Shown here: piece by piece, positions 1 through 64,000 of the stretch
How the letters are laid out: each line of letters starts with the position of its first letter
Position numbering within the stretch: position 1 is the stretch's first letter
Source of the DNA: a virus
DNA length: 64,000 bases
Virus genome (UHGV): UHGV-0091736
Direction: 5' to 3' (one strand)
The notes under the pieces: model-generated
The model's input: only the letters and a program-made list of their open reading frames with translations
What the model was told of the DNA's origin: nothing
Database searches by the model: none
Made by a program: the position numbers and the translations under genes

Positions 1-527
1 GCTTCGAGGGTTTCCCTGTTAACCCCCTACTCCCGCAGGATAGTCTCTACACTTTCCACTTTCGAATCCATCTACAAGCGATTCCAAAGCTCACACCAAA
101 CCTTTCTGCAAGAGCAACACCAGTGCATTCATTGTTAAGCCAGAACTCTTTAGCAGCATCCTGTCTTTCTCTATTTCTGCCAGTGTTTGATTCAATAGCA
201 TGTGCACTACCTTCTAAGATTTCTAGATGGTCAGTATTACAACAAGCTCTATTCTTGCATTTATGGTTAACTTCATAACCGTCAGGAATTTTTCCAAATT
301 CCTCTTCCATGACGTATCTGTGATACATGACCCATTTGCCATTTATCACTTTTCGAAAGTAACCGTCTTTATTTAATTTGTGTGAGATAGGGATGATACA
401 TCCTGTGCTAGTTGTTTCTAGCACTAGATCTTTCTTAGCCATATCACCTCCTAATAGCTTAGCTCGGTATTGCCCTCAACTTAATGGTCGGGTTTCACCG
501 AGTTCACCAACTTTTACATGCACAATG
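1..527 (-). mobile_element. putative group I-type intron in the DNA polymerase gene (partial, runs off window start); carries HNH ORF 47-442
   Basis: Pol ORF loses similarity to T7 gp5 just before motif C (HDE) and ends HCACKSW*; DNA at the break (TGTGCATGTAAAAGTTGGTGAACTCGGTGAAA...GAGCTAAGCTA) closely matches DNA at the primase-helicase break (12440-12548). Confidence 0.5.
47..442 (-). CDS. HNH homing endonuclease (intron-encoded)
   Basis: 131 aa; His-Me finger motif EVNHKCKNRACCNTDHLE; SD AGGAGG upstream; sits inside the polymerase insertion. Confidence 0.7.
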   Translation of the reverse strand: MAKKDLVLETTSTGCIIPISHKLNKDGYFRKVINGKWVMYHRYVMEEEFGKIPDGYEVNHKCKNRACCNTDHLEILEGSAHAIESNTGRNRERQDAAKEFWLNNECTGVALAERFGVSFGIACRWIRKWKV

Positions 528-2225
528 AAGTTTATGCATATCAATTACCTTAGCACAACGAACTCCATCCTTCTCAATCCACTTGTTAAGGAACATCATA
601 GCGTATTTCATAACAACAGCACCAGCACATTGCAGGAGTGTGTTAAGTGCTTTATGAACCATAACTTTACCAGTGGCATCTCGTCTCATTGTAATCTTGC
701 GACCATCAACACCAATCAAGTACCCTTGAGCAGCTTTCTCTGTCATGCGATCAATGAGGATTGCAATACATGGGTTCTCTGCCAAGAAACGTGCTCGCAT
801 CACTGAACCTTCATCAGCCCCGCCACCTACAATTGAACCAAGCTTAGCATCACCAGCACCATAGTTGAATGCATAGATAAATGTCTTAGCATTGTCACGA
901 GTAGGGAGACCAGCAAGTTTCTGGTTGTGGGAGTGGATATCCCCTTCGAGGAGAATATCACGATACATAATAGCAGAAGCTAAACCGCGTTCTGCCAGAG
1001 CTTTCTTAGCTGGATTATTCTCTTCGATTGCTTCAGCAAGCATATCTCTACATTCTTTGATGAGGTAGTGAGCGAGCATACGAAGTTCAAGTCCAGAACC
1101 ATCATACCCTAAGAATACTTCTTTACCAGCGGGTATGTAATATTTGTAAGCACCTACAGGTTTGTCTTTCTTCCCCGGCTTACCTTTCTCGTAAATTACG
1201 TTAGTACCTTTTCGTATATAACAACCATCAGGAACAACGTTAGTAATAACGAAAGGACGAGAGTGATCACTGTCTGAGTTATAGTCAGACTCAAACAAAC
1301 TGCGACACTCGTGACCAAACAAACCACGGGAGGGAATATTAACCACGATACGATGTTTGAATCGAAAAGTCGGCGTAGCGCAGCTGTTAGCTTCTGCCGA
1401 AAGTTTACCATCTTCGCGTTCCTTTGCTATAAGTCCACTGATAAGACCTAGCCTGTGAGCCGCTACAACACGTCTCTTAAGCAAACTTCCAACACTCCCT
1501 AGCTCACCCCCTAACCCTTCTTCAAGAGTCTCCTCGAGGTTTGTAGGAGCTGTAGGCCACTTGTTTGATGTAGCTAGTGCTTTCTTAATCTCATCAAACG
1601 TTACAGGGTTACGGCGATTAGGGTTTAATCCCAAACCAAACACGTAAGCCTTCATGTAATTCTTAGTCTTAAACCTAAAATGCTTTTCTAAGAATTTCTT
1701 GATATCAGCGTCAACCATCTCGGCTGTCTGCTTCTGCTTAGCACTGCCTCTCATCCAAGCAGTGTACCAAGCCTGATATGTTCCATACTTTCGCATGTCT
1801 TTCTTAATTTCGAAAGTATTCCAAGGCTTCTTAGATACGTTAAACTCTGGAGGAAGAAAGCCCTCATCCATAAGAGCTTCTTTAACTCGTGCATCTTTCG
1901 ATGGGTCAAAGTCTACATATTCTACACAGGTGAATGCTCCACCAATGTCTTCTCTCTTCAGCCCAACCCTATCACAATAAGCTTGAGGCCACTTCTGCAA
2001 AGCACCAGACTTCTTAAACGGCTTCATGTAAGTAGAGCCATCTAATCTCATCTTAGGTAAGAGAGGAATCAACTCTCTATCAATATTAACAATAATCTCT
2101 TTAAGGAGGTGAACATACCACCGAGCATTTCTTCGGTTGAAACTCACTCCGTGCTTTGCTTGCTTAGAGATTATATCAGCGACAGTCATCTCTGTCAAAA
2201 ATGGAAGAGCGTCCGGGTTGCTCAC
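504..2225 (-). CDS. DNA polymerase, family A, T7 gp5-like polymerase domain (5' exon; exon probably ends near 525, motif C lies beyond window)
   Basis: 573 aa; motif A YDGSGLELRMLAHYL; motif B RDNAKTFIYAFNYGAGDAKLG; GVDGRKI...HKALNTLLQCAGA matches T7 gp5 C-terminal region; thumb region alignable to T7 thioredoxin-binding segment. Confidence 0.9.
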   Translation of the reverse strand: MSNPDALPFLTEMTVADIISKQAKHGVSFNRRNARWYVHLLKEIIVNIDRELIPLLPKMRLDGSTYMKPFKKSGALQKWPQAYCDRVGLKREDIGGAFTCVEYVDFDPSKDARVKEALMDEGFLPPEFNVSKKPWNTFEIKKDMRKYGTYQAWYTAWMRGSAKQKQTAEMVDADIKKFLEKHFRFKTKNYMKAYVFGLGLNPNRRNPVTFDEIKKALATSNKWPTAPTNLEETLEEGLGGELGSVGSLLKRRVVAAHRLGLISGLIAKEREDGKLSAEANSCATPTFRFKHRIVVNIPSRGLFGHECRSLFESDYNSDSDHSRPFVITNVVPDGCYIRKGTNVIYEKGKPGKKDKPVGAYKYYIPAGKEVFLGYDGSGLELRMLAHYLIKECRDMLAEAIEENNPAKKALAERGLASAIMYRDILLEGDIHSHNQKLAGLPTRDNAKTFIYAFNYGAGDAKLGSIVGGGADEGSVMRARFLAENPCIAILIDRMTEKAAQGYLIGVDGRKITMRRDATGKVMVHKALNTLLQCAGAVVMKYAMMFLNKWIEKDGVRCAKVIDMHKLHCACKSW

Positions 2226-2241
2226 TTTATACTCCTTTGAA

Positions 2242-2646
2242 TTATTGGTAAAGTAAATCTGTAAATGCTTGGTTGTCAGTTATTGCATCTAGGTCATTAT
2301 GAGATACTCGGATAACATTACCTTCAACTCTCCACGGAGTTGGCGTAGGTGAAGACCTAACTTCAAGAGGCTGCTCTCTGACTAAATGGGCCATGACCCT
2401 CTGATTGGCAACTTCCTCTCTTTCTCGAATAGCTCTTTGGATGTAGGCCAGCTTCATGCCCCAAGCTTCTTCAAACTCTTGAGGATGTTTGTCACTGATA
2501 ACCACATACTGACGCTCAGGGATACCAGATCGAATCTCTGATAATAATTCATGGAACAAATCAAGTTCATGTTCAGTGAGATTCATTTCGATATCATCCC
2601 ACTTGAGAACTAAGAAACGGTTTTGATATCTAGTTGGTAATGGCAT
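2242..2646 (-). CDS. hypothetical protein
   Basis: 134 aa ORF, tightly packed with neighbours. Confidence 0.5.
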   Translation of the reverse strand: MPLPTRYQNRFLVLKWDDIEMNLTEHELDLFHELLSEIRSGIPERQYVVISDKHPQEFEEAWGMKLAYIQRAIREREEVANQRVMAHLVREQPLEVRSSPTPTPWRVEGNVIRVSHNDLDAITDNQAFTDLLYQ

Positions 2647-2649
2647 AGC

Positions 2650-2934
2650 TTAACCTTTTGGGAATGGCATTAAAGACTCCATAGCAGATTTAATTTTGCT
2701 ATTGATTCGAGCATCTCTATAAGAGATAAACTTACCTTTGCTATCTCGTAACATCACATGAGTTCTGGCTGTTGTGTTAGGAAGTAATGTAATCCCAGTT
2801 GGGATATTGTCAACCCCCACAGGGAGTTTGTGAATAGTCTTACTTTCAGTTAATAGGTAAGACCAAGTAATTGGTTTACGATCTGTTCGATTAGGATATG
2901 TGTCTCGAATCTGAACCATAGCTAATTTATTCAT
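2650..2934 (-). CDS. hypothetical protein, tandem paralog of 2936-3187
   Basis: 94 aa; shares RDSKGKFISY...PFPKG with neighbour (ADGKFISY...PFPKGV). Confidence 0.55.
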   Translation of the reverse strand: MNKLAMVQIRDTYPNRTDRKPITWSYLLTESKTIHKLPVGVDNIPTGITLLPNTTARTHVMLRDSKGKFISYRDARINSKIKSAMESLMPFPKG

Positions 2935-2935
2935 A

Positions 2936-3187
2936 TTAAACTCCTTTAGGGAATGGGATGAGGTTTTCTACTGCAACACGAAAAGATTTTTCTACATTCT
3001 TATTCTTATAAGAAATGAATTTACCATCAGCACCACGAAGGATTACGTTAGTACGAGCTGTATTGGAAACTAAAGTGATCATAGAGATGGTGTTATTTTT
3101 TGAGTTGTTGTAGTTGTTATCGAAAGTCCACTTATCCAGACGATCATCCATTACATCAATAATAGTTACAGTTTTTACGATAGACAT
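2936..3187 (-). CDS. hypothetical protein, tandem paralog of 2650-2934
   Basis: 83 aa; conserved GKFISY and C-terminal PFPKG. Confidence 0.55.
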   Translation of the reverse strand: MSIVKTVTIIDVMDDRLDKWTFDNNYNNSKNNTISMITLVSNTARTNVILRGADGKFISYKNKNVEKSFRVAVENLIPFPKGV

Positions 3188-3222
3188 ATTTGTTACCTAA
3201 GAAGTTTAGTTTGGTTTATATA

Positions 3223-3250
3223 AAAGAAAAGGCCACCCATTTGGGTAGCC
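3223..3250 (-). terminator. rho-independent terminator after basic-protein gene
   Basis: minus-strand GGCTACCCaaatGGGTGGCC followed by TTTTCTTTT. Confidence 0.6.
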
Positions 3251-3255
3251 TTATA

Positions 3256-3573
3256 TCATGATGAGCTTAAAGCTCCTTTGCGTGCTCCAGCTGCTTTTCC
3301 AGCTCGATCACCACTTTTGCCGCCGTTTGAACGGTTTGAGCTGACTGATTCAACACGTAAGTTGCTTGACGCATTAGAGCCTCCAGACTTGATAGCTCGT
3401 TTGTGTCCAACGTCTTTACCTCTGACAGCAGCTTTTCCATCGCGCTTTTCAACGATGCGACGTGCACGGTGGCGCTGAGCATCTCCGCTCTTGCTCCCAA
3501 TGCCTGTTTCACCACGGGCAATTGCGGTACGTCTTTCTTGTGCATAATCTCTCTTTCCTACATGGTCTGCCAT
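3256..3573 (-). CDS. small highly basic Gly/Ser/Arg/Lys-rich protein (putative nucleic-acid-binding)
   Basis: 105 aa; SD AAGGAG 7 nt before ATG; G-rich first codon position; late-type TAATGTATA motif about 37 nt upstream; terminator immediately downstream. Confidence 0.55.
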   Translation of the reverse strand: MADHVGKRDYAQERRTAIARGETGIGSKSGDAQRHRARRIVEKRDGKAAVRGKDVGHKRAIKSGGSNASSNLRVESVSSNRSNGGKSGDRAGKAAGARKGALSSS

Positions 3574-3609
3574 TTAAAACTCCTTAACATATCAGTGTAC
3601 ACTAAGGAG

Positions 3610-3618
3610 TATACATTA
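3610..3618 (-). promoter_or_regulatory. TAATGTATA promoter-like motif (minus strand)
   Basis: same 9-mer occurs at 47721 and 63306 about 35-40 nt upstream of start codons. Confidence 0.4.
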
Positions 3619-3629
3619 TAAGTTACTGT

Positions 3630-5348
3630 TTAAGCTTTCTTTTCCATTGCTTTAACAATCGCCTTACAGAAACCAGAACGAACAATATCATCTGATTCAC
3701 CATCTACAATCTCAGCAAACTCATACAGATCATGTTCATCAATAAAGTTAGTAGCCCAAGTAAGACCACTCTCACGACCACGCATATCATGCTGGTTAGT
3801 ATCACCCATGCAGAACAGCTGAGAGGTTTCTCCCAATCGAGTCATGATTGAGAAGGCTTCATCTTTAGTTGTGTTCTGGAACTCATCCACGATAACAATG
3901 GCATCATTGAAAGAGCGACCACGGAGATATTCCAGAGGTACAAATTCAATGTTACCATTTCCGATTTGGCATTCATAGAACCCCTTACCATATCGCTGAG
4001 TAATAACATCAATGATAGGCATCAGGTATGGTTCAAACTTCTCACGCATCCCCCCCGGAAGTAACCCAAGAGAGTTACCCATGCCGACCGAAGGGCGACT
4101 CAGAATGATCTTCTGAATCTTACCACTCTTCAGTGCATCAATAACTGTGGAAGTGATTACAAAGGTCTTACCACAGTTACCTGTCACGAAAATGTTATCA
4201 TCTCGACGGAGCAACAGAGCACCTGTTGAGGTTGTAAAGCAATATTTAAAACCATCCTCCGTCTTCATCTTTGTGATCACAGCTTTCCCAGATTGTGGGT
4301 TGTTTGGGGTAATACTGATATGTGTCTGTTTAGAGAAATAAACACGATACTCTAGAGATTTACGAGTATATCCACCATACTCCCGACCAACTCTGTCGTA
4401 AGTTATGATAGATGATTTGTAACCACACTGCATTCCTACAAACTGGATATAGTCTGCATCATCTTTATCGGAAGTAAAGAAAGGTGGTAGTCTATTTCCT
4501 TGTAGGGCAAAACCCCCGTCCCAGAATTTAATCTCATCAAAGATGATTTTAGCATCACTCTTGTTACACAAAGGCCAGTCTTTATACCTTTTAGTCGCAC
4601 CTAGAAGAGAGAAAGATATTACATGAAACCCTGTATCATCTGACTTTTCTGAGTAATCTAAATGGAGAGTATCCAATAACTCTTTGAGTCGAGAAATCTT
4701 CCTCTCTTTCTTTAATCTGAAGACGAATCGCGAGGTGGACTCTGTTTCCAAGTGGGCATCAGCCTTGATGGCAACATGAAGACGTAATTCAGGTTCAGAT
4801 AGACCTAAACTTTTCCCTGAAACAAAGTTGGATGTAGTTTTAATTAGACCCTCAAACCCTATCTTCTTCTTGTGGTGCCTTGAAAGAAGATCAGATACCT
4901 TGATTTTGTTCGCTTTGTCTTTATCTCCCTTACGATAATAAACGACATTATGGTCATCACATAACGCCTGAGATATCCCACGGTATGTTTTAAACAAGTT
5001 CAACTCTTTACACTCTTGTTTAATATAAGCTACAGGTTTTTCTAAATGAGACTCTCCTGTGGTTAAGTTTACTGCTGTTATTAAATCACCTTCCACATAG
5101 TCAGAAATCTTTTTCCATCCAAACTCTGAGAGAAACTCGGTATCCTTATCAACACAGCCCGCAGGAGCGTCTGTGAACACAACTTGTTTAGTCTTAATAG
5201 CATTGAGTAGCTCAGACTGAAACTGGTTCTGAGGGACTACAGGCTTTGCTAAAACCACCTCTTCATACTCTCGCTTACCCTTACGAGTAACAAGTGCTTC
5301 CCGACGAAGGTCTTTCCGTGATTCTTTCCTTGATTGACGACGACTCAT
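3630..5348 (-). CDS. phoH: PhoH-like ATPase interrupted by an intein
   Basis: 572 aa; P-loop reconstituted as DAPAG + CGKT across the insert; PhoH motifs LSRPSVGMGNSLGLLPGG, VIVDEFQNTT, MGDTNQHD. Confidence 0.8.
   Translation of the reverse strand: MSRRQSRKESRKDLRREALVTRKGKREYEEVVLAKPVVPQNQFQSELLNAIKTKQVVFTDAPAGCVDKDTEFLSEFGWKKISDYVEGDLITAVNLTTGESHLEKPVAYIKQECKELNLFKTYRGISQALCDDHNVVYYRKGDKDKANKIKVSDLLSRHHKKKIGFEGLIKTTSNFVSGKSLGLSEPELRLHVAIKADAHLETESTSRFVFRLKKERKISRLKELLDTLHLDYSEKSDDTGFHVISFSLLGATKRYKDWPLCNKSDAKIIFDEIKFWDGGFALQGNRLPPFFTSDKDDADYIQFVGMQCGYKSSIITYDRVGREYGGYTRKSLEYRVYFSKQTHISITPNNPQSGKAVITKMKTEDGFKYCFTTSTGALLLRRDDNIFVTGNCGKTFVITSTVIDALKSGKIQKIILSRPSVGMGNSLGLLPGGMREKFEPYLMPIIDVITQRYGKGFYECQIGNGNIEFVPLEYLRGRSFNDAIVIVDEFQNTTKDEAFSIMTRLGETSQLFCMGDTNQHDMRGRESGLTWATNFIDEHDLYEFAEIVDGESDDIVRSGFCKAIVKAMEKKA
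4176..5156 (-). mobile_element. intein (327 aa) inside PhoH Walker A motif
   Basis: Begins C-VDKDTEF (block A like), TGESH (block B TxxH), ends FVTGN followed by +1 Cys of CGKT; in frame, no stops. Confidence 0.6.
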
Positions 5349-5530
5349 TTACGCTCTCCAATTTCTTCGTAATGACACTCAGTGGTTAAACAATCTTTAC
5401 AGATTGCTGTGTAAACCCTGACGTTAGTAAATCGTTTGTTCTTCCCTTTGGTTGGAGAGCCTTTGGCAAGCTCTCTGATAACCTTGTTACTTAAATGAAG
5501 GTTTGTTCCTTCACATTTAGAGCACTTCAT
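5345..5530 (-). CDS. small zinc-ribbon protein
   Basis: 61 aa with CSKC...CKDC pairs. Confidence 0.45.
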   Translation of the reverse strand: MKCSKCEGTNLHLSNKVIRELAKGSPTKGKNKRFTNVRVYTAICKDCLTTECHYEEIGERK

Positions 5531-5846
5531 GGTTCATATCTTTATGAATCCTGTAAACAGCTGTCGCCATACAAGCAACAGCCTCATTGTGTGGGAGGTG
5601 CATCCCTGTAGAACCATCCCAATCTTTGAACTCATTGTCAAAGACTCCAGTAGGCTCTGGATACAGAGCTTGCAGCTCCACTAGATCATTAGCAACTTGT
5701 TGCCATTTATCATCAGACCAGATAGGGTCATCCAACCAGTAATACAAATAGGAATGGATGATCAATTGCCTTCTGTGCCGATTAATTACTTCAGCGGGAC
5801 TTATTTCACTTCCATTTGAAGTCCTAAATGTATTACTGTCAATCAT
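5517..5846 (-). CDS. hypothetical protein with NAD-ligase Ia-domain-like motif
   Basis: 109 aa; HSYLYYWLDDPIWSDDKWQQV...LQALYPE resembles N-terminal Ia domain of NAD-dependent DNA ligases. Confidence 0.5.
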   Translation of the reverse strand: MIDSNTFRTSNGSEISPAEVINRHRRQLIIHSYLYYWLDDPIWSDDKWQQVANDLVELQALYPEPTGVFDNEFKDWDGSTGMHLPHNEAVACMATAVYRIHKDMNHEVL

Positions 5847-6061
5847 TTCACAACCTTAAATTTGAATGTTGTTGGGTGGTAATAGTGCAATCTATTGATA
5901 ATGTGCTTATTCTCATGATAGGTAATACAAGCATGGCACATGGAATGAGTTAAACCAGTTACAGAATTAGGTTTAAAGTTGACAATAGGCTTCTCTTTCT
6001 TACAGAAGCTACACACTTTATGTGTCATCAGTTCTCCAAAGTTTTCTTCAGAGCTGCCCAT
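5843..6061 (-). CDS. small zinc-finger protein
   Basis: 72 aa; CSFC...CHAC. Confidence 0.45.
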   Translation of the reverse strand: MGSSEENFGELMTHKVCSFCKKEKPIVNFKPNSVTGLTHSMCHACITYHENKHIINRLHYYHPTTFKFKVVK

Positions 6062-6684
6062 GAGATTGGGTAGAGCTTAGCCATCTCTTCATCCAGAGAT
6101 TGGGCAAACACTCGAACTTCATATTGAGCGTGAGAGGAGAGTCGCTGACGACACAACTCAAACCAGCCATACAAAGAACCGGTCCACACCCACTCAGTGA
6201 TCATTCCCTGAGGAAGAACAAATCGAGCTTGCTCTGGTGCAATAAATTCAATCAACTTGTCATATGCTGCTAGAGAAGCTTCATATGCATCATTAATCAG
6301 CATTAATGCTTCAGCTCGCTCTCCGTCAATGAGTTGAATCCCTGAACCTGCATGGAGGTCCGAAGGTCTCGCAAAAATCTCTTTAGGGATGAAGACTTCA
6401 ACTGCTCCATCTTTATACCGCCGGGACATTTCGTTCCACGAGAATCCAACCTGATGCTTGCCCAACTGTCTCGCAATTGCGATAGGTGCTTTGCATCGGA
6501 AACTGACTTGCGGGTGTCGGAATGGGGTAACATGCTTCTCTCTTGCGAGGAAGTTGATGAGACGTTCATCACGTTCATTTAAATCACCTTCACGGGTTAC
6601 GCCAAAGGAAACTCGAGCTGCGTTTACTACGCTACGATCACTTCCCATAGCTTCGATTAATGTTGCTTGTAGTTGTTCATTCAT
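6028..6684 (-). CDS. thyX: flavin-dependent thymidylate synthase ThyX
   Basis: 218 aa; KHQVGFSWNEMSRRY fits the ThyX RHRxxSxxxxSxRY signature region. Confidence 0.65.
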   Translation of the reverse strand: MNEQLQATLIEAMGSDRSVVNAARVSFGVTREGDLNERDERLINFLAREKHVTPFRHPQVSFRCKAPIAIARQLGKHQVGFSWNEMSRRYKDGAVEVFIPKEIFARPSDLHAGSGIQLIDGERAEALMLINDAYEASLAAYDKLIEFIAPEQARFVLPQGMITEWVWTGSLYGWFELCRQRLSSHAQYEVRVFAQSLDEEMAKLYPISWAALKKTLEN

Positions 6685-6699
6685 CCGTGAATTTCCTTA

Positions 6700-6909
6700 T
6701 TAATATTCTTTTACATAATAAATCACTAAGGTTCCCATCTCTGACAACGTTGATTTATGTAAGCTTATTTTACTATAAATCTTTGGAGCCATCTTAAGAG
6801 ATTTCTTAAAACGGCGAGCATCTTTACGAGTAGCAAAGTGCTCTGTGACAGGTATAGACTGGTCTTGGTGGAGATAATATACCACCGTCCAATATTTTTT
6901 CATAATCAA
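6700..6909 (-). CDS. hypothetical protein
   Basis: 69 aa ORF overlapping neighbours by 4 nt. Confidence 0.45.
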   Translation of the reverse strand: MIMKKYWTVVYYLHQDQSIPVTEHFATRKDARRFKKSLKMAPKIYSKISLHKSTLSEMGTLVIYYVKEY

Positions 6910-7184
6910 ACACCTAGGGCAGTAGTTAAGAATGCTTTCAGGTTTGCTTCGGTCTGCATACCAGAAATGCTGTAGTGTGCACCACTATTACGGTCAGGCA
7001 CAATGAAAGCAGGGATACTTCGTACACCATACTTAACAGCTTGCTCACGACCATCACCTTCAAGGATGTTAATCTCTTCCACTTCTACATCAAACTCCTT
7101 AACAACCTTCTCAAAGGTAGGAGCCATTGCTTTACATGGAGCACACTGATCACTATAAAACTTAATTACTTTAGACATTAACAA
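6906..7184 (-). CDS. thioredoxin
   Basis: 92 aa; CAPCK active site, KYGVRSIPAFIV, LKAFL; close to E. coli TrxA pattern. Confidence 0.8.
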   Translation of the reverse strand: MLMSKVIKFYSDQCAPCKAMAPTFEKVVKEFDVEVEEINILEGDGREQAVKYGVRSIPAFIVPDRNSGAHYSISGMQTEANLKAFLTTALGV

Positions 7185-7348
7185 TCCTCGTTAACAAATT
7201 CTTTAAGGTGGCGTTTTGTGGTAGGGATTACGATGTAATCTTTATACCCTTGAGCTTTGGCTAAATCCTCAGCTATCTTTTTAGTAGCCCCCAATGCCAT
7301 CACACACTGACAAACAATCACCGTGTGAGCTTTGTATTCGTCCTTCAT
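7178..7348 (-). CDS. small hypothetical protein (below ORF-track cutoff)
   Basis: 56 aa MKDEYKAHTVIVCQC...; weak SD; overlaps thioredoxin start by 7 nt. Confidence 0.3.
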   Translation of the reverse strand: MKDEYKAHTVIVCQCVMALGATKKIAEDLAKAQGYKDYIVIPTTKRHLKEFVNEDC

Positions 7349-7357
7349 TTAAGAACC

Positions 7358-7537
7358 TTATGCAGTCAGGAGGTGAAGCAGGAACGGGATAACAACAGCT
7401 ACGATAACCATGATAGTTGATGCTGTTTGAATCTCACCTTTCTTATCAGGAGTTTCTTCAATAAGCTTACCAGAAGCCCAATAAATACCACCACCAATAA
7501 AGATAGCCCAAATACCCCATACGATTGCTGATAACAT
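7358..7537 (-). CDS. small two-helix membrane protein
   Basis: 59 aa MLSAIVWGIWAIFIGGGIYW...MVIVAVVIPFLLHLL; SD AAGGA upstream; alternative to the 66-aa track ORF in another frame. Confidence 0.4.
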   Translation of the reverse strand: MLSAIVWGIWAIFIGGGIYWASGKLIEETPDKKGEIQTASTIMVIVAVVIPFLLHLLTA

Positions 7538-7593
7538 ACATCGATATCCTTATAAAGATAAAACCCCGTCTATTCCTAGACAGGGTTTGAGTT

Positions 7594-17122: not shown

Positions 17123-19153
17123 TTAACCTCTATTCAATGAACATTTAGGAGAATTACAATAAACTTGATTCATAGAACCAAGCGTACAACTTTCAGCATC
17201 GCGCCACGGAATCTGCTTAAAACACTCTGAGCAGTATCCGAGGGTTGACCACATGGCTTTGGTGAAGTCAGTGCTTCGGTTTCCGTCGAAGCTGACAACA
17301 GTTTTGCGGAGAGCTGTTCGTGATTCAGGAAACACACCTGCTTTCTCAGCAGGTTCCTCCTTTTTTGGCTTAGTTGAGATTGCAAAAATACTGTTGCTAC
17401 GTTTCTCAACATAAGCATCAACAACATCCTCCAGAGTGATGCCTGTTTGTTTCGCTGAGGAAGGTAATACAGTCATACGACCAATCATTTCTTCAGTTAC
17501 ACGTAAAGCAAACTCAGGACGACGGGTGTTTGTTGTATCTGTTGCTTTAATCCAGACATAACCATCTTTGATCGTAGCATTAGATACTTTCTTCTTTACT
17601 TCTACAGCGCAGACTTTACAGATATCTTCACCACGAAGACGACTAAGTTCATCATCGAACTCATTCTCTGTTTTAACCTCACCACAGATTTCACAAACAC
17701 CAATAGGAGTCTCCTCCTCTTCTTCCTCTTTAGGTTTAGTCAAACTTTCCAGACACTCTGGATGCCAGTAGCATTGATATGCGAAGACTGCTTTAGGTGC
17801 ATCCTTCCAATCAATGTGCTTGTCACAACCACCACAATCACCATGAGAGTGTGCTTCCCAGAATTTACGAGTGATAGTAACGCCATTCTTGTTGACGAAA
17901 CTATCATTCATATCAAAAGGGATATCATCATCAAAATCAGCAGTAGTTGACTCAGGCTCCTTTTTCTCCAGAGATGGGTCAACAAAACGACCTGCTGTGA
18001 TCACTAAACGAACCATAGCATTGACTTCGGAGATGCAGGATACTGTCCCACGGTAAACAATTTTAGGGTCTTTCAGGGCATCCTGATAGGCCTTAATGTC
18101 TACGTTATGAACATCACCTTCGATATACTCTTGAGATTTCTCATCGTAGATATAACCAATCATCTTACCACGAGAAGGGACAGCACCAGAAGTTGCATAA
18201 GGAACAAACTCATGCGGAGTGATTTCCACAGTCATGTCGCGGCGAATATCAATGTTTCGATCGCTTGCGATTTTGTTTTGACTTACCACTGCGTTTCTTC
18301 GACGAACATCTGCCGCCGTCACCCCCGGCTTCGTGTCGTAAGGATTGCTTGTACTGCTTTTTGAGGAGCTTTGATAGTTGCTTTGGCTGTAGTTGTTCGA
18401 GTAGTAACTGGCCCAACGATTGACTACCGTAAAAACCGGAAGCTCATGGGCGACCTCTTCAACCAGTGTCATGCTGTTATTTGACATGTCAAAGATGTAC
18501 TCTGTACCAACCTTACATTCAAAATGCTCATCAATGCGGTTCTTGTGAGACTTCGAACGCTTCAGAATCCACATCAGCATATCTTCTTCAGAAGCACCAA
18601 ACCAATCTTTATTACAACGTGCGAGATGGAAAGGACGTTCTTCGTTACGAATAATATGAAGCCGGTTATCAGAAGCATCATGCCAGATTAAAGTGAAAGC
18701 ACCATCCAACTTTTGAATAGTCTCTGCTGCACCAATGGTGTTAATAGAGTGGCAGATGTTCTCGCTGTCTACCTCGAAGTTTTTACTGTCAGGTAACAGG
18801 TCTTGGTCAATCAAGGTTCCGTTATGAACCAGAGTGATGTTACCGTGTTGGAAAGGATGGGCGTTCTTGGCGTTAACTGCACCTTTCGTTGCATGACGGC
18901 TGTGACCAACAATCCATGAAGGTGCTACAGTGTAAGATGTTTCACCAGTGGTATGCTTCTTATACTCATCTTGTAGGATGAATGCGAAAGAAGGAAGGGC
19001 TTCTTTATAAGTGAAGACCTCCTTAGTGCTCTTACGCTGACCAAAGATACCAGAAGAATGTTGTCCTCGGAATACCCCAGCATAAAAGAGTTGGTTGAAT
19101 ACGTCTAAATCGGTGCTTGACAGATTACCGCCAGCTAATACGATGCCACAAAT
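17123..19153 (-). CDS. class II (Ntn) glutamine amidotransferase domain protein with Cys-rich zinc-ribbon C-terminal region; non-ATG start
   Basis: Open frame upstream of track ORF encodes CGIVLAGG...RGQHSSGI...GHSRHATKG...HPF...LVHNG; conserved Cys preceded by ATT with SD AGGTGGA 7 nt upstream and an in-frame TAG. Confidence 0.6.
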   Translation of the reverse strand: MCGIVLAGGNLSSTDLDVFNQLFYAGVFRGQHSSGIFGQRKSTKEVFTYKEALPSFAFILQDEYKKHTTGETSYTVAPSWIVGHSRHATKGAVNAKNAHPFQHGNITLVHNGTLIDQDLLPDSKNFEVDSENICHSINTIGAAETIQKLDGAFTLIWHDASDNRLHIIRNEERPFHLARCNKDWFGASEEDMLMWILKRSKSHKNRIDEHFECKVGTEYIFDMSNNSMTLVEEVAHELPVFTVVNRWASYYSNNYSQSNYQSSSKSSTSNPYDTKPGVTAADVRRRNAVVSQNKIASDRNIDIRRDMTVEITPHEFVPYATSGAVPSRGKMIGYIYDEKSQEYIEGDVHNVDIKAYQDALKDPKIVYRGTVSCISEVNAMVRLVITAGRFVDPSLEKKEPESTTADFDDDIPFDMNDSFVNKNGVTITRKFWEAHSHGDCGGCDKHIDWKDAPKAVFAYQCYWHPECLESLTKPKEEEEEETPIGVCEICGEVKTENEFDDELSRLRGEDICKVCAVEVKKKVSNATIKDGYVWIKATDTTNTRRPEFALRVTEEMIGRMTVLPSSAKQTGITLEDVVDAYVEKRSNSIFAISTKPKKEEPAEKAGVFPESRTALRKTVVSFDGNRSTDFTKAMWSTLGYCSECFKQIPWRDAESCTLGSMNQVYCNSPKCSLNRG

Positions 19154-19232
19154 TTTCTAATCCACCTGAAGGGTAAACCCTTTCATCTAATTAACCTTTA
19201 AATTGTGCCCCTTTACCAGAGGCACCCATTGA

Positions 19233-20336
19233 TTACAGCGCTTGTTCTAACTGGTTTTCCAAATGGTCTGGAATGTACCCTGTGATATTGCTATCACTGT
19301 GACCTGACTCACGCAGCAAGTCAAAAATAGCACGGACACGTTGTTCTGGAGCGTGTCTTACTTGAGACAGGTCAGTTGTACTAAGCATAACCAGAATCTC
19401 TTGGTACAAGCTGTTAGCATTCCCTCGAACATATCCAAGGAATCCATAGAAGTCTGGAATAAGACGTAAGTCAACAAGAGCTTCTCCGTTTGGGTTGGTT
19501 CGTCGTAAACGAATACGACCAGACTGCTCTACTTCATGAGAACGGCAATACAAAACATCACGGGCCATACAATATCCTGAATGCAAATCCAACTCATCCA
19601 GATTGTAATCCAGAGGGAGATAAGGGAGCATTGGAGTGAATCGTACAGTATTTAAATGCTCAACAAACTGATCATTGCTCATATCTGCGTTATCTAAAGC
19701 CAGCTTCTTCAACATCAAGAAACGGTTAACCAAATTGAGAAGTTGACCACGTTTCCACTTAGGCTCACTGATACGGAACTCAATCGAACCATATTGGGCA
19801 AGTGGCAGAAGGTTCAGAGATGTGTATTTATCCCATGAACGAACCAGACGGTTGAAGAATTCTTCACCATCGTAGTTAAATGCGTCAGAGGCATTCATCA
19901 CCTGTGCTTGTACCACTGCAAACGCAGGGCAGAAGTTGCTACGGTAACGATGGTAGCCCGAACACTTGAACAACATCTTTTCATAGAAGGTCCAAGCGAG
20001 AATGGTTTTCTTGAGGATATTACTATCAGCATCCCTCATATCCATATGAACGTGAGTAGAGCAACGCCAAGTCCCCTCGGCGTGCGATTCAGCTACTGCT
20101 TCACTCAGGTTGTTGATAGCGTCTAACAACTCCTGTCCATTGTAAGGCCGTGAACATACCATTTCACAACCATTACGCAGGGAACCATCCTCTGTACAAT
20201 CCCACATATCTGCTTCGATATGATCGGAACCTTCGAGTTCAAGTTCAATACCGACACCGCACTGAAGTGCAATTGAACTATGCTCCTCAGTTAAACGACC
20301 TTCTCGATATCCAAAAGTTTGCGCTACAGTTGTCAT
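19233..20336 (-). CDS. COOH-NH2 ligase / amidoligase-like (glutamine synthetase / GCS2-like fold)
   Basis: 367 aa; N-terminal GVGIELELEG resembles carboxylate-amine ligase GxExE strand. Confidence 0.45.
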   Translation of the reverse strand: MTTVAQTFGYREGRLTEEHSSIALQCGVGIELELEGSDHIEADMWDCTEDGSLRNGCEMVCSRPYNGQELLDAINNLSEAVAESHAEGTWRCSTHVHMDMRDADSNILKKTILAWTFYEKMLFKCSGYHRYRSNFCPAFAVVQAQVMNASDAFNYDGEEFFNRLVRSWDKYTSLNLLPLAQYGSIEFRISEPKWKRGQLLNLVNRFLMLKKLALDNADMSNDQFVEHLNTVRFTPMLPYLPLDYNLDELDLHSGYCMARDVLYCRSHEVEQSGRIRLRRTNPNGEALVDLRLIPDFYGFLGYVRGNANSLYQEILVMLSTTDLSQVRHAPEQRVRAIFDLLRESGHSDSNITGYIPDHLENQLEQAL

Positions 20337-20950
20337 AACGAATCCACCAACGTAATATTATAATTGCTAAGGTTTTCAGAAATGTGATGAAAGTGTTCCA
20401 GAAGTCGCATCGGTTGCTGACCGTAAGAGTCACGAGGTGCTTCCAGATCTACTTGCCCTACCAGTGCACCTTTATAATGCACCTTACCATCAGTAGGGTT
20501 GATGTAAATATAACGAGTAACCAATCCCTCGAATTCAGGATTGAACAGACTGTAAACCATCTCCCCGGAGATAGCACGACCAACACCCGGAGCATTTCGA
20601 ATCTTGTTACCCATCAAACCCTTTGCTCTCTGACGAACAGGGTTAATATGAGTCCAACTTACAGTGTTACCGTTATGGAACAGATAACCAACATCAGGTG
20701 ATTCAAGAATCAAGGTTGGGTCGAACACTGGAATATTCATCGTAGTGTTTCGAAGGTGCCCTTGCTCATTCTTGTACCACTGCTCTACAACAAAATACAG
20801 AGCCTGCTCTGCTTCGTGAGAGAAGTCATCGCTGCGGAAGTTACCGCTCTGCTCAACACCAATCACAAAACATGGAAGGTTGATATTACCTGCTCGTTTA
20901 GCAATCCATGTACCATTATAGTAATGAGAAAAATCAGCTACTAAGCTCAC
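20333..20950 (-). CDS. hypothetical protein (within ligase cluster)
   Basis: 205 aa ORF, 4-nt overlap with upstream gene. Confidence 0.5.
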   Translation of the reverse strand: MSLVADFSHYYNGTWIAKRAGNINLPCFVIGVEQSGNFRSDDFSHEAEQALYFVVEQWYKNEQGHLRNTTMNIPVFDPTLILESPDVGYLFHNGNTVSWTHINPVRQRAKGLMGNKIRNAPGVGRAISGEMVYSLFNPEFEGLVTRYIYINPTDGKVHYKGALVGQVDLEAPRDSYGQQPMRLLEHFHHISENLSNYNITLVDSL

Positions 20951-20959
20951 GATAACCTC

Positions 20960-21766
20960 TTATGCTACCTGAAGGAGTTTGATCTGCTGGTCCGCTTCTT
21001 TAACGTTGTTGCCGTTAATGATTTCATGAAGCTTCTCAATCGGAAGGCGAGAGTGCAATGCCATCAGAGTGGACATATCACACTGCTGAACAACCTTGTC
21101 AACCTGATCGTAAACAAACTTACGGTTTTCACGATCGCTAATCCAGAAGTTAGACAGCGAACGATATTCGATACCATAGTCTTTATAACGGATTGCAGAT
21201 GCTTTACCGTAGAGTTCTTTACGGCGAGTATCTTTGTCCATAATTACTGCTGGGAGTGATAGGAAGTAGTCACACAGCACACCAAGCATCATCTGAGTTT
21301 GCAGAGTGATATCCAAAGCCCCAACGACACCAAGATGTACGTGACCACCGGCAGTACGAAGTCCCTTATTCTGAGAAGTTGGGGATGGGTTTTTCTGACC
21401 AGTGAAAGCGTTGAAGTCAGGAGTGCATCCAAAGATGAACGCTGATTCATTAAAGGTCTTCATCTCTTCTTCGGTGAAGATGTGAGAGCTGACACCCGGA
21501 GCTGTTTCCATATCCAGTTTGTTCAGGACTTTATTGGTGAGATCAATACCACGTTGCATGTTATCATTAAACGCTTCAAAACCGCTCTGTGGGTCAATAT
21601 CAAACTCAGCCAATACGTTGTCCTCTTGAAGACGAACATCCTTAGCCAGAGCGATCTTATCGTCCTTAGAGCAGCCTAGAAGACCGGCTACAGAGGTGAT
21701 GATGCCGTTGCTAGTACGAACGAAGAGCTCAGGGTCGCTGCCTATTAAGAATTTGCGCTTAGTCAT
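20960..21766 (-). CDS. possible second amidoligase-like protein
   Basis: 268 aa; N-terminal LIGSDPELF motif; weak. Confidence 0.3.
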   Translation of the reverse strand: MTKRKFLIGSDPELFVRTSNGIITSVAGLLGCSKDDKIALAKDVRLQEDNVLAEFDIDPQSGFEAFNDNMQRGIDLTNKVLNKLDMETAPGVSSHIFTEEEMKTFNESAFIFGCTPDFNAFTGQKNPSPTSQNKGLRTAGGHVHLGVVGALDITLQTQMMLGVLCDYFLSLPAVIMDKDTRRKELYGKASAIRYKDYGIEYRSLSNFWISDRENRKFVYDQVDKVVQQCDMSTLMALHSRLPIEKLHEIINGNNVKEADQQIKLLQVA

Positions 21767-22730
21767 TGTAATACTCCACTAGTTCAGAAAAGAGAGATGA
21801 GATTGTGTTACCAACTTCTTCAAGTGTAAGTCCAGAGCTTGGACCAGTACGTTGAATCAGTCGGGCTGTAAAGTTTTGTACTGTAATGTTTTCCAACTTA
21901 TTGTCTATTGTTTCACGTTTGTGACCATGACAGTTGGACCAGAGTTTTAACCACCCTGACATTGTTTCATACTCGTCTGGGTCTTGATCTTTATCAAGAG
22001 CAAACCCTCGTAAGGCCTCTGGGTTATGGTTACGAACATAACCATTCTCATTGTAACCAACACCGAAGGGGTTTTGAACCCATACTTGCTTCGTGTACTC
22101 ATCAGAGTCTACAACCAAAGGAAGGAATGCTGCTGCTGACATACCATTGTTGATAAGAATGGCTGTGTTCTCTCCACTCCCATTGGGGATTCCTCGTTGA
22201 GACCATCCACCGAAGAAGTCACGACCTAACCCAGCTAACACTAGAGCGATGCCTATGCGTTTACGCTTCAGCCACTCTTCCCTGTCTTCAATTCCTTCTG
22301 CTAGGAAATCCATTCCACGATACTGCCCTTCCAGAATACTACGAAAGAGCATAAGTCCTGTGAAGATCTGATCTGCTGGATGCTCACGAAGGTTGACAGC
22401 AACACTGTTCGCTGAAGTGATAGTAAATACATCACGATAGCAAGACATGGAGTTCATAATGTCTGCTGTTTCAACCAAGATCTTTTCAATCTCAGATGCA
22501 GGGTGATTGTGAAAAGAGTGAGTCCAGTAATTCAACATCTCCAGTTGCAAGTTGATACCACGGTTGAAGCGTTTATGACGCCCATCTTCCATGATATATT
22601 CGCCATTAATGTCAATTAAGAGGTGGCTTTGCATGTAGTTGTGGACACCGAAGCACCCACAACCTAAGAACTTCTGTTCCCCTAAACCCTGTTGAAGATT
22701 TAGAGGCACGATCGTTGTAGAGATTGCCAT
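21759..22730 (-). CDS. hypothetical protein
   Basis: 323 aa; own SD AAGG. Confidence 0.55.
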   Translation of the reverse strand: MAISTTIVPLNLQQGLGEQKFLGCGCFGVHNYMQSHLLIDINGEYIMEDGRHKRFNRGINLQLEMLNYWTHSFHNHPASEIEKILVETADIMNSMSCYRDVFTITSANSVAVNLREHPADQIFTGLMLFRSILEGQYRGMDFLAEGIEDREEWLKRKRIGIALVLAGLGRDFFGGWSQRGIPNGSGENTAILINNGMSAAAFLPLVVDSDEYTKQVWVQNPFGVGYNENGYVRNHNPEALRGFALDKDQDPDEYETMSGWLKLWSNCHGHKRETIDNKLENITVQNFTARLIQRTGPSSGLTLEEVGNTISSLFSELVEYYND

Positions 22731-22740
22731 AACTAACCTT

Positions 22741-23937
22741 TTATTTTCCTAAAAATAATCCGCTCATAATACCATCCCATTCAGAGGATGGAACCACTGA
22801 ATACTCCGAACTTTGGTCCAGAGTTCCACTACTAAATCGCTGAATAATGTTATAGATGTTGAACATATCCTTAGTCTCGATACGATTACCGTAGATTAAT
22901 TTGTCAGCTGTTCTTTCACCTTTAGATGCACGACGGACAAAGTTAACCAGAAGATTATCACATTTAAGTGTTTCTGACCCACTCTCTACTAAATCGGGGT
23001 GCATCACCGGCAAGAACATTGAGTTATTAACTCGTAATTCTGATGTTTCGTTATTTTCATAACTTATCCATCTAAAATCTTCATCACGGAAGTGGCCACA
23101 CCCATCTCTATACGACTGTTGACGCCAAGGCACTTTAAACGCTTCAGCATACTTGTTAGCCATACCAACTGTAAACAGTGATGACGGGAAGATACAAGCA
23201 TCCCAATCATTACCAACCAGAGTTGATTTTGTTTCCCCCAAGAGGTTAGTGTAAGTGCTAACCATTCTGGAGTAAACATAAGCCTGAAGGATTGTCCAGC
23301 CTTCAACCAACCATTTATGAAGGAAGGTTTCGACCTGACTCTCTTCTTCTTCGCAATAGAAGGTTCGATCTAACATTAAATAGAACAGACAACGGTCAGC
23401 ATGAACGTTCTCAGTTGCTACACCCATAAAACCTTTTTCGTGCCAGCGTAAACAGGAGGGACGGTCTTTGTCCACAAATGCTTCCATAGCTTCCAGTACA
23501 GCACGAGGTGTGGTTTGATATTCAGGGTTTTTGTCGTTCCAGCGTTCGATGTTATTTTTAAGCTCACCTTCGTAATCAATAGCACCCCAACCCAACCCTT
23601 TGGTTACGGGTTTTTCATCACGCCAGCTCAGAAAACCTAACATGTCTAAGTGTGTTCCAGAGTTCCAGATATGTTTGATATTGCACATATCCATCTCTCG
23701 ACTCAACAAGAAGTCTTGCCCATCAGCACTACTAATGTTAGATGCTTCGCTCCACACTCGAACGTGCATATTCCACCCATGGGTTGCCTCATAGGTGTTA
23801 GGTTCAAAATATTCATCATATTCCTCATCATCTTCATCAACGCCACCATTATAGTTGCGAAGCTGAAGGAATCCATAGCAAGGAGGATAGACCGTTAAAA
23901 CTTTACCTTCAGTATCTTCTAATGTTACTGGAAACAT
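22741..23937 (-). CDS. hypothetical protein
   Basis: 398 aa ORF. Confidence 0.55.
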   Translation of the reverse strand: MFPVTLEDTEGKVLTVYPPCYGFLQLRNYNGGVDEDDEEYDEYFEPNTYEATHGWNMHVRVWSEASNISSADGQDFLLSREMDMCNIKHIWNSGTHLDMLGFLSWRDEKPVTKGLGWGAIDYEGELKNNIERWNDKNPEYQTTPRAVLEAMEAFVDKDRPSCLRWHEKGFMGVATENVHADRCLFYLMLDRTFYCEEEESQVETFLHKWLVEGWTILQAYVYSRMVSTYTNLLGETKSTLVGNDWDACIFPSSLFTVGMANKYAEAFKVPWRQQSYRDGCGHFRDEDFRWISYENNETSELRVNNSMFLPVMHPDLVESGSETLKCDNLLVNFVRRASKGERTADKLIYGNRIETKDMFNIYNIIQRFSSGTLDQSSEYSVVPSSEWDGIMSGLFLGK

Positions 23938-23948
23938 TATACCAACCT

Positions 23949-24311
23949 CTATTGGTTTTTAATCAACTCAATTGACTTACGGATATAAAGAATATCTCGG
24001 AAGTTTCTGTAGTTGTTCATAAATTGGTGCTTCTGAAACTCAGCTTCAAGCAGAGATTCTTTAGCACTTTCGTAGTTCTGGCGGGCAAGATGTACAACCC
24101 GCTCTGGTAACGTGTTTGCGCGACGTATGACATACTTGTGAGCTTTCATATTACTTTGCTCACGAGCAATCTTACTTTTCGCTACCGTAATACCATTTGC
24201 AATCCAAGCAAGTTCTTGCTCAAGTTCTTCGTTGGACATACCACCGAGGTTTGATGCAACCTTGTTCAGAGTTTCAATATTAACGTTGCCCTTAATGGGA
24301 CGTGTATTCAT
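23949..24311 (-). CDS. hypothetical protein
   Basis: 120 aa ORF. Confidence 0.5.
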   Translation of the reverse strand: MNTRPIKGNVNIETLNKVASNLGGMSNEELEQELAWIANGITVAKSKIAREQSNMKAHKYVIRRANTLPERVVHLARQNYESAKESLLEAEFQKHQFMNNYRNFRDILYIRKSIELIKNQ

Positions 24312-24313
24312 AC

Positions 24314-24466
24314 TTACTCCTGTTGTTTACACTCGTCAATAACCCACTGATAAGTGGATTGCCCAGAAAAGAAACACTGAATAAATCCAGATGTTCTCTG
24401 CGTTACCAGTGCTAGTGCACAAATCACTATAGCTGCTGCTAGCAGTTTTAAATCTAATTTAGACAT
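24314..24466 (-). CDS. small signal-peptide protein
   Basis: 50 aa MSKLDLKLLAAAIVICALALV...; SD GAGAGGAAA; stop abuts next start. Confidence 0.35.
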   Translation of the reverse strand: MSKLDLKLLAAAIVICALALVTQRTSGFIQCFFSGQSTYQWVIDECKQQE

Positions 24467-24484
24467 ATTTCCTCTCGTTGAATT

Positions 24485-24510
24485 TAAAAAAGGACTCTCC
24501 GAAAAGAGTC
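24485..24510 (-). terminator. rho-independent terminator
   Basis: minus-strand GACTCTTTTCGGAGAGTC followed by CTTTTTT. Confidence 0.55.
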
Positions 24511-24701
24511 AAGCTTTAAACACAAAAAGATATTACCCAATATCTGTGGATAACCTGCTCTTAAAATATCTATCCGACGGATGTTTGAGGAATATCCCTC
24601 GCCCTAGCATCGGCCCCATACGGGAAATATATTAAGGTTAGGTTAGTTGAGTCAGAATAACTCACATAGCCCTCCGAAGAAGGCTATAGGCGTTACTACA
24701 A

Positions 24702-24917
24702 CTAAAAGTCACTTGATTCTACAAAAGCATCACTAAGGATTTCGTCAATTTCTTTGTTAGTCAAATCTTTCCTGAACCAACAACAAGGTACATCCACCCA
24801 TTGACCAGAGTTGTTTTCTACAGAGCATCTATTGCCTGTCTTACTCTTGCATTTATAGGTTTTACCTTTGTCTAGACGGTAGTGTATCCTGTAAACGACC
24901 GACACAAGTGTTATCAT
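24702..24917 (-). CDS. hypothetical protein
   Basis: 71 aa ORF. Confidence 0.45.
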   Translation of the reverse strand: MITLVSVVYRIHYRLDKGKTYKCKSKTGNRCSVENNSGQWVDVPCCWFRKDLTNKEIDEILSDAFVESSDF

Positions 24918-25150
24918 TACTCGCCTTTCTTAGCACGATCTTTGGCAGTTTTGCCAGTGCGGATGCGATGAGAAACGTTAACCAGAGTGCCACCATCAAC
25001 TACGGTAACGCTCTTGTTTTTAGCCAGATCAAACACAGTTTTCTCCGTGCCGCCCAAGCGAATTTGCTTAGGCTCACTGAAGGTTTGGGTTGATTTGGAT
25101 TGGAACTGGAACGGTTGACGGATTGCATCGATTGCGCTTACTTTAGACAT
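24917..25150 (-). CDS. hypothetical protein
   Basis: 77 aa ORF; SD AAGGAA. Confidence 0.45.
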   Translation of the reverse strand: MSKVSAIDAIRQPFQFQSKSTQTFSEPKQIRLGGTEKTVFDLAKNKSVTVVDGGTLVNVSHRIRTGKTAKDRAKKGE

Positions 25151-25383
25151 AGGGGAAATTCCTTAAAAAGTCATGGCTGCGTAGAGGGAATTCCCTACGC
25201 AAATTGGGCCGCCCACAGGGAGGCGTCATAGTACTAAAAGAAGGAGAGAAGAGGGCTTATTTAGCTACCTTTTCTGTCCATTTACAAACCAGATAATCGA
25301 ACCATCAGGCTGTCGTTGACCTAAGCTTTTCTGGTTAATCATATCGTCATAAGAATATGCTTTACGTCTCATTTGTTTTCCTA

Positions 25384-25596
25384 TTAACAGGCGTAGTTAC
25401 TTAGGTATACATGCCGATCTCTCAGCACCTCACCAAGAAAAGATTTGTAATCTTCTGTTATTCCAGAATAAAACTTCTCTTTAGCTTCTTCTTCAGACAC
25501 TTTCCACAACTTAGAAAGTTGATTGAACAAGACTTCCTCAGAGGAGAATAGTAGGTATGCATTCTGGATGAGTATGTCTTTCTCTTCTTGAGTCAT
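25384..25596 (-). CDS. hypothetical protein
   Basis: 70 aa ORF. Confidence 0.45.
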   Translation of the reverse strand: MTQEEKDILIQNAYLLFSSEEVLFNQLSKLWKVSEEEAKEKFYSGITEDYKSFLGEVLRDRHVYLSNYAC

Positions 25597-25603
25597 ATAC
25601 CAC

Positions 25604-25852
25604 CTACGGAGTTAAGATAATTTCAGCCTTACTAAACTTCTCACCAACAACCATATCACCAGAGATGACACGTAGTTCTCCCGTGCCCAAGTTAACAGCT
25701 CCAGCAGGTTGGAAACCTCTGCTCTTTGCTGTCAGCATGTAAGTCTTTTGAAGATGGCACTCTTGGAGAGTGAACACATCTGACATATTTAGGTCTTTAA
25801 CACGGAGGACTGTTTCCTCTTTGCTCTTAACTTTAACATGAATAGTGCTCAT
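25604..25852 (-). CDS. small paralog-family protein
   Basis: 82 aa; LRVKDLNMSDVF...GAVNLGTGEL fits family pattern L..GDVF...NL.xG. Confidence 0.5.
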   Translation of the reverse strand: MSTIHVKVKSKEETVLRVKDLNMSDVFTLQECHLQKTYMLTAKSRGFQPAGAVNLGTGELRVISGDMVVGEKFSKAEIILTP

Positions 25853-25854
25853 AA

Positions 25855-26100
25855 TTACTCCTGAACCACTGACATACGAATTACTTCAACTGGGGTATCA
25901 CTTTTCATAACACCCAGTACGCCAGTAAGAAGATTAACGGTCGTAATCCAACCCTCTTCTACAGAGATTTTGTTGGATACATTATTAACACGGATGTGGT
26001 ACTGAGGAGTTGCTGTTCCTCTCTGAACTACGAAAGGGTTTCCGGGAATAATTGTAGCCAGTGAAACAGTGTTATCTTTAATCTTTGGGATGATTTTCAT
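25855..26100 (-). CDS. small paralog-family protein
   Basis: 81 aa; IIPGNPFVV...VNLLTGVL. Confidence 0.5.
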   Translation of the reverse strand: MKIIPKIKDNTVSLATIIPGNPFVVQRGTATPQYHIRVNNVSNKISVEEGWITTVNLLTGVLGVMKSDTPVEVIRMSVVQE

Positions 26101-26348
26101 TGCGTATTATCCACCAAAAGTTCTGCTGATACAGGAACAACCTGACAACGACCAAGAGGGGCTGAAACAACCCCATCACCTAGCCGGAGAGTAGGTATCC
26201 GGTTATCTGGGATTTTGATGTTAGGACTTAAGGTAACAATTCCTTTCACATAAAGATCTTCATTGTGTGGGAATTTAAACACAGAACCATTAGCTAGAGA
26301 GCTTAGCTCTACTGCTTCTACTTCCTCTTTCTTATATGTGATTTTCAT
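26097..26348 (-). CDS. small paralog-family protein
   Basis: 83 aa; VELSSLANGSVFKF. Confidence 0.5.
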   Translation of the reverse strand: MKITYKKEEVEAVELSSLANGSVFKFPHNEDLYVKGIVTLSPNIKIPDNRIPTLRLGDGVVSAPLGRCQVVPVSAELLVDNTQ

Positions 26349-26356
26349 ATTGATTC

Positions 26357-26668
26357 CTATTTAAGTTTGAGGCTAATGTTAAGGTGCATACATGCCCTGT
26401 TCTGTACAGCAGCATAACTTCTACCGAGCATGTCAGCCATTCTCTGAATAGACATGAACCCAGCATTACGGATAAGGAACTGGTCTTCTTCTTTAGACCA
26501 CTTAACTCGGATTGAAGCTCTTGATATTCCGAATTTAGTACAAGCTGTGTTAACTGCATTCTCCGTTACATTCATAATCTGAGCAACTTCTTGAACCGAG
26601 TACTCTTTGATTAGTCTCCGAAGATTTTCAATCTGCATCGGAGTCCATATAGTTCTTCGAGCTTTCAT
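26357..26668 (-). CDS. putative DNA-binding protein with two tandem HTH-like repeats
   Basis: 103 aa; WTPMQIENLRRLIKEYSVQEVAQIMNVTENAV and WSKEEDQFLIRNAGFMSIQRMADMLGRSYAAV. Confidence 0.45.
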   Translation of the reverse strand: MKARRTIWTPMQIENLRRLIKEYSVQEVAQIMNVTENAVNTACTKFGISRASIRVKWSKEEDQFLIRNAGFMSIQRMADMLGRSYAAVQNRACMHLNISLKLK

Positions 26669-26983
26669 ACATCCTCCAATTAAACATTTATATAAGACTT
26701 GCTTAGATAAAGATTCAATAAAATAGGGGGAGGGGACGAATCCTCCCTTATCCTATTAGTCAATATTGCATGTAAGATCTAACAATCGGTTGCCTTTGTA
26801 GGAATAAGCGTTATGCTAATCCAGCACTAAACTCCCGCCCCCTTAGTGGGCTGGGTTATTAAAGGGTAACGCCCTTATGGGCTAGTTACATGAATGTTAG
26901 TTTGATAGGAGATCTGAAGTCCTATCTCAAAGGACTCTCGTAAGAATCCTTCACGATAGTCACGCTTTGAGCGTGGTAGCTCC

Positions 26984-27205
26984 TTAGTAAACTAAACCTA
27001 CAGCCTTAGCATCAGGCTGAGGGACCACCTTTGCGCTAGGGCGATAACCATCCACTGAACCATTCCAAAGATTGACACAGGTGATATATCCATCGTTTAT
27101 GATGTCTGTTTTAATCCAGAAGTGTTTATCATGACCAAAAATACTTCCGTTTGGCAGTGTGGACAGCTCAACGGTTTTAAGTGACTGCTTAGAGTCTAGT
27201 TTCAT
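26984..27205 (-). CDS. small paralog-family protein
   Basis: 73 aa; VELSTLPNGSIFGHDKHFWIK...CVNLWNGSV. Confidence 0.5.
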   Translation of the reverse strand: MKLDSKQSLKTVELSTLPNGSIFGHDKHFWIKTDIINDGYITCVNLWNGSVDGYRPSAKVVPQPDAKAVGLVY

Positions 27206-27212
27206 AATAACC

Positions 27213-27518
27213 TCAATCGTCGTAGCATGTATCCCAATACATGTAGTTAACGTACGTTCTCGGTTTGAGTCCGTACATGATAAAGTGAGTCTTCTTAATT
27301 CTTTCCTTCAAGGTATAATAAAGACCATCACTGAAGTTACCAATCTTTACTTGGAAGCGTAAGGAGCGAGCATCCATTCGAAGCATAGAGATTAGCTGTA
27401 CTCTACTGCCCCCAGCCATCTCTTCCAGAAGCTTCTTTGTGTTCCAATAATGAGCTGTCATATTACCACTCCTTACCGGTTGTAATCGTAGAACCACCAC
27501 ACCATAAGGCTGTATCAA
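27213..27518 (-). CDS. hypothetical protein
   Basis: 101 aa ORF. Confidence 0.4.
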   Translation of the reverse strand: MIQPYGVVVLRLQPVRSGNMTAHYWNTKKLLEEMAGGSRVQLISMLRMDARSLRFQVKIGNFSDGLYYTLKERIKKTHFIMYGLKPRTYVNYMYWDTCYDD

Positions 27519-27762
27519 TCACAACATTGTCTGGCGTAGACTTCTCTTCATTGATAGAAGGATTAGCATTAGAACAGGTTGCTCCGTTCCATCGCATATC
27601 AATTTCACCAGAAGGAACCTTCTCACCCTTATGCCAGCGAGATACACAAATACCATCCACTGCTACTGCACACCATCCATCAGGACGGCTCTGTACGCAG
27701 CCTGTAAGGGCCACACAGACAAGGAAGATACAGATTAAGGATATTACACCACCCCAACTCAT
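27463..27762 (-). CDS. small Cys-rich lipoprotein
   Basis: 99 aa; signal peptide MSWGGVISLICIFLVCVALTGC with lipobox LTGC. Confidence 0.5.
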   Translation of the reverse strand: MSWGGVISLICIFLVCVALTGCVQSRPDGWCAVAVDGICVSRWHKGEKVPSGEIDMRWNGATCSNANPSINEEKSTPDNVVIDTALWCGGSTITTGKEW

Positions 27763-27867
27763 AACTACCTCCTATTTGATTTGGCGCACCGTGTAGGACT
27801 CCAACCTACAACCTATTTCTTAGAAGGAAATTGCTCTCTGCAATTGAGCTAACGGCGCTTATTTCAG

Positions 27868-28092
27868 TTAGATCATATCTCGCTTTTTGATACGACCACA
27901 TATTTTACATCGAAGTATATAACGAGTTCCAGTACCTTCCAGACTACCAAAAACTCCATATTTTCTTAAAGGGTTAGATTTGATTATCTCCCATTCGTGG
28001 AGATGGAAGAGATGTTTAAACCACTTGAACACATTAACCTCAAGCACAAGCAGGGAGAGTGATGATTTTATACCGACCTTCAAACTCTCCAA
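27868..28092 (-). CDS. hypothetical protein
   Basis: 74 aa ORF. Confidence 0.4.
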   Translation of the reverse strand: MESLKVGIKSSLSLLVLEVNVFKWFKHLFHLHEWEIIKSNPLRKYGVFGSLEGTGTRYILRCKICGRIKKRDMI

Positions 28093-28339
28093 ACAAACCT
28101 AAGAATGTAGGACTGTAAGTTCCAGTGCAAACAAACTCATCAAACAACTCATTATAGCTAGGCTTAATTTTCCAAGCCCATACATAACCCATCTTGTCAA
28201 TTGCAATGTAACGGGTGTTCAGAGGAACAGTCATCATTACACCATCAACTTCGATCACTTTAGTTATTGGTGCAGCTTGGAAGTTTTTCATCCTACTCTC
28301 CTGACGTTTAGGGTAGCTTGATAAAATTTGACAGGACAA
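28040..28339 (-). CDS. hypothetical protein
   Basis: 99 aa ORF. Confidence 0.4.
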   Translation of the reverse strand: MSCQILSSYPKRQESRMKNFQAAPITKVIEVDGVMMTVPLNTRYIAIDKMGYVWAWKIKPSYNELFDEFVCTGTYSPTFLGLFGEFEGRYKIITLPACA

Positions 28340-28512
28340 CTTCTATCAAATGTAAATCTTGTTTCAGGGTTATTTATACAGATAGCATGTCTGTGCATAA
28401 CCTTCATATATAAAGGAGGTTTTGTATCCCCGTCTATCTCTAGAGAGAATACATCACCATTGCGGAGGCTGCCAAAAGTGTTATCTTTAGGCTCAGAGCG
28501 AACGATAATCAT
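28288..28512 (-). CDS. small paralog-family protein
   Basis: 74 aa; FGSLRNGDVFSLEIDG. Confidence 0.5.
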   Translation of the reverse strand: MIIVRSEPKDNTFGSLRNGDVFSLEIDGDTKPPLYMKVMHRHAICINNPETRFTFDRSCPVKFYQATLNVRRVG

Positions 28513-28685
28513 ACTTTACCTTTAATGAAAATATCATTACCACAGACACAGCATGAACGAACAACAGTAGCGCCACGCTGAACAATACGAACCTCTTCCT
28601 TAATCAGACTAATACGAGCACCGCAGCAAGGGGAGTTGACATAAGAGTAACCAGCTTGCGTATGTTTGATTGTTTGCTTAGACAT
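28509..28685 (-). CDS. small zinc-ribbon protein (below track cutoff)
   Basis: 58 aa MSKQTIKHTQAGYSYVNSPCCGARISL...SCCVCGNDIF; SD GAGGAAG; ATGA overlap with downstream gene. Confidence 0.4.
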   Translation of the reverse strand: MSKQTIKHTQAGYSYVNSPCCGARISLIKEEVRIVQRGATVVRSCCVCGNDIFIKGKV

Positions 28686-28786
28686 TTTAGCTTCCTCTTG
28701 TTAGTTTAGGTAAACCACCCCCCAATCACTGCTACACTCATTCATGTGGAATGCAGATGGGAAAAGCAATTAAAGGTGATTTACCT

Positions 28787-28822
28787 AAAACAACAAAGGC
28801 CACCCGATTGGGCAGCCTTTTA
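28787..28822 (-). terminator. rho-independent terminator
   Basis: minus-strand GGCTGCCCaatcGGGTGGCC followed by TTTGTTGTTTT; near-copy of the 3223-3250 hairpin. Confidence 0.5.
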
Positions 28823-28823
28823 T

Positions 28824-29075
28824 TTATCGATTTACTTCACGAAGTAAGATAACCTGTAAGTATGTATCATCTGCATTTGACAGAAATGCAAAGTACAACT
28901 CTTTTGCTGTATCTATTGAGCAATTAAGACATTTGGATATCTGAAGAAGCTGGATACTTCGTTCAGTGTTATCCAGAATAGCAATGCGAATAATTTCTCG
29001 CATACCGATTACATGGGTATTTTTAACCTTCATAGGTCCAATTGCCTTGCTTGTTACGGATGGCTGACATTGCAT
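28824..29075 (-). CDS. hypothetical protein (start uncertain)
   Basis: 83 aa track ORF; alternative internal start MKVKN at 29033 and an overlapping 46-aa ORF 29023-29163. Confidence 0.4.
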   Translation of the reverse strand: MQCQPSVTSKAIGPMKVKNTHVIGMREIIRIAILDNTERSIQLLQISKCLNCSIDTAKELYFAFLSNADDTYLQVILLREVNR

Positions 29076-29521
29076 GAATCCAGAAGCCTTCCAGTTTCAG
29101 AGCACCGTTAGCTACTGCATCCATACGTTCAGGGCGGTTCATACGTTTGGTTGATACTTTCATACCTATCTCTCTTTGTTAGTGGAGGCATTATTGCCAG
29201 TTGATATAAGGGATAGCCCTAGTCAGGAGACTAATTCTGACCGCGTACTCATTGCCGACCTTCTCTGCCTAAGAGTTCAGGTTCTAGAGCTATCTCTTAT
29301 TCCAACTGGTGAAGACTTCCTACCCCTAGGAAGCCTCCTGAATCCCAAACCAATACGTACCCCTACATATCGGAAAGTCTTTCGAAAATTAACAGGTTTT
29401 AGTCTAACACCGGATGTTCGAGCAAGCTCTCCCTAGCGGTGTGGCATATGCCTGAATTAATAAGTTAATGAGGAACACCCTCACATAGCCCTCTGATAAA
29501 CACAAGGGCTATAAGTCGATG

Positions 29522-29740
29522 TTACTTTTGAGTCAAATACAAATCAGGACGAGGCATAACAGTGGTTGATGGATTGAAGTTACCAACATAACCGGTGCTT
29601 AGATTAGCAGCCCTACGTAGTCCATTAGAGAGGTCATCATCCAGCATCAGCCAGAATTTTTGATCATAAGAGAAAACATCACCACTCTTAACATCTTCCA
29701 CAGTTGCATATTTAGGAGTATCAACTACTTTAATTTCCAT
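29522..29740 (-). CDS. small paralog-family protein
   Basis: 72 aa; VEDVKSGDVFSYDQKFWLML...ANLSTGYV. Confidence 0.5.
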   Translation of the reverse strand: MEIKVVDTPKYATVEDVKSGDVFSYDQKFWLMLDDDLSNGLRRAANLSTGYVGNFNPSTTVMPRPDLYLTQK

Positions 29741-29998
29741 TTACTTACCTTTATTAGTAATAACAACGTCATGAAGAAGAACAACCTTGCTCTTCGAGCT
29801 GAGCTTAATGACTTGTTTGTTTGTTAGACTGAGAACGACACAACCACCATCAGAAGGTTTGGTCTCCTCGATCTGCGATTTAAACAGTTGAACAACCATG
29901 TAGAAATCTGCTCGTGTTTCCCTGATTTGGAATACATCTCCAAGTTCAAGATCACCAACACACAAAGATGGTTCGTTTACCTTCAAATCAATCTTCAT
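29741..29998 (-). CDS. small paralog-family protein
   Basis: 85 aa; VGDLELGDVFQIRETRADFYMVV. Confidence 0.5.
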   Translation of the reverse strand: MKIDLKVNEPSLCVGDLELGDVFQIRETRADFYMVVQLFKSQIEETKPSDGGCVVLSLTNKQVIKLSSKSKVVLLHDVVITNKGK

Positions 29999-30224
29999 CT
30001 TTAACCTCTATGTTAGTTATGTGGAGATCACTGCGTACTTGGCAAACTTCATCACGATCAAAAGGGATAACCTTTCCAGTGACCACATTAACACAATTTA
30101 CACCATTTTCTGCGTATCGTGTGTCGGTTCTAATGTAAAGAGTGTCTTTACGCTCAAACAGAACCCCCGGCTTCATGTTATTTAATCGAATCATCGTACG
30201 ATCAGATTTAATATTAACTTTCAC
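29988..30224 (-). CDS. small paralog-family protein
   Basis: 78 aa; NNMKPGVLFERKDTLYIR...CVNVVTGKV. Confidence 0.5.
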   Translation of the reverse strand: MKVNIKSDRTMIRLNNMKPGVLFERKDTLYIRTDTRYAENGVNCVNVVTGKVIPFDRDEVCQVRSDLHITNIEVKDED

Positions 30225-30226
30225 TG

Positions 30227-30487
30227 TTAATCCACCTTATCAGTAAGTCGAGCATTGTTAATCTTCTTAACAATCACACTATGTCGATCTGCTGAGATCA
30301 CACCGTTTGAGAGGTTCATGTAGTTTCTACAACCATCTGATTTGTTAAATCTACAGGAAGCCATGTAAAAATCATCAGAGTTCACAAGGAATTGGAACAC
30401 ATCACCTGAATCGAGATCCCCAAGAGTTAGCTTCTTTGGTGGATGGTTCATGTCAATTATCACTGTTAATCTCCTGCTGCTTAGCAA
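30227..30487 (-). CDS. small paralog-family protein
   Basis: 86 aa; LGDLDSGDVFQFLVNSDDFYMA...MNLSNGVI. Confidence 0.5.
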   Translation of the reverse strand: MLSSRRLTVIIDMNHPPKKLTLGDLDSGDVFQFLVNSDDFYMASCRFNKSDGCRNYMNLSNGVISADRHSVIVKKINNARLTDKVD

Positions 30488-30749
30488 TAGCTACTCGCAA
30501 GTCTTCATTAGCACGAGCAAGGCGCAACACTTCATGATTGAGATTCTGAAGACGCTTGTTTCTGTCCTCTACTTGCATAATAAGATCGTTGAGTGTTACT
30601 TTAACTTTCTCATTATACATCTCATCCACTCGGACTAGGGATTTATACATTCTCTCCCAGCTTGCTGCTTTGTTTCTGAGAACAATAAATCCTATAACGC
30701 TGATAGTTAAACAGCTTACAAAAAGGAATTTATATACTTCTAAAGTCAT
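30453..30749 (-). CDS. membrane-anchored coiled-coil protein (i-spanin-like architecture)
   Basis: 98 aa; N-terminal TM FLFVSCLTISVIGFIVL then heptad-rich helical region. Confidence 0.45.
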   Translation of the reverse strand: MTLEVYKFLFVSCLTISVIGFIVLRNKAASWERMYKSLVRVDEMYNEKVKVTLNDLIMQVEDRNKRLQNLNHEVLRLARANEDLRVAIAKQQEINSDN

Positions 30750-30949
30750 ATCATTTTACCCTTTATCAGAGATTAAAAGTAATATTATTTAAGTAAGTTA
30801 TATTTAGTAAACTTATTTTCTAAGAAATTTTCAAAGGGTCTATATACAGAGCATTACCCATAGTCCCAGAATACTACCATCTTTTTCAATAAATTTACTA
30901 AGTGGTTGGTTTATAAAGGAATTTAGTTTGTCAAATCTGGCACTAGTGA

Positions 30950-31339
30950 TTATTCCCTAGAGCTATTATCGAACACTAAATCACCACAATACATAGGATT
31001 GGCATACCATTTTGGCACCCCTTCGCTCTTACTCTGAAAGTAAGTCCCACTGTACAGCGGAACATAATTCTTCTTAAGGGCACGTTTAGCTAGCCTCTCG
31101 CTTTCTCCAATGGCTTGCTTAGTCATCGGATTTTTATCACGAATCAGCTTTACATAACGTTTATAAGGTTTCTCCTGTTTTAATAGTACCGGAATCCACT
31201 CAAACTGGTTCTTTTGTCTTATCACCTGTTCAGCGGTCAGTTTTCGTTGAGCCATTCTATTTATCACGGTATCCGCAACTAAAGCCTTACATGCGGTTGG
31301 CTGATTCCCTGCCTCATAATAAATAGTCAATGTCAACAT
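30950..31339 (-). CDS. SleB-like cell wall hydrolase
   Basis: 129 aa; YYEAGNQPTACKALVADTVINR resembles the cell-wall hydrolase (Hydrolase_2) motif. Confidence 0.55.
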   Translation of the reverse strand: MLTLTIYYEAGNQPTACKALVADTVINRMAQRKLTAEQVIRQKNQFEWIPVLLKQEKPYKRYVKLIRDKNPMTKQAIGESERLAKRALKKNYVPLYSGTYFQSKSEGVPKWYANPMYCGDLVFDNSSRE

Positions 31340-31388
31340 TAGCTGTGCCGTTGTTATCAGAACTTGATACCTCCTGTTTTACGGGCAT

Positions 31389-31413
31389 AAAAAAGCCCCA
31401 GCCGTAGCCGGGG
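31389..31413 (-). terminator. rho-independent terminator
   Basis: minus-strand CCCCGGCtacGGCTGGGG followed by CTTTTTTAT. Confidence 0.6.
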
Positions 31414-31475
31414 TAAACCTGAAAGCAACACATGACCGTTGCTATAAATACACTCGTAAATGCACTTATAGCAAC

Positions 31476-31498
31476 GCAAAAAGCCGCTCAAAGGCGGC
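31476..31498 (-). terminator. rho-independent terminator
   Basis: minus-strand GCCGCctttgaGCGGC followed by TTTTTG. Confidence 0.5.
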
Positions 31499-31579
31499 TA
31501 TGCGGAAGCTTCAAATGGGAAGAGGGCACGACGCGACAGAAAGAGCGTCATAGTACTAAAAGAGGGGGATATATTCCTA

Positions 31580-32023
31580 CTACTTAACTCTTGCCTCTTT
31601 GATAGGGTCAATGTATTTCCCAACACCCCACTTGTGTTTACTATCTGCGTAGAAAACATCAGGTGCACACTGGCTTGTCTTAGGGAAAGCCTGCGGGTCT
31701 TTCGTGCTACCCTTAAACTTCTGTTTACCACGGGTGCGACCATTACAGAAGATTTCTAACTTCTTCTCTTCTTCTGTTTTAGCGCCCCCGCTCTGTAACA
31801 AAGAACGTTTATGATCAGCTAACAACAACGCATCAGCACGATGGACACGATGGCCTACACGTTTTGCCACACTAGAAGGGATATGAGATTCAGCTTCAGC
31901 CTTTGCAGCACGACGTTTTAAACTGCGCTTGCTGACGTGATTGGTTGCCTTTGGCTTCTCTTTCTCCAGTTCAGAGATAGAAAAACAACGCCCGCCCTTC
32001 ATGCTGATTTTAGATTTAGCCAC
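31580..32023 (-). CDS. basic hypothetical protein
   Basis: 147 aa Lys/Arg-rich ORF; two terminators downstream. Confidence 0.5.
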   Translation of the reverse strand: MAKSKISMKGGRCFSISELEKEKPKATNHVSKRSLKRRAAKAEAESHIPSSVAKRVGHRVHRADALLLADHKRSLLQSGGAKTEEEKKLEIFCNGRTRGKQKFKGSTKDPQAFPKTSQCAPDVFYADSKHKWGVGKYIDPIKEARVK

Positions 32024-32092
32024 AATCTTATTCCTTTCAGTGATAAGTTATATCGGGCAAGCCCATCAAGGCGATAGGCTTGAACAAATAAC

Positions 32093-32302
32093 TTAATCGA
32101 GTAAACTAAATGACTTCCAACTGCGTAGCAGGATTGTACCGTCATCCATAGTCACACACAGCTTTAGTAGTTTCTTATTAGCACTGCTTACTGTTGTAAT
32201 TCGTCCGATTGTGCATTTACCCTTATTACTATAAAGATACACTACACGACGACCTAACAAACGAGAGGGAGCTTTCTTAAACTCTGAAAGATTAGTGATC
32301 AT
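32093..32302 (-). CDS. hypothetical protein
   Basis: 69 aa ORF. Confidence 0.4.
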   Translation of the reverse strand: MITNLSEFKKAPSRLLGRRVVYLYSNKGKCTIGRITTVSSANKKLLKLCVTMDDGTILLRSWKSFSLLD

Positions 32303-32520
32303 TATCCGTAAAACTCCAAATGGTTAGCACGTTTATCTTTAAAGTAGGAGCATTCGATACCCCTTGCTTTTATCTCTTCTTTGCGCTGGTTAGTATGTAC
32401 AGTATCCCAATGCTCACTATTACGTCGGCGCTGTAGTATCTTACTACATTTGCGATGGTTTCCGGTGCTGCGATGTTTCTCACAAATAGGACACTTACCA
32501 AAATTACTACTGAATATCAT
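32302..32520 (-). CDS. small zinc-finger protein
   Basis: 72 aa; GKCPICEKH...NHRKC. Confidence 0.4.
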   Translation of the reverse strand: MIFSSNFGKCPICEKHRSTGNHRKCSKILQRRRNSEHWDTVHTNQRKEEIKARGIECSYFKDKRANHLEFYG

Positions 32521-32744
32521 TTTCTCAATCCTAGCTTACGTAATACACGGCCCAAAATTGTTTCTTGCGTGATGATATAACTAATCGCTTCACGTTCTAA
32601 CGTCTCAATTTTCATTGGCGACGGATACCATTCACCGGTAAGAATACACTTACATTCAACGCCATACTTTTTAGACAGGCGGTAATGTTGACCGTTACGA
32701 AGGTTTCTGTAGATCGTGGTATGTGTAGTTAACATAATCATCAC
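32517..32744 (-). CDS. hypothetical protein
   Basis: 75 aa ORF. Confidence 0.4.
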   Translation of the reverse strand: MMIMLTTHTTIYRNLRNGQHYRLSKKYGVECKCILTGEWYPSPMKIETLEREAISYIITQETILGRVLRKLGLRK

Positions 32745-32846
32745 CTTTGATTAGATTCTTTGATGAGCACACTGAATCAATGCACTGATAAAAGAAAAGG
32801 CGCTACCCGTTAAGATAGCGCCTTATATTTATTCAAATTGTCTTAC

Positions 32847-33755
32847 TTATGCCGCTTGACGTGCTGCCATAATCTCAGCTGCCTTGCGTAATACTTCTTC
32901 TTCTTCTGCTTTCGCCGCTTGTTCAGTACGGGTAGCAACCGTTGAAGAGATACGACCGCGCAGGTTATCTAACTTCTCCTGCATAGCTGAAACAGCTTTT
33001 TCCATTTCATCAGCATAGGAGTCTAGAGATTCCAGTTCCTTGCTTGATGCGTTCATCAGATAATCATCGGAGATCGCTACCGTTGAAGCCGTAACTTTCT
33101 TGATGAGTGAGTCGAAAGACTTTTTAACCTTCCCAACTTCTTCACTCAAGGCAATAGTGTTATCGCTAGTTGCGCCGTTGCGCTCATCTGCCAGCAATTT
33201 AGATTCAATACGGATGGCATTCAAGCGTTCAACCAAAGCGTAAATATCTTGGTTAAAATCTTCCTTGTTTTTCGCCGGAATTTGCAGGTGTGCCGCCACG
33301 TTGTCATTGCAACCTTTGTAGAAGTTAGGATTATCCACTTCAATTGCACGACCTAAAGCAAAGTTTTCGAAAGCATTTGACCAGCGAGCGCGGTTTTGTT
33401 CCATTTTGGTTTTAATTTGCGCTTCTTTCGCATCTTCTTTCGCTTTCGCTTCACCTTCCAGATTAATCCACTTCTTACGACCGTTCGCCGCATCAGTGTT
33501 AAACTTGATAGGAGTTAAGAAAGTGATCGCGGTAGAAATAACATCCATATCGCGGAAACGTTCAGTTAACAGAAAATCAACAGCCGCTTGTAATACGTCC
33601 AGCTTCTTACCGTTGCTGCGGAAGTGCTGTAAGTGCCCTAACAGGAAGTTAGAAACATCTTGCTTAATCGCTGCGTTATTGCTGCGGATGTTGTTAGCCA
33701 GAGCGTTAAAACCAGATTCGTTAACCAGATTAAAGATTTTAGCCATGATATTCAC
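32847..33755 (-). CDS. hypothetical protein (first gene downstream of long non-coding region)
   Basis: 302 aa helical ORF; SD AAAGGTGA. Confidence 0.55.
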   Translation of the reverse strand: MNIMAKIFNLVNESGFNALANNIRSNNAAIKQDVSNFLLGHLQHFRSNGKKLDVLQAAVDFLLTERFRDMDVISTAITFLTPIKFNTDAANGRKKWINLEGEAKAKEDAKEAQIKTKMEQNRARWSNAFENFALGRAIEVDNPNFYKGCNDNVAAHLQIPAKNKEDFNQDIYALVERLNAIRIESKLLADERNGATSDNTIALSEEVGKVKKSFDSLIKKVTASTVAISDDYLMNASSKELESLDSYADEMEKAVSAMQEKLDNLRGRISSTVATRTEQAAKAEEEEVLRKAAEIMAARQAA

Positions 33756-34570
33756 CTTTCAATTGTAAGGGCGCTATTGCCCCGCTCTCTATGAGCTTGT
33801 TTAAGTCACTATTAACTTAACTCTAACCACTCACTTTTTAAGTAGTTACAGGTAAGCGGGGCGGTCTTATCAGGAGTTAACCTTGCCGCCCCCTTATCCG
33901 TGATGTTTCATCTGGTATCTTTAATTAGTCGCTATAAATAAAGCCGACCTGATAGCGATGATCAATCATCACAATAAGGCAGTGCGTCCGACTCTAATTA
34001 GTTACGTTTATTGTAACCGTCGGCAATATCGTCTACTTTGCTTTCGCTCTCGCCTATCCTTTTGTATTAACTCTCAATCGCTAGTCATCGCCCACTACGG
34101 GATACTATTGCGAAAGAGTCATTAACCGTCTAATATTCCGACGTTTTATATCTTTCAGCGAGTTTACTACATAAACCGACTATGTACTTTCATCATAAGA
34201 CGAATCTCAAGCCGTTCACATCGTAAACGTTCACACTAAACCTTATTGTTAAATAGCAATTTGCCACTTTTTAACCGCTCCCCGCCGCCCTCAATTGGGC
34301 GTTAATTTGTCGGACTTGTCTACCCTGATTAACTTCTTTCACTGTAGCGCCTTGTTAGCGATGACCGCCGCTACCCTTAACCGTGGGCGATTAGCTTAAG
34401 CCTTTGCGTGCACTCAGTGAATCCGTTTATCAGTGGTGACGTTTCCAGTAAGGGATTGCAAGACTGTTTCCTCTGATAGTTTAGAGAGCCTTACATCGTT
34501 TTATCTGGTACGCTTTCCGATGGTTATTATCATCAAGCATATTCAACCGATATAGAAGAACGTTTAAATT

Positions 34571-35056
34571 GTTAAAGAGCGGTAAATCTATCAGCGTGTT
34601 TACTCACGCTATGCAACTGTTAGCCGTTGTCTCGCTTTTCACTTAAGCGGTGATTTGCTTAGTGAGTGCTCATTATGAATCATGTTGTTTTAGCTGTCAA
34701 CCACTTTTTTAATCTTTTTCGTCGTTCCCATTATCGGGAGGATATACCAATCAGCTTTATTTGATTGGAGATTAAGCGGTGATGCTTAACTTATGATTCA
34801 TATTGTTAAAGAGCGGTTACTACATTCACAGCTTAACACATCGTGTTAGCTTGTCAACTCTTTCTATCGTCTTCTTTTTCTCTCTCTCCCTCTGTCTCGC
34901 GTGAATCTATGCGAAAGGGCAAGACGATCAGTTTTTAAAGAGCGGGGATTTTTTAAGTCATCGCTGACTGAGTGCTCATTATGAATCAGGCTTTTTCCGG
35001 TGTCAATACTCTTTTTAAGAATATTTTCACTTTTTAGCCTGATTTTTAAGGAGCGG
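34571..35056. repeat. dispersed direct repeats inside the 1.8-kb non-coding region
   Basis: TTAAAGAGCGG at 34571, 34805, 34935, 35046 (variant TTAAGGAGCGG); GAGTGCTCATTATGAATCA at 34664 and 34970; TTAAGCGGTGAT at about 34643 and 34773. Confidence 0.6.
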
Positions 35057-35495
35057 TTGAAGTCTCTCTCTTCACGGGGTATTGCGTAGTTCCCAACGTT
35101 CTCTGCCACCGCGCTATAGGTAGTGGCTTAGTATCCGACAATCAGACCTTCTTCACTCGGTGAAGCCCGGCCCCTCAATTTACTGTTAGTGAGGCGGTTA
35201 CAGTGTACCTGCTACCGATTCCGTGGTGGCGTCTTACTGCTTGTTGCTTACTGCTTACTACGGGATTCATATTACTATACAGGAAAACCCTGTCAATACC
35301 CTTTTTTCAAATTATTTTTCATCTCACTGTTTTCTAAAGGAATTTATTTTATTGTCAGTAGGACACCGGAAGGAATCAGGAGGTAAAAGAGCGGGAGCGC
35401 GTGATACATCACAGGAAACGGCTTGTAAAGCAGTAATAAGCGTCCTAAAACGCATCACAACGAGCTAAAAGGGAGTAAGGCATACAATCACCTTA

Positions 35496-35526
35496 GAAAA
35501 TAGAAAAGCCTCTTAATGAGGCTTAC
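35496..35526 (-). terminator. rho-independent terminator
   Basis: minus-strand AAGCCTCattaaGAGGCTT followed by TTCTATTTTCT. Confidence 0.55.
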
Positions 35527-35600
35527 AGGAAGGATTTAAAGCATCAGATAGATTATGACCATAGGCATGACCACGGCACAATACAGGAGAAAGATTAAGC

Positions 35601-36053
35601 CTATGGATTTACACATTGACCGTTACCGGATTCTACTTCGTTCATGGACTCATCAAAGAGTGTCAACGATGAGCGCATCAGGTGATCGACCGTGATTTGT
35701 TTACCAGTGGTTTCATTTACTAATAGAATAGTTTTACTATCTGATTGCACATGTTCGAAATCATTTACATGTAAAATAATAACTTTAGGTGACTTTTTAC
35801 CAGTGTCATAATTCTCAATCAAATAGGTGCACTGTAAACCGTCAACCGTAGCAGGGGAAAACGTTGCAGCCCTTACGCTACCCAAAGATGATAGCAGGAC
35901 ACCTAACAGGAGAACAACCAGAAAGAAGCCTACAACCATTTTAACTAAGAATTTAATAAACCACATAGCAATCAACCTTTTAGTTAAAGAACGTAAGAGT
36001 AAAGCATATCGGCGACGAATAGCGCCACTGTAGCAACGAATAAACACCGCCAA
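35601..36053 (-). CDS. early membrane-anchored protein
   Basis: 150 aa; hydrophobic segment FLVKMVVGFFLVVLLLGVLLSSL; start may be internal Met. Confidence 0.5.
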   Translation of the reverse strand: MAVFIRCYSGAIRRRYALLLRSLTKRLIAMWFIKFLVKMVVGFFLVVLLLGVLLSSLGSVRAATFSPATVDGLQCTYLIENYDTGKKSPKVIILHVNDFEHVQSDSKTILLVNETTGKQITVDHLMRSSLTLFDESMNEVESGNGQCVNP

Positions 36054-36059
36054 AAATAA

Positions 36060-36323
36060 TCATTCTTCATCATTGCCTTTACCTTCAAAGAGTGATACTC
36101 TAAGCAATTTAATTTCTTCCAGTGACAGAAGAATCCCACGTTGCGCCAGATAATGACCAGCTTTAACATCATCCATAATTAGAGCGACGGCAGGAAATTC
36201 TACCGCATTAATATTATCGCCACCAACAAACAAGATCAGACACTTGTCAGAATTGTCAGTATATGAGAAATCAATATCCCCATAGTTATGAGTAGGGATA
36301 GTGTAACTATGTTCTTTAGCCAT
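36060..36323 (-). CDS. hypothetical early protein
   Basis: 87 aa ORF. Confidence 0.5.
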   Translation of the reverse strand: MAKEHSYTIPTHNYGDIDFSYTDNSDKCLILFVGGDNINAVEFPAVALIMDDVKAGHYLAQRGILLSLEEIKLLRVSLFEGKGNDEE

Positions 36324-36333
36324 GTATTAATCC

Positions 36334-37206
36334 TTACTTATTAGCCTTAATGCAGTTGGCTAGATTAACGTGAACAGTATAAACAGCATTATCAGCGTTA
36401 TTATAAACGGTAGTGGCGATCATCGACTCCTTAACCGGACCATAACTCACTAGATTGGTTACAGCTTTAACGTCTTCATAACGTTGTACAGTACCAAATG
36501 TCACCATATCCGCATCATTATCAGTGCGCTTAAGCACCAAATCATTGTTAGGCTGATTATCTAGTGTTTTAGACTGAAAGAGAACGCCTTCATTTGTTAC
36601 GTTGCTAAACTTCATTTTTAAGACAATAGTATTGCCGTCACTATCCGCACCGTTGCAAATCATCCAACCTTTATTGATGGAACTAGAGAAGACACTAGCC
36701 GCATCAGTTGCAGGAGCAGGACTAGCAACAGCCTTATCAGAAAGAGATGTGACCAGTGCACTAACACCGATCGCTGCAACCAGTGCATAACTTGCCAGAT
36801 TAACAGACTTCATAATCTTACTTGCAACAGTAGGCTTGATTGGCTGTTTCTTGTTTTTCTTGTTCCATGCTTCAACCATGACAGACAAGCGGGATAATTC
36901 AGCTTTCACATCACGGCATGACTCAGGCCAATCTTTCTGATTCCAGCTATCTAAATTTGCTTGAATGTAGCAATTAATAGCGTCCTGCATATCGGTAAAA
37001 CCGTTCTCTTTGAACGTGCTTTCATCTTCACACTGTAAAGCGTTCGCAGTAGAGTTAATGATCAAGCAAGCCAGCATTACAGAGTTTTTGAATCCTTTAC
37101 GTGCACTTTCGTTTTCCATCCACGCATCAGGACTACCAACGGTTAAGCCTAAAGATGAAAGGTTTTCGTTTGCTTTGTTCAAGTGGTTAATTGCTACTTT
37201 AGACAT
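36334..37206 (-). CDS. early protein with central transmembrane helix
   Basis: 290 aa; TM VNLASYALVAAIGVSALVTSL; first gene after strong sigma70-like promoter; SD AAGGAA. Confidence 0.55.
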   Translation of the reverse strand: MSKVAINHLNKANENLSSLGLTVGSPDAWMENESARKGFKNSVMLACLIINSTANALQCEDESTFKENGFTDMQDAINCYIQANLDSWNQKDWPESCRDVKAELSRLSVMVEAWNKKNKKQPIKPTVASKIMKSVNLASYALVAAIGVSALVTSLSDKAVASPAPATDAASVFSSSINKGWMICNGADSDGNTIVLKMKFSNVTNEGVLFQSKTLDNQPNNDLVLKRTDNDADMVTFGTVQRYEDVKAVTNLVSYGPVKESMIATTVYNNADNAVYTVHVNLANCIKANK

Positions 37207-37250
37207 TTGATATTCCTTATGGTTGATGAAAACTACAAACTACAATCGCA

Positions 37251-37278
37251 ACTATATAATAAAGGAAAAGGCTGTCAA
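37251..37278 (-). promoter_or_regulatory. sigma70-type early promoter (leftward)
   Basis: minus-strand TTGACA, 16-nt spacer, TATAGT; about 45 nt upstream of ATG at 37206. Confidence 0.6.
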
Positions 37279-37421
37279 CCATTTATTTTCTAACTTTCCT
37301 ATAACTTACTGAAAACTAAAGGAATTTAATTTACTAAACTTTCCATACTCAGAGAATCAGCTTACTGGATATTGTTACTTTATAACACTAATCCTACGGG
37401 TAACAGACCAACAGACCAGGG

Positions 37422-37852
37422 CAAACGGGGAACACACAACCGCAGGATAGACCACGGGGAAACATAGCCAGATAGTGCGGTAGTAATATACCACTTAAAT
37501 AATTAGTTAACTATTAATAGCATTACTCAAACATCAAAGACCATTCGCTACGCTCATGCACGCTGAAAAAGAAAAGAATAAAAAGAATATAATAACCATC
37601 AAACATAATCTTTCCACTTAATTAATACATATATCATTATTGCACTCATAATAACAACTATTGAAACTATTTACACTCAAACTATGGGGGATGGGATGGT
37701 TACTATACGGTATTATTAGACCTGTTATTATCACGCCTTAACAGAGTCTAGCCTTTCATCCACTCAGTAAAGGGGAACTAAATAAACGGGTAGGTAATGT
37801 AATAGATGACATATACGGGGAAAGAATAACGGGGAGTAGGCACGGGGAAGGT
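37422..37852. repeat. ACGGGGAA direct-repeat copies in divergent intergenic region
   Basis: AACGGGGAAC 37422, CACGGGGAAA 37452, TACGGGGAAA 37813, AACGGGGAGT 37827, CACGGGGAAG 37840. Confidence 0.55.
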
Positions 37853-38000
37853 TAGAACGTGGGAGGAGGTGTAAAGGCATTGCCAATAACCCTTTTTTAA
37901 ATGAGGACTCCCCCTTTTTAGGAATTCGTCGCAGAGCGCCTAGCCCCACTCGGTCAAATCAGAATTTTAAACTCTTATATATAAGGTTGAAAGAGAACTT

Positions 38001-38165
38001 ATGTGGAAAATTAAGTTAATCATTAAGCAATTCAAATGTGATCATGAGTACTATCGGATACGCAAAGCTTACGGGGATGAAAGAGTTCACTCCCTTTATA
38101 AGTCCACTTGGAGATGTAGTGAATGTGGTAAGCTTAAGCACAGCACATGGATGGATAGGCCTTAA
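38001..38165 (+). CDS. small zinc-ribbon protein (below track cutoff)
   Basis: 54 aa MWKIKLIIKQFKCDHEYY...RCSECGKLKH; alternative to track ORF 38038-38241. Confidence 0.3.
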   Translation: MWKIKLIIKQFKCDHEYYRIRKAYGDERVHSLYKSTWRCSECGKLKHSTWMDRP

Positions 38166-38375
38166 CGTGACATGGCCTTTATGGGGGTGCCTTAATGTGA
38201 AGTCCCTTTTATGTTTTAACTTTTATCAGAGGGATGTATGACTGAAGATGAATATGGTAGCTTCTCTGAAGAAGACTACGAAAATGAATACAGGTATACT
38301 CACGGGTGTTAATGTGAGGTGGCCTTTACGGGTTAGATAGCCATCAAAGATGACGATATGACTAGCCCTTTATAC
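38161..38375 (+). promoter_or_regulatory. four copies of a 25-nt promoter-like repeat
   Basis: CTTAACGTGACATGGCCTTTATGGG 38161; CTTAATGTGAAGTCCCTTTTATG 38191; GTTAATGTGAGGTGGCCTTTACGGG 38308; ATATGACTAGCCCTTTATAC 38356. Confidence 0.45.
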
Positions 38376-38395
38376 TTTACTCAGAGGACAAAAGT

Positions 38396-38506
38396 ATGGG
38401 ATGGTTCCTGTTGGTTTTAATTCTTTTTACCACTGTTCCTATTGTTGCTGTGTTTGGTTGCATAGCCGCTGACTTATTAGGAATAAAGAAAGGAGATGAT
38501 TTATGA
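38396..38506 (+). CDS. small hydrophobic single-helix peptide
   Basis: 36 aa MGWFLLVLILFTTVPIVAVFGCIAADLL...; SD GAGGA; ATGA overlap with next gene. Confidence 0.35.
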   Translation: MGWFLLVLILFTTVPIVAVFGCIAADLLGIKKGDDL

Positions 38507-38859
38507 GGTTGGATTTAAGAGGTTGTACTAGGTCAGTTATATTGTTCAGAGGTTATGCTATCAAGATTCCTACTTTTAAATCTTGGAAGCTTTTCTTAAA
38601 AGGGATTCTTGCTAATCTACAAGAGAGACATTTCTCTGAGATGAAAGACCCCAACCTTTGTCCTGTAGTCTTCTCTGATAAGTTAGGTTTCTTAGTAATA
38701 ATGAAGAGGTGTAAAGAGGTTGAGCACATAGGATTGTGGATGGCAGAGATTCACACCTTGAAAGGTTCCCTTCCTAAAGAATTTTACCTGTCAGATCTTA
38801 AGCCAGAAAATTATGGATACCTAGGCGGGCGGTTGGTTAAATTAGATTATGGAGATTGA
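38503..38859 (+). CDS. minimal protein-kinase-like protein (T7 gp0.7-like catalytic motifs)
   Basis: 118 aa; YAIKIPTFK (VAIK-like), DLKPEN catalytic loop, KLDYGD (DFG-like); strong SD AAAGGAGA. Confidence 0.45.
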   Translation: MRLDLRGCTRSVILFRGYAIKIPTFKSWKLFLKGILANLQERHFSEMKDPNLCPVVFSDKLGFLVIMKRCKEVEHIGLWMAEIHTLKGSLPKEFYLSDLKPENYGYLGGRLVKLDYGD

Positions 38860-39083
38860 TCATGAATTTAATACTAGACTTTTTATCAGAGTTGGTGCCT
38901 CGGTTCAGAACAGAAACTTGTGCCTTTGTTAAGATATCCCCTGAAGAATTAGAATGCATCGGTCGTCTGGTTGACTTGGATGATGATGAAGAATTTGATG
39001 CAACGATGGAAGTTAGTAGCCTAGGATGGTTATTCTTCCGAGCGTTCACCACTATCAAACCACACACTTATAAGGAATATTAA
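38856..39083 (+). CDS. hypothetical protein
   Basis: 75 aa acidic ORF. Confidence 0.45.
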   Translation: MIMNLILDFLSELVPRFRTETCAFVKISPEELECIGRLVDLDDDEEFDATMEVSSLGWLFFRAFTTIKPHTYKEY

Positions 39084-39086
39084 TTT

Positions 39087-39488
39087 ATGTTAGACTTAAT
39101 CCACACTACTCGCCCTAATTCTAAAACTAAAACACAACCATCTACTCTGGAAGTAGTTGAATATGAATCTACTAAACATGACCACCTCCCTGACTATGCT
39201 CGTGCAATGATTGAGATGATTGAAGAAGCTGAATATGAAATGCTCCATGATTACATTACCTCCAAAGATGAATGGCATCGTGATGTTCGAATAGAAGAGG
39301 ATGGTACAGAAACAATTACGTGGATTCACAAGAGTGAGCTAGTAGACGACGCACTGCGAGACTACGAAAAATTTTTGGTCGACGGCTCTATTCTTTTAGA
39401 GGAAGGGAAGGGTGCAGAACTTCCGTGGGAAGGCGAGACGATTGCTCTTGGTAAGATGTTTAACCTGTCCGTTGGTGATTGTAAGTAA
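39087..39488 (+). CDS. hypothetical protein
   Basis: 133 aa acidic ORF; terminator downstream. Confidence 0.5.
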   Translation: MLDLIHTTRPNSKTKTQPSTLEVVEYESTKHDHLPDYARAMIEMIEEAEYEMLHDYITSKDEWHRDVRIEEDGTETITWIHKSELVDDALRDYEKFLVDGSILLEEGKGAELPWEGETIALGKMFNLSVGDCK

Positions 39489-39493
39489 TATTT

Positions 39494-39516
39494 GCCTCCG
39501 TTGGGAGGCTTTTTGT
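39494..39516 (+). terminator. rho-independent terminator
   Basis: GCCTCCgttgGGAGGC followed by TTTTTGTGTT. Confidence 0.6.
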
Positions 39517-39544
39517 GTTGTTGATAATGTAGAAGGAGTATAAA

Positions 39545-40018
39545 ATGTTTGGAGAAAACGGAGAACTCACGCCTGCACAGGTAGCTGAGATTACAGGAAG
39601 ATTACCCGGAGTAACGGAAGAACTTGAAGGCCGTGGTATGAACCCAAGCAATGGGAAGTTTCAAAAGGGGAATAAATTCGGACGACCCAAAGGTAGTAGA
39701 GGTAAACTGACACAATTAATGTTGGACCGTGTTGCTGCAAGTCATTTGTCTCCTGATGAAGTGTTAATTCAAATTTACGAAGATCCTAATATTCCACCTG
39801 ATCTTAGATTCAAGGCTGCATCAAAAGTTGCAGATCTGGTATATCCTAAGGCGGCCTCCGTTGAAGTTAAGATTGAGGAAGAGAATGTAATCAACGAAGA
39901 ATCATTGAATGCACAAATCAAGGACTTCTTGACTGGAGCACTTGGTATCGACGTTATGCCTCCAGAAGAAGACAACTCTGAGGACGCTGAAAAGGGGGAG
40001 GAAGCGGACGAGAGTTAA
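39545..40018 (+). CDS. putative small terminase subunit (positional call)
   Basis: 157 aa; basic GRPKGSRG segment, acidic C-terminus; immediately upstream of large terminase; SD AGGAGT. Confidence 0.35.
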   Translation: MFGENGELTPAQVAEITGRLPGVTEELEGRGMNPSNGKFQKGNKFGRPKGSRGKLTQLMLDRVAASHLSPDEVLIQIYEDPNIPPDLRFKAASKVADLVYPKAASVEVKIEEENVINEESLNAQIKDFLTGALGIDVMPPEEDNSEDAEKGEEADES

Positions 40019-40087
40019 GTAAAGGAAAGAAGGGGAGGTTCTTTGACGAAGGGACTTTCCCTTTTCTATTTTTAAACTGGAGGAAGT

Positions 40088-40699
40088 ATGTCACTAGATA
40101 AACAAATTTATGAAGCTCTAACTGGTAACAATCTTAGTGTAGATGAAAAGAAAGCACTATTGAATATGTTGAAAGAGCGTGACCAATGGAGGAAGTATAA
40201 TAGGATTTTGTCTTTCAAGGCGTATGACTTCCAAAAGAAATTTTATGCAGCAGGATTGAAGCATAGGTTCAGGTTTCTCTGTGCGGCTAACCGAGTTGGG
40301 AAAAGTTACAGTGAAGCGTACGAATTCGCATGCCACGTTACCGGAAGATATCCAACATGGTGGACCGGTCATAAGTTTAAGAGGCCAATACTTGCGTGGG
40401 CTGTAGGGATTACAGGGGACTCAACAAGGAAAGTATTGCAAAAAGAATTATTTGGTACACCAATTGGAAAGGACACTAATCTGCTAGGTACTGGAGTTAT
40501 TCCACGAGATGCAATAGTAATAGATACTATAGAAAGGGATGGTAATAAGCTACAGATAGTACAGATTAAGCACCAGAATGAAAGGGGTGAGTTTGATGGA
40601 TTAAGTACGTTAGAATTTCGATCAACACAACAGGGTGAACATACACTGATGGGTGCTACTGTTGATTATATATGGCTGGATGAAGAGGATTGTATATAA
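40088..40699 (+). CDS. terminase large subunit, 5' exon (ATPase Walker A/B)
   Basis: Walker A AANRVGKS; Walker B YIWLDEE; ORF stops 5 codons after DEE. Confidence 0.8.
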   Translation: MSLDKQIYEALTGNNLSVDEKKALLNMLKERDQWRKYNRILSFKAYDFQKKFYAAGLKHRFRFLCAANRVGKSYSEAYEFACHVTGRYPTWWTGHKFKRPILAWAVGITGDSTRKVLQKELFGTPIGKDTNLLGTGVIPRDAIVIDTIERDGNKLQIVQIKHQNERGEFDGLSTLEFRSTQQGEHTLMGATVDYIWLDEEDCI

Positions 40700-41479
40700 C
40701 ATAGCTAGAAGTGTTGGTCCTCTATAAACTCGGTGAATTGCTGGAACCTCTGACCCTTAAGTGGAAGACAATCAGCAGCGAAGATAATGTATAACTTACT
40801 CATGATACATTATAACGTTCAACGACTATCGAAAGCATAGCCCGTATGGGTGAAGAAGCAAGTAGAGTAGATACCAAGTGGTATCGAAGTGCCGAGCAAA
40901 ACTAAGGAGTGATACATTGGGTAGACCTAACAAATCATTAGATTCAACCAAAACATGTTCAGTGTGCTCTGTAACAAAAGACATAGAATCTTTTGCAATA
41001 AGAACAAGAGCAATATCCACTGGAGAGGTTAGAATCTACCGTAAGTCTCAATGCAAAGAGTGCATGGCTGAGATGAGAAGGGATTGGGGTAAGAATAATC
41101 CAGATAAGATTCGTGAGAATAATAATTCTCCAAATAAGAGAGCTTGCGATAATGCAAGACGGGCTGGATTAGAAACTGCTTCTATTATCAGAGATGATGA
41201 GTATAATAAATTTGTTATGGAAGAAATGTATGAACTTCGAAATCTTAGAACAAAGGAAACTGGATTTCAATGGCATGTAGATCACATAATCCCTTTAAAA
41301 GGTAATAACGTATGTGGTTTTCATGTCTGGTATAACTTGCAGGTAGTTCCTGCTGTTTTCAACCTATCTAAGAGTAATAGTTTTGATGATATAGTCTGCT
41401 CTGCATGGAAACATGCAGCTGGAGAAATCCGGGATGAGATTAACGATCTTGTCTGAACAACACGCCATATGAGTCTATG
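40691..41479 (+). mobile_element. putative group I-type intron splitting the large terminase gene; carries HNH ORF
   Basis: ATPase motifs resume at AIFAQCV...TATPENG in 41477 ORF; no SD before exon 2; insert has AAACTCGGTGAA block shared with the polymerase and helicase insertions. Confidence 0.6.
40878..41456 (+). CDS. HNH homing endonuclease (intron-encoded; start may be TTG at 40917)
   Basis: Zn-finger CSVCS...CKEC plus HNH core [38 protein letters not shown]. Confidence 0.7.
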
Positions 41480-42403
41480 GCTATATTCGCACAGTGCGTC
41501 ACACGTACACTCACAACTAAAGGTCTAGTTACAATTACAGCTACACCAGAGAACGGTTTAACTGAACTGGTAGATAAATTTATGAAAGGTGAAGGGGATG
41601 AGAACACAGGTTCTCTATATTTCCAGAATGCTTCTTGGTGGGATGCTCATGCAGACCTAGGTGGACATATCACTGACCAAGATATAAAAGATATGACTGA
41701 AGGTATTCCAGCGTGGCAGTTAGAGATGCGTTCGAAAGGTATGCCATTGTTAGGAAGTGGTTTGATATATGATGTATCGGATGACACAATTAAATGTGAA
41801 CCATTCGAAATTCCTGATACGTGGAAACGTGTCTGTGCAATTGATATTGGTATTGATCACCCAACTGCTGCTGTTTGGACAGCTTACGATGCAAACACGG
41901 ATACTGTCTATGTTTACGACTCATATAAAGAAGGTGGCTTTACTCCAGTGTATCATGCTCCAGCTATTAATGGTCGTGGTCAGTGGATTCCTGTCATCCT
42001 ACCGCATGATGCGGACAATATTGAGAAAGGTAGTGGATCATCTGTTGCTCAATTCTATAAGAATGCAGGAGTTAATGTACAGAGTGAGACCTTCTACAAC
42101 AAAATTGGAATGGATGGTAAAAAGAACTTCTTTGTAGAACCCGGAATCACAGATATCCGAGAAAGAATGATGAGTGGACGCTTTAAAATCTTTAACACAG
42201 CTGCTAACGCTAAGCTATTCGAAGAGAAAGCTAGATATCACCGCAAGGTTGGTAAGATTATTAAAGAACATGATGACTTAATGGATGCAATGCGCTATTC
42301 AGCGTGCTCTGTTACACATCGTGGTCGCTCTAAGCATGACGTTAGCTACGGAAGTGCTTCTCTGTATGAGGCAAACGTAAGCAGATGGAATCAGAGTTAC
42401 TAA
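41477..42403 (+). CDS. terminase large subunit, 3' exon (ATPase motif III and nuclease domain)
   Basis: TATPENG coupling motif; CAIDIGIDHPTAAVWTAYD...VYVYDSY nuclease-type acidic motifs. Confidence 0.8.
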   Translation: MAIFAQCVTRTLTTKGLVTITATPENGLTELVDKFMKGEGDENTGSLYFQNASWWDAHADLGGHITDQDIKDMTEGIPAWQLEMRSKGMPLLGSGLIYDVSDDTIKCEPFEIPDTWKRVCAIDIGIDHPTAAVWTAYDANTDTVYVYDSYKEGGFTPVYHAPAINGRGQWIPVILPHDADNIEKGSGSSVAQFYKNAGVNVQSETFYNKIGMDGKKNFFVEPGITDIRERMMSGRFKIFNTAANAKLFEEKARYHRKVGKIIKEHDDLMDAMRYSACSVTHRGRSKHDVSYGSASLYEANVSRWNQSY

Positions 42404-42406
42404 AGT

Positions 42407-42438
42407 AAGGGGGAGGTTTGTCCTCCCTTCTTTTATTT
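42407..42438 (+). terminator. rho-independent terminator
   Basis: AAGGGGGAGGtttgTCCTCCCTT followed by CTTTTATTT. Confidence 0.6.
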
Positions 42439-42464
42439 AAGCTATCAACCGAGGGAGAGAATCG

Positions 42465-44708
42465 ATGGCTAAGCAAAAATATAGTGAAGAGGTGTTGGAC
42501 GAGTTACGTGTTGACCTTCAACGTCGTTTTAATTACGCTCAAGGCTACGTGGACATGGCTGTTAAGGGCTATGCTCGTGAAGCTTGGGAATATTTCTATG
42601 GTAACTTACCTGCACCAGTAACTGCTGGCAGCTCTAGTTGGGTAGATCGTACTGTTTGGGAATCTGTTAACGGTACATTGCAAGATATTATTAACGTATT
42701 CTGTTCTGGTGATGAAGCAGTTACTTTCGTAGCTGACAACCAACAGGATTCTGATGCTGCTGATGTAGCAACTAAATTAGTCAACCAAATTCTTCTGCGT
42801 GACAATCCGGGATACAATATTATCTCTTCTGCTGCACAAGAATGTCTGGTTACTCGTAACTCTTTTATCAAATATTATTGGGATGAGCACACTTCTACTC
42901 AAACTGAAGAAGCTGAAGGTGTACCACCGGAAGCATTGGCTGCATATGTTCAGGGATTAGAAGCTGGTGGACTCAAGAATCTGGAAATCTTCACTGAAGA
43001 TAATGAAGACGGTACAGTAGATGTTAAAGTTACTTATGAACAAACTGTTAAACGTGTGAAAGTTGAATATGTTCCTTCAGAGCAAATCTTTGTTGATGAA
43101 CATGCTACCTCTTTTGCAGATGCACAATACTTCTGTCATCGTGTACGTCGTTCTAAAGAAGATCTGGTTGCTATGGGCTTCCCTAAAGATGAGATTGAAG
43201 CATTCAACGACTGGACAGACACGATGGACACCACTCAATCTACAGTTGCTTGGTCTCGTACTGACTGGCGTCAGGATATTGATGCTGATATTGGTACAGA
43301 TACCGAAGATATCGCTTCTATGGTTTGGGTTTATGAGCACTACATCCGTACTGGTGTTCTAGATAAGAATAAAGAGTCTAAACTCTATCAGGTTATTCAA
43401 GCTGGTGAGCATATCCTTCACACTGAAGAAGTAACTCACATTCCGTTTGTAACCTTCTGCCCGTATCCGATTCCGGGTTCCTTCTATGGTCAATCGGTCT
43501 ATGACATTACGAAAGATATTCAAGATTTACGTACCGCGTTAGTTCGTGGTTATATTGATAACGTCAACAATGCTAACTATGGTCGATACAAAGCTCTTGT
43601 TGGTGCATACGATCGTCGCTCTCTGCTTGATAACCGTCCCGGTGGAGTGGTTGAAATGGAACGTCAGGACGCTATTGACCTGTTCCCATACCATAACCTA
43701 CCTCAAGGTATTGACGGCCTCCTAGGCATGTCTGAGGAGCTTAAAGAGACACGTACAGGTGTAACCAAACTAGGCATGGGTATCAACCCTGATGTGTTTA
43801 AGAATGATAACGCTTATGCAACCGTAGGCTTGATGATGAATGCTGCACAGAACCGTCTCCGTATGGTATGTCGTAACATTGCTCACAATGGTATGGTTGA
43901 ATTGATGCGTGGTATTTACAGTCTTATCAGAGAAAACGGTGAAGTTCCTATTGAGGTACAAACACCTCGTGGTATGGTTCAGGTTAACCCTAAACAATTA
44001 CCAGCTCGTCATAATCTTCAAGTTGTTGTAGCTATCTCTCCTAATGAGAAAGCAGAACGTGCACAGAAACTGATTAGCTTGAAACAGCTGATTGCAGCAG
44101 ATGCACAGTTAGCACCTCTCTTTGGTTTGGAGCAAGATCGTTACATGACTGCACAGATCTTTGAGTTGATGGGTATTAAGGACACTCACAAATACCTTCT
44201 GCCTCTGGAACAGTATCAGCCTCCAGAACCTTCTCCGATGGAAATCCTCCAGCTCGAGATGACTAAAGCACAGGTTGAGAACGTACAGGCTTCTTCTCAG
44301 AAGATGATTGCTGATGCATTCGACCAACGTGAACGTACTACATTTGAACAGCAGAAAGCTGCGGATGAATTGAGTCTGCGTCAGGAAGAGTTGCAGTTCA
44401 AGCAAGAAAATGCAGCAGATGTTATGACTCTGGAAAACCGTAAAGAAGATAACAGCGCTACTCTGGAACAAGCTAAGCACAAGTTAGCTCTTATGCAACA
44501 GCAGGTCCGTCAATATGAATCTGTACTGAAAGAGTTGCAGATGGTTATGGAACATCAGGTTGACCAAGAGAAGCTTAATGAACAATCACGCATTCAAAAC
44601 AAGACTTTGGAACTCCAAAAGAAAGAAGCTAATGTAACTAAGAAAGAGCAACAAGCTTCTCTCAAAGATTCACGGATTCCAGGCAAACGTCTTGGAAGTA
44701 AAAAGTAA
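42465..44708 (+). CDS. portal protein (positional and size-based)
   Basis: 747 aa directly after terminase; C-terminal coiled-coil; SD GAGGGAGAG. Confidence 0.55.
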   Translation: MAKQKYSEEVLDELRVDLQRRFNYAQGYVDMAVKGYAREAWEYFYGNLPAPVTAGSSSWVDRTVWESVNGTLQDIINVFCSGDEAVTFVADNQQDSDAADVATKLVNQILLRDNPGYNIISSAAQECLVTRNSFIKYYWDEHTSTQTEEAEGVPPEALAAYVQGLEAGGLKNLEIFTEDNEDGTVDVKVTYEQTVKRVKVEYVPSEQIFVDEHATSFADAQYFCHRVRRSKEDLVAMGFPKDEIEAFNDWTDTMDTTQSTVAWSRTDWRQDIDADIGTDTEDIASMVWVYEHYIRTGVLDKNKESKLYQVIQAGEHILHTEEVTHIPFVTFCPYPIPGSFYGQSVYDITKDIQDLRTALVRGYIDNVNNANYGRYKALVGAYDRRSLLDNRPGGVVEMERQDAIDLFPYHNLPQGIDGLLGMSEELKETRTGVTKLGMGINPDVFKNDNAYATVGLMMNAAQNRLRMVCRNIAHNGMVELMRGIYSLIRENGEVPIEVQTPRGMVQVNPKQLPARHNLQVVVAISPNEKAERAQKLISLKQLIAADAQLAPLFGLEQDRYMTAQIFELMGIKDTHKYLLPLEQYQPPEPSPMEILQLEMTKAQVENVQASSQKMIADAFDQRERTTFEQQKAADELSLRQEELQFKQENAADVMTLENRKEDNSATLEQAKHKLALMQQQVRQYESVLKELQMVMEHQVDQEKLNEQSRIQNKTLELQKKEANVTKKEQQASLKDSRIPGKRLGSKK

Positions 44709-44717
44709 GGACGTCGA

Positions 44718-44954
44718 ATGAACATTAGGCATCAATTCAATAAAGAGCACGCCGCCGCTTTGGCGGCTCTCAATCTTAACGGCAGTCTTGACGCAGCATT
44801 AGAGGCATTGAAAGAAAGACTCATGACAGAGATAGTTCAAACAGAACCTCATGAGAATAAGAAACGCGAAGATTGTTATCAAAAGTATAAAATGGTGGGT
44901 AGCTTAAAAGAGGTCATAAAAGCTGCTATCAATAGTGCAGGAGATGTTTCATAA
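44718..44954 (+). CDS. hypothetical protein
   Basis: 78 aa helical ORF. Confidence 0.45.
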   Translation: MNIRHQFNKEHAAALAALNLNGSLDAALEALKERLMTEIVQTEPHENKKREDCYQKYKMVGSLKEVIKAAINSAGDVS

Positions 44955-46039
44955 TGCCACAAGATAATTATATTGACCCGAACGATTTTAAATCTTTCCT
45001 CCAACTGGATGACCTGAAAGGTTCTTTCAAAGAAGAACTCGGTCGATTAGAATCTGAACAAGAACCAGAAGTGGACATTGACGATGAGTTCCCGGAAAAA
45101 GACGGTGACGATTTCGACTTTGATACCGACCTTCTCGGTGAAAGCGATGAGCTTAAGTTCGAAGATGAAGATGGTTGGGAAGATCGTGAAGAGGAAGGCG
45201 AAGTCGAAGAAGATGAGGAAGAATTTGATGAATCAGATGAAAACTCTGAAGCAGATGAGGACGACTCAAGCGATGCAGGATATGAAGATGATTCTGCTGA
45301 CGGTGAAGGTGAAGTCTTTGATGTAGACTACGAAACCGTTATCACCCTTCCTGATGGACGTGAGATGACTATTGAAGAACTTTCTAATGGCTATCTTACT
45401 GGTGCTGATATGACAGAACGAGAATCAACTCTTCAGCGTCATATGGAAGCATTTGAGGAACGTGTAGTAGGTTTGAAGGATGTATTAGAACTAGCGTCTT
45501 TAGAAGCAGACCGAGTAATTGAAGATTATAACGGTTTTGATTGGGACAAGCTTGCAGTAGAAGATCCTCAAGCATATGTTGAAAACAAACGTTTCCTAGA
45601 GAAGTACACAGCTCGCCGTCAACAGCTTGAACAGGCTCAGGTCCGTGTTAAGCAGGAAGCAGCAGCTAAAGAACAGGAAGCTTTCCAAGCCAAGAGCATT
45701 GAATGTGTTAATATTCTGAAACGTGAGATTCCAAATTGGGATGAAAACTTATATCAAAACTTAATGCAATACGCAATTGACTTAGGTGCTACTGAAGAAG
45801 AAGTATTGAAGGAAAACCGTCCGTCTATTTTCCTAGCTCTCCATAAAGCATACCAATTTGATAAAGGTAAGCAACAGGTGATGGCTAAGATTAAACGTCC
45901 CGGTGCTCCACGCAAGGTTGTGAAGTCTGATGCTGCAAAGTCTCGCACTTCCAATAAGCCCGACAACGCTAAGGTTGCCAAGGCATTCGCAGAGGGTCGC
46001 GTTAGTCACGAAGACGCATTCAAATTCCTCGTAGATTAA
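44954..46039 (+). CDS. putative scaffolding protein
   Basis: 361 aa; long Asp/Glu-rich stretch then coiled-coil; sits between portal and capsid genes. Confidence 0.5.
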   Translation: MPQDNYIDPNDFKSFLQLDDLKGSFKEELGRLESEQEPEVDIDDEFPEKDGDDFDFDTDLLGESDELKFEDEDGWEDREEEGEVEEDEEEFDESDENSEADEDDSSDAGYEDDSADGEGEVFDVDYETVITLPDGREMTIEELSNGYLTGADMTERESTLQRHMEAFEERVVGLKDVLELASLEADRVIEDYNGFDWDKLAVEDPQAYVENKRFLEKYTARRQQLEQAQVRVKQEAAAKEQEAFQAKSIECVNILKREIPNWDENLYQNLMQYAIDLGATEEEVLKENRPSIFLALHKAYQFDKGKQQVMAKIKRPGAPRKVVKSDAAKSRTSNKPDNAKVAKAFAEGRVSHEDAFKFLVD

Positions 46040-46079
46040 TCGACAAATTAATTATTAATAGTATAGGAGCTAACATAAC

Positions 46080-47138
46080 ATGGCTAATCCAACTTTATTT
46101 GTATCGTATGACCAGAATGGTAAAAAACTTTCTTTTGCTAACTGGATTTCTGTTCTGTCCCCTCAGGATACCCCGTTCGTATCCATGACCGGTAAAGAGT
46201 CTATCAACCAGACTATCTTTAGCTGGCAGACCGATGCACTGGCAAGCGTTGACGGTAATAACGCACACGTCGAAGGCTCTCGTGCTGAAGACGGCGAAAT
46301 GAAACCGACTGTTATCAAGTCTAACGTTACTCAGATTCTGCGTAAGGTTGTTCGTGTTTCTGATACTGCTAACACCACCGCTAACTACGGTCGTGGTCGT
46401 GAACTGATGTATCAGCTGGAGAAGAAAGGTAAAGAGATCAAGCGTGACCTCGAGAAAATCCTTCTGTCCGGTCAGGCTCGTACCGACGTTCTGGCTGACC
46501 AGTACCTGACTAACTCTGCAACTGATCCTGCTGTTGTTGGTCTGAATGACACCCATGCAGCTCGTAAGACTGGTGCATTCCAGTTCCTGTGTGCTCACGG
46601 TGGTCTGGCTGGTGGTGTTGTTGACAAGACCAAGAATGGTCCTGCTGACCCGGATACTGGTGCAGTAACTGTTAAAGTTGCACAGAATGCTTCTAACCTG
46701 ACCACTAACATTGGTTTCGACGAAGCTGATATCTTTGATATGACTCTGCAACTGTATACCGCTGGTTCTGAAGCAGATATCATCATGATTAACCCGGCTC
46801 ATGCTAAGATCTTCGCTGGTCTGCAAGAAAATACTCAGGGTTCACGTAAGCGTATCTTTGAGAACACCAAGCAGTTCATCTACGAAGTTAACAGCATCAC
46901 TGACCCGCTGGGTCAGAGCTACAAAATCATCGTTAACCGTTGGATGCCTACCGATGCAGTTTACTTCTTCCGTAGCGCTGACTGGACTCAGATGGTTCTC
47001 CGTGCTCCGAAACGTACTGAACTGGCTAAGGACGGTTCTTACGAGAAGTGGATGATTGAAATGGAAGTTGGTCTGCGTCACCGCAACCCATATGCTTCCG
47101 GCGTTCTGTTCACTGCTGCGGGAAAGGTGGCGGCGTAA
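46080..47138 (+). CDS. major capsid protein
   Basis: 352 aa; strong codon bias; flanked by scaffold and Ig-like extension; terminator after 47662. Confidence 0.7.
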   Translation: MANPTLFVSYDQNGKKLSFANWISVLSPQDTPFVSMTGKESINQTIFSWQTDALASVDGNNAHVEGSRAEDGEMKPTVIKSNVTQILRKVVRVSDTANTTANYGRGRELMYQLEKKGKEIKRDLEKILLSGQARTDVLADQYLTNSATDPAVVGLNDTHAARKTGAFQFLCAHGGLAGGVVDKTKNGPADPDTGAVTVKVAQNASNLTTNIGFDEADIFDMTLQLYTAGSEADIIMINPAHAKIFAGLQENTQGSRKRIFENTKQFIYEVNSITDPLGQSYKIIVNRWMPTDAVYFFRSADWTQMVLRAPKRTELAKDGSYEKWMIEMEVGLRHRNPYASGVLFTAAGKVAA

Positions 47139-47662
47139 CAGTAGACAGTGTGACTGTTAGCCCTGCGTCTTTAGCAAGTCTAGAGACAGGGGCTACTCGG
47201 CAGTTCACTGCAAGCGCGGAGAAAAGTGATGGTTCTACCGAAACAACTGGCTTTACTTGGTCAGTGACAGGAGGTGGTTCTATCACTCAGTCGGGTTTGT
47301 ATACTGCTCCGAGTGCGTCTCAATCCACTGATGTATCCATTACTGCAACTTTAGAAGGTGTTTCTGGTACAGCAACCATTTCTGAAATTGTTGCTCCTGC
47401 TCCTACTATTGTGAGTCGTGGGCCAATTACAGGTAAAGTAGGTGGTACTACCACTAACTTCAACACCATGTTTACTGTAACTAATTCTATTGCTGATGAT
47501 TATACACTTGTTGTAACTCCCGCAGAAGCTGGTACAATAAGCGCTAATAATTCGTTAAAATTAGATGCTGCTGCAAGTGGCGAAGTTACTGTTCAAGCTA
47601 GTTTGACAGCCACTCCGTCTATCAATGCAACATGCACTTTTACTGGTGTAACACCTGCTTAA
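47126..47662 (+). CDS. Ig-like (Big_2) C-terminal extension of capsid protein, reached by programmed -1 frameshift
   Basis: Slippery heptamer G_GGA_AAG at 47120-47126, 10 nt before capsid stop; -1 frame stays open and encodes VSPASL...TRQFTASAEK...FTWSVTGGGSITQSGLYTA. Confidence 0.6.
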   Translation, partial: GGGVTVDSVTVSPASLASLETGATRQFTASAEKSDGSTETTGFTWSVTGGGSITQSGLYTAPSASQSTDVSITATLEGVSGTATISEIVAPAPTIVSRGPITGKVGGTTTNFNTMFTVTNSIADDYTLVVTPAEAGTISANNSLKLDAAASGEVTVQASLTATPSINATCTFTGVTPA

Positions 47663-47667
47663 AACTA

Positions 47668-47698
47668 GACCCTGCCTTCGGGCGGGGTTTTTCGTTTT
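47668..47698 (+). terminator. rho-independent terminator
   Basis: CCCTGCCttcgGGCGGGG followed by TTTTTCGTTTT. Confidence 0.7.
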
Positions 47699-47720
47699 AA
47701 GACCTATACAAGCTAGTGTG

Positions 47721-47729
47721 TAATGTATA
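47721..47729 (+). promoter_or_regulatory. TAATGTATA promoter-like motif
   Basis: 34 nt upstream of ATG 47763; same 9-mer at 63306 and on minus strand at 3610-3618. Confidence 0.45.
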
Positions 47730-47762
47730 TTCTTTGTCTACATATAACAAGGAGGACAACCT

Positions 47763-48515
47763 ATGGCAATGCCAGACGTTCAAAACCCAATCAATACCTA
47801 CGGATGGCTTAAGAAGGCTGTGTCCCTCTGGGCTGACCGTGATGACTCTGAATTTATCAATCAAATTCCAAACTTTATTAATTTTGCAGAGAAAGAGATT
47901 TATCGTAACTTACGTATTCCTCCTCTGGAAAAAGAAGTCTATCTAGGGATTAAAGATGGTATAGCTTATATTCCACCAGATTATCTAGAGGCTCAATGGA
48001 TGATGAGAGCTGTGGATGGTTCAATATTTCAAGTGACTTCTCCAGAAGAGATAAGCTATCGAAGACAGCATGGGGCTATTAACTCTTCACATTGGAATAA
48101 CCAACCTGTTAATTTTGCACGGTTTGGAGCACGCTTCTTATTCTACCCTAGAATCAATGCAGATGTTCCACATTACCCTGATGATGGTAGTCCGATTGTT
48201 CCAGCAGAGAACTCCGTAATTTTAAGCTATTATGCAGATCCTCCGGAGTTTCATGAAGATGGTGATACAAGTGCGATTCTCACTATTGCACCAGAACTTC
48301 TTTTGTATTTTACTCTGAGGCATGCATGTTTATTTGTTCAAGATGATAATGGGGTTCAAAAGTGGTCTGCTTTAGGTAAGGCTATTCTTGATGAGCTAGT
48401 AGAACAAAGTAAGAAACAAGAATACTCTGGTTCTCCAATTGCTATACCTAATAACATGTCTAGGCTCCAGAGCAGCTTGCCAGATGTTTATGGAATACGT
48501 ACCTCACGAATATAA
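47763..48515 (+). CDS. virion structural protein (putative)
   Basis: 250 aa in late structural block; SD AGGAGGA. Confidence 0.5.
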   Translation: MAMPDVQNPINTYGWLKKAVSLWADRDDSEFINQIPNFINFAEKEIYRNLRIPPLEKEVYLGIKDGIAYIPPDYLEAQWMMRAVDGSIFQVTSPEEISYRRQHGAINSSHWNNQPVNFARFGARFLFYPRINADVPHYPDDGSPIVPAENSVILSYYADPPEFHEDGDTSAILTIAPELLLYFTLRHACLFVQDDNGVQKWSALGKAILDELVEQSKKQEYSGSPIAIPNNMSRLQSSLPDVYGIRTSRI

Positions 48516-48524
48516 GGAGATTTT

Positions 48525-51500
48525 ATGATCAGTTATAACAACTCAGCACCTACATCTGTTAACAACGTAGGTCAGTTTGGTGCTACGGAAGGTTCTATTG
48601 GTGCTTATAAGTCAGCAGCTGAGTATGCGGCTGATGCTAAATATTGGGCGCTTCTCTCACAGACTAAGTATTCATCTGTAGAAGATATTCTAGCCGAAGT
48701 GGAACGTCTTTATGCTCAAGGACAGTTACTTGAGAGTGATATTAAACAGCTTAGAGATGACTTTGAAGCACAGGAACAAGTACTCTTAGGTTTGATTCAA
48801 TCCACAGGGACTGCAATTGACAATACCAATGCAGCTACAGAACTATCTAGAGAAGCTACACAAGAAGTACTTGCTCAGTTAGATATCATCTCTAACATGA
48901 CAGTTCAGACTGCACTACTCCCTCCGGGAAGCTTAGCAACTGGTTCCTATGATAACTCAACAGGCGTCTTTACTTTTGGTATTCCAGAAGGGCAACCCGG
49001 CCGTGATGGTACTGATGGAACAGTTAGCGATATTGGAAATGTTCCCGTTGGTGTTCCAGTTGTTGATGACTATGGATTCTATGTAGACAAGGACGACGGT
49101 GGGTTATACAGAGCTAATATGTCAGATATTGCCAATCTTGTTCCTTCTATCAGATCTATCTCTATCAATGGCGGCGCTGAGCAAACAGGTTCAGTGGTTT
49201 TTGATTCTGTCTCCACATTCAATGGACGTAAGGGTGCTGTAGTTCCTGCTACTGGAGACTACACAGCTGCTCAAGTGGGAGCTTTTAGTGTAACTAATAA
49301 CCTATCCGAAATAACCGACACAAGTGCAGCTATTACAAATATTGGACTCGCTGAGTATGGGATTGGTAGCCCTACCTTAACCACAGTGGAGGCTCTGGAC
49401 TGGCAAACATTTAATTTTGTCAATGGAGGTAACTATTCAACATTAATGTCGAATATTACAAATGCCCCTGCTGAGATAGCATATCCTGCCAATTTTGGGT
49501 TATATATTGAAGTCATTGGCGTACTTACAGGAGGAGGTGAGGTACGAGTGGTGCCACGGACAAACAATAATAACTACTACTCAGTTTTCTCTGTAAGGTG
49601 GACTGGAATAGTTGGTTCCCGAGTATTTACAGTACGAGAAGAGCTGTCTTCCGCTCGCCCTGTGACTATCTCTCAGGGTGGCACTGGATCTACTTCAGCA
49701 GAGAATGCTCGACTAGCTCTAGTTGCTGCAAAGAGTGGAGATAACTCTGATATCACCTCTATGACTAACAAGGTTACTTTCACACAACCTCCAGTGGTTC
49801 CCGATGCTGTAGATGATAATAATGCAGTTACTTTGAGACAATTGCGTAATAGTAGCGATTCTGATGGAGTCATAGCTAACAAACAAGCCATTGCCCGTAA
49901 GTTTGGTGTTGAGCAATCAGAGGTTGTTTACTTCTCCGCAGGAGCTGCACTAAGCGGCTATAAAGTCATCTATGACAAAGAGTCACAGAAGGCTTATTCT
50001 TTACCTACTGACCTTGATTCAGATGTTACTGCTATTAGTCTTAGTACTGCTGGGGTGCTAGTTCATTCTGCTGGTAATGTGGACTTGGGTGGATTAGCAG
50101 TTACTCGTGAAGAGTATGTTACTTTACCAGGTTCATTTTCTACCGGGGTAACTGTTAATACTAAGAACGAGTTGGTTGTGTTTACTGATGGTAAATATCG
50201 TTGGGAAGGTACTTTACCTAAAGTGGTTGCTGCTGGTTCAACTCCTGCATCAACGGGGGGTGTTGGTTCTGGTGCTTGGGTCAGTGTTGGTGTTATTTCA
50301 CTAAGAACAACGATTTCTTCCACTACAGGTTCCACACTAGTTGGATATAAATATAAGTTGGAAAATTCTGCAAGTATCCGTAATGTTGCTGATGTTCTAA
50401 ATGAACGGGTCAGTCTTTGGGATTTCCACTGTGACTCATCGGGTAATATTATTCAGCCGGGACCTTCCATTGACAGTCGCCCGTATTTGCAGAATGCAAT
50501 TGATTTTGTTAGTTCTGTTGGTGGGGGTACTTTACTCATTCCTCAGGGTTACACTTGGTATCTGAATAGCATTAGCACAGGCCCCGTCTCTGGGCATAGC
50601 GGACTCATCCAGCTTAAGAGCAATGTAAGCATCAAGCTGGACGGCACAGTTAAAGTAGGTCCTGCCTTAGCTAACAGTTCCTTCCAAGTCTTCGTGGGAT
50701 TCACTGATGGTAATCCAGCTAACTCTGGTAACCTAGATAACTGCCATATATTTGGTGAAGGTAGTATTGACTTCGGGGGTTATGACTTCGCTGACGCAGG
50801 TCACTTGCGTAATGGTATCGCGTTTGGTAAGGGGTACAACTGTTCAGTAGACGGTATTACGTTCGTTAACGGTGACGTTACATGGGGTATAACTCTTGGA
50901 TGGAACGGTTACGGTTCAGACTCGCACGTCCGCAACTGCCGCTTCATTAACCTTATCCAGAGTGAAGTTAACCGTGACCATAGTACTGTTTACGTTAACT
51001 GCCCATTCAGTGGAGTTAGCAACTGCACATTCCGTGCAAGCTCTGCGCGTGCCAAGGTAATTGCGTGTACGGTGGAACTGCATCAGCAGAACACCTACTA
51101 CCGCAACAGTATCATCTCAGGTTATACACGTGGATGTTATGTAGCCCTGCATGGTGCTGAGTCTGCTGGTGCAGGTGCCTATCTGTATAATGCCGAAGTA
51201 TCTGGGGTCATCGGAGATATCTCTGGTCAGGCTGTCATATTAGCGGCAGGCCCAGATGATACAGCTACTACATACATTAATGGTCTTACGGTATCTAACT
51301 GTCGATTCACTGCTGGAAACCACCCGGGTATGTGCAGCTTCATCGACTTCTTCCAAGACGATAACTCTGACTCAAGTCAGTACCGCATCAATCACGTTAC
51401 GGTTAAAGGGTGCAGCTTCATTGTCGATAGGGGCCGTTCTCTTAGTGCAGCCATTACCCTGAACGGTAGCATTCAAGGCATCACCTTCCAGGATAACTTC

Positions 51501-52091
51501 TTCGATGTTAAGCAGGCTATGGTATCAGAACTCCCTAGCGGACGCACTGTACAGTTAGAACGCTTTAACTGGGATGCCAGCAATATCATCGGCGACGATA
51601 ACACTGGTACTCGTACTGGCCTGAACCTGTTTGAGACTCAGAGAGTATCCAGTATGTCGCGCTGTAACATTCAGGTGCATATGCGACAGCCTAGTTCGGA
51701 CCTGTACTGCTTTATGTATTTCAGGCCAAATGATACAACATTCAGTGACTGTACCTTTGAGGTATTGCCATATAATTGGTCTTGTACATCTGGTAATCCT
51801 ATATTTTTTGGCAGTACAGGCGTCCCAGCGTCTGGAATGCGCGTCAGGTTTCCTAAACAAATTTCGTTCACGTTGTCAGCCGGGAGTAACGTCCAACGCG
51901 TTACTGCTTCGGGAAGTTATGCTTGGGTGGCCCGGGCGGATGCTCTTGACCCCCGCAGTATTTCTGGGCAATTTGATGCTCCCGCATCATATACGGGGGC
52001 AAATAACGGGCAGTTGGTAGGTCTAGGCTGGCAGCTTGACGGTATAGAGCATGTTTATGATCATAATGTGTATCTTCAGAATTTCAACTGA
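48525..52091 (+). CDS. tailspike / tail fibre protein with beta-helix-like region
   Basis: 1188 aa; repetitive Asn/Gly/Cys-containing rungs (NCHIFGEG, NCSVDGITFVNG, RNCRFINL, SNCTFRAS) typical of right-handed beta-helix folds. Confidence 0.6.
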   Translation: MISYNNSAPTSVNNVGQFGATEGSIGAYKSAAEYAADAKYWALLSQTKYSSVEDILAEVERLYAQGQLLESDIKQLRDDFEAQEQVLLGLIQSTGTAIDNTNAATELSREATQEVLAQLDIISNMTVQTALLPPGSLATGSYDNSTGVFTFGIPEGQPGRDGTDGTVSDIGNVPVGVPVVDDYGFYVDKDDGGLYRANMSDIANLVPSIRSISINGGAEQTGSVVFDSVSTFNGRKGAVVPATGDYTAAQVGAFSVTNNLSEITDTSAAITNIGLAEYGIGSPTLTTVEALDWQTFNFVNGGNYSTLMSNITNAPAEIAYPANFGLYIEVIGVLTGGGEVRVVPRTNNNNYYSVFSVRWTGIVGSRVFTVREELSSARPVTISQGGTGSTSAENARLALVAAKSGDNSDITSMTNKVTFTQPPVVPDAVDDNNAVTLRQLRNSSDSDGVIANKQAIARKFGVEQSEVVYFSAGAALSGYKVIYDKESQKAYSLPTDLDSDVTAISLSTAGVLVHSAGNVDLGGLAVTREEYVTLPGSFSTGVTVNTKNELVVFTDGKYRWEGTLPKVVAAGSTPASTGGVGSGAWVSVGVISLRTTISSTTGSTLVGYKYKLENSASIRNVADVLNERVSLWDFHCDSSGNIIQPGPSIDSRPYLQNAIDFVSSVGGGTLLIPQGYTWYLNSISTGPVSGHSGLIQLKSNVSIKLDGTVKVGPALANSSFQVFVGFTDGNPANSGNLDNCHIFGEGSIDFGGYDFADAGHLRNGIAFGKGYNCSVDGITFVNGDVTWGITLGWNGYGSDSHVRNCRFINLIQSEVNRDHSTVYVNCPFSGVSNCTFRASSARAKVIACTVELHQQNTYYRNSIISGYTRGCYVALHGAESAGAGAYLYNAEVSGVIGDISGQAVILAAGPDDTATTYINGLTVSNCRFTAGNHPGMCSFIDFFQDDNSDSSQYRINHVTVKGCSFIVDRGRSLSAAITLNGSIQGITFQDNFFDVKQAMVSELPSGRTVQLERFNWDASNIIGDDNTGTRTGLNLFETQRVSSMSRCNIQVHMRQPSSDLYCFMYFRPNDTTFSDCTFEVLPYNWSCTSGNPIFFGSTGVPASGMRVRFPKQISFTLSAGSNVQRVTASGSYAWVARADALDPRSISGQFDAPASYTGANNGQLVGLGWQLDGIEHVYDHNVYLQNFN

Positions 52092-52097
52092 TAATAT

Positions 52098-52123
52098 AAA
52101 AACCCCGCTTCGGCGGGGGTTTA
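52098..52123 (+). terminator. rho-independent terminator
   Basis: CCCCGCttcgGCGGGGG followed by TTT. Confidence 0.6.
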
Positions 52124-52186
52124 GTAGTAAGTGTGTTCAAGAAGTAATGAAACTAGTATATCACAAAAGGAATACACATAGGAGAT

Positions 52187-52411
52187 ATGAAGATGAAAAT
52201 GATGAAACAAATCAGTTATGGATTAGCTTGTGTTGCTACTGGTTTTGCTGTGTCAGTGGCTGTTCCTGTTAACGCAGTGCATCCTCTGGCAACGCAACCT
52301 GCACCAGTTGAGAAATTGAGTGCATCCTGTAAGCAGCGTACAATTCAAAATAATCTTGTGGTTATTTGTCCGGACTCTGATTCTAGTGCTCTGAGAAATA
52401 TGCTTCAGTAA
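52187..52411 (+). CDS. small secreted/membrane protein next to endolysin
   Basis: 74 aa; signal-like MKMKMMKQISYGLACVATGFAVSVAVPVNA. Confidence 0.4.
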   Translation: MKMKMMKQISYGLACVATGFAVSVAVPVNAVHPLATQPAPVEKLSASCKQRTIQNNLVVICPDSDSSALRNMLQ

Positions 52412-52441
52412 TTTAGGGCTGGCTAGAAAGGGAGGTGAAAG

Positions 52442-52933
52442 ATGGATAATGTCGCATTGCCGCCGATACAACGGAGCTTAAGCCCAGAAGGGATGGAATT
52501 CATCATGAAGCATGAAGGCATGAGAACTCGTGCTTACCAAGATTCCGCAGGTATCTGGACAATATGTGTTGGGGCTACGCGCGATATGAATGGGTATCCA
52601 GTTAGACAAGGATTAACGTATTCTATAGAGGATTGTCTAGCTCTGCTAGATAGAGACACACAAGACTCTGTTCGTGCTACTCAAAAGAACATAAAGGTTC
52701 CTTTACTAATGCATGAGTTTGATGCACTCACTTCTTTCAACTTCAATGTTGGCAGTGGGGCTTTGAGCACATCTAAGTTAAGGAAGGTTATCAATGGAGA
52801 AGTGAAAGGAGATGTTTATTCAGAATTTCTTCGTTGGGATAAAATCACGGTTAAAGGGGAGAAACGGAGAAGTCAGGGTCTTCATAACAGAAGGGTTGCA
52901 GAAGCCGATCTTTATACCGAAGCTAAATATTAA
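52442..52933 (+). CDS. endolysin, phage lysozyme (GH24-like)
   Basis: 163 aa; EGMRTRAYQDSAGIWTICVGAT and HEFDALTSFNFNVGSGA match the phage lysozyme family. Confidence 0.8.
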   Translation: MDNVALPPIQRSLSPEGMEFIMKHEGMRTRAYQDSAGIWTICVGATRDMNGYPVRQGLTYSIEDCLALLDRDTQDSVRATQKNIKVPLLMHEFDALTSFNFNVGSGALSTSKLRKVINGEVKGDVYSEFLRWDKITVKGEKRRSQGLHNRRVAEADLYTEAKY

Positions 52934-52945
52934 TGGAGGTGCCTC

Positions 52946-53749
52946 TTGGCTATTGAAACTAATGCGGTAGTAGTTACCGACTTAAACCCTCTCTATCCTC
53001 GTGATAGAGATTATATTTATGAGGGTGCAGCTCAGCTGCGCCTAGTTAAACAGGTGTTACAAAACACTTTTCCTAATCTGACAGAGCCTATGACTGTTGA
53101 TTCTGATACTCTAGCCGCCATCTCTGACAAAATCTCTTTTGCTGGAGATTATATGGACGTTGGCGGTCTTATGATTAAGAATGGTACAGCGGGTACTGGT
53201 AATAATGACTTTACCACCAAAGCTCAAATGGAATCTTTTATGCTCAACTGGATGCAAAACAAGATCTATAGGGTTGGCTCTTATTACATCACTGAGGAAG
53301 ACATTAACCCGGGAGATTCTACATCTTTAGGATTCGGTATATGGACAGCTGTTACTGGTGTTATCATGGGTGCTGGGGTTGTGAACCCTGATGGAACAGT
53401 TCCTAATGCTCAACGTGTGGAATTTACTGCTGGTGCTACCGGTGGTCGTGTTTACAATACAGTTAAGACAGAGAACCTGCCTTTAACTACAATCTCTGGT
53501 TCTAGTTTCTCTCTTTCTAATTACACACACTCCCACACAACAACGTTTGGACGGGGGGATGCTAGTGGTCATAACAGCTCACCTAACTGGTACAGCCCGG
53601 GTAGTGGATATTCTGCTGTTACAAGTTCTGATACTCACACCCACTCTATCACGGGCAGTGCAACATTTGGTTATGATGACGTATCTCGTCAACCTATAAA
53701 TACGTTACCACCTTTCCGTGCAGCATATATCTGGAGACGTATTAGTTAA
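52946..53749 (+). CDS. tail fibre-like protein with His-x-His repeats
   Basis: 267 aa; HSHTTTFG and HTHSITGSATFG repeats. Confidence 0.45.
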   Translation: MAIETNAVVVTDLNPLYPRDRDYIYEGAAQLRLVKQVLQNTFPNLTEPMTVDSDTLAAISDKISFAGDYMDVGGLMIKNGTAGTGNNDFTTKAQMESFMLNWMQNKIYRVGSYYITEEDINPGDSTSLGFGIWTAVTGVIMGAGVVNPDGTVPNAQRVEFTAGATGGRVYNTVKTENLPLTTISGSSFSLSNYTHSHTTTFGRGDASGHNSSPNWYSPGSGYSAVTSSDTHTHSITGSATFGYDDVSRQPINTLPPFRAAYIWRRIS

Positions 53750-53758
53750 GGAGGAAGT

Positions 53759-56716
53759 ATGGCTCTCTACCCAATAAAATCTTTGGGTGCGGTTGGTGTT
53801 ATTGCCGACCAATCTCCTACGGATCTGGCTCCTAATGCATTTACCAATGCAATCAACGCTCGGTTTGTAGAACAACGTGTTTTTAAAACGGGGGGCTCTG
53901 CCCCTCTTTCTTACGTCGAGAGTGATAAAGAAATAAAACCATTATCATTCACTTCAATGCCTTTTGACTACTTCAGTGCTAACAATAGTTTCTTACTGGT
54001 AGGTACAGATAAGAGTATTTTTAGATTAAATAATGAATCTATGGTTGATGTTAGTCGAAGAGTGGCTACAGTCACCAAAAAAGCCGTGTCTTATATTAAG
54101 ATAAATCCTGTATTAACAGAGATTGTCCCTAAAGAAACATCTGTCATTATGAATTTTAATGAAAGCAAGGTTCTCGAGGTATCTCTTCTTCCAGAGGGTG
54201 TTACTACTCCATCTCTTGTGTGGGAGGTTAGTAACCCTTCTTATGGCTCAATACTAGTTGATCCTGATGACAGTAAGAAAGCTACATTGAGTGTCTTGTC
54301 TAATGAGGGAAGTTTCACTGTCACTGTCTCCAATGAAGATGAATCTGTGACTGCCAGTATTTCTATAAAGGTAGTTGATTCAGATTCTGGTATCTTCCTT
54401 AATCGAGACTCTGTCCAACTCCGGAAAGGTGGAACAACCACACTTACAGCAACAACAAGTAAGACCCCTCTGACGTGGACTTCTTCTAACCCAGCTATTA
54501 TCTCTGTATCACCTAATGGGGATACTACTACGGCTGTACTTACTGCTCAGGGGGTTGGAAACGCTCTTATTACTGTAAGCAACGGTTCCAAAACCTCAGA
54601 ATGCTCTGTTATCGTTATTAATCAGATTGACAGTATCTCTTTGAGCCAAACAGATTTACAAATTAACCGAGGGACGTCTTATGTCCTATACGCTAGTCTA
54701 ACTCCATCAAATGCTGCAAATCAGAAGATAACTTGGACTTCTTCTAACCCCAATATTGCCACTGTTTCAGGAACGGGTCTTCAAGGCACTGTTTCTGGTC
54801 TCACAGCCGGGTATACAGTTATAACAGCAACTACTGAAGAAGGTGAAAGGACAGCCACCTGTACTGTTAGGGTTGATTTATCAAGCAGGATGCTTTTTGC
54901 TGCTGCATCAGTTCCTTCTGAAGAACCAAGTTCTATGAATTCAGATATTGACACTTCGGCTATGTCAGAGGGAAACTCTTTTTATGACTACTCTATGGTT
55001 GATGGTGTCGAAGCCTATTCCATAAACGAAGTCATGTCAAGATCTACTCAACTCGAAACACTAACTTTAGACATTGTGGATACTGAAATTAATGTTGGAG
55101 ACGAGCTAGTGATAACCGCAACAGCGGCCCCTGAAGGGGATTACCTTTATACTTGGGTTGTTGATCAACCGGGGTATATATCTTCAACTTCTACTACAGA
55201 TTCTTCTTTTACTTTAACTGCTATTAAGACTGGTAAGGTGAAAATAACCTGCACTGCTAGTCAAGTGGCCCAGAGGGATTATGAAGCTTTTGAGGAGTAC
55301 CCTTGGTATAATACGATTATTTCTAACTGCGCTGTATTCACTACTCACTATGAAACTCCTCAGGTAAAAGAGTTTGCCTCTGAGTATTTCACAGATCTTC
55401 CGGGGTGGGGAGAACAGACGATAGTTGATGCTGATGGGAACCCATCTGTTGTGAAGTACAATTGGAAATGTGAAAGGGTTCGTGCTTTTAACAATCGCCT
55501 ATTTGCTCTTAATATGCGAGAGTCTAATGCATCAGGGGTTACCACTCATTACCCTCTTCGCCTTCGCTGGTCTAACTATGCTAATGAGAATAAGGCACCT
55601 ACCTTATGGGATGATTTTGCTTACGATAGGTATGTGACTTCAGACTTAGCGGCAAATGTTGTAGGACAAACTGAGGCTCTAGAAAATGGATATGCTGGGT
55701 ATATAGACTTAGCTGATTCAAACGGAAGTTTAGTTGAAGTTCTTCCTCTTAAGGATTACCTGTTTATCTATACAGAGTTTGAAACTTACATCGGATCCCC
55801 AACTAACAACACATATCAGCCTTTAATGTTCAAGAAGCTTTTCAACGATTCTGGAATCTTAGCACCTGAGTGCGTAGTTGAAGTTGAGAGTGGTCATTTT
55901 GTGGTTACTCAGAACGATGTTATTCTACACAATGGAGCAACCAAGAAATCTATTGCATCAAACAGGGTTAAGAATCTTCTCATTAATGAGGTGTGCTTAG
56001 TAAACCCTTTGGCTACTAAAGTTCATCTTCACCAAGACAAGAAGGAAGTGTGGATTCTTTATGTAGGACCCGGAGAACCTGCTGGGAGCTTTGCTTGTAC
56101 GAAAGCCGCTGTATGGAACTATGAGTTTGATACGTGGTCTTTCCGTACAATCCCATTCTCTCATTGTATTGGTTTAGTCGATCCTCCTACTTTAGAGAAA
56201 GGTCCTACTTGGGTTGATTTCCAAGAGTACACTTGGGATGACCCTTCAATCAGTGAACTTGTGTGGAGAAAGGATTCTACTAACTTCCGTCAGAGAGTTA
56301 CTGTAGTAGGTTCTTGGATGAAAGGTTTTTACCAAGTGGACATAGGTCCTTATGACTACTCTTATGATAGGCTGAATGATATTGTTGTCAAAAAGCCTCT
56401 AGAGATGAGACTGGAAAGAACTGGTATAGATTTTGACAACGTAACTAATGAATGGAATCAAAAGCACATAAACCGATTCCGTCCACAAGTAACAGGGTCA
56501 GGTACCTATATATTTCAAGCTGGTGGTAGTCAGTATTCTGATCAGGAAGATAGACATATTCACAGTGAAAAGTCTTATACAATTGGTGTGGACAGACATG
56601 TAGGTGTCCGACTGAACCATCCGTATCTATTCTATAATGTTATAGATAATGATGTTAACAGTAATGCAGCTATCAATGGTCTAACTATTGAGTTTGCTGT
56701 TGGCGGGCGAAGATAA
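53759..56716 (+). CDS. large virion protein with tandem Ig-like (Big_2) domains
   Basis: 985 aa; three Big_2-like segments between about residues 120 and 360. Confidence 0.55.
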   Translation: MALYPIKSLGAVGVIADQSPTDLAPNAFTNAINARFVEQRVFKTGGSAPLSYVESDKEIKPLSFTSMPFDYFSANNSFLLVGTDKSIFRLNNESMVDVSRRVATVTKKAVSYIKINPVLTEIVPKETSVIMNFNESKVLEVSLLPEGVTTPSLVWEVSNPSYGSILVDPDDSKKATLSVLSNEGSFTVTVSNEDESVTASISIKVVDSDSGIFLNRDSVQLRKGGTTTLTATTSKTPLTWTSSNPAIISVSPNGDTTTAVLTAQGVGNALITVSNGSKTSECSVIVINQIDSISLSQTDLQINRGTSYVLYASLTPSNAANQKITWTSSNPNIATVSGTGLQGTVSGLTAGYTVITATTEEGERTATCTVRVDLSSRMLFAAASVPSEEPSSMNSDIDTSAMSEGNSFYDYSMVDGVEAYSINEVMSRSTQLETLTLDIVDTEINVGDELVITATAAPEGDYLYTWVVDQPGYISSTSTTDSSFTLTAIKTGKVKITCTASQVAQRDYEAFEEYPWYNTIISNCAVFTTHYETPQVKEFASEYFTDLPGWGEQTIVDADGNPSVVKYNWKCERVRAFNNRLFALNMRESNASGVTTHYPLRLRWSNYANENKAPTLWDDFAYDRYVTSDLAANVVGQTEALENGYAGYIDLADSNGSLVEVLPLKDYLFIYTEFETYIGSPTNNTYQPLMFKKLFNDSGILAPECVVEVESGHFVVTQNDVILHNGATKKSIASNRVKNLLINEVCLVNPLATKVHLHQDKKEVWILYVGPGEPAGSFACTKAAVWNYEFDTWSFRTIPFSHCIGLVDPPTLEKGPTWVDFQEYTWDDPSISELVWRKDSTNFRQRVTVVGSWMKGFYQVDIGPYDYSYDRLNDIVVKKPLEMRLERTGIDFDNVTNEWNQKHINRFRPQVTGSGTYIFQAGGSQYSDQEDRHIHSEKSYTIGVDRHVGVRLNHPYLFYNVIDNDVNSNAAINGLTIEFAVGGRR

Positions 56717-56721
56717 TACTA

Positions 56722-56750
56722 AGGGAGCTTCGTGCTCCCTTTTCTTGTTT
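56722..56750 (+). terminator. rho-independent terminator
   Basis: GGGAGCttcgtGCTCCC followed by TTTTCTTGTTT. Confidence 0.6.
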
Positions 56751-56766
56751 ATAAGAAGGAGGTTAT

Positions 56767-57735
56767 ATGGGTGCTGGTGGCTTTCGTAAGAATACCGGAA
56801 GAAACAACACAACACAACCTTATAGTGTGGGTTTTCTAAACACCTCTGAGAGTGTAGAAACTAATAACGTTGCGATATATGATGAACTTCAGAATATTAG
56901 TACTGCAACTAATCAAATGTTCCAAGCTATAGATGAAATTCATGAGGAGATTGATGTTCGTATTAAAGCTCTTCATGCTATGAATTTACAATTCGACGAA
57001 CTAGAGAATCGTGTTACGACAGAGATTGAGACTGCCATTGCAGATATCATAACACAAATGGGTAATCTATCCACTGATGATATTTGGGATAACTCTGTTC
57101 AGCCTCCTGTTAAGTTAGATTCAACTATGTCTGGTATTAAGACTTCTATAGAAGGCAATACAGCATCTATTCAAACTGTCGAAGGCATTGTCAATGATCA
57201 AGGACAAGAGATTGCCCTTATTCAGTCTGATTTAACTAACGGGACAGGTAGTGCTTCTCAATATATGAAACTCACTGAATATGAAGCTACTTGGGGAGTA
57301 AATTCCACAGTAAATGGAAAGACAGCAGGGGTAAAACTGACAAATAATGGTTCTATAAGCCAATTCCAAGTCACAGCTGATAAGTTTGTGGTATCTGATG
57401 GCACATCAGGAAGTACTCCCTTCAAGGTTGAGAATGGAAGGGCTGTTATGGAGTTTGCTGATATTACTAATGTCAATATTACAACAGCTCAAATAGCAAC
57501 AGCTAGGATTGAATGGGCACAGATTGATAATGTCAGTATAACAAATGCACAAATCACAAGTCTCTCCGCTGATAAGATAACGGCTGGTTCTATGTCAGGA
57601 ACTAACTGGCGTCTTACAGTTGGTGGTGACTTTGTTTTAGGTGGTACAGGTGGGGCGCAGTTGTGGATGAATGGTAACAGAATAGACTTCTATGATGGAA
57701 GTGGTGCTCTGAGAATTAGAATAGGGAGTTGGTAA
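56767..57735 (+). CDS. virion structural protein (putative)
   Basis: 322 aa; SD AGGAGG. Confidence 0.5.
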   Translation: MGAGGFRKNTGRNNTTQPYSVGFLNTSESVETNNVAIYDELQNISTATNQMFQAIDEIHEEIDVRIKALHAMNLQFDELENRVTTEIETAIADIITQMGNLSTDDIWDNSVQPPVKLDSTMSGIKTSIEGNTASIQTVEGIVNDQGQEIALIQSDLTNGTGSASQYMKLTEYEATWGVNSTVNGKTAGVKLTNNGSISQFQVTADKFVVSDGTSGSTPFKVENGRAVMEFADITNVNITTAQIATARIEWAQIDNVSITNAQITSLSADKITAGSMSGTNWRLTVGGDFVLGGTGGAQLWMNGNRIDFYDGSGALRIRIGSW

Positions 57736-57736
57736 T

Positions 57737-58768
57737 ATGGCATATGGAATATGGTGTCAACCTGTAGGGCCGGGGCCAGCAACCCCCGCTCCCTTGTTTA
57801 TTGATAGCGGAAGTACTTTCCCTCAGTTCAAGAACAGCATAAGAGGAAGTTTTAACTTTAATGGGGCTGGAAGATCCTTCCCTATTAATGGGTGGGATGG
57901 TAGTGGTCAGATAGTTATTGTTCCTACCGGTTCTTTATGTTGGCAGTGGGAAGTCCCTCCTAACTTAGTTCCTGATGTTTATTGTGTGAATAACATCTAC
58001 GTAGAAAACAACTCCTCTTTTAGAGTTACTCTGAATCAGAACCCTGGCAGTAACCCATTATTCGACTGTGGGTTCAACGTATACCAAATATGGCCTAGAG
58101 CAGATAGGAATTATGGAATTACCTTTTCCAATACAGCAGACTACTTCTCAATATCTGATAGTGGGGTCGTCGGTCAATGTATTTGGGCTTGGCAGGGAAC
58201 TATAGGTAACTCCCTTCAAATACCAAATATTGGTGGTTTTAATATGGCTAATGCTGTTGTGTTTGCCAACTGGTCTGATGGAGGGATAGGACTATCTTAC
58301 ACATCCGATGACAGAATTATTCGCGTCTATCAGAATAGACCTTATGTCAATGGAAACACTAATGAAGGAGGGTCTGTCTTTGCGAGGGTTGCCGTATTCT
58401 GTAATGGAGCTGGTGTTCCTGAGCATAATGGAGGTTTGAATATTTACTCTCCGGGTACCACTCAATGCGTCTTCTCTACTAACAGAACACCTTTCACTGT
58501 GGATACTTTTATAGGCTCAGGAGGTGGTGACACTGGAATGTCATACCCTATGATACCTCTTACTTCTGGAATAGGTGCAATAAAAGGGCGAGGCAGTGGA
58601 TGGAGATATCAGCAAATGAGATCTCACACAATGAGTGGTTCTACGATAGGAACTGGCTATGGAAGGTATTTGTTTCAGTGGGATCAAAATTATGACCTAG
58701 GAGCTGATACTGTAGTTAATTTATCAGTTCCTGTAATAAATGCAGCTAAGGTTTTTGCTGGACTATAA
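57737..58768 (+). CDS. virion structural protein (putative)
   Basis: 343 aa; translationally coupled to upstream gene. Confidence 0.5.
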   Translation: MAYGIWCQPVGPGPATPAPLFIDSGSTFPQFKNSIRGSFNFNGAGRSFPINGWDGSGQIVIVPTGSLCWQWEVPPNLVPDVYCVNNIYVENNSSFRVTLNQNPGSNPLFDCGFNVYQIWPRADRNYGITFSNTADYFSISDSGVVGQCIWAWQGTIGNSLQIPNIGGFNMANAVVFANWSDGGIGLSYTSDDRIIRVYQNRPYVNGNTNEGGSVFARVAVFCNGAGVPEHNGGLNIYSPGTTQCVFSTNRTPFTVDTFIGSGGGDTGMSYPMIPLTSGIGAIKGRGSGWRYQQMRSHTMSGSTIGTGYGRYLFQWDQNYDLGADTVVNLSVPVINAAKVFAGL

Positions 58769-58780
58769 CAAGGAGATATT

Positions 58781-59563
58781 ATGGCAATTAAGATGGGTAT
58801 TGAAGAACTAGACCCAATGGTTCAACAGGCTTCAAAGAAGTATGGGATTCCTGCTGCTTTGATTCATGCTGTAATCCAAAGAGAGTCTAGTGGTCGTCCT
58901 ACAGTAGCCTCTGGAACTGGTCCTGTAGGTTTAATGCAAATCAGTAAAGGGTTGGCTAAAGACTATGGTTACAAATTAGAAGACAGACTTGACCCAGCAA
59001 AGAATATTGATATGGGTGCTCGTTATATTCGAGATAACTTAAAGGCTTTTAATGGTGATGTTAAGAAAGCAATGGTTGGTTACTCAGAAGGTATCGGCGG
59101 AGCTAAGCAAATGTTCGCTGGTAAAAAGGGATTTACACCTCAAGCCCTTGACTCAATGAACAACAAACACTTTCTCCCTTTCTATGGTGATGCAGCTTCT
59201 CAGATTGCTAACCCTGTTGGAGCTTTGCAAGCTGTTCAACCAGTCAATCAGTTTAGTCCTGACTTGTTAGATAGAGAGAAGGCCGCACAAGCTCCAACTC
59301 AGGCAGAGATTGCTGCTTCTAAGACCGGTGCTTTAGGTGGTAATCCAGTAGAGTTTTACTCTGATGAAGTACAGGAAGGTGAAAACCAGAAACCTCAACA
59401 GAACTTTGGTAATGCAGTATTAGGGGTAGCTGCTATGCTTGCTGGTAAACCTCCTACTTCTCAAACAGTTCAGAGGGCGAGTGCACCACATGCAGCAGGT
59501 TCTCAGTACAGTCTACAAACACAAGCAGTGCTCAGACGTTTGGCTAGCATTGGTGTAAAGTAA
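58781..59563 (+). CDS. lytic transglycosylase (SLT domain) internal virion protein
   Basis: 260 aa; ALIHAVIQRESSGRPTVASGTGPVGLMQIS. Confidence 0.75.
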   Translation: MAIKMGIEELDPMVQQASKKYGIPAALIHAVIQRESSGRPTVASGTGPVGLMQISKGLAKDYGYKLEDRLDPAKNIDMGARYIRDNLKAFNGDVKKAMVGYSEGIGGAKQMFAGKKGFTPQALDSMNNKHFLPFYGDAASQIANPVGALQAVQPVNQFSPDLLDREKAAQAPTQAEIAASKTGALGGNPVEFYSDEVQEGENQKPQQNFGNAVLGVAAMLAGKPPTSQTVQRASAPHAAGSQYSLQTQAVLRRLASIGVK

Positions 59564-59582
59564 TAATCTTTAAGGAGGACTT

Positions 59583-60635
59583 ATGTCTTTATTTGGAAAA
59601 TCAGCTTCTAGCAAAACCACAGTGGCCCCTTCCTCTCAGGTTGATGCCCTGCTGAAGCAGATTGTTGCTAATGCTCAGAATATGCAGAACAACGATCCGG
59701 GATTCATCTCCCAACAGCTGGCTGGGTTCAATGGCAACCAACAGGGTGCTCTGAATAACTTAGCGGCTTCTACAACTCAGAAGCAATTAGCTGATATGTA
59801 CACTCCTCGTACACAGCAAGGGTTGGACCAATTAAACTCTCTTGCACAACAGTATCAGAATATTGTCAATGGTGGTGGTCTAACTGCTGATGGTGTTAAT
59901 AACTTCAGTAAAGGATTGAATAGCTCAGCTCTTGCTCAAGCGACTAGTAAGGCAGCTTCCAATGTATCTCTCGGAAATGGTTCTGATTCAGGCTCTCTCC
60001 GTAGAGCTGCTGCTCAAGGTGCTGCTTTGAACAGTGCTAATACAAACTTAGCTCGTACTATCAGTGGCAAGAATATGGGAATCAGTGCTCTTCAACAAGA
60101 CCAAAACTTCCAGAGGGGCTTACTTGGTGCTCAGTCAGGGTTGGCTGGACAGAACCTCAACCTAGGTGCTCAAGGTGTTCAGGCAACTCAACAAGCTATC
60201 CAGAATCAACTCATGGCTGGTAATCTACAACAGCAACAAGCTCAAGCTCAAGCTGATATTAATTGGCAGAACGCTATTGGCTCTCAGCAGTATGGGTGGA
60301 ATCAGCTTAACAACCAACTTAATGTATTAAATAGTGTAAGCCCAATGGCTGGGTACACGATTAAGAATGCTGCTCCGGGGGTTAATACTGGACAACAGCT
60401 CCTAGGTGCTGGTATCACTGGATTAGGTATTGCAGGGCGTATGGGTGCTTTCTCTCCTAATCAACAGACTCAGAATGCTTGGAGTTCCTATAACAACTCA
60501 GGTGGGCAATCTGGAATGGCTGGACCTATGATTGGAGGTTCTAATCTTTCTCAACAGAGAGGTCAGTCTAACTGGTTATCCACAGCAGGTAGTAATATCT
60601 TAGGTGGTGTCTTAGGGGCATTTGGAGCAAACTAA
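59583..60635 (+). CDS. Q/N/G-rich internal virion protein, tandem paralog A
   Basis: 350 aa; MSLFGK start, QQ/NN-rich, C-terminal Gly-zipper-like hydrophobic tail. Confidence 0.5.
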   Translation: MSLFGKSASSKTTVAPSSQVDALLKQIVANAQNMQNNDPGFISQQLAGFNGNQQGALNNLAASTTQKQLADMYTPRTQQGLDQLNSLAQQYQNIVNGGGLTADGVNNFSKGLNSSALAQATSKAASNVSLGNGSDSGSLRRAAAQGAALNSANTNLARTISGKNMGISALQQDQNFQRGLLGAQSGLAGQNLNLGAQGVQATQQAIQNQLMAGNLQQQQAQAQADINWQNAIGSQQYGWNQLNNQLNVLNSVSPMAGYTIKNAAPGVNTGQQLLGAGITGLGIAGRMGAFSPNQQTQNAWSSYNNSGGQSGMAGPMIGGSNLSQQRGQSNWLSTAGSNILGGVLGAFGAN

Positions 60636-60647
60636 AGGAGAATATCT

Positions 60648-61616
60648 ATGTCACTTTTTGGTGGAGGCGGAAGTAAAACTACTTCCCAAATGATTCGCCC
60701 TGAATACATTCAACAGTATATTGACCAGCTTAACCAACAGATTGGTAATACTAGTTCAGGGGATTATGTTTATCGAGATAATGTAGGGTTTAATAACAAC
60801 CAGACAGAGGCACTTAACAACTTAGCACAATCTGGTGCTCTAGGAACTCTCTCACAGCAATACATGGATGCAGCAGGTCAAGGCTTGGGTTATCTAGATA
60901 ATGCCTATAAAGGCTATCAGAGCCTATCTGGACAAGGTGGGATTACTGGAGAACAGATTGGTGCTCTCGCTGGTCAACTGTATGATGATGACGCTGTGCA
61001 AGCAGCCATTACAGCTAATAATGAACAAGTTCAACAGAACTTGGCACGTAATGCTCTTCCTCAGTTGGCTCAGCAGTATGCTGGTCAGCAAGGTTCAGGT
61101 GCTCGTATGGCTAAGTCTTTTGCCCAAGGCGATGCTCTGAATCAGATGCAAGGTCAAGCAACAGATATTACCAACAGTGCCTATAACTCAGCTATTAGTC
61201 AAGCTGAAAGCATTCTCTCTGGTAATAGACAGAATCAGGCAGCTGCTCTTTCTGGTCTTTCTAATATTGGTTCTAACCTTTCTAACCTAGGTCAGCAGGG
61301 TGCTAATTTGTCTCAACAGCAAATAATGAATCAATGGAATGCAGGGTTGCAGCAACAACAGCAACAACAGAATGAATATGACAATGCCTACCAGAATGCT
61401 CAGAACGCAGCTAATTGGGGATGGCAAGATATCAATAACCAACTCGGTGCAGCAGGTGTGCTTAACGGCGCTCTCGGACAAACCACAACTACTAAAACAT
61501 CTGGTGGCAAAGGTGGTTTCCTTGGTGGAGCTATGAGTGGTGCAGCAGCTGGCTCCTCCTTTGGGCCTTGGGGTGCATTAGCTGGGGGTGTAATCGGTGG
61601 GTTGGCTAGTACTTAA
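60648..61616 (+). CDS. Q/N/G-rich internal virion protein, tandem paralog B
   Basis: 322 aa; MSLFGGGGSKTT start; C-terminal GFLGGAMSGAAAGSSFGPWGALAGGVIGGLAST. Confidence 0.5.
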   Translation: MSLFGGGGSKTTSQMIRPEYIQQYIDQLNQQIGNTSSGDYVYRDNVGFNNNQTEALNNLAQSGALGTLSQQYMDAAGQGLGYLDNAYKGYQSLSGQGGITGEQIGALAGQLYDDDAVQAAITANNEQVQQNLARNALPQLAQQYAGQQGSGARMAKSFAQGDALNQMQGQATDITNSAYNSAISQAESILSGNRQNQAAALSGLSNIGSNLSNLGQQGANLSQQQIMNQWNAGLQQQQQQQNEYDNAYQNAQNAANWGWQDINNQLGAAGVLNGALGQTTTTKTSGGKGGFLGGAMSGAAAGSSFGPWGALAGGVIGGLAST

Positions 61617-61629
61617 TTAGGAGATAAAT

Positions 61630-63285
61630 ATGCAACAGACAACTTACGCTCAGGTCAGAAGTCGTGACCCGAGAAATACTTTCTATGGTATTAATCCGGG
61701 AGCGGCTTCGGCCTCTCCTTATATGGCTAGACCTACTCAGACAGCGGATGTTTCTATGTACCAACGTCCTGCTGTACCTTCATCTCTTGCGGGTCTTGTC
61801 TCTCAGGCAGAAGAAGATCAGAATGCTATGGTTAATCCGGGATTCCAGCAACGTCTTATGGAACAGCAGAATCAAGGAACTCCTACAAGTCTTCAGGGTA
61901 TTGATATTGGAGCACCGGCCCCTGTAGTGGCTAACCCTAACCTATCCACTGATCAAGGTTTACAGGATGCTGGACTTATGCCTAGTGACCCTCTTCCGGT
62001 AACACCTCCTACTAAACCATTAGAAGCTGGCCCTATGGAGTTTACTCCTTCTCAAGTGGAACAGGCACAGGGTGTTATTAATACTCTTGCTCAAGGTCAG
62101 GATACTGGTGATGGAATGACTGCTGCTACTCGTGCTAAAGATCAGGAACGTGTTAACTCTGATATTGTGCAAGTTGCGAAAGCTAAAGACCCTTCAGAAG
62201 CTTGGAACAAACTACAGAAAGAACCATTCTATCAGAACTCTAGCTTCTATACAGGTTTGATGGGTGTAGGTCTTTCAATCATGTCAGGTAAGTCTCCTAT
62301 CGAAGCTTTCCAGATTGGTCAGGGAATGGCTAATCAAGATGAGACTAAGAAGCAATTGGAAGCTAACCGTGATGCTCTGATTGAACAAGGTTTCTCTCAA
62401 GACTCAATCGCAGCTGCTATTGCTAACGGAGACCCATCCCTGCTGAAGATGAAAGCTGTAGACCCTGCTCAGAAAGAGGCGTTGTATGCTGCTCGTGAAG
62501 AACGGCAGAATGCTGAATGGGATAGACGTCAACAGATTCAAGAGCAATCTATGCGTGAACGTGCCGAGGAGACTCGTCGTGCCGCTGAAAAGAGGACTGA
62601 CATGAACTTTGAACGTCAGAAAGAGTTGATTAGTTATCGTGATAAGGTTAAGGCTGAACGTGCTGAACAAGCTGCTCAGAGTTTTAACTTTAACCCGAAA
62701 GAAGTTCGTCTTGCTCAGAACACAGCTGAAGGTACGGTTGCTAAGCAGTGGGCAGAGAAAGGTGGTCTGTTTAATCAGTCCAACAAAGACTTGGATTTGG
62801 CTGACAAAGCAGTTAAAGAGAAAGACTATCAGACAGCTCGCTCTGCTTACATGCAGGCTATCATGAACTCCGCAAGGGCTGAAATCGGTGCTACTCGTTC
62901 TCTTACTGAAGAAGACTTGGGACATTTTGCAGAAGACCCATCAATCTTTGTTCGTGTTGGTAACAAGTTTGCGCTGAAGTCAGGATGGCGTCCTACTGAT
63001 GCTGCTCTTTCTTATGCTCGTAAGCAGGCTAACGTTGGTCACACCTCTGCAATGAAAGGTGTTTCTGATGCTAAGAAAGCTACTATCGAAGCGTACATCG
63101 GTTCTGGTATGGATAAGAAGAGAGCTACTGCATTGGTTAACCGTGCGATTCCTTCTGGTGGTTTCTATGATCCTCTAGGAGTTTTCTCTGAACAAGCGGA
63201 AGAATCCGTTGGTGGTGCAGCAACCAATCCTAAGCTTAATGGTGCTTTATCAGCTGTCGAAGATACTAGCTGGTTCGCCCAATAA
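61630..63285 (+). CDS. virion protein with long coiled-coil region
   Basis: 551 aa; SD AGGAGA. Confidence 0.5.
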   Translation: MQQTTYAQVRSRDPRNTFYGINPGAASASPYMARPTQTADVSMYQRPAVPSSLAGLVSQAEEDQNAMVNPGFQQRLMEQQNQGTPTSLQGIDIGAPAPVVANPNLSTDQGLQDAGLMPSDPLPVTPPTKPLEAGPMEFTPSQVEQAQGVINTLAQGQDTGDGMTAATRAKDQERVNSDIVQVAKAKDPSEAWNKLQKEPFYQNSSFYTGLMGVGLSIMSGKSPIEAFQIGQGMANQDETKKQLEANRDALIEQGFSQDSIAAAIANGDPSLLKMKAVDPAQKEALYAAREERQNAEWDRRQQIQEQSMRERAEETRRAAEKRTDMNFERQKELISYRDKVKAERAEQAAQSFNFNPKEVRLAQNTAEGTVAKQWAEKGGLFNQSNKDLDLADKAVKEKDYQTARSAYMQAIMNSARAEIGATRSLTEEDLGHFAEDPSIFVRVGNKFALKSGWRPTDAALSYARKQANVGHTSAMKGVSDAKKATIEAYIGSGMDKKRATALVNRAIPSGGFYDPLGVFSEQAEESVGGAATNPKLNGALSAVEDTSWFAQ

Positions 63286-63292
63286 GACCTAA

Positions 63293-63337
63293 GTCCTGCC
63301 TTCTATAATGTATATAGGGGGTAGGACATTTTTATTT
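63293..63337 (+). promoter_or_regulatory. hairpin enclosing TAATGTATA motif followed by T-run
   Basis: GTCCTGCC...GGTAGGAC stem with loop TTCTATAATGTATATAGGG (motif 63306-63314), then ATTTTTATTT. Confidence 0.4.
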
Positions 63338-63352
63338 ATAAAAGGAGACGTT

Positions 63353-64000
63353 ATGGCTAACATTAAACCGTGGGAAGAAGCTTCCAAAGCTCCTGCGTAT
63401 CTGAATGCCTCTCCGGAGCAACAAGCTCGAATGAGAGAACAATATAAGGCAGCAGGTGGCTCTATTCCTGAGGAACAGCCAGTAGCACAACCACAACAAG
63501 AAGAACGTGGTGCTATAGGTGAGTTTGCTCAAGGTGTGTCAAATGCTCTTCAATCTGGTGGTGCAAATATTGCAGCTAGTGCTGCTAAAGGTATTGGTGG
63601 TTTAGTTGAGATTGGTGAGAATCTAGCTGGAACACAAACTAGTTATGGTAAGCGTATCCAAGAGAACTCTCAGAACCTTCTGAAAGAACGTATGGAGAAG
63701 ATTGAGGACGGGATTGGTAAATCTGCTGGTCAGTACGCTGGAGTGGCTGCCGATATCGGTTTGACTGTTGCTAACCCATTAGCTGCCGCTGCTATCATCG
63801 CAGGTCGTGAGACAGGTCGTGCATATGCGGACCAAACCCCTGAAGATGGAGAAGATAAGTCTATCCTAGATGCAGCCTTAGTTGGTGGTGCTAACTATGC
63901 GGCTCAGAGAATCCTTCCGGGTGCTGTTGGTACAGCTGAGTCCGCACTTGGACGTATCGGTCAGAACGTTGCTAGTAACGCAGTGGCTGGTGCTAAAGGT
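63353..64000 (+). CDS. partial CDS (5' end of a large virion protein; continues past window)
   Basis: Open frame from ATG 63353 (SD AAGGAGA) to window end, 216 codons; Ala/Gly-rich; not in ORF track as no stop in window. Confidence 0.55.
   Translation, partial: MANIKPWEEASKAPAYLNASPEQQARMREQYKAAGGSIPEEQPVAQPQQEERGAIGEFAQGVSNALQSGGANIAASAAKGIGGLVEIGENLAGTQTSYGKRIQENSQNLLKERMEKIEDGIGKSAGQYAGVAADIGLTVANPLAAAAIIAGRETGRAYADQTPEDGEDKSILDAALVGGANYAAQRILPGAVGTAESALGRIGQNVASNAVAGAKG

What the first reader, a model, noticed from the sequence alone, without database searches (positions are those of the whole stretch)
37207..38000. AT-rich divergent control region with ACGGGGAA repeats and a consensus sigma70 promoter
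Between the leftward early operon (ATG 37206) and the first rightward ORFs lies 0.8 kb with a near-consensus sigma70 promoter for the leftward operon (TTGACA, 16 nt, TATAGT) and five copies of an (A/C)ACGGGGA(A/G) element in two clusters. This could be the early transcription control centre, an origin, or lie near a physical genome end.
Basis: seen in the sequence. Interest (0 to 1): 0.5.

Follow-up and report, generated by a model that had tools for sequence, protein, structure and literature searches.

The report
Phage genome end with terminal repeat
This 0.8 kb gap is the place where the two ends of a phiEco32-like coliphage genome were joined by the assembly: it holds the already published 192-193 bp terminal repeat and the already published early promoter, so it is largely ordinary, apart from an undescribed one-stranded array of short G-rich repeats around the repeat.

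Summary
ORFs end at 37206 (-) and start at 38001 (+). TTGACA-16-TATAGT lies at 37278..37251 (-). ACGGGGA occurs five times on the + strand within 430 bp, against at most two in 500 simulations.

The window is a phiEco32-like Kuravirus assembled across its ends. Position 1 of phiEco32 maps to window 37750, and its mapped 193-bp direct terminal repeat corresponds to 37750-37941. The second repeat cluster therefore lies inside the terminal repeat. The first lies in the non-coding right end of the genome.

The promoter is the one already listed upstream of SU10 CDS125 (phiEco32 gene 128). In virion DNA the two "divergent" promoters sit about 77 kb apart, each facing inward from one end.

Details I did not find in the papers I could read:
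- Both repeat boundaries are cuts in a shared RGNGNCT|AGSC motif.
- The repeats belong to a strictly + strand AYGGG array of 14 sites in 1 kb, with about 14.5-bp phasing inside the repeat.
- Divergent lineages change the motif in both clusters together.

I infer that the repeats are polar packaging and end-processing signals. A replication origin is not excluded. Verdict: already known feature, low interest.

The parts
36334..37206 (-). First gene of the leftward early operon, the homologue of phiEco32 gene 128 (290 aa, function unknown)
   Evidence: ORF list. Matches phi32_128 at the right end of EU330206. PHROG 36409, E 1.6e-198, unknown function. No Pfam hit.
37251..37278 (-). Sigma70 early promoter (P128): -35 TTGACA at 37278-37273, 16-nt spacer, -10 TATAGT at 37256-37251. 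An A/T-rich UP-like stretch lies at 37279-37300, and the Shine-Dalgarno AAGGA is the complement of 37214-37218.
   Evidence: Promoter scan, 11/12. One of 5 sites with at least 11/12 in 64 kb, against 1.8 expected. Same sequence as the SU10 'upstream of CDS125' promoter. Conserved in phiEco32, EK5, SGF2, Bas87 and EP335.
37396..37460 (+). Repeat cluster 1 in the unique right end: ACGGGTA at 37396, ACGGGGA at 37425 and ACGGGGA at 37454, spaced 29 and 29 bp
   Evidence: Position and spacing are conserved in phiEco32, EK5, SGF2, PE006, NJ01, 172-1 and XT32. The core changes to ATGGGTA in Bas87, MLP3 and TH34, and to ACGGGAA in Bas92 and Bas93; SU7 also carries ATGGGTA, read from its sequence.
37439..37481 (.). 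Invariant inverted repeat, ACCGCA (37439-37444) and TGCGGT (37476-37481), enclosing the third cluster-1 repeat
   Evidence: The arms are invariant in all 10 aligned relatives even where 60-70 bp are inserted between them. The minus-strand RNA fold gives z = -1.84, with 8 of 200 shuffles as good. The arms never vary, so there is no covariation to test.
37480..37680 (.). AT-rich core (26% GC). It holds the invariant block ACGCTGAAAAAGAAAAGAATAAA (from 37560), a variable number of A-rich units, and two copies of CCACTTAA(A/T)TAAT (37491 and 37614).
   Evidence: Second-lowest GC in the window. Repeat family D11. The conserved blocks, and parallel changes of both CCACTTAA copies in Bas87 and EP335, are visible in the alignment.
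37678..37690 (+). Invariant block CAAACTATGGGGG, about 60 bp before the left cut site
   Evidence: ACTATGGGG is identical in all 10 relatives.
37748..37751 (.). Left boundary cut site, CT|AG (cut between 37749 and 37750), within ACAGAGTCT|AGCCTTTC
   Evidence: phiEco32 nucleotide 1 (AGCCTTTC...) maps to 37750. Several records start or end at this point. The motif is conserved in 12 of the 14 relatives scored; EP335 and KBNP1711 read CT|GGCC.
37750..37941 (.). Direct terminal repeat, 192 bp, present once here because the assembly collapsed the two copies
   Evidence: The 193 bp at the two ends of EU330206 are identical. A DTR is annotated in YF01. 192-193 bp DTRs are reported in 30 relatives (PMC9965538). 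The distance from CT|AG to CT|AG is 192 bp here.
37769..37863 (+). Repeat cluster 2 inside the terminal repeat: AAAGGGGAA at 37769, ACGGGTA at 37786, ACGGGGA at 37815, 37829 and 37842, and ACGTGGG at 37857. The sites from 37786 on lie at offsets +36, +65, +79, +92 and +107 from the repeat start, a period of about 14.5 bp.
   Evidence: The offsets are identical across the eight ACGGGGA-type phages, apart from +107/+108 for the last site, which not all of them keep. EP335 and KBNP1711 fill the +50 slot.
37890..37920 (.). Most conserved box of the terminal repeat: CCCTTTTTTA, then AATGAGGACTCCCCCTTTTTA. It contains the interrupted palindrome GGA-C-TCC and two T-runs 22 bp apart.
   Evidence: Invariant in the alignment. 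Present in 92 phage records, at record positions 142-176 where records start at the repeat. Described as the 'conserved region ~130-170' and as the CCCTTTTTTA direct repeat.
37940..37943 (.). Right boundary cut site, CT|AG (cut between 37941 and 37942), within GAGCGCCT|AGCCCCAC
   Evidence: The phiEco32, YF01 and SU10 records end 17 nt beyond the last aligned base, which corresponds to 37941. The IMEP8 record ends exactly there. It shares a consensus with the left site.
37951..37987 (+). Near-invariant upstream block of gene 1, a weak sigma70-like promoter: GTCAAA (37953-37958), 17-nt spacer, TATATA (37976-37981), and the palindrome CTTATATATAAG
   Evidence: 97% and 91% column identity in the 20-bp bins at 37947 and 37967. 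Listed for SU10 as 'potential sigma-70 promoter'. Not picked up by the consensus scan.
38001..38165 (+). First rightward gene, the homologue of phiEco32 gene 1 (54 aa). It contains a further conserved ACGGGGA at 38071.
   Evidence: PHROG 7696, unknown function.
39545..40018 (+). Candidate small terminase subunit, the homologue of phiEco32 gene 6. It is the proposed reader of the repeats (inference).
   Evidence: Lies directly upstream of the large terminase gene. Its profile hits the PaP3-type small terminase 7joq_I at E 0.0019. The same assignment was made for YF01 gp3 by HHpred. The AF2 model is weak (pLDDT 67) and Foldseek gives nothing significant.

Best explanation
The region is the joined-ends (concatemer-junction) region of a phiEco32-like Kuravirus genome.

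**Shown by homology to mapped genomes.** From left to right it holds:
1. [quoted passage not shown]
2. About 470 bp of conserved non-coding right-end DNA.
3. One collapsed copy of the 192-bp direct terminal repeat (37750-37941).
4. The upstream block of gene 1 at the left end.

In virion DNA the repeat is present at both ends, and the two promoters each face inward from one end.

**Inferred.**
- The terminase makes blunt cuts in the centre of two CT|AG sites that share the consensus RGNGNCT|AGSC. The repeat between them is duplicated during maturation, as in T7.
- The one-stranded AYGGG/ACGGGGA array and the invariant box AATGAGGACTCCCCCTTTTT are the polar cis signals that position the terminase and set the direction of packaging. 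The array runs in, and on both sides of, the repeat and is phased at about 14.5 bp inside it. The likely reader is the PaP3-like small subunit encoded at 39545-40018.
- P128, about 690 bp from the right end, would be the first promoter to enter the cell.

My confidence that the region is the terminus with the terminal repeat and the known promoter is about 0.9. My confidence that the repeats are packaging signals is about 0.4.
For: **Identity of the phage**
- 98 phage records match, all from Escherichia or Shigella phages. phiEco32 matches at about 91%.

**Terminal repeat**
- The left flank is phiEco32 gene 128 (right end) and the right flank is genes 1 onward (left end). phiEco32 nucleotide 1 maps to window 37750, and the two 193-bp ends of the phiEco32 record are identical.
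- A DTR is annotated in YF01.
- Independent records start or end at 37749/37750 (CHD5UKE1, KM01, Paul) and at 37941 (IMEP8, phiEco32, SU10, YF01).
- The conserved box sits at record positions 142-176 in ES17, YF01, SU10, IMEP8, IME267, Paul and LAMP.
- Termini were mapped by restriction analysis and primer walking (phiEco32), by nanopore reads (YF01) and by read drop-off indicating blunt ends (SU10).

**Promoter**
-.

**Cut sites**
- Both boundaries lie in a CT|AG with a shared flank in 12 of the 14 relatives scored; EP335 and KBNP1711 have CT|GG at the left boundary and 172-1 has CC|AG at the right.
- CTAG occurs only 148 times in the 64 kb.

**Repeats**
- Clustering is far beyond chance.
- All copies are on one strand.
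- Offsets within the repeat are fixed across genera.
- Lineages with ATGGGTA (Bas87, MLP3, TH34; SU7 by inspection) or ACGGGAA (Bas92, Bas93) carry the variant in both clusters.
- A distant 90-kb viral contig keeps the box preceded by ACGTGGGG repeats.

**Candidate reader**
- Small terminase candidate next to the large terminase gene.

**Precedent**
- In T3 and T7 the packaging-specificity sequences lie near the termini (PMC3276506).
Against: - The ends of this particular phage were not mapped. The repeat is assigned by homology only.
- Nothing shows that any protein binds the repeats.
- The small terminase candidate is 90-93% identical between ACGGGGA-type and ATGGGTA-type phages. It therefore does not co-vary with the variable motif positions.
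- The 'concerted' motif change could partly reflect inheritance of the whole terminal module as one unit, and it rests on only 3-4 independent lineages.
- The small terminase assignment is weak: E 0.0019, no significant fold match.
- Cluster 1 lies 290-350 bp from the nearest cut, which is far for a cleavage signal.
- The AT-rich block flanked by repeats also looks origin-like.
Confidence: 0.85

Rival explanations
1. Replication origin at the genome end. The AYGGG repeats act as iterons for a phage initiator, and the 26% GC A-tract block (37480-37680) between the repeat clusters is the unwinding element. This does not exclude a packaging role.
For: - Regularly spaced direct repeats.
- The second-lowest GC in the window lies between the clusters.
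- The cumulative GC-skew minimum falls at 37-38 kb.
- Blocks in the AT-rich core are conserved, and its number of A-rich units varies.
- From my own knowledge: T7 has secondary origins (phiOL, phiOR) next to its terminal repeat.
Against: - The skew switch coincides exactly with the switch from minus-strand to plus-strand genes, so it carries no independent information.
- No initiator-like gene lies next to the region. The neighbouring genes have unknown function.
- Half of the repeats lie inside the terminal repeat and in the tiny-gene region to its right. That is unusual for an iteron origin.
- The strict one-strand polarity over 1 kb fits a directional process.
Confidence: 0.2
2. Divergent early transcription control centre. 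The ACGGGGA elements are operators for a regulator that controls the leftward and rightward early promoters together.
For: - A strong sigma70 promoter faces left.
- An invariant promoter-like block faces right.
- The repeats lie between them in the assembled sequence.
Against: - On the linear virion DNA that enters the cell, the two promoters are at opposite ends of the genome.
- The repeats are 120-200 bp from P128, or 90-190 bp from the gene 1 block. None overlaps a -35 or -10 element.
- Cluster 2 is duplicated at both ends.
- The array continues into the coding region to 38396.
Confidence: 0.1
3. The region encodes something: a small protein (for example the 61-aa minus-strand ORF 37764-37949) or a structured small RNA. 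On this reading the repeats are a by-product.
For: - A stop-free minus-strand frame across the terminal repeat is present in several relatives.
- EK5 and a few other records annotate hypothetical proteins here.
- The minus strand of 37380-37500 folds somewhat better than shuffles, z = -1.84.
Against: - Variable sites are spread evenly over codon positions (29/24/24), and the window differs from all seven close relatives compared by a 1-nt indel.
- No PHROG match for any of the four small ORFs.
- Most records annotate nothing here.
- No Rfam match at E up to 1.
- The terminal repeat as RNA folds worse than shuffles, z = +1.68.
- The C-rich minus strand is naturally poor in stop codons.
Confidence: 0.04

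Closest known systems
phiEco32 / SU10 / YF01 (Kuravirus) genome termini: 193-bp direct terminal repeat plus the early promoter upstream of gene 128 (SU10 CDS125)
   Same: Orthologous sequence. Flanking genes, repeat start, repeat length (192 against 193 bp) and conserved box are the same. The promoter differs from the SU10 entry in its spacer.
   Different: About 9-14% nucleotide divergence. The window holds a single collapsed copy in a permuted assembly. The papers I could read mention the repeat, its conserved 130-170 region and the CCCTTTTTTA repeat. They do not mention the AYGGG array or the shared CT|AG cut motif. I could not read Savalia 2008 or Pavlova 2012.
T7/T3 concatemer junction: 160-230 bp terminal repeat, terminase gp18/gp19, host-polymerase early promoters just inside the leading end, and short repeat arrays in and beside the repeat
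   Same: - A short direct terminal repeat.
- Packaging from concatemers.
- Packaging specificity determined by DNA near the termini.
- Strong host promoters a few hundred bp from one end.
- From my own knowledge (Dunn and Studier 1983): one-stranded short repeats within and flanking the repeat.
   Different: - No sequence similarity.
- Early genes lie at the right end and run leftward.
- No phage RNA polymerase. A phage sigma factor is used instead.
- The terminase is of a different type: a T4-like large subunit and a PaP3-like small subunit candidate.
- The function of the T7 repeats is itself unproven.
Repeat-based terminase recognition sites (lambda cosB R sites for gpNu1; P1 pac hexamer repeats flanking the cut)
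   Same: Several short oriented repeats on both sides of a specific cleavage site, read by a small terminase. The comparison rests on my own knowledge.
   Different: Those systems give cohesive ends or headful packaging with one cut per initiation. Here two blunt cuts 192 bp apart would have to be made, and the DNA between them duplicated. Binding has not been tested.
Iteron-type replication origins
   Same: Phased direct repeats next to an AT-rich block.
   Different: No initiator gene identified. The repeats extend into the terminal repeat and into coding DNA. There is no functional evidence.

Membership tests
Kuravirus (phiEco32-like) genome terminus with a ~193-bp direct terminal repeat | Sequence homologous to the experimentally mapped terminal repeat, starting at the same nucleotide | tested here: met
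   phiEco32 nucleotides 1-504 align to window 37750-38253 at 91%. The box lies at record positions 142-176 in records that start at the repeat. The CT|AG to CT|AG distance is 192 bp.
Kuravirus (phiEco32-like) genome terminus with a ~193-bp direct terminal repeat | Right-end gene (gene 128) on one side and left-end genes (gene 1 onward, then terminase) on the other | tested here: met
Kuravirus (phiEco32-like) genome terminus with a ~193-bp direct terminal repeat | The repeat is physically present at both ends of this phage's virion DNA, with blunt ends | not testable with these tools
   Needs reads or virion DNA. Shown for phiEco32, YF01, Paul and SU10 only.
Sigma70 early promoter of phiEco32-like phages (upstream of gene 128 / SU10 CDS125) | -35 and -10 hexamers with a 16-18 nt spacer, orthologous to the published site | tested here: met
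   TTGACA-16-TATAGT. The SU10 S2 Table entry has the same hexamers and a near-identical spacer. Conserved in 6 relatives that carry gene 128.
Sigma70 early promoter of phiEco32-like phages (upstream of gene 128 / SU10 CDS125) | Mapped transcription start, early kinetics | not testable with these tools
   The primer-extension data of Pavlova 2012 could not be read. In the relative 7-11, two sigma70 promoters at the right end were validated.
T7/T3-type pac site at a concatemer junction | Small and large terminase subunits encoded by the phage | tested here: inconclusive
   The large subunit is clear, although split (Terminase_6N and Terminase_6C). The small subunit candidate scores only E 0.0019 to PaP3-type TerS, has no significant fold match, and was assigned the same way by HHpred in PMC9965538.
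T7/T3-type pac site at a concatemer junction | Specific DNA signals within or next to the repeat that are bound and cut by the terminase | not testable with these tools
   Only candidates were found: the twin CT|AG motif, the AYGGG array and the invariant box.
Iteron-type replication origin | Three or more regularly spaced direct repeats next to an AT-rich unwinding element | tested here: met
   Spacing of 29/29 bp and 14/13/15 bp. 26% GC at 37480-37680.
Iteron-type replication origin | A cognate initiator protein, and initiation of replication at the site | tested here: inconclusive
   No initiator-like family in the neighbouring ORFs. The GC-skew switch is confounded by gene orientation. Initiation itself is not testable here.
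phiEco32 gp36 (phage sigma) middle/late promoter, tAATGTAtA | Match to the 9-nt consensus with at most one mismatch | tested here: not met
   No site in 37207-38000. The nearest are 38371 (-) and the known gene 6 promoter at 39525 (+). TAATGTAAT at 37795 has two mismatches and is not conserved.
Known RNA families (Rfam 15) | Covariance-model match | tested here: not met
   0 matches at E up to 1 in 36800-38600, both strands.

The most novel reading that the evidence does not exclude
The one-stranded AYGGG array, the invariant GAGGACTCCCCC box and the twin RGNGNCT|AGSC sites together form the terminase recognition and cleavage code of Gordonclarkvirinae. The array has 14 sites over 1 kb, phased at about 14.5 bp inside the terminal repeat, and its motif variant changes together on both sides of the cut in different lineages. 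On this reading an oligomeric PaP3-like small terminase reads the phased array to set packaging polarity, and the large subunit makes two blunt cuts in CTAG centres 192 bp apart. This would be a sequence-level definition of a pac site for a terminal-repeat phage outside the T7 group.
Probability: 0.35. Interest if true: 0.4.

Novelty: already known. Interest (0 to 1): 0.2.

Why it matters
Mostly as a correction. An apparently divergent 'control region' in a phage assembly can simply be the two genome ends joined through a collapsed terminal repeat. Here the repeat, its conserved core, the early promoter and the likely small terminase are all already published for phiEco32, SU10 and YF01.

The residual value is practical and modest:
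- The twin CT|AG motif and the fixed repeat offsets allow the true ends to be placed in the many Kuravirus records deposited with arbitrary start points. They also allow dubious calls to be checked, for example the 53-bp repeat of SU7, which looks like about 249 bp by this rule.
- The polar AYGGG array gives concrete mutational targets for studying how terminal-repeat phages outside the T7 group recognise and cut their concatemers.

Tried and rejected
- **Rfam:** no family at E up to 1.
- **RNA or DNA structure in the terminal repeat:** it folds worse than shuffles, z = +1.68. The + strand of cluster 1 is unstructured, z = +0.56. The minus strand is only marginal, z = -1.84, and the CCGCA/TGCGG arms never vary, so covariation cannot be tested.
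- **Pairing of ACGGGGAGT (37829) with ACTCCCCCT in the box (repeat pair I11):** rejected. The ATGGGTA-type phages lack the left arm but keep the box.
- **Small ORFs in the gap:** non-coding by codon-position spread, a frameshifting indel and absence of PHROG hits.
- **Phage-sigma (gp36) promoter in the gap:** none with at most one mismatch.
- **Co-variation of the small terminase candidate with the motif variant:** not seen. The proteins are 90-93% identical across motif types.
- **Structure-based confirmation of the small terminase:** the AF2 model is of low confidence (pLDDT 67, pTM 0.34). The best Foldseek E-value is 0.88, with PaP3 TerS only at rank 9.
- **Wider relatives through the 15-nt box:**
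  - The IMG/VR scan gave 13 loci. Apart from the phiEco32 and KBNP1711 genomes themselves, only the 90-kb contig L016 was a relative.
  - The metagenome scan gave 120 loci, of which only L035, L080 and L100 were relatives. The rest were chance hits, plus a few GC-rich contigs that share 20-22 nt of the box without explanation.
  - L016 has no nucleotide match among deposited phages.
- **Phage 7-11:** its record does not start at a mapped end. It shows only an analogous G-rich repeat array followed by a CCCCCTTTT box.
- **Papers not held:** Savalia 2008 and Pavlova 2012. A search for 'pacB' mostly returned PacBio papers.
Full report
**1. What is in the sequence**

The gap is real. ORF 36334..37206 lies on the minus strand and ORF 38001..38165 on the plus strand, and they bound 794 bp.

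The promoter is as described. TTGACA lies at 37278-37273, followed by a 16-nt spacer and TATAGT at 37256-37251, on the minus strand. Only five sites in the 64 kb reach 11 of 12 consensus positions, against 1.8 expected from Markov simulations. Two of the others (34700 and 35006), together with a 10/12 site at 35296, form a leftward cluster further into the early operon.

ACGGGGA occurs seven times in the window counting both strands. Five of these are on the + strand at 37425, 37454, 37815, 37829 and 37842. A same-strand cluster of five within 450 bp never arose in 500 simulations, where the maximum was two.

'AT-rich' is only partly apt. The gap is 36.5% GC against 42.2% overall, and the stretch 37480-37680 is 26% GC. 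The part that carries the second cluster is 45.8% GC.

**2. What the window is**

Megablast finds 98 phage records, all from Escherichia or Shigella phages of the phiEco32 group (Gordonclarkvirinae, mostly Kuravirus). EK5 is the closest at 91%, and phiEco32 matches at about 91%.

The left flank is the homologue of phiEco32 gene 128, the last gene at the right end of that linear genome. The right flank is genes 1 onward, at its left end.

The first and last 193 bp of the phiEco32 record are identical. Its nucleotide 1 aligns to window 37750. The window is therefore an assembly that runs through the genome ends with the two terminal-repeat copies collapsed into one.

**3. The terminal repeat and its boundaries**

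Independent records support both boundaries.
- CHD5UKE1 ends, and KM01 and Paul start or end, at the equivalent of 37749/37750.
- phiEco32, SU10 and YF01 end, by extrapolating 17 nt beyond the last aligned base, at 37941. IMEP8 ends exactly there.
- The conserved box (37890 onward) sits at record positions 142-176 in ES17, YF01, SU10, IMEP8, IME267, Paul and LAMP, several of which annotate a terminal repeat there. YF01 annotates its 193-bp repeat explicitly.

The literature agrees.
- The phiEco32 repeat was mapped by restriction profiling, primer walking and subcloning.
- The YF01 repeat was mapped from full-length nanopore reads.
- 192-193 bp repeats were recognised in 30 relatives, with a highly conserved region at about positions 130-170 (PMC9965538).
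- SU10 reads drop off sharply at the last nucleotide of each repeat, indicating blunt ends (PMC4281155).

In the window the repeat is 37750-37941, which is 192 bp. The window has one base fewer than its relatives.

**4. A shared cut-site motif**

I did not find this point in the papers I could read.

In 12 of the 14 relatives scored both boundaries fall in the centre of a CTAG, with similar flanks. EP335 and KBNP1711 read CT|GGCC at the left boundary, and 172-1 reads CC|AG at the right.
- Left boundary: ACAGTGCT|AGCCTTTC (ACAGAGTCT|AGCC in the window).
- Right boundary: GAGCGCCT|AGCCCCAC.
- Consensus: about RGNGNCT|AGSC.

CTAG occurs 148 times in the 64 kb, against about 238 expected from base composition. 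Two mapped ends both landing on CTAG centres is therefore unlikely by chance.

A blunt cut in the middle of a palindromic core fits the blunt ends reported for SU10. That the same nuclease, the large terminase, makes both cuts is an inference.

**5. The promoter is already published**

The SU10 S2 Table lists 'ttgacagccttttcctttaatatatagtttgcgagtg, upstream of CDS125'. This has the same hexamers as the window site and differs by only a few bases in the spacer and downstream. The SU10 text says phiEco32 has the same single promoter upstream of its last gene.

The site is conserved in every aligned relative that carries gene 128. In the more distant phage 7-11, two sigma70 promoters at the very right end were validated by primer extension and drive leftward early transcription (PMC8948821).

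The near-invariant block upstream of gene 1 (37951-37987) is listed for SU10 as a 'potential sigma-70 promoter'. Its hexamers are weak, and the consensus scan did not call it.

**6. Why 'divergent control region' is misleading**

On the linear DNA that enters the cell, P128 lies about 690 bp from the right end, and the gene 1 block lies just inside the left terminal repeat. Each faces inward, with roughly 77 kb between them. They are neighbours only in concatemers or in the collapsed assembly.

The cumulative GC-skew minimum at 37-38 kb coincides with the switch from minus-strand to plus-strand genes. It is therefore no independent sign of an origin.

**7. Anatomy of the repeats**

Within the terminal repeat the sites lie at fixed offsets from the repeat start: +36 (ACGGGTA), +65, +79 and +92 (ACGGGGA), and +107 (ACGTGGG). 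A related AAAGGGGAA lies near +20.
- The successive spacings are 29, 14, 13 and 15 bp, a period of about 14.5 bp.
- These offsets are the same in phiEco32, EK5, SGF2, NJ01, 172-1, PE006 and XT32, apart from +107/+108 for the last site, which not all of them keep.
- EP335 and KBNP1711 also fill the +50 slot.

Cluster 1 lies in the unique right end at -354, -325 and -296, spaced 29 and 29 bp.

The core A-Y-G-G-G is kept in all lineages, but the following bases differ by lineage, and they differ in both clusters together.
- ACGGGGA in the phiEco32 type.
- ACGGGAA in Bas92 and Bas93.
- ATGGGTA in Bas87, MLP3, TH34 and SU7.

Counting the core, A[CT]GGG occurs 14 times on the + strand between 37396 and 38396 and never on the - strand between 37000 and 38700. 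The background is 1.2 per kb per strand, and 5 is the most in any 1-kb window outside this region. The array therefore extends about 350 bp to the left of the repeat and about 450 bp to its right, where it runs through the tiny rightward ORFs.

A 90-kb viral contig shares only one detectable gene with the window in the 12 kb fetched. It still has the box AAATGAGGACTCCCCCTTTT 75 nt from its end, preceded by ACGTGGGG repeats. Phage 7-11 has an analogous G-rich array followed by a CCCCCTTTT box.

**8. Other conserved non-coding blocks between P128 and the repeat**
- The inverted repeat ACCGCA/TGCGGT (37439-37444 and 37476-37481). It is kept even where 60-70 bp are inserted between the arms.
- Two copies of CCACTTAA(A/T)TAAT (37491 and 37614). 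They change in parallel in Bas87 and EP335.
- ACGCTGAAAAAGAAAAGAATAAA (from 37560), followed by a variable number of A-rich units.
- CAAACTATGGGGG (37678-37690).

Their roles are unknown.

**9. What the region is not**
- **Not a known RNA family.** Rfam gives nothing.
- **Not strongly structured.** The terminal repeat as RNA folds worse than shuffles. The cluster 1 region is marginal on the minus strand only.
- **Not coding.** The 61-aa minus-strand ORF in the repeat and the other small ORFs have no PHROG match. Variable sites are spread evenly over codon positions (29/24/24). The window differs from all seven close relatives compared by a 1-nt indel.
- **No phage-sigma promoter.** No site matching TAATGTATA with at most one mismatch lies in the gap. 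The known gene 6 late promoter is at 39525.

**10. Mechanism**

Shown, by homology to mapped genomes:
- This is the genome terminus, with a short direct terminal repeat.
- A host-type early promoter lies just inside the right end.

Inferred:
- Concatemers carry one repeat copy between genomes. The terminase cuts at the two CT|AG sites, and the repeat is duplicated during maturation. This is the T7 model that the SU10 and YF01 authors also invoke.
- The strictly polar, phased AYGGG array and the invariant box are the best candidates for the signals that position the terminase and set packaging direction. The reasons are:
  - they occur only at the terminus;
  - they are all on one strand;
  - they keep fixed offsets from the cut;
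  - they change together in both clusters.
- In T3 and T7, packaging specificity likewise maps to DNA near the termini and involves the terminase (PMC3276506).

The likely reader is the protein encoded at 39545-40018, directly upstream of the large terminase gene.
- Its family profile hits the PaP3-type small terminase (7joq_I, E 0.0019).
- The YF01 authors reached the same assignment by HHpred.
- The structural check was inconclusive: pLDDT 67, and no significant Foldseek match.
- Against a simple read-out model, this protein is 90-93% identical in ACGGGGA-type and ATGGGTA-type phages. At most it reads the invariant AYGGG core, or another factor reads the variable positions.

I put the packaging-signal reading at about 0.4. 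I put a replication-origin role for the repeats plus the AT-rich block at about 0.2, and the two are not mutually exclusive.

**11. Comparison with what is known, and verdict**

The terminal repeat, its conserved core, the CCCTTTTTTA repeat, the early promoter and the putative small terminase are all published for phiEco32, SU10 and YF01. As a feature this is already known, and the window is simply another member of the group.

Three details were not mentioned in the papers I could read:
- the twin CT|AG cut motif;
- the fixed offsets and 14.5-bp phasing of the repeats;
- the 1-kb one-stranded AYGGG zone, with lineage-specific variants that change together.

I could not read Savalia 2008 or Pavlova 2012, so prior description there cannot be excluded.

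Interest is low (0.2). The most novel reading is that these elements form the pac code of this phage group. It has moderate probability and moderate interest.

Noticed in passing
window 40088-42403: The large terminase gene is split. The ATPase part is 40088-40699 (Terminase_6N) and the nuclease part is 41477-42403 (Terminase_6C). An HNH/endonuclease VII-like ORF lies between them at 40878-41456, and a perfect phage-sigma promoter motif TAATGTATA lies at 40785 just upstream of it. phiEco32 has one uninterrupted gene 7. This is probably a homing-endonuclease or intron insertion.
   Followed up: partly
window 38162-38335: Three copies of TTAAYGTGA...GGCCTTTAYGGG (38162, 38192, 38309) lie between and within the tiny rightward ORFs. 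Similar units occur at the SU7 left end. Each ends in an AYGGG core, so they may be the right-hand continuation of the terminal array.
   Followed up: partly
L008/L010 (SU7, MZ342906), left end 1-250: The deposited 53-bp terminal repeat of SU7, which its authors flagged as doubtful, looks under-called. The record starts at the canonical AGCCTTTC. In SU7's left-end sequence the right-hand GGCT|AGGTCC site lies about 249 bp in (my reading); the CT|AG-to-CT|AG distance was computed as 249 bp for its closest relatives Bas87 and MLP3 (SU7 itself was not scored there).
   Followed up: partly
window 34700, 35006, 35296 (minus strand): A cluster of three strong leftward sigma70 sites (11/12, 11/12 and 10/12). 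It corresponds to the three early promoters listed between SU10 CDS120 and CDS121.
   Followed up: no
window 37485-37493 (minus strand): TGGTATATT reads as an extended -10 element pointing left, about 210 bp upstream of P128. It is followed on that strand by the ACCGCA...TGCGGT hairpin and a U-rich stretch, which the scan called terminator-like (37457..37440). It is only partly conserved in relatives.
   Followed up: partly
L058, L074, L082, L128, L130 (metagenome contigs): GC-rich, non-phage-looking contigs share 20-22 nt of the box (AAATGAGGACTCCCCCTTTT). In three of them it lies about 240 bp after a tRNA 3' end. That is more than the roughly 0.1 extended matches expected among 120 chance hits to the 15-mer. 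Unexplained.
   Followed up: no
L016 1-900 and L080 (viral and metagenome contigs): A distant lineage keeps the box and a gene-1-type upstream block (GAAATTAAAAACCTTATATACA) at a contig end, preceded by G-rich repeats. L016 is a 90-kb contig with no nucleotide match among deposited phages, and it also has three tandem copies of ACATAACTTTACAAAACTTG containing TTGACA.
   Followed up: partly
window 38071: A sixth + strand ACGGGGA lies inside gene 1. It is conserved at the same place in phiEco32, EK5, SGF2, NJ01 and 172-1.
   Followed up: no

Follow-up and report, generated by a model that had tools for sequence, protein, structure and literature searches.

The window, a stretch of 64,000 nucleotides of viral DNA analyzed at its full length, comes from a phiEco32-like podophage (Gordonclarkvirinae, Kuravirus) and carries an array of four short repeats that may be a cosB- or pac-like recognition site at which the small terminase starts packaging, a reading that we favor tentatively and consider possible, if somewhat short of probable. 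We arrive at it because the motif is unique and oriented in the 64 kb (38160-38375 only, + strand), because its position and orientation are conserved in 14 further phages though the ORFs between copies come and go, because the arrays of distant relatives lie directly upstream of the homolog of gp6 and retain the 5′ half of the motif, and because gp6 is related to solved small terminases and the small terminase (TerS) of phage PaP3 binds cos. The features on which the argument draws are the following, in window coordinates.

37251-37278, − strand: leftward sigma-70 promoter TTGACA-16-TATAGT at the right genome end (consensus scan)
37736-37760, + strand: element-like copy across the left boundary of the direct terminal repeat, CCTTAACAGAGTCT before the boundary and AGCCTTTCATC after it (boundary comparison)
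37750-37941, + strand: direct terminal repeat (DTR), about 192-193 bp, a single copy in a permuted or junction-type assembly
38001-38165, + strand: CDS1, 54 aa, CxH...CxxC, Zn-ribbon-like, homolog of phi32_1 and SU10_01
38160-38185, + strand: copy 1, CCTTAACGTGACATGGCCTTTATGGG, 24-nt core 38162-38185 TTAACGTGACATGGCCTTTATGGG
38190-38215, + strand: copy 2, CCTTAATGTGAAGTCCCTTTTATGTT, 24-nt core 38192-38215 TTAATGTGAAGTCCCTTTTATGTT, 67% identical to copy 1
38238-38312, + strand: small ORF of 24 codons, MTEDEYGSFSEEDYENEYRYTHGC, with an AGAGGGA ribosome-binding site
38308-38332, + strand: copy 3, GTTAATGTGAGGTGGCCTTTACGGG, 24-nt core 38309-38332 TTAATGTGAGGTGGCCTTTACGGG, 83% identical to copy 1
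38340-38354, + strand: imperfect mini-palindrome GCCATCAAAGATGAC, inserted relative to phiEco32
38357-38375, + strand: copy 4 (weaker), TATGACTAGCCCTTTATAC, common part 38359-38373 TGACTAGCCCTTTAT
38396-38506, + strand: hydrophobic, membrane-like ORF of 36 aa downstream of copy 4, also in O18-011
39494-39517, + strand: terminator-like hairpin GCCTCCGTTGGGAGGC followed by a T run, upstream of the P6 homolog
39525-39533, + strand: TAATGTAGA, homolog of the gp36-dependent late promoter P6 before gene 6 (motif scan)
39545-40018, + strand: gp6 homolog, 157 aa, putative TerS of PaP3/NV1 type (profile search)
40088-42403, + strand: large terminase gene, split into exon 1 (40088-40690) and exon 2 (41465-42400, plus stop) (tblastn)

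The original prediction had placed four related repeats at 38161-38375, and these coordinates are correct: three full 24-nt copies stand in register at 38162, 38192, and 38309, and a weaker fourth at 38357 matches them over its 3′ two-thirds only. With up to two mismatches, TTAAYGTGANNTSSCYTTTAYG recovers only the three 24-nt copies from both strands of the 64 kb (0 expected from 100 shuffles), and the looser pattern [AG]TGA-N2-6-CC[CT]?TTTA[CT] finds exactly the four copies, all on the + strand, and nothing else in the window, compared with a mean of 1.2 scattered matches per whole shuffled window. The array is therefore beyond chance, and the motif search across the whole genome that had been proposed as a check leaves the pattern confined to it. 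The small ORFs described as interleaved with the repeats (CDS1, the 24-codon ORF, and the 36-aa ORF) were all found as well. The CDS1 stop codon TAA lies inside copy 1, and the 24-codon ORF occupies the space between copies 2 and 3, with its own TAA inside copy 3; a T-rich stretch comes after copy 2 and after copy 4, and beyond it a ribosome-binding site, TCAGAGGGA for the 24-codon ORF and TTTACTCAGAGGA for the next ORF. Copy 1 is unchanged in phiEco32, TH06, and 1-6af, phages that also have the 24-codon ORF, which is absent in SU10, Paul, and 172-1. That the array stands upstream of rightward early genes, as originally proposed, agrees with the SU10 paper, where CDS1-3 at the left end are classed as early (PMC4281155) and on which the temporal class of genes 1-5 rests.

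The position of the array relative to the genome end can be read from related records. By megablast, 36000-42000 matched 127 phage records, the top identities (92-93%) being to Escherichia phages phiEc_1, EK5, EC.W2-6, and others, and also to NJ01, SGF2, and MN03. Near 38000 the GC skew flips, genes to the left lying on the − strand and genes to the right on the + strand. With 37700-38520 as query, the records of many relatives start at query position 51, which is window position 37750, and AGCCTTTCTC is position 1 in both phiEco32 and SU10; the window therefore spans, at about 37750-37941, the documented 193-bp DTR (PMC4281155, PMC9965538). The left boundary reads CAGAGTCT before the cut and AGCCTTTCATCC after it, and the right boundary GCGCCT before and AGCCCCACTCGG after, so that CT before and AGCC after the cut are common to both, preceded by CAG(A/T)G or CAGAGCG. 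The array corresponds to about 413-680 in phiEco32 coordinates, just inside the left genome end, 220-430 bp inward from the left DTR and upstream of terS-terL. A further copy-like element lies across the left boundary itself, at 37736, with CCTTAAC and CCTTT at the spacing of the repeats and GAG in place of TGA; CCTTAAY-N7-10-CCTTT occurs at only three sites on both strands of the window (37736, 38160, and 38190). The mature left end of Kuravirus starts with AGCCTTTC, and in the window the boundary between CCTTAACAGAGTCT and AGCCTTTC falls within this element-like copy; relatives retain GCCTTAA and CAG(A/T)G to the left of the cut at a variable distance.

The main, strong early sigma-70 promoters are at the right end and point inward; the one at 37251-37278 marks the start of the main early region and is the homolog of the SU10 promoter 'upstream of CDS125'. 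On the last-in, first-out rule that phage DNA usually follows, the right end would therefore be ejected first and packaged last. This argument from general phage biology suggests that packaging would start at the left end, which holds the array, terS, and terL. Downstream of the array, the hairpin at 39494-39517 probably ends the left-end early transcription unit, and the P6 homolog follows it; for this promoter, table S2 of the SU10 paper (PMC4281155) lists 'gttgaTAATGTAGAaggag'.

We took the same region from 14 further Gordonclarkvirinae phages (Kuravirus, Suseptimavirus, and Nieuwekanaalvirus), and all 14 have three to six copies, always on the + strand and between CDS1 and the gene-4 homolog. 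Across 57 distinct copies from 15 loci, aligned on CCTTTA, the consensus is ccTTAAyRTGAnnTssCCTTTAYg, with RTGA-nnTss-CCTTTAY as its conserved part; TGA is retained in 45-50 of the 57, and CCTTTA, by which the copies were also collected, turns up in every phage. In relatives, conservation is lowest in the TAATGT-like half. Copies are spaced by 14, 27, 30, 39, or 44 nt in Kuravirus, with a chain at 14 nt in LAMP. Small ORFs and a mini-palindrome of 15-18 bp (GTCATCAAAGATGAC) are inserted at differing places among the phages: the element is conserved while its surroundings are fluid. Many blastn matches from relatives end exactly at the end of CDS1 (query position 466).

More distant relatives, located through the gp6 homolog as an anchor, carry arrays of a related element. 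In the Grimontviridae GAP52, SeKF_80, PKM.Lu.22.1, and Privateer, TATGAnnTssCATC arrays lie directly upstream of the gp6 homolog, and in LAh_9 (Lahexavirus) an array of TATGAnnnGGCATG lies just upstream of it. The original prediction had staked itself on conservation of the repeats in relatives, and they are clearly conserved, across families: the 5′ half, (w)ATGA-nnT-ss-C, is common to the families, and the 3′ half is lineage-specific, the arrays lying in every lineage to the terS side of the genome-end region. Where gp6 is 91-99% identical the motif ends in CCTTTAY; at identities of about 50% or lower, CATC or GGCAT stands in the 3′ half, a coarse co-variation that would be seen with any diverging protein. 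Vibrio phage Vp_R1 has, just upstream of the gp6 homolog, TAATGATAGnn in six overlapping 27-nt copies of the family at an exact spacing of 11 bp, which we read as about eight 11-nt units, plus copies of AATGAYAGGGCAT. A period of 11 bp puts the sites on one face of the DNA helix and therefore points to protein binding on DNA.

The complete genome of 7-11 (89.9 kb) contains the strict motif three times, all on the + strand at 1302-1569, before gene 1, which is the homolog of gp6; the motif is confined to 1302-1600 in this genome, and copies there have a spacing of 26-27 nt. Since the strict motif is missing from the other late promoters of 7-11, the array is a single-locus cis site, not a promoter module. 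A generic pattern for the 5′ half likewise has its densest cluster at the array locus in both the window and 7-11. Downstream of each array in 7-11, SeKF_80, PKM.Lu.22.1, Privateer, GAP52, and LAh_9 come a T-rich stretch, CAGTGTAA, and the late-type promoter motif GTAAnn-N16-nCTA, relative to which the array lies at about −40 to −140. The late-promoter consensus of 7-11 is GTAAtg-16-aCTA, and a late promoter has been mapped before gene 1 (PMC8948821), which we read as the motif at 1637. The records of SE131 and LAh_6 have no genome-end annotation.

The candidate binder is gp6. A profile of 27 homologs matched two small terminases in the PDB, 7JOQ (E=1.1e-3) and 6W7T, the PaP3 TerS (E=0.15), and the YF01 paper makes the same small-terminase assignment by profile HMM (PMC9965538). 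Searches of gp6 gave no match in Pfam and only families of unknown function in PHROGs; its AlphaFold model was poor (pLDDT 66), and Foldseek gave no support. The TerS of PaP3 binds its cos 20-mer GCCGGCCCCTTTCCGCGTTA specifically (PMC7672466), and this 20-mer is position 1 of the PaP3 record. A CCTTT core is common to the Kuravirus left end AGCCTTTC and the PaP3 cos site GGCCCCTTTCC, and sCC(C)TTT to the array, the Kuravirus left end, the element-like copy at the boundary, and PaP3 cos. At 5-7 nt, the core common with PaP3 cos could be chance, which counts against a terminase array, and the left ends of PaP3 and LUZ24 have no comparable repeat array beside cos or the end.

We infer that gp6 is the binder and that its binding directs cutting and packaging. 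Oligomeric gp6 of the PaP3/NV1 type would bind the array on concatemeric DNA and, once bound, would bring the large terminase into place for cleavage of the DTR boundaries, between CT and AGCC; cutting would start rightward packaging, and the array would be the functional equivalent of lambda cosB or of a pac site. Two features of the arrays sit less easily with this scheme. The spacings in Kuravirus and in 7-11 are out of helical phase, and in Kuravirus about 1.2 kb (genes 4-5) separates the array from terS.

In lambda, cosB consists of the sites R1-R3 bound by gpNu1, and the pac site of P1 consists of hexamer arrays. The array here resembles these and other pac or cos sites (SPP1 pacL/pacR, HK97, and PaP3) in having short oriented repeats inside the cut site, within a few hundred base pairs of the cut and beside the terS-terL genes, and the parallel with PaP3 extends to the homology of the proposed binder with a TerS of specific cos binding (PMC7672466). 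Unlike a single-cut cos, the 193-bp DTRs here need two cuts and a duplication, and unlike lambda cosB, the array stands 220-430 bp away from the nearer cut, on the far side of CDS1, its sequence is unrelated to the lambda R sites, and its binding is predicted. By analogy, its positional counterpart is the SRL array of T7, also a DTR podophage, in which dense short direct repeats (CCTAAAG, 171-360) lie just internal to the left repeat with sigma-70 promoters nearby. A role of the T7 SRL in concatemer processing has long been suspected. The T7 array differs in that it has no sequence homology to the one here, consists of units of 7-8 nt, and abuts the DTR, and the function of the T7 SRL is itself unproven.

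The DNA-level evidence for a terminase site (uniqueness, orientation, and the 11-bp periodicity of Vp_R1) would equally be expected if the repeats were operator-type sites for another DNA-binding protein, of phage or host, with no part in packaging. We regard this as the less likely kind of protein site, although one to be taken seriously, and the roles that it could have, namely control of the left-end operon or of the first late promoter, replication initiation, or control of DNA entry, share that same modest likelihood among them. For control of a late promoter speaks the position of the arrays in 7-11, SeKF_80, PKM.Lu.22.1, Privateer, GAP52, and LAh_9; indeed, the Grimontviridae arrays precede a late-type promoter, and transcription control is there equally compatible with them, an observation that counts against a terminase array. 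Against it, no gp36 or sigma-70 promoter follows the Kuravirus array, the nearest late promoter (P6) being 1.15 kb downstream, and the other late promoters of 7-11 do without the motif. For replication, the direct repeats in one orientation beside a T-rich stretch resemble iteron-plus-AT-rich origins, and some 900 bp upstream in GAP52 there are five perfect DnaA boxes, but these boxes are specific to GAP52 (the window has no DnaA-box cluster near its array), copies are unevenly spaced other than at the 11 bp of Vp_R1, and 26-30 nt is atypical for iterons. We know of no initiator protein in these phages. The Zn-ribbon-like CDS1 immediately upstream in Kuravirus could bind DNA, yet the array is conserved in the Grimontviridae and CDS1 is not. 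The original prediction had offered binding sites for a phage regulator as one option; its protein-binding part remains the best class of explanation, whereas the comparison of relatives points away from a general transcription regulator and toward a unique cis site linked to the genome end and to the gene of the small terminase.

The terminase site and the control of transcription could also be combined. In phiEco32/7-11-type prolate podophages the array could be a dual-purpose cis element, a packaging mark that also controls the adjacent first late promoter and terminase operon through TerS or a partner; we think this improbable. If true, late transcription would be tied to DNA maturation, and this group of DTR phages would have its first defined packaging signal.

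About as doubtful is a role in the early mRNA, with the repeats as intercistronic sites at which an RNA-binding protein, a nuclease, or the ribosome would determine how stable the messages of the small left-end genes are or how well they are translated. Every copy runs in the direction of transcription and sits between ORFs, the stop codon of the ORF before it falls inside copy 1 and likewise inside copy 3, the ribosome-binding site TCAGAGG follows copies 2 and 4 within 15-25 nt, and by eye CCCUUU in the last copy could base-pair with AGAGGG in the ribosome-binding site and so sequester that site. The location of the array within an early transcription unit, abutting stop codons and ribosome-binding sites, thus also fits an mRNA role and counts against a terminase array. 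On the other side, 38150-38400 has no stable or unusual fold (MFE z = −0.50 relative to shuffles), no Rfam match was found in the array at E≤1, and the exact 11-bp periodicity of Vp_R1 has no obvious meaning in RNA. The copies do not keep a constant reading frame either, as with the 14-nt spacing in LAh-type arrays and LAMP. Moreover, the first array of 7-11 (1302) lies between an annotated leftward sigma-70 promoter (1001-1029, − strand) and the first rightward late-type promoter (1369), and is therefore probably untranscribed on the + strand.

Slightly lower still do we place the possibility that the repeats are functionless scars of recombination or slippage in a hypervariable region that gains and loses small ORFs. 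Copy number and arrangement differ among close relatives, ORFs and the mini-palindrome have been inserted at or between copies, and there is the abrupt stop of many blastn matches at the end of CDS1. Neutral scars would not persist always in the same orientation and place, with the TGA, T, and CC(T)TT core retained across genera and the 5′ half even between families whose proteins are about 50% identical.

Least likely is that the repeats are stacked promoters for the rightward genes, either weak gp36 variants of tAATGTAtA or sigma-70 promoters, as first proposed. The gp36 protein of phiEco32 is a sigma factor (PMC8948821, PMC12276001) whose promoter consensus is tAATGTAtA, with six mapped promoters before genes 6, 13, 26, 40, 58, and 68 and none in the interval of genes 1-5 (PMC8948821). 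In promoters of this class the invariant AATGTA is centered near −11.5, transcription starts 6-8 nt downstream, and the genes served are middle or late. Two of the four copies, reading TAATGTGA, do have TAATGT in common with this consensus, and the phage group is the same; the others read TAACGTGA and ATATGACT, one each. The downstream genes need a promoter, and the left end of T7 has the tandem early promoters A1-A3. But the claimed similarity of a TAATGTGA-like core to TAATGTATA turns out to be at chance level: the best copy is two mismatches away, a distance at which the window has 124 sites per strand compared with about 175 in shuffles, and sites with at most one mismatch number 19 against 21.8 expected. 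The invariant gp36 hexamer AATGTA occurs in none of the copies, nor anywhere in 38100-38400. The position that must be G in a gp36 promoter is G in 13 and A in 42 of the 57 distinct copies from the 15 loci, and the same half in relatives reads AACATGA, GGTATGA, TTATGAT, and similar, mostly AAYATGA. The half that is conserved, CCTTTAY or CATC, has no counterpart in gp36 or sigma-70 promoters. As for sigma-70, a consensus scan of 37000-40200 gave a total of matches equal to the shuffle expectation and no −35/−10 pair 16-18 bp apart in 38161-38375, and CDS1 already has a candidate sigma-70 promoter upstream of it (SU10 table S2; 4E8 annotation). Sequence comparison thus weakly refutes the promoter reading and corrects the mis-annotation as phage-sigma promoters that these repeats invite.

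Several other candidates were set aside. Sigma-32 (CCCCATNT) and sigma-54 (TGGCAC-N5-TTGC) sites, like a CRP half-site (TGTGA), a PhoB box, an IHF site, and boxA (GCTCTTTA), fit by eye only a subset of the copies or a single lineage. A coding repeat, NV(T/K/R)(W/S)(P/L)L, can be read through copies 1-3 in one frame, but relatives space the copies by 14, 27, and 44 nt, distances that do not preserve the frame, and the LUZ24-type nick consensus (TACT/RTGMC) lacks its TACT part.

To our knowledge, packaging signals have been defined for a handful of model phages, and for hardly any short-DTR phages besides T7 and T3. Kuravirus-like phages are common candidates for therapy, and the genome papers of SU10, SU7, YF01, and Privateer do not mention the array. 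As a terminase site, it would be a target for learning how a nonameric small terminase of the PaP3 type recognizes DNA, and it could be useful for predicting the genome ends of new isolates and for engineering packaging or transduction vectors.

Some neighboring features merit mention in their own right. CDS1 matches phrog_7696 (function unknown) and has no match in Pfam, and a search of IMG/VR with it returned phiEco32 itself as the only hit. The mini-palindrome unit also occurs within the second copy of TH06 and, in O18-011, ahead of a copy. The two parts of the large terminase gene match phiEco32 TerL closely by tblastn, at 99.5% for aa 1-201 and 98.4% for aa 202-513.

The large terminase gene is interrupted by a 774-bp group I intron, flanked by exons that align at 98-99% with residues 1-201 and 202-513 of the phiEco32 large terminase (TerL). 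The intron matches Rfam RF00028 at 40672-41418 (E=2.7e-9) with 45 bits, slightly below the family's gathering score of 50. The locus comprises:

40088-40690 and 41465-42400, large terminase exons, aligned with phiEco32 TerL aa 1-201 and aa 202-513
40691-41464, group I intron
40785-40793, TAATGTATA, exact promoter consensus of gp36, the phiEco32 sigma factor
40878-41456, HNH/endonuclease VII-like intron ORF (phrog_1035)

The exact gp36 consensus within the intron precedes the endonuclease ORF by about 85 nt, which suggests that the intron's homing endonuclease has a late promoter of its own. Late promoters of their own are known for the intron ORFs of T4, a likeness that the candidate promoter in the window would share.

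Around the direct terminal repeat (DTR), at 37396-38328, the hexamer ACGGG(G/T) shows strong + strand enrichment: 10 of its 25 + strand occurrences fall within 1.1 kb at the repeat, against 0.43 expected (three to the left of the DTR, four within it and three to the right), and none was found on the - strand of this 1.1-kb region. The two DTR boundaries (marked ^) resemble each other in sequence:

37741-37760, DTR boundary, CAGAGTCT^AGCCTTTCATCCACTCAG
37930-37952, DTR boundary, CAGAGCGCCT^AGCCCCACTCGG

The shared CT^AGCC is kept in relatives and is a possible cleavage motif of the terminase.

In Grimontviridae phages a late-type promoter, GTAAGA-N16-ACTA, sits between the two arrays and is followed by a conserved, ORF-free stretch that is first rich in purines and then in pyrimidines (AAGTTCATGGGCGAAGGGGAAAGGGG...CCTCTTCTTATC) (1369-1500 in phage 7-11, L021; equivalents in the counterpart loci L018, L019, L020 and L025). 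This stretch, perhaps a non-coding RNA made late or a region of structured DNA, is similar in composition to the Kuravirus DTR (GGGGAAAG...CTCCCCCTTTTT, inverted repeat I4).

Within the repeat array, a mini-palindrome of 15-18 bp, GTCATCAAAGATGAC, is inserted at positions that differ from phage to phage (window 38340-38354; about 2005-2022 and about 2233-2250 in the relatives' loci L008 and L009), as if it were mobile or repeatedly duplicated. GAP52 carries five perfect DnaA boxes (TTATCCACA) inside 190 bp (443-631), about 900 bp upstream of its repeat array; the other relatives examined showed no such cluster. In phiEco32, a 66-bp insertion relative to the window (502-567) duplicates the beginning of a small acidic Tyr-rich ORF, so that ATGAC(T/A)GAAGATGAAT is present twice; it is here that phi32_2 and phi32_3, as annotated, overlap.

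Follow-up and report, generated by a model that had tools for sequence, protein, structure and literature searches.

A 118-residue protein-kinase-like protein of a phiEco32-like phage and its family, PHROG 4301

The locus described here raises the question of whether a chain of 118 residues that carries short protein kinase motifs could be a complete enzyme, or whether it is what is left of a longer one. The window, that is, the whole stretch of 64,000 nucleotides that was analysed, is, judged by its sequence, a permuted genome of a phiEco32-like podovirus (Kuravirus), and the open reading frame (ORF) in question lies directly behind one for a small hydrophobic peptide. The best explanation of the evidence as a whole, held here with moderate confidence, is that the 118-aa protein is a complete minimal kinase-like enzyme and an active phosphotransferase that would act on a host target. 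The elements from which the argument starts are the following.

38396-38506, + strand: ORF for a 36-aa hydrophobic, single transmembrane-like peptide (ORF list and sequence)
38487-38492, + strand: Shine-Dalgarno AAGGAG, 7 nt 5' of the ATG at 38503 (sequence read directly)
38503-38859, + strand: kinase-like ORF, 118-aa minimal protein-kinase-like protein, member of PHROG 4301

The 118-aa ORF is present in both the ORF list and the sequence, just as the first-pass annotation had described it. YAIKIP occupies residues 18-23 of the protein, DLKPEN residues 98-103 and KLDYGD residues 113-118, the final six before the stop codon. Its predicted ribosome-binding site is strong. The 36-aa ORF has a GAGGA ribosome-binding site of its own, 8 nt upstream, and its TGA overlaps the ATG of the kinase-like ORF in an ATGA; translational coupling of the two ORFs is plausible on this sequence. 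A PHROG search with the 36-aa peptide gave no match, and the ORF is called as a gene in two relatives (L043 and L044), where it is 83% identical.

The 118-aa protein is a full-length member of PHROG 4301 (E=1.7e-34, 120 bits, residues 4-117), a group whose function is annotated as unknown and which is also the sole PHROG matched at E<=10 by jumbo-phage, T4-like and metagenomic relatives (six tested). When a family profile made from 15 close homologues was searched against 1.84 billion representative proteins, 1,158 clusters were retrieved at E<=1e-3 and 613 at E<=1e-10 (clusters at 50% identity). Nearly all of these relatives are 110-135 aa long and the profile match extends to their C-terminus. 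The 118-aa protein of the window and 163 retrieved homologues, 164 sequences in all, were aligned with an HMM as anchor; the C-terminal end falls 2-3 residues past the Asp of the DxG motif in 125 of them and within 7 residues of it in 143. Because more than 1,000 clusters have a like length and a like C-terminal end, the protein is, by comparison with its relatives, complete and stand-alone and not a fragment. The longer members of the family have extensions of 140-150 residues without a known domain, and the family proteins are basic, with a median pI of 9.1.

Members of the family are found in the jumbo phages 121Q, PBECO4, G17, Erwinia Y3, Aeromonas PS1 (three copies) and OBP, in the T4-like phages JS10, IME341 and PhiZZ30, in a Vequintavirinae (rV5-like) phage, in the N4-like phage phi G17 and in others. 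Bacterial and archaeal genomes, searched at one per species with a narrow pattern, yielded essentially no member. The 118-aa protein has no match in Pfam even at E<=10, and no model of NCBIfam or PADLOC matches it; scattered sub-threshold Pfam matches to PIP49_C and ABC1 were obtained with 4 of 145 family members. A few database records bear automatic 'Ser/Thr kinase' labels, and no description of the family was found in the literature searched on mini or minimal phage kinases, on PHROG 4301 and on surveys of kinase-like families. A phage protein with a kinase fold is a kind already known; what is new is the length of about 118 residues, the end at the DFG-equivalent motif, the intact catalytic set and the spread over more than 1,000 clusters.

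The best-conserved positions of the family are those that define the active site of a kinase, and in the window they are encoded by the following segments.

38521-38538, + strand: remnant of the Gly-rich loop (subdomain I), G7-C-T9-R10-S-V12 (conservation among 164 family representatives; sister-family alignment)
38554-38571, + strand: YAIKIP, strand beta3 with the ATP-binding Lys K21 (subdomain II) (conservation; predicted strand 18-23)
38602-38625, + strand: GILANLQE, helix alphaC with E41 (subdomain III) (conservation; predicted helix 28-45)
38794-38811, + strand: DLKPEN, catalytic loop (subdomain VIb) (conservation; covariation; TTK profile alignment)
38839-38856, + strand: KLDYGD, Mg-binding DFG-equivalent (subdomain VII) (conservation; stop codon immediately 3')

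Among the 164 sequences the remnant of the Gly-rich loop is conserved at G7 (98%), T/S9 (93%), R10 (98%) and V12 (94%), strand beta3 at K21 (99%) and P23 (97%), and helix alphaC at G34 (98%), N38 (98%) and E41 (99%). In the catalytic loop position 98 is D in 60% and E in 36%, position 103 is N in 65% and S in 32%, and K100 and G105 are kept in 84% and 97%; the Mg-binding motif follows with D115 at 99%, Y116 at 88% and G117 at 87%. The assignment of YAIKIP, DLKPEN and KLDYGD to subdomains II, VIb and VII, which the first-pass annotation had made, is borne out, and residues of subdomains I and III are conserved too. Its suggestion that the kinase might be degenerate sits poorly with catalytic residues that are conserved throughout the family. 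The motif set does not owe its presence to chance, since the match to PHROG 4301 is strong, the family is large and the motif residues are its most conserved. Positions 98 and 103 vary together, D occurring with N (DxKxxN) and E with S (ExKxxS) without exception among the common patterns; the first pairing (D98, N103) is that of about 60% of the representatives and the second (E98, S103) that of about a third. Two neighbouring residues in a constrained active site would be expected to vary in just this way, the longer acid being matched by the shorter polar residue.

The spacing of these residues can be compared with that in PKA, where the beta3 Lys and alphaC Glu are 19 residues apart, the catalytic Asp and Asn 5, the catalytic Asp and the Asp of DFG 18, and the beta3 Lys and catalytic Asp 94. 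The corresponding intervals in the 118-aa protein are 20, 5, 17 (D98-D115) and 77 (K21-D98) residues, so that shortening is confined to the last of them. The His and Arg of the HRD motif are absent from the protein, and in the family the third Gly of the Gly-rich loop is replaced by an invariant Arg. The G-x-T-R-x-V segment can be recognised as a Gly-rich loop with this replacement because it aligns with GEGxxRKV[FY] of a sister family of about 142 aa.

Comparison of a predicted structure with kinase folds had been named as a check of the original claim, and a kinase-like fold was predicted. AlphaFold2 gave a pLDDT of 87 from 15 sequences and of 95.2, with a pTM of 0.85, from 145 sequences, where all five models reached at least 93. 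The predicted strands are beta1 (2-4), beta2 (10-15), beta3 (18-23), beta4 (55-58), beta5 (65-68), beta7 (104-107) and beta8 (110-113), and the predicted helices are alphaC (28-45) and two short ones (76-83 and 92-96) ahead of the catalytic loop; after beta8 comes DYG and then the end of the protein. Structure searches with the models matched protein-kinase-like structures almost exclusively, and with the better model Foldseek returned TTK/MPS1 at E of about 1e-3 (TMq 0.55-0.61), followed by Rio2. Support independent of the Foldseek result comes from the family profile, for which TTK was the best match among PDB sequences; this match is sub-threshold at E=0.02, and its alignment keeps register across HSDLKPANF...LIDFG. 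Searches of the PDB sequences with a single sequence or a small profile yielded noise only. The BFVD matches comprised members of the family, further small proteins of phages, and Ser/Thr kinases annotated as such in phages or giant viruses.

The predicted model thus has the N-lobe beta-sheet and an alphaC helix with the beta3 Lys/alphaC Glu pair, as well as a D-x-x-x-x-N loop and a DFG-type Asp in canonical spacing (D98...N103, D115). It has no helical C-lobe (alphaE, alphaF onward) under the catalytic loop, the chain ending 3 residues past D115. In terms of the Hanks scheme, the protein has subdomains I-VII and lacks VIII-XI (activation segment, APE, alphaF-alphaI), and it falls outside the Hanks/Pkinase family PF00069 both by its gathering score and by its lack of subdomains VIII-XI. 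The description of the product as a compact kinase-like protein is well supported by the motifs, their conservation, the high-confidence AlphaFold2 models and the kinase-like structure matches.

The position of the gene in its genome gives some indication of how it may have been acquired. Around the gene the DNA is 91-97% identical to phiEco32, ES17, YW01 and about 90 further records. Position ~37748 of the window is nucleotide 5 of phiEco32, the window crossing the junction of phiEco32-type genome ends, and 38001-39488 (+) is therefore the left-end operon of small genes, upstream of the terminase genes. Three further features belong to this region.

38334-38850, no strand assigned: cassette of ~0.5 kb without a phiEco32 counterpart, spanning the 36-aa ORF and nearly all of the 118-aa ORF (blastn)
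39494-39509, + strand: terminator-like hairpin that closes the left-end operon (38001-39488)
39525-39533, + strand: phi32_gp36-type promoter-like element TAATGTAGA that opens the packaging and structural genes

In blastn against phiEco32, identity is 91-96% up to 38333, resumes at 38851 at 72% and is 95% from 39087; in the left-end operon of phiEco32 the place of the cassette is taken by the phi32_2/phi32_3 region. No Kuravirus record in the databases covers the stretch 38334-38850, and deposited phage records hold no copy more than 60% identical to the 118-aa protein. The GC content of the cassette is slightly lower than that of its flanks (36-38% vs 40-42%). Metagenomic Kuravirus contigs have the same ORF pair in the same place, with identities of 96% for the kinase-like and 83% for the 36-aa product. 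The kinase-like gene probably reached the phiEco32-like phage on this 0.5-kb cassette, along with the 36-aa membrane-type peptide. Between the 118-aa ORF and its metagenomic relative pN/pS is ~0.22, from only 11 substitutions (6 synonymous, 5 non-synonymous), a pattern indicative of purifying selection on the gene.

The left-end operon is mosaic within 38862-39488 of the window, where the homologue of phi32_4 is just 72% identical at the DNA level and that of phi32_5 (PHROG 12176) has 133 aa, vs 231 aa in phiEco32, and is without the N-terminal part. The 'ABC transporter' label that PHROG 12176 bears in some records is probably a mis-annotation. Elsewhere in the window, the gene for the terminase large subunit (40088-42403) is split by a 774-bp insert (40691-41464) that falls exactly past codon 201, between ...IWLDEED and P..., at a site that we take for the Walker B region; in a metagenomic relative TerL is intact, with 513 aa. 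The Rfam group I intron model gives a full-length match at 40672-41418 (45 bits, with a gathering score of 50; E=4.7e-10), the last base of the 5' exon is T and that of the insert G, and an HNH-like ORF (40878-41456) lies inside. This insert looks like a group I intron with an HNH-like homing endonuclease.

The layout gives no support to the first-pass annotation in its designation of the product as an early protein. In phiEco32 the late genes run rightward and the early and middle genes leftward, and phi32_gp36-dependent promoters with the consensus tAATGTAtA stand upstream of genes 6, 13, 26 and others (PMC8948821). The kinase-like ORF is on the + strand, shared with the late structural and packaging genes, and a sequence scan found no strong + strand sigma70-like site upstream of it; by position it therefore lies outside the phiEco32 early class, which is a leftward cluster with sigma70 promoters. 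On the minus strand a strong sigma70-like promoter (TTGACA-16-TATAGT, 37278-37251) heads the leftward, early cluster, in agreement with the early promoters reported at the start of that cluster (PMC8948821). The operon of the kinase-like ORF is parted from the gene-6 homologue by the hairpin at 39494-39509 and the TAATGTAGA element at 39525-39533. The homologue in the N4-like phage phi G17 lies among small ORFs close to one genome end, which in N4-like genomes we take to be the early region. The expression class of the kinase-like gene may differ from phage to phage.

When flanking ORFs were clustered in at least 34 loci, no neighbour was found to be conserved across the family. A general association with tRNA genes was rejected, since at just 3 of 29 loci did a tRNA gene lie no farther than 6 kb away; the family gene of PhiZZ30 adjoins a tRNA array. 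As for the coupling to the 36-aa peptide that had been claimed earlier, the ATGA overlap is real in the sequence, but the upstream hydrophobic peptide is not family-wide, and as a general partner it was rejected, since beyond the Kuravirus cassette it is seen in 121Q alone, and there as a non-homologous peptide. The small, strongly hydrophobic ORF within 10 nt upstream has 36 aa in the window and 84 aa in 121Q (gene 214; L005 2241-2492); these Kuravirus and Asteriusvirus peptides are not obviously homologous, and other lineages are without one. In the Dhakavirus phages JS10 (L004 2977-3345) and IME341 (L006 2480-2848) the family gene fills the slot between 24.3 and rnlB (RNA ligase 2) and overlaps the start of rnlB by 13 nt; this could hint at a role as an RNA-end kinase, but the arrangement is confined to the Dhakavirus lineage. 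The start of DenV (endonuclease V, a pyrimidine-dimer glycosylase) is overlapped by the stop of a sister-family gene in three loci, DenV lies two genes downstream of the PHROG 4301 member in 121Q, and one relative sits after an endolysin gene. Taken together, the gene neighbourhoods yield no consistent partner or pathway, and the adjacencies are each those of a single lineage.

If the 118-aa protein is an enzyme, its mode of action can be sketched from what has been kept and what has gone. The ATP-binding N-lobe appears to be retained, with the G-x-T-R-x-V remnant, K21 as the Lys of beta3 and E41 as the Glu of alphaC. A helical linker, very short, would stand in for alphaD/alphaE and lead to D98-L-K100-P-E-N103, beta7-beta8 and the Mg-binding D115-Y-G, and the missing activation segment, APE motif and alphaF-alphaI would leave the phosphate-transfer face open. 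We infer that the protein binds Mg-ATP and moves the gamma-phosphate onto a host target during infection. Binding of peptide substrates and anchoring of the catalytic spine are tasks of the activation segment and alphaF, and as both elements are absent here, activity without a partner is uncertain; a partner, the substrate or self-association would probably be needed to stabilise the active site, as in other minimal kinases. By analogy with the T7 kinase, the biological role may be host takeover or anti-defence. A Lys two residues past the catalytic Asp is a hallmark of Ser/Thr protein kinases and is usually lacking from small-molecule kinases of the same fold; because of this D-x-K-P-x-N signature, a Ser/Thr protein would be the most likely substrate.

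Several points count against an active kinase. On the side of sequence these would be the lack of a Pfam, NCBIfam or PADLOC match, a similarity to kinases that stays sub-threshold (E=0.02), the missing HRD His and Arg, and the presence of Glu and Ser for the catalytic Asp and Asn in a third of the family. To these may be added the want of a consistent partner in the gene neighbourhoods and the character of the nearest structural neighbours, Bud32 and Rio acting mainly as ATPases and Ark1 being an RNA kinase.

The first alternative is an active minimal kinase with a non-protein substrate, be it RNA or DNA ends, a ribose 2'-OH, a nucleotide, a second messenger or an envelope sugar or lipid. The rnlB overlap could point that way, but we regard this as unlikely, given that the Lys of D-x-K-P-x-N typifies Ser/Thr protein kinases, that tRNA genes are so seldom near, and that no neighbour is family-wide and every adjacency is confined to one lineage. 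It also seems rather improbable that the protein binds nucleotide without phosphotransfer, either as a docked ATPase switch in the manner of Bud32 and Rio or as a pseudokinase-type regulator or nucleotide sponge. Pseudokinases have typically lost at least one residue of the catalytic set, whereas positions 98, 100 and 103 are conserved here besides K21, E41 and D115, and the paired change from D/N to E/S fits a selected active site and not a simple binding pocket. That the ORF is a chance one, or is left over from a full-length kinase as a truncated remnant or pseudogene, might be suggested by a length of less than half a canonical kinase domain, an end exactly at the DFG-equivalent and a location in a variable, mosaic region, but it is improbable in the extreme, being effectively refuted by the distribution of lengths and C-terminal ends over more than 1,000 clusters, and further opposed by the strong ribosome-binding site, the compact fold in all five deep-alignment models (pLDDT >=93), the substitutions indicative of purifying selection and the retention of the gene in unrelated jumbo, T4-like, N4-like, rV5-like and Kuravirus phages.

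The preferred reading, that of a complete and active minimal phosphotransferase, has consequences beyond this locus. In kinase structural biology helix alphaF and the C-lobe are seen as the scaffold for the catalytic and regulatory spines. PHROG 4301 is an abundant natural family that has all the catalytic residues, is without the alphaF/C-lobe scaffold and is predicted to be compact (pLDDT 95); with it one can test directly how little phosphotransfer requires, and for engineering it provides a very small scaffold. It is also a second family, unrelated to the T7 gp0.7 kinase (T7K) and far more widespread, which occurs in jumbo, T4-, N4-, rV5- and phiEco32-like phages, sometimes with several copies per genome. 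This suggests that phosphorylation-based manipulation of the host by phages may be common. We put forward, tentatively, the broader proposal that the PHROG 4301 proteins are active kinases of ~118 residues for which the N-lobe and the catalytic and Mg loops are sufficient, and that they constitute a second, widespread class of phage takeover or anti-defence kinases independent of the T7 gp0.7 family.

A likeness to T7 gp0.7 had been remarked upon in the first-pass annotation, and it proves to be generic only, with other motifs and another PHROG. Homology was rejected, since each of the family's two alignments, compared with T7K by hhalign, scored a probability of 0.1-0.2%. T7K matches PHROG 2828 at E 9e-137, while the 118-aa protein of the window matched PHROG 4301 alone at E<=1 and is thus no member of the T7 gp0.7 family; a T7K-like BFVD entry gave only a weak match (E=0.016). 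T7K has D-M-H-S-G-N and DPV where PHROG 4301 has DxKPxN and DYG, so the DPV-for-DFG exchange of the T7K family is not seen here (Y 88%, G 87%). T7K also has features of its own, namely ~65 additional residues at the N-terminus, a helical insert of greater length and a shut-off domain at the C-terminus. The two proteins are alike in being phage-encoded, in their kinase-like fold and in a very short tail past the DFG-equivalent, and a canonical activation segment is missing in both; in T7K, with DPV at 213-215 and a kinase domain of 1-242, the end comes about 27 residues later (PMC13645617). The T7 kinase disarms many defence systems by promiscuous phosphorylation (PMC13645617) and is a precedent for a phage kinase that serves host takeover and anti-defence. 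The T7K homologues of that study, jumbophage ones included, were chosen by PHROG 2828 HMMs at E<=1e-10 (PMC13645617), a search that would miss PHROG 4301 because its members fail PHROG 2828 even at E<=10. The possibility that the 'T7K homologues' given there for jumbophage G17 are PHROG 4301 proteins was rejected, since the G17 member (P0005) misses PHROG 2828 at E<=10.

Closer in kind are longer phage sister families, one of about 142 aa (PaMx11-type) and others of 160-200 aa (Lacusarx-, CBB- and RaK2-type), which are only 26-29% identical to the 118-aa protein of the window. They have in common with it a DLKPENFG...DYG/DYA core and the predicted fold, and differ in that their G-x-G loop (GEGxxRKV[FY]) is closer to the canonical one and that 15-80 residues lie past DxG. 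The ORFs of the ~142-aa sister family on IMG/VR contigs (L023 2526-2954, L026 5896-6498 and L027 5893-6321) carry GEGxxRKV[FY], DLKPENFG, DYA/DYG and a tail of 15-20 aa.

Hanks kinases such as TTK/Mps1 and PknB have about 250-300 residues, against 118 here, and keep subdomains VIII-XI and the HRD His-Arg, both of which this protein is without; their alphaD/alphaE are reduced in it to two short helices. The minimal or atypical kinases whose chains were matched (Bud32, Rio1/2, ArkI/Ark1 and OspG), to which NleH and HopBF1 may be added alongside OspG, are the nearest in size, at 169-269 residues for the matched chains. Minimal kinases of the Bud32, Rio, ArkI/Ark1 and OspG types still hold alphaE, alphaF and part of the C-lobe, whereas the PHROG 4301 proteins end at the DFG-equivalent and have ~60-70% of the size of the smallest of these. 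If active, they would be much smaller than any minimal kinase-fold enzyme known to us.

Follow-up and report, generated by a model that had tools for sequence, protein, structure and literature searches.

A very probable mobile group I intron with an HNH-type endonuclease gene in the large terminase gene of a phiEco32-like phage genome

The interrupted terminase gene

The window, by which we mean the whole stretch of 64,000 nucleotides that was analysed, carries a gene for the large terminase subunit (TerL) that is divided between two open reading frames; the region is about 93% identical to the phiEco32-like coliphages (Kuravirus, Gordonclarkvirinae). The upstream frame, 40088-40699, matches Pfam Terminase_6N (E 4.8e-10), reads through the Walker B sequence DYIWLDEED and two codons later meets the TAA stop at 40697-40699. 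The downstream frame, 41477-42403, contains the ITATPENG motif and the Terminase_6C nuclease domain (E 3.2e-14, Pfam). An earlier note on this DNA had proposed that TerL is split between Walker B and TATPENG by an insert carrying an HNH gene, and this proposal is confirmed by the reading frames, the Pfam matches and the alignment to phiEco32.

Alignment to the uninterrupted TerL gene of phiEco32 gave unique boundaries for an insertion of 774 nt, with exon 1 ending at 40690 (GAAGAGGAT) and exon 2 beginning at 41465 (CCATATGAG). At the amino acid level exon 1 is 99.5% identical to residues 1-201 of phiEco32 TerL, the alignment ending exactly at 40690, and exon 2 is 98.4% identical to residues 202-513. 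When the insert is excised, the product reads ...DYIWLDEED-PYESMAIF... in frame and is collinear with the 513-aa phiEco32 protein, the expected ligated-exon junction being GAAGAGGAU-CCAUAUGAG. The start given previously for the insertion (40691) was exact, whereas the end given (41479) lay 15 nt beyond the true end at 41464, because the next ATG had been taken.

The comparison with uninterrupted terminases of related phages, which had been suggested as a check, reveals a clean insertion: TerL is continuous in 125 of 125 related records of the phage collection, none of which carries an insert. Compared with phiEco32 over its whole length, the window contains clean insertions with intact flanking sequence (Table 1), and its remainder is a complete-looking phiEco32-type genome. 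In the polymerase gene, the DNA between positions 534 and 1 is not of phiEco32 type. Two further candidates were considered and rejected. An intein in TerL does not agree with a stop two codons into the insert and more stops in the TerL frame; the extra 166 nt of EcP-vB, regarded as a possible remnant intron, occupy the interval between the terminase and portal genes of a phage whose TerL exons are contiguous.

Table 1. Coordinates of the features discussed in the text (positions in the window)
Feature	Position	Strand	Remarks
TerL exon 1	40088..40690	+	201 codons; Walker A CAANRVGKS, Walker B YIWLDEED; ends at a codon boundary, last base U
Probable homing co-conversion tract	40265..40690	+	426 nt of exon DNA just upstream of the intron
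Group I intron (IA2-like), very probable	40691..41464	+	in-frame stop TAA 40697-40699; terminal G 41464
Internal guide sequence GUCCUCU	40717..40723	+	pairs with exon 40684-40690 AGAGGAU (P1, 7 bp)
5' ribozyme core	40729..40903	+	covariance-model match, ortholog alignment, pair counts
P3; P3'	40729-33; 40892-96
P4	40739-44/40772-77
P5	40749-51/40766-68
P6	40778-80/40816-18
P6a	40784-92/40805-13
Possible gp36 promoter TAATGTATA	40785..40793	+	exact single-element promoter of the phiEco32 gp36 sigma factor; putative function
P7, 5' strand	40824-28
P7.1 hairpin	40841-50		read from ortholog alignment
P7.2 hairpin	40870-85		read from ortholog alignment
P8, 5' strand	40897-903
Homing endonuclease ORF	40917..41456	+	179 aa, His-Me/HNH type; looped out of P8
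3' ribozyme core	41379..41464	+	terminal G 41464
P8'	41379-85
P7'	41392-96
P9	41401-07/41412-18		GAAA loop
P9.1	41419-23/41428-32		GAAA loop
P9.2	41433-40/41446-53
TerL exon 2	41465..42403	+	PYESMAIF..., ITATPENG motif, RNaseH-like nuclease domain
Clean insertion versus phiEco32	40691-41464		TerL
Clean insertion versus phiEco32	11935-12554		primase/helicase gene
Clean insertion versus phiEco32	about 4177-5152		PhoH-like gene
Primase/helicase group I intron	11935..12554	-	HNH_3 ORF 12113-12448 in P6 loop
Polymerase-gene intron	1..534	-	runs off window start; ORF in P6, HNH_3

Ribozyme structure and its relatives

The 774-nt insert is, very probably, a mobile group I intron of the phage IA2 type. 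Its identity as an intron was established in silico, and we infer that it is spliced. The suggestion in the earlier note that the intervening sequence is an intron was borne out by the clean insertion, a significant match to the group I covariance model and covariation in five orthologues. The match to Rfam RF00028 (40672-41418) spans the full model (1-253) with 45.0 bits and an E-value of 5.9e-10, the gathering cut-off being 50; the 478-nt P8 loop and the P7.1/P7.2 insert are counted as insertions in this score. A search of the whole window at the Rfam gathering threshold gave no match, the intron being found only with E-value thresholds.

At the 5' splice site the last base of the exon forms a wobble pair with the guide (U40690-G40717), which is invariant in the five sequences, and pair 10-47 is GC or GU. 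The U-G pair and the terminal G occur in all five orthologues, as does an in-frame stop 0-2 codons into the intron. P10 is weak, with five of six pairs, two of them wobbles, and one mismatch. Features of subgroup IA2 are present, namely P7.1 and P7.2 between P7 and P3' and the P9.1/P9.2 extension. The two extra hairpins, carried by a 58-nt insert between GACUA and CCGAG, are regarded as an IA2 hallmark known from the introns of T-even phages (in part PMC3984707). Over its final 77 nt the core shares about 85% identity with intron cores from T4-like phages and with those of some phage polymerase introns.

Introns at the identical TerL site (GAAGAGGAU/...G/CC, slashes marking the intron ends) were found in four independent metagenome lineages, L008, L004/5/6, L009/10 and L011, and their RF00028 scores were 48.7 (L008), 63.7 (L004), 51.5 (L009) and 45.5 bits (L011). 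Each of the metagenome nuclease homologues lies between Terminase_6N and Terminase_6C halves, upstream of an SU10-type portal gene. Covariation was counted in the five orthologous introns, aligned after removal of the ORF loop (11 helices, 62 pairs, 310 cells). In the proposed structure 97.7% of the cells are paired, and compensatory change on both sides was seen in 19 of the 62 pairs. None of 500 shuffles reached such values, and with the partners slid by 1-3 columns the pairing fell to 32-44% of the cells, with 0-5 pairs changed on both sides. In P9.2 each of the six pairs covaries, and compensatory changes occur also in P5, P6, P6a, P8, P9, P9.1 and P3. P4 and P7 are invariant and therefore give no covariation evidence either way. 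The stems of P7.2 are wholly different between lineages, with a constant AAGU loop. Modelling of the intron structure, another of the checks suggested beforehand, yielded the core helices from P3 to P9.2, including the P3/P7 pseudoknot, supported by covariation.

The distribution of the intron is patchy, from none of the 125 sequenced relatives to five separate metagenome lineages. A search of IMG/VR and JGI metagenomes with the nuclease profile returned hundreds of distant family members and only one further TerL case (L064). It belongs to a variant (L007/L064) in which a 55%-identical nuclease resides in a differently built group I intron (Rfam 73.6 bits), with the entire core upstream of the ORF. 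Its insertion site lies 9 nt further upstream (WLD/EED), and the U-G pair and the terminal G are found there again. Judged from this variant, the nuclease family and this part of TerL are constant, and the ribozyme scaffold varies.

As the earlier note had it, three genes of the window are interrupted, those for the polymerase, the primase/helicase and TerL; the present analysis identified the interruption in each as a group I intron with an HNH-type ORF. The closer relationship that the note drew from a shared AAACTCGGTGAA block was not supported. This block occurs exactly only once, at 40726, and its structural positions differ between the introns. Its counterpart in the polymerase insertion is GAACTCGGTGAA (494-505, minus strand, one mismatch to AAACTCGGTGAA) and in the helicase insertion GAACTCAGGGAA (12515-12526, minus strand, three mismatches); a further copy with one mismatch, at 34154-34165 on the minus strand, is in phiEco32-collinear DNA outside any insertion. 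In the Rfam alignments the TerL copy covers P3 and J3/4, and the helicase copy J3/4, P4 and J4/5; by sequence analogy the polymerase block would be placed as in the helicase intron. Blastn of the TerL intron against the other two window introns detected no similarity at E < 0.1. The TerL intron carries its ORF in P8, the other two carry theirs in P6, and the nucleases belong to different families (phrog_1035 in TerL, phrog_59/959 in the helicase and phrog_6254 in the polymerase gene). With the block non-homologous, the description of the three insertions as related elements is not supported in so far as it implied a specific kinship of the TerL intron. The possibility that the three introns are recent copies of each other was rejected on the nuclease families, the Rfam alignment and blastn; they share only membership in the class of phage group I introns. 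A scan of IMG/VR with the conserved core AAACTYGGTKAATTGCTGG gave 51 loci, mostly introns of the same class and none in TerL, and because of this the core motif marks the class and not a specific relationship.

The nuclease, a possible promoter and traces of homing

That an HNH endonuclease is encoded between the TerL halves was likewise a correct reading, as the ORF with a DH..N..N motif of the His-Me/HNH type is present. Its probable start is the TTG at 40917, with the Shine-Dalgarno sequence AAGGAG at 40904-40909, 7 nt upstream, and TTG or ATG at the aligned position in the relatives. These two features favour it over GTG 40878 as the start. An N-terminal zinc ribbon, CxxC...CxxC (residues 14-17 and 46-49), is followed by an HVDH...N...N motif, and D122, H123, N140, N149 and N154 are invariant across nine homologues. 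The protein matches phrog_1035 ('endonuclease VII') with E 4.4e-20, and weakly the profile of the His-Me restriction enzyme Hpy99I (E 0.004). Pfam PF01844 and PF13392 gave no match to it at E <= 1, and the other Pfam matches (Cas12f TNB, His_Me_b4a2) were at noise level only; distant homologues (P0009, P0010, P0017) were assigned to PF01844/PF14279. An AlphaFold2 model from a nine-sequence alignment had a pLDDT of 64.5, and less than 50 in the catalytic half; Foldseek of this poor model against PDB returned no match with E < 1. Because Pfam misses the nuclease and the structure model is too poor, the designation 'HNH' is supported at the superfamily level. Close homologues (59-93% identity) were found in metagenome assemblies only.

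The ORF begins in the P8 loop; its last 25 codons are encoded by P8', J8/7, P7', P9, P9.1 and P9.2, and 8 nt separate its stop from the 3' splice site. Translation of the invariant GAUAUAGUCUGCUCU accounts for the conserved peptide DIVCS, and beyond this sequence frames and stops vary between lineages. Such an overlap of ORF and ribozyme core has been described before (PMC3984707). In every lineage the nuclease ORF is unbroken, and the window and L008 differ by 23 silent and 12 replacement codon changes, which indicates that it is maintained.

The sequence TAATGTATA is found in the 5' strand of P6a, and 124 nt separate it from the nuclease start codon downstream. Four exact copies of this element occur in the window against 0.61 expected, and the other three match phiEco32 copies, each directly upstream of a gene. 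Of the relatives, L008 retains the element, L004 has it with one base changed, and the more distant L009 and L011 lack it. Transcripts from the gp36 element start 6-8 nt downstream of it, and there are just six promoters of this kind in phiEco32 (PMC8948821, PMC4281155). We tentatively suggest, as a possibility that we hold to be rather doubtful, that this strand of P6a doubles as a gp36 promoter, that the nuclease would be produced late from a 5'-truncated RNA starting at about 40800, and that the intron would in this respect be adapted to its host phage. An RNA starting there would lack P1-P6 and could not fold into the ribozyme, and therefore the conflict between translation of the ORF and folding of the 3' core would be resolved. 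T4 introns have ORF promoters inside the intron, of which TAATGTATA would be the counterpart here; late or middle promoters of their own within the introns were reportedly described for the T4 intron ORFs by Gott et al. in 1988. If the suggestion were true, a mobile intron would have captured, inside a structural helix, the private promoter of a phage sigma factor.

The exon DNA just upstream of the intron differs from its surroundings. This tract is 76.8% identical to phiEco32, with 99 differences of which 98 are silent and one is non-synonymous (88% at third codon positions), against 99.4% identity in TerL at 40088-40264 and 97-100% in exon 2. Its best match among 50,697 phage records reached 79.8% (138 matching records), while for the equivalent 441 nt after the intron 27 records matched at 99% or above, the best at 99.8%. 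The tract is shared with the intron-bearing L008, with four differences in the last 170 nt. Judged from these identities, it is probably the footprint of homing co-conversion from an unsequenced donor lineage. The simplest reading would be that a phiEco32-type genome gained the intron by homing and that about 0.43 kb of exon, on the upstream side only, was co-converted with it. A tract restricted to the upstream side suggests that the nuclease may cut or nick on that side.

In the mechanism that we propose, which is known for this family of introns, TerL would be transcribed through the intron and the RNA would fold into the ribozyme. An exogenous G would attack after U40690, held in P1 by the guide at 40717-40723; the freed exon 1 would then attack after G41464, and ligation of the exons would restore the message for the normal 513-aa large terminase. 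The stop two codons into the intron may keep ribosomes off the ribozyme. The nuclease, in turn, would cut or nick the intron-less TerL gene of co-infecting relatives near the Walker B codons, and repair from the intron-bearing genome would bring in the intron and, with it, exon DNA from its flanks.

Alternative explanations, known systems and meaning

Could TerL truly consist of two separately translated polypeptides, divided by a free-standing HNH gene and assembling non-covalently? There is a precedent in nrdA of a T4-like phage, which is split by a mobE-type endonuclease and whose halves assemble non-covalently; gene callers give two TerL ORFs and a nuclease ORF in all metagenome contigs, and an ATG is available 12 nt into exon 2, at 41477. 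However, this Met is a conserved internal residue, present also in the uninterrupted phiEco32 TerL, and its codon at 41477 is not preceded by a Shine-Dalgarno sequence. The two halves part within the ATPase fold, after Walker B and before the motif that follows, and the covariation of a ribozyme in the non-coding insert would be needless for a free-standing gene. We therefore consider separate halves very improbable. The same low probability is given to a decayed, non-splicing intron, by which TerL would be a pseudogene and the phage genome defective or satellite-dependent. Against the sub-threshold Rfam score and the weak P10, which would agree with decay, stand core helices that are all intact, compensatory changes kept across five lineages, and exons under strong purifying selection, as judged from the single replacement among 99 differences and the high amino acid identity of exon 2 to phiEco32. 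The complete-looking phiEco32-type genome in the rest of the window speaks against this explanation as well.

An explanation which deserves somewhat more weight, and which we nevertheless regard as unlikely, is that a genuine intron has lost its mobility, and that the upstream tract is an ordinary recombination mosaic unrelated to homing. Genomes of the phiEco32-like phages are mosaic elsewhere in the window, and only one of the tract boundaries is tied to the intron. On the other hand, the end of the tract is no more than 6 nt away from the insertion site, and an intron-less copy of the tract is found in no sequenced relative, the highest identity among the 138 matching records being 79.8%. 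The occurrence of the same tract in L008 and the intact, conserved nuclease ORF likewise argue for an intron that is mobile.

A mobile group I intron in TerL may be compared with several known systems. It resembles the IA2 introns of T4 td, nrdB and nrdD (sunY) in P7.1/P7.2, P9.1/P9.2, GAAA loops on P9 and a stop just inside the intron, and in T4-like phages the similar 77-nt cores are annotated in or next to thymidylate synthase genes. Unlike those introns, it resides in TerL, its ORF is placed in P8 and overlaps the 3' core instead of lying in P6a or P9.1, and its nuclease is of an endonuclease-VII/Hpy99I-like His-Me type, not GIY-YIG. The DNA polymerase introns of SPO1, SP82 and Bastille, with the nickases I-HmuI, I-HmuII and I-BasI, likewise combine a phage group I intron with a homing enzyme of HNH type, in a different gene and with a different HNH subfamily. 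Exclusion or co-conversion of flanking markers is known from these systems, and the introns of Bastille and SPO1, which are associated with related enzymes, have insertion sites that differ by a few nucleotides within one conserved motif-coding stretch. The intron of the window and the L007/L064 variant, 9 nt apart, form a parallel to this.

A group I intron in the terminase gene of Lactobacillus phage LL-H was reportedly described by Mikkonen and Alatossava in 1995. Among Bastillevirinae, group I introns are present in 5 of 52 TerL genes, with splicing shown for TerL of SIOphi (PMC11878797), and terminases are listed as typical intron targets in a review (PMC3984707). These are elements of the same kind in the same kind of gene, but in another TerL family, in myo- and siphoviruses of Gram-positive hosts. 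Nearer to the present genome is the Kuravirus/T7-like DNA polymerase intron (ECBP2, SU7, FH3; 'homing endonuclease / DNA polymerase'), which is present in the window at 1-534. The phiEco32-like phages are therefore known to carry group I introns, although this one is not specifically related to that of TerL, as judged by blastn, the P6 position of its ORF and its HNH_3/phrog_6254 nuclease. No description of a TerL intron in the phiEco32/Kuravirus group was found in the open-access literature. What is seen here is very probably a well-known kind of selfish element, in a phage group for which no earlier record of it was found.

The known workings of such elements are left unchanged by the TerL intron. 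For annotation it means that TerL, here and in several metagenomic relatives, is to be read as one 513-aa protein, and not as the two fragments and a 'hypothetical protein' given by automatic gene calls on those contigs. The case offers a clean natural example of probable asymmetric exon co-conversion and of an endonuclease ORF overlapping the ribozyme core, as well as of two introns of different build, inserted 9 nt apart, that carry nucleases of one family. It also adds a terminase intron to the phiEco32/SU10 coliphages, a group under development for therapy and engineering.

Other introns and the PhoH-like insertion

Two further group I introns of the window, each with an HNH_3 reading frame, lie in the DNA polymerase and primase/helicase genes. 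The polymerase intron is 84-98% identical to annotated introns of phages FH3, 1-6af, PE006, ECBP2 and SU7; with the polymerase introns of T7-like phages it shares about 67% identity. The primase/helicase intron follows an exon-final U and terminates with G, and the complete element was absent from every record of a collection of 50,697 phages.

In the gene of the PhoH-like ATPase, the P-loop is interrupted in frame by an insertion of 327 amino acids (DAPAG|CVDK...FVTGN|CGKT; DAPAGCGKT in the reference relative phiEco32). In unrelated phages, relatives of this insertion (33-45% identity) were found within the genes for PhoH, RtcB and primase/helicase, and such placement in varied genes is the behaviour of an intein family. 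No intein domain was recognised in the insertion by Pfam or PDB sequence searches, and its penultimate residue is G, where H is usual.

Features of the window and of metagenome contigs (L numbers)
Feature	Position	Strand	Remarks
DNA polymerase group I intron	1-534	-	window begins inside intron
its HNH_3 ORF	47-442		
TAATGTATA	3610-3618	-	
PhoH-like gene insertion, in frame	4176-5156	-	within ORF 3630-5348
Primase/helicase group I intron	11935-12554	-	Rfam 40.6-48.6 bits
its HNH_3 ORF	12113-12448		in P6 loop
tRNA-Arg (tct)	27782-27858	-	ARAGORN and Rfam E-value scan, 60 bits
TAATGTATA	40785-40793		P6a stem of TerL intron
TAATGTATA	47721-47729		
TAATGTATA	63306-63314		
Differently built TerL group I intron	L007 3729-4449; L064 about 2250-2947		more distant SU10-like phages
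Second TerL intron	L009 1-159		Rfam match
GIY-YIG-type ORF after it	L009 202-702		

Promoter element and scan sensitivity

The window contains four copies of TAATGTATA, the promoter element of the phage sigma factor; three of them match positions of the motif in phiEco32, each immediately 5' of a gene. The tRNA-Arg is also shared with phiEco32. Scanning of the whole window with Rfam at the gathering threshold gave no matches, and even this tRNA escaped; true matches can go undetected by such a scan.

Terminase introns and exon tracts in relatives

In the more distant SU10-like phages (L007 and L064), the TerL intron encodes a nuclease of the same family as that of the window intron (55% identity), and is inserted 9 nt upstream of the window-type site. 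Its reading frame lies 3' of the entire ribozyme core, stopping 8-9 nt ahead of the 3' splice site. Separately, metagenomic TerL sequences L009 (1-1120) and L010 bear a second group I intron, farther upstream, and that terminase gene therefore holds at least two.

When the exon 1 tract at 40265-40690 was compared with positions 1-429 of L008, a contig whose intron occupies exactly the window's site, just 4 differences were found across the 170 nt adjoining the intron, and 28 across the next 260 nt upstream. This uneven distribution suggests nested conversion tracts, which separate homing events may have left.

Follow-up and report, generated by a model that had tools for sequence, protein, structure and literature searches.

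Probable programmed −1 ribosomal frameshift adding two Ig-like domains to the major capsid protein of a phiEco32-like Kuravirus

The major capsid protein gene of the phage DNA analysed here (64,000 nucleotides in all, hereafter the window) is followed by an open reading frame in the −1 frame which encodes Ig-like domains. The locus raises the question of whether these domains are made as a C-terminal extension of some capsid subunits or as a separate protein. We consider, with a probability of roughly 0.9, that the end of the capsid gene is a programmed −1 ribosomal frameshift which adds two Ig-like domains to a minority of subunits, and that it is the same feature as that published for Kuraviruses.

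The capsid gene and its −1 extension

By its sequence, the window is a phiEco32-like Kuravirus, a group of E. coli phages. Nucleotide identity to Kuravirus genomes is 96–98.6%, the closest record being vB_EcoP_DE5 (98.6%), and identity to phiEco32 over the capsid/extension region is ~97%; both the capsid protein (100% identity) and the junction nucleotides are the same as in phiEco32. The capsid ORF, the start of which has a good Shine–Dalgarno (SD) sequence (AGGAG, −6.5 kcal/mol), matches Pfam SU10_MCP (PF17236; E 2e-76) and the solved SU10 major head protein (residues 1–350; E 9e-233), with a handful of substitutions over 350 residues. The gene neighbourhood is that of Kuraviruses (portal, scaffold, capsid, adaptor), with SU10_adaptor 3′ of the capsid gene. 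Elsewhere in the window, the large terminase gene contains a probable group I intron, with a putative splice junction at 40690/41465.

Features of the capsid gene end and the −1 extension (positions in the window)
Feature	Position	Strand	Remarks
Major capsid protein gene	46080..47138	+	0 frame; 352 aa, 38.7 kDa
Slippery heptamer G_GGA_AAG	47120..47126	+	In phase with capsid ORF 46080–47138; P site GGA to GGG, A site AAG to AAA (predicted)
−1 frame extension: GGG linker, two Ig-like domains, TAA 47660–47662	47126..47662	+	Predicted to be reached by shift only
Ig-like domain 1 (Big_2-like), extension residues about 4–90	47135..47395	+	AF2 strands E6–85, pLDDT >95
0-frame stop TAA, short capsid form	47136..47138	+	Embedded in −1 frame codons GTA ACA
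Alternative small hairpin UAACAGU / ACUGUUA, 7 pairs, 10-nt loop	47136..47159	+	Canonical 9-nt spacing; read from sequence
GTG taken by gene callers as start of 'Ig-like domain protein'	47150..47152	+	Probably no real start
Conserved mRNA hairpin, 21 pairs	47150..47208	+	23 nt past heptamer, 11 nt past 0-frame stop; candidate modulator
Ig-like domain 2, extension residues about 91–178	47396..47659	+	AF2 strands E94–176
Intrinsic terminator directly 3′ of extension	47667..47699	+	10-pair stem, 6 GC pairs, then T-run

The slippery heptamer lies in the right phase and is separated from the capsid stop by a spacer of 9 nt (47127–47135), in agreement with the original prediction, which had placed it 10 nt before the stop. 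The −1 frame, which had been described as open from the slip site through 47662, is indeed so: it is without a stop from 47060 until the TAA at 47660–47662, and its 180 codons from the heptamer onward give GK-GGG-VTVDSVTVSP.... The fusion product would have 527 aa and a mass of 55.9 kDa, compared with 38.7 kDa for the capsid protein alone (+17.2 kDa).

The heptamer by itself occurs at chance frequency (five copies on the + strand and four on the − strand in 64 kb). Of 41 long open stretches, this is the only one in which an in-phase X_XXY_YYZ within 60 nt of the end goes together with a −1 ORF of 100 codons or more; across a stop, the −1 frame stays open for a median of 7 codons. Transcriptional slippage was rejected, as no homopolymer run at the site is longer than three bases, and so was stop-codon read-through, as a second 0-frame stop lies two codons further on.

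The AF2 model of the extension (pLDDT 96.5) consists of two β-sandwiches in tandem. Its top Foldseek match is to the tandem Big_2 repeats of LigA (8gyr; E 2e-11, 26% identity), a two-domain alignment of ~200 columns, and Big_2-CBM56 (7r3t) is another of the best PDB matches. Pfam gives no match to the extension at the default threshold; at a relaxed E-value, Big_2 (PF02368) is found at residues 6–83 with 16.2 bits (E 0.01), below the gathering cut-off of 22.8, so that the Ig assignment rests on structure prediction, fold search and homologues. The orthologous domain 1 of phage Paul passes Pfam Big_2 (23.4 bits), the Big_2-annotated bacterial proteins P0022 and P0023 align with the extension from 'VTSVTVSPA' on, and the extension corresponds to PHROG 13745, 'Ig domain containing protein' (E 6e-75). 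The original prediction of 'a Big_2 domain' is imprecise in that there are two tandem Ig-like domains rather than one, with a Pfam score short of the cut-off. In the −1 frame dN/dS is 0.15–0.22, and in both other frames it exceeds 1.3, which points to purifying selection on the extension in the −1 frame only. A terminator site equivalent to that found directly 3′ of the extension is annotated in SU10, Paul and Privateer.

Conservation and RNA structure at the junction

The heptamer is invariant and is followed by a −1 ORF of 180–547 aa in 13 of 13 distinct Kuravirus junctions. Ten of these are metagenome contigs, obtained from a scan with a 19-mer around the heptamer which returned 52 loci; the other 42 were discarded as chance matches, mostly in GC-rich soil contigs. 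Linker indels among the junctions are multiples of 3, and the extensions range upward in length, to 266–547 aa in some members and 457–547 aa in some lineages. Conserved residues are specified by invariant codons in 7 of 17 cases near the junction and in 4 of 24 further on (a hand count), which is only suggestive of lower synonymous variation near the junction.

No covariation-supported stimulatory structure was found 5–9 nt 3′ of the heptamer, the supported hairpin beginning at 23 nt; nor is an SD-like element visible in the sequence upstream of the heptamer, and Rfam at gathering thresholds gave no match anywhere in the window. The supported hairpin (47150–47208) is an RNAalifold consensus in which 98.9% of cells are paired (27–51% in slid controls). 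Three of its pairs have compensatory changes, pair 66/80 occurring as UA, GC and AU, and its covariation score was reached by none of 500 shuffles; the single-sequence z-score is only −1.8 to −2.1. Some of these compensatory changes alter amino acids of the Ig domain, a hint that the RNA as such is under selection. At a distance of 23–26 nt the hairpin is too far from the heptamer for a classical stimulator, and we regard a role as a non-canonical regulator of the long/short capsid ratio as a rather doubtful, if conceivable, proposal. Its target might be terminating ribosomes, or it might alternate with the small hairpin (47136–47159), which competes with its lower stem, the ACUGUU arm being common to both. 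This small hairpin is present in the MFE fold of L002; as both of its arms are invariant in the 13 sequences, covariation speaks neither for nor against it.

A further stem-loop, which was put forward for SU10 and has the heptamer within the loop (CTGCTGC...GCGGCGG; PMC4281155), was recovered by RNAalifold (columns 1–35). It has no compensatory changes and would be melted by a ribosome positioned on the heptamer, and for these reasons we do not count it as a stimulator.

Covalent extension or separate protein

We propose that most ribosomes would terminate at TAA 47136 to give the 352-aa major capsid protein, whilst a minority would slip back one nucleotide on G_GGA_AAG (47120–47126), with tRNA-Gly re-pairing from GGA to GGG and tRNA-Lys from AAG to AAA, and would continue through GGT GGC GGC... 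in the −1 frame to 47662. The product would be a 527-aa subunit composed of an HK97-fold body, a Gly3 linker and two tandem Ig-like (Big_2/LigA-type) domains; the latter presumably face outward from the prolate head, where they would serve as weak adhesion modules. The efficiency of the shift is probably a few percent, by analogy with the identical lambda G-T heptamer, which would correspond to tens of long copies among the ~715 subunits of each head. At the lambda heptamer, strong downstream structure is not required.

Published work on close relatives supports this mechanism. SU10 mass spectrometry gave capsid forms of 38.5 and 55.4 kDa (PMC4281155), the minor capsid protein of Privateer was detected in virions (PMC7881722), and passages of PMC4281155, PMC7881722 and PMC9965538 cite phiEco32 for both capsid forms in virions; the capsid frameshift has also been described group-wide (PMC9965538). 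In the curated records of Paul and Privateer, the two ORFs are joined at GGGAAAG, and the annotation of Paul likewise cites phiEco32. In the cryo-EM study of SU10 (PMC9509320), the head lacks Ig density and a band of the long form is absent; the deposited SU10 sequence carries a 1-nt insertion which leads to a TAG 13 codons into the −1 frame (also noted in PMC9965538), so SU10 is no fair test of the window. Taken with the comparative sequence data, this annotation and the published proteomics on near-identical phages support the original claim that a fraction of capsid subunits carries an Ig-like domain through a −1 shift.

The ORF could instead be a gene of its own, translated from GTG 47150 to yield a free decoration protein of 170 aa which attaches to the capsid by non-covalent binding. 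Most database records do list a stand-alone 'Ig domain containing protein' (phiEco32 gp12 and SU10 gp10 among them), the SU10 cryo-EM paper (PMC9509320) makes the same assumption, PHROG matches Hoc-like decoration proteins weakly (E 7e-4), and the GTG is present. We nonetheless consider this very unlikely. The GTG, the sole start codon near the junction at 11 nt past the capsid stop, has an anti-SD duplex energy of −1.7 kcal/mol, equal to the background median of the window, as against −6.1 to −12.6 at the 17 other + strand starts tested in 39545–61630 (packaging and structural genes), every one of which has a strong SD; the ORF had correctly been predicted to have only this start and no SD. 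The codon is unconserved, being replaced by ATA in the NJ01 type and by GTA in the ECBP2, Paul and Bas87 types, and no start codon is present in the first 60 −1 frame codons of Privateer or CsaP_009. Both the Big_2 fold and the alignment to bacterial Big_2 proteins begin 5′ of the GTG, which is located in the middle of β-strand A of domain 1 in the AF2 model; the GGG-VTVD segment, also 5′ of it, is conserved at the amino-acid level in the −1 frame, and relatives have a capsid–Big_2 fusion as one ORF. Gene callers place the starts of homologues at many differing internal sites, thereby truncating the Ig domain, and a conserved start with its own ribosome-binding site, as for a free-standing Hoc-like decoration protein, was not found.

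Both routes might operate, with the frameshift producing the covalent long capsid form and low-level internal initiation, at GTG 47150 or at a later GTG or TTG, producing some free Ig-like protein. An in-frame GTG is present in the phiEco32-type lineage, which includes the window, and weak leaderless or SD-independent initiation is compatible with all of the computed results. Such a dual arrangement is unlikely, however, since the evidence against a functional start applies to it equally and the GTG lies in the base of the stable conserved hairpin, which would disfavour initiation; nor is internal initiation a conserved feature, because other lineages are without the codon. It is more improbable still that the locus is a decaying relic, with an inherited heptamer and ORF but next to no shifting and no part for the long form in the virion, as is apparently the case in the sequenced SU10 stock, which is viable with a broken −1 frame and has heads without Ig density (PMC9965538). 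The −1 frame of the window is intact, its dN/dS indicates continuing purifying selection on the Ig domains, every other Kuravirus examined retains the arrangement, and in some lineages the extension has been elaborated to the 457–547 aa given above.

The frameshift and the separate gene differ in the peptides that they would yield. Detection of a junction peptide (...AAGK-GGGVTVD) by mass spectrometry, as originally proposed, would fail after trypsin digestion, since the junction-spanning sequence ...TAAGKGGGVTVD... contains the junction lysine, at which trypsin cleaves. The tryptic −1 frame peptide GGGVTVDSVTVSPASLASLETGATR is better placed: its first eight residues are encoded upstream of GTG 47150, and the shifted frame is their sole possible source.

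Comparison with known systems

The capsid frameshift of the window is already known for this phage group and is not new, having been published for phiEco32, SU10, Privateer, Paul and YF01. The analysis leaves existing knowledge unchanged and confirms an isolate with the intact capsid frameshift typical of Kuraviruses. Its value is in annotation: most GenBank records, that of phiEco32 included, give the 'Ig domain containing protein' a CDS of its own with an arbitrary start, whereas the correct annotation would be a joined CDS with ribosomal slippage. Capsid-displayed Ig-like domains might mediate weak adhesion to cell surfaces or mucus, a point that bears on the use of these E. coli phages in therapy.

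The closest system is gp11/gp12 of phiEco32, with its counterparts in SU10, Paul, YF01 and other Kuraviruses (described in PMC4281155 and PMC9965538), which has the same gene, the same heptamer and the same type of two-domain, ~180-aa extension. There is no substantial difference between it and the window, apart from the broken frame of SU10 and the longer extensions of some members. The Proteus phage Privateer has a homologous capsid (57% identity, as has CsaP_009), the same GGGAAAG at the 3′ end of the capsid gene (also present in CsaP_009) and an Ig-like −1 extension; it differs in that the heptamer directly adjoins the TAA, that the extension (I-set plus Big_2) is not homologous in detail to that of the window, and that a hairpin begins at the canonical 6 nt 3′ of the heptamer. 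In PJNS034, a different heptamer, C_CCA_AAA, occupies the same place and precedes a 134-aa Ig extension. The 7-11-like phages pSal-SNUABM-01, SE131, A24 and BUCT695, with homologous capsids (55–58% identity), have no slippery heptamer and use two genes rather than recoding, namely a short capsid gene and a second capsid gene with a C-terminal extension; in pSal-SNUABM-01, A24 and BUCT695, Pfam identifies the latter as SU10_MCP plus Big_2 in one continuous ORF. In this lineage, the long/short capsid design is arrived at through a GGGAAAG site, a CCCAAAA site, or a duplicated capsid gene with an in-frame fusion, a comparative picture that may help the study of how phages dose decorated capsid subunits.

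Outside the lineage, the lambda G/GT tail assembly chaperone uses the identical G_GGA_AAG heptamer for a low-efficiency −1 shift, put at ~3.5–4% in a passage of PMC9965538 that cites Xu et al. 2004. The genes concerned differ, being those of tail chaperones and not of a capsid, and GT is an assembly factor absent from virions. The major capsid gene of T7 and T3 (10A/10B) has a −1 shift close to its 3′ end, which gives a minor, longer subunit that is built into heads, amounting to ~10% according to a passage of PMC9965538. The likeness is one of functional analogy only; the 10A/10B capsid belongs to a different sequence family from the SU10_MCP of the window. The slippery sequence of T7/T3 gene 10 is likewise unlike that of the window, and the 10B extension is short.

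More generally, phage Ig-like proteins carry a Big_2 or other Ig-like module on a virion surface protein, often appended by frameshifting and presumed to mediate weak adhesion. Fraser and co-workers are said to have described in 2006 such domains on phage structural proteins, including T4 Hoc and the C-terminal Big_2 domain of lambda gpV. Hoc, a decoration protein in its own right, is encoded by a separate gene, whereas the Ig-like domains of the window would be covalently joined to the capsid subunit.

The slip site and the -1 frame at the capsid terminus

The window region is 96–98.6% identical at the DNA level to phiEco32-like E. coli podophages (genus Kuravirus), with vB_EcoP_DE5 as the best match (98.6%) and phiEco32 at 96.9%. 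The capsid protein is 100% identical to that of phiEco32, and the solved SU10 major head protein matches its residues 1–350 (E 9e-233). As the original prediction had it, a slippery heptamer in the right phase (G_GGA_AAG) closely precedes the capsid stop; 9 nt separate it from the TAA. The -1 frame, likewise described as open through 47662, is free of stops from 47060 to a TAA at 47660–47662. A programmed -1 shift on this heptamer would yield a minority 527-aa capsid subunit extended by two Ig-like domains behind a Gly3 linker (...FTAAGK-GGG-VTVDSVTVSPASL... across the junction), with a mass of 55.9 kDa; the unshifted product has 352 aa and 38.7 kDa. We regard this as the best explanation, with a probability of about 90%.

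Bare GGGAAAG occurs in the window at the frequency expected by chance, and an in-phase X_XXY_YYZ within the last 60 nt, combined with a -1 ORF of at least 100 codons, was found in one of 41 long open stretches, that of the capsid gene only. The sole start codon nearby in the -1 frame is a GTG at 47150, and the proposal that it lacks a Shine–Dalgarno (SD) sequence held: anti-SD pairing upstream of it is -1.7 kcal/mol, equal to the background median of the window, versus -6.1 to -12.6 at 17 other plus-strand starts of packaging and structural genes, tested over 39545–61630.

Coordinates of features in the window and of tandem capsid genes in relatives (L numbers denote sequences of relatives)
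Feature	Position	Strand	Remark
tRNA-Arg	27782-27858	-	anticodon TCT; sole tRNA gene in window
Endonuclease VII/HNH-like ORF	40878-41456		192 aa; within terminase insertion
Scaffold gene	44954-46039		upstream neighbour of capsid gene
Major capsid protein	46080-47138	+	Pfam SU10_MCP, E 2e-76
Slippery heptamer GGGAAAG	47120-47126	+	phase G_GGA_AAG
Capsid 0-frame stop TAA	47136-47138	+	9 nt beyond heptamer
Intrinsic terminator	47667-47690	+	3′ of extension
Adaptor gene	47763-48515		downstream neighbour of capsid gene; SU10_adaptor
Tandem capsid paralogues, 7-11-like	L016 2482-5294
Tandem capsid paralogues, 7-11-like	L025 2185-4961
Tandem capsid paralogues, 7-11-like	L026 2191-4295
Tandem capsid paralogues, 7-11-like	L027 2146-4426

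Conservation of the junction and nature of the extension

Junctions gathered from annotated phage records, IMG/VR and metagenomes gave 13 distinct Kuravirus sequences plus SU10, and G_GGA_AAG is kept in all of them. The -1 ORF has 180, 181, 182, 266, 457, 543 or 547 codons among the Kuraviruses, lengths that mark the extension as modular, yet it always lies in the -1 frame. Among these sequences the Gly/Ser linker is GGG, GGS, GSGG or GGSG, differing by three-base indels, and dN/dS for the first domain between lineages is 0.15–0.22 in the -1 frame and 1.3–3.4 in the other two.

The extension matches the PHROGs family ‘Ig domain containing protein’ (E 6e-75), and an AlphaFold2 model built with 25 homologues (mean pLDDT 96.5) consists of two β-sandwich domains, with strands at residues 6–85 and 94–176. 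The best PDB match, Leptospira LigA with its tandem Big_2 repeats (8gyr, E 2e-11, 26% identity), spans both domains; lower-ranked matches to Ig-like tandems include SU10 nozzle domains, RB49 Hoc and the T5 pb6 Ig domain. The single Big_2 domain originally proposed is thus right as to its Ig-like character, but the model indicates two tandem Ig-like domains, of which the first is Big_2-like, with Pfam Big_2 itself remaining sub-threshold on the window extension (residues 6–83, 16.2 bits; cut-off 22.8).

That the Ig-like ORF is a stand-alone gene is the reading of phiEco32 (EU330206.1 8529–9041) and most related GenBank records, which give the extension as an independent CDS with inconsistent starts; the predicted homologues are 110–254 aa long, and the SU10 record begins its Ig CDS 127 nt past the capsid stop. 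A ribosomal-slippage join appears only in Paul, Privateer and probably YF01, the curated Paul and Privateer records joining their CDSs at GGGAAAG. In the model, GTG 47150 is residue 9, inside the first strand (residues 6–12), so that a protein begun there would be expected to miss part of strand A. The NJ01 type has ATA in place of this GTG, the ECBP2, Paul, Bas87 and Bas88 types GTA, and the next in-frame starts in lineages lacking the GTG lie 17, 35 or 48 codons inside the domain; accordingly, automatic gene callers start the homologous ‘Ig-like protein’ at many internal positions, losing its first strands. We therefore consider a stand-alone gene poorly supported and very unlikely, and its annotation an error propagated across the group.

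A mixed mode, in which frameshifting is combined with low-level internal initiation that yields some free Ig-like protein, we consider unlikely. That the extension is a decaying relic is very unlikely, given the dN/dS values in the -1 frame. The frameshift was correctly interpreted in the original prediction, as the conserved heptamer, the selection on the -1 frame and the in-frame capsid–Big_2 fusions of relatives all indicate.

Predicted mRNA structure and an insertion in the terminase gene

Applied to the 13 junctions, RNAalifold predicts a hairpin of 21 pairs at 47150–47208, within the coding region of the first Ig domain, with 98.9% of alignment cells paired (27–51% when the partner is slid) and a covariation score reached by none of 500 shuffles. 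Compensatory changes occur in three pairs, pair 66/80 being U-A, G-C or A-U; they are partly non-synonymous, with codon 22 encoding Glu, Pro, Gln or Leu, matched by the third base of Ser codon 17 and by codon 18 (Leu or Val). This hairpin starts 11 nt past the 0-frame stop and 23–26 nt past the heptamer, the latter spacing being too long for a classical stimulator. A smaller 7-bp hairpin (47136–47142 with 47153–47159) has invariant arms and the canonical 9-nt spacing, and competes with the lower stem of the larger one. Single-sequence folding of the window gives modest z-scores (-1.8 to -2.1). In Privateer a hairpin lies 6 nt 3′ of the heptamer; that of PJNS034, which is very stable (z -5.65), starts 15 nt 3′ of the heptamer there. 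The identical heptamer of lambda G-T is not known to need a downstream mRNA structure.

Elsewhere in the window, the large terminase gene (40088–42403) is split by a 774-nt insertion (40691–41464), exactly between codons 201 and 202 relative to the uninterrupted YF01 gene. The last base of the upstream exon is T and that of the insertion G. The full length of the insertion is matched by Rfam Intron_gpI at 45 bits (E 4.7e-10), slightly under the gathering score (50). Identity to YF01 is 99% in exon 2 but only 85% in exon 1, and the insertion is present in none of 125 related phage records. From its sequence, the insertion probably represents a mobile group I intron that carries a homing endonuclease, and apparently one not yet reported in Kuraviruses.

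Capsid–Ig fusions in related phages and in the literature

In Privateer and Cronobacter phage CsaP_009, whose capsid identity is 57%, GGGAAAG abuts the TAA, and the 171-aa -1 extension (I-set and Big_2) lacks any start codon over its first 60 codons. Escherichia phage PJNS034 (42% capsid identity) has C_CCA_AAA four nt before the capsid stop and a 134-aa -1 extension (L018, its sequence, 4385–4786) with Ig (I-set/Ig_3) matches; its record annotates separate ORFs only. No slippery heptamer was found in the 7-11-like phages pSal-SNUABM-01, SE131, A24 and BUCT695, in which a short capsid gene (~312 aa) and a long one (361–597 aa) stand in tandem. SU10_MCP and Big_2 lie in one uninterrupted ORF in all three long paralogues scanned with Pfam (those of pSal-SNUABM-01, A24 and BUCT695), and these tandem genes are a gene-duplication alternative to frameshifting. 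An IMG/VR contig (L010, 3–4431) has four tandem capsid paralogues with differing C-terminal extensions. Aeromonas and Vibrio relatives have neither a heptamer with a -1 extension nor tandem capsid genes. Covalent capsid–Ig fusion is thus the recurrent arrangement in the capsid family, reached by at least three genetic routes, and this recurrence is strong evidence that the window extension is made as a fusion.

The capsid frameshift is already published. A frameshift signal and a minor capsid protein in virions were reported for Privateer (PMC7881722), in a paper that credits the same observation to phiEco32 and SU10, and in the YF01 paper the feature is attributed to the entire Kuravirus-like group (PMC9965538). 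The latter also notes that the -1 frame of SU10 runs into a TAG 39 nt downstream. Consistent with this, SU10 (KM044272.1; L013 3541–3600) reads GACACTGTCTACTGTT where the window reads GACAGTGTGACTGTT, a 1-nt insertion and two substitutions; with these changes the -1 frame gains a TAG 13 codons in, and the Ig ORF lies beyond reach of the shift. This lesion may explain why cryo-EM of SU10 showed no Ig density and no long band, a study in which gp10 was taken to be a minor capsid protein that might have been lost (PMC9509320), but it conflicts with the 55.4-kDa form from 2014 mass spectrometry (PMC4281155).

According to PMC9965538, -1 shift rates in other phages are 3.5–10%, with ~3.5% for the lambda tail chaperone, which uses the identical heptamer, and ~10% for the T3/T7 capsid. 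Because the SU10 head has 715 subunits (PMC9509320), rates in this range would correspond, by analogy, to roughly 25–70 decorated subunits per head.
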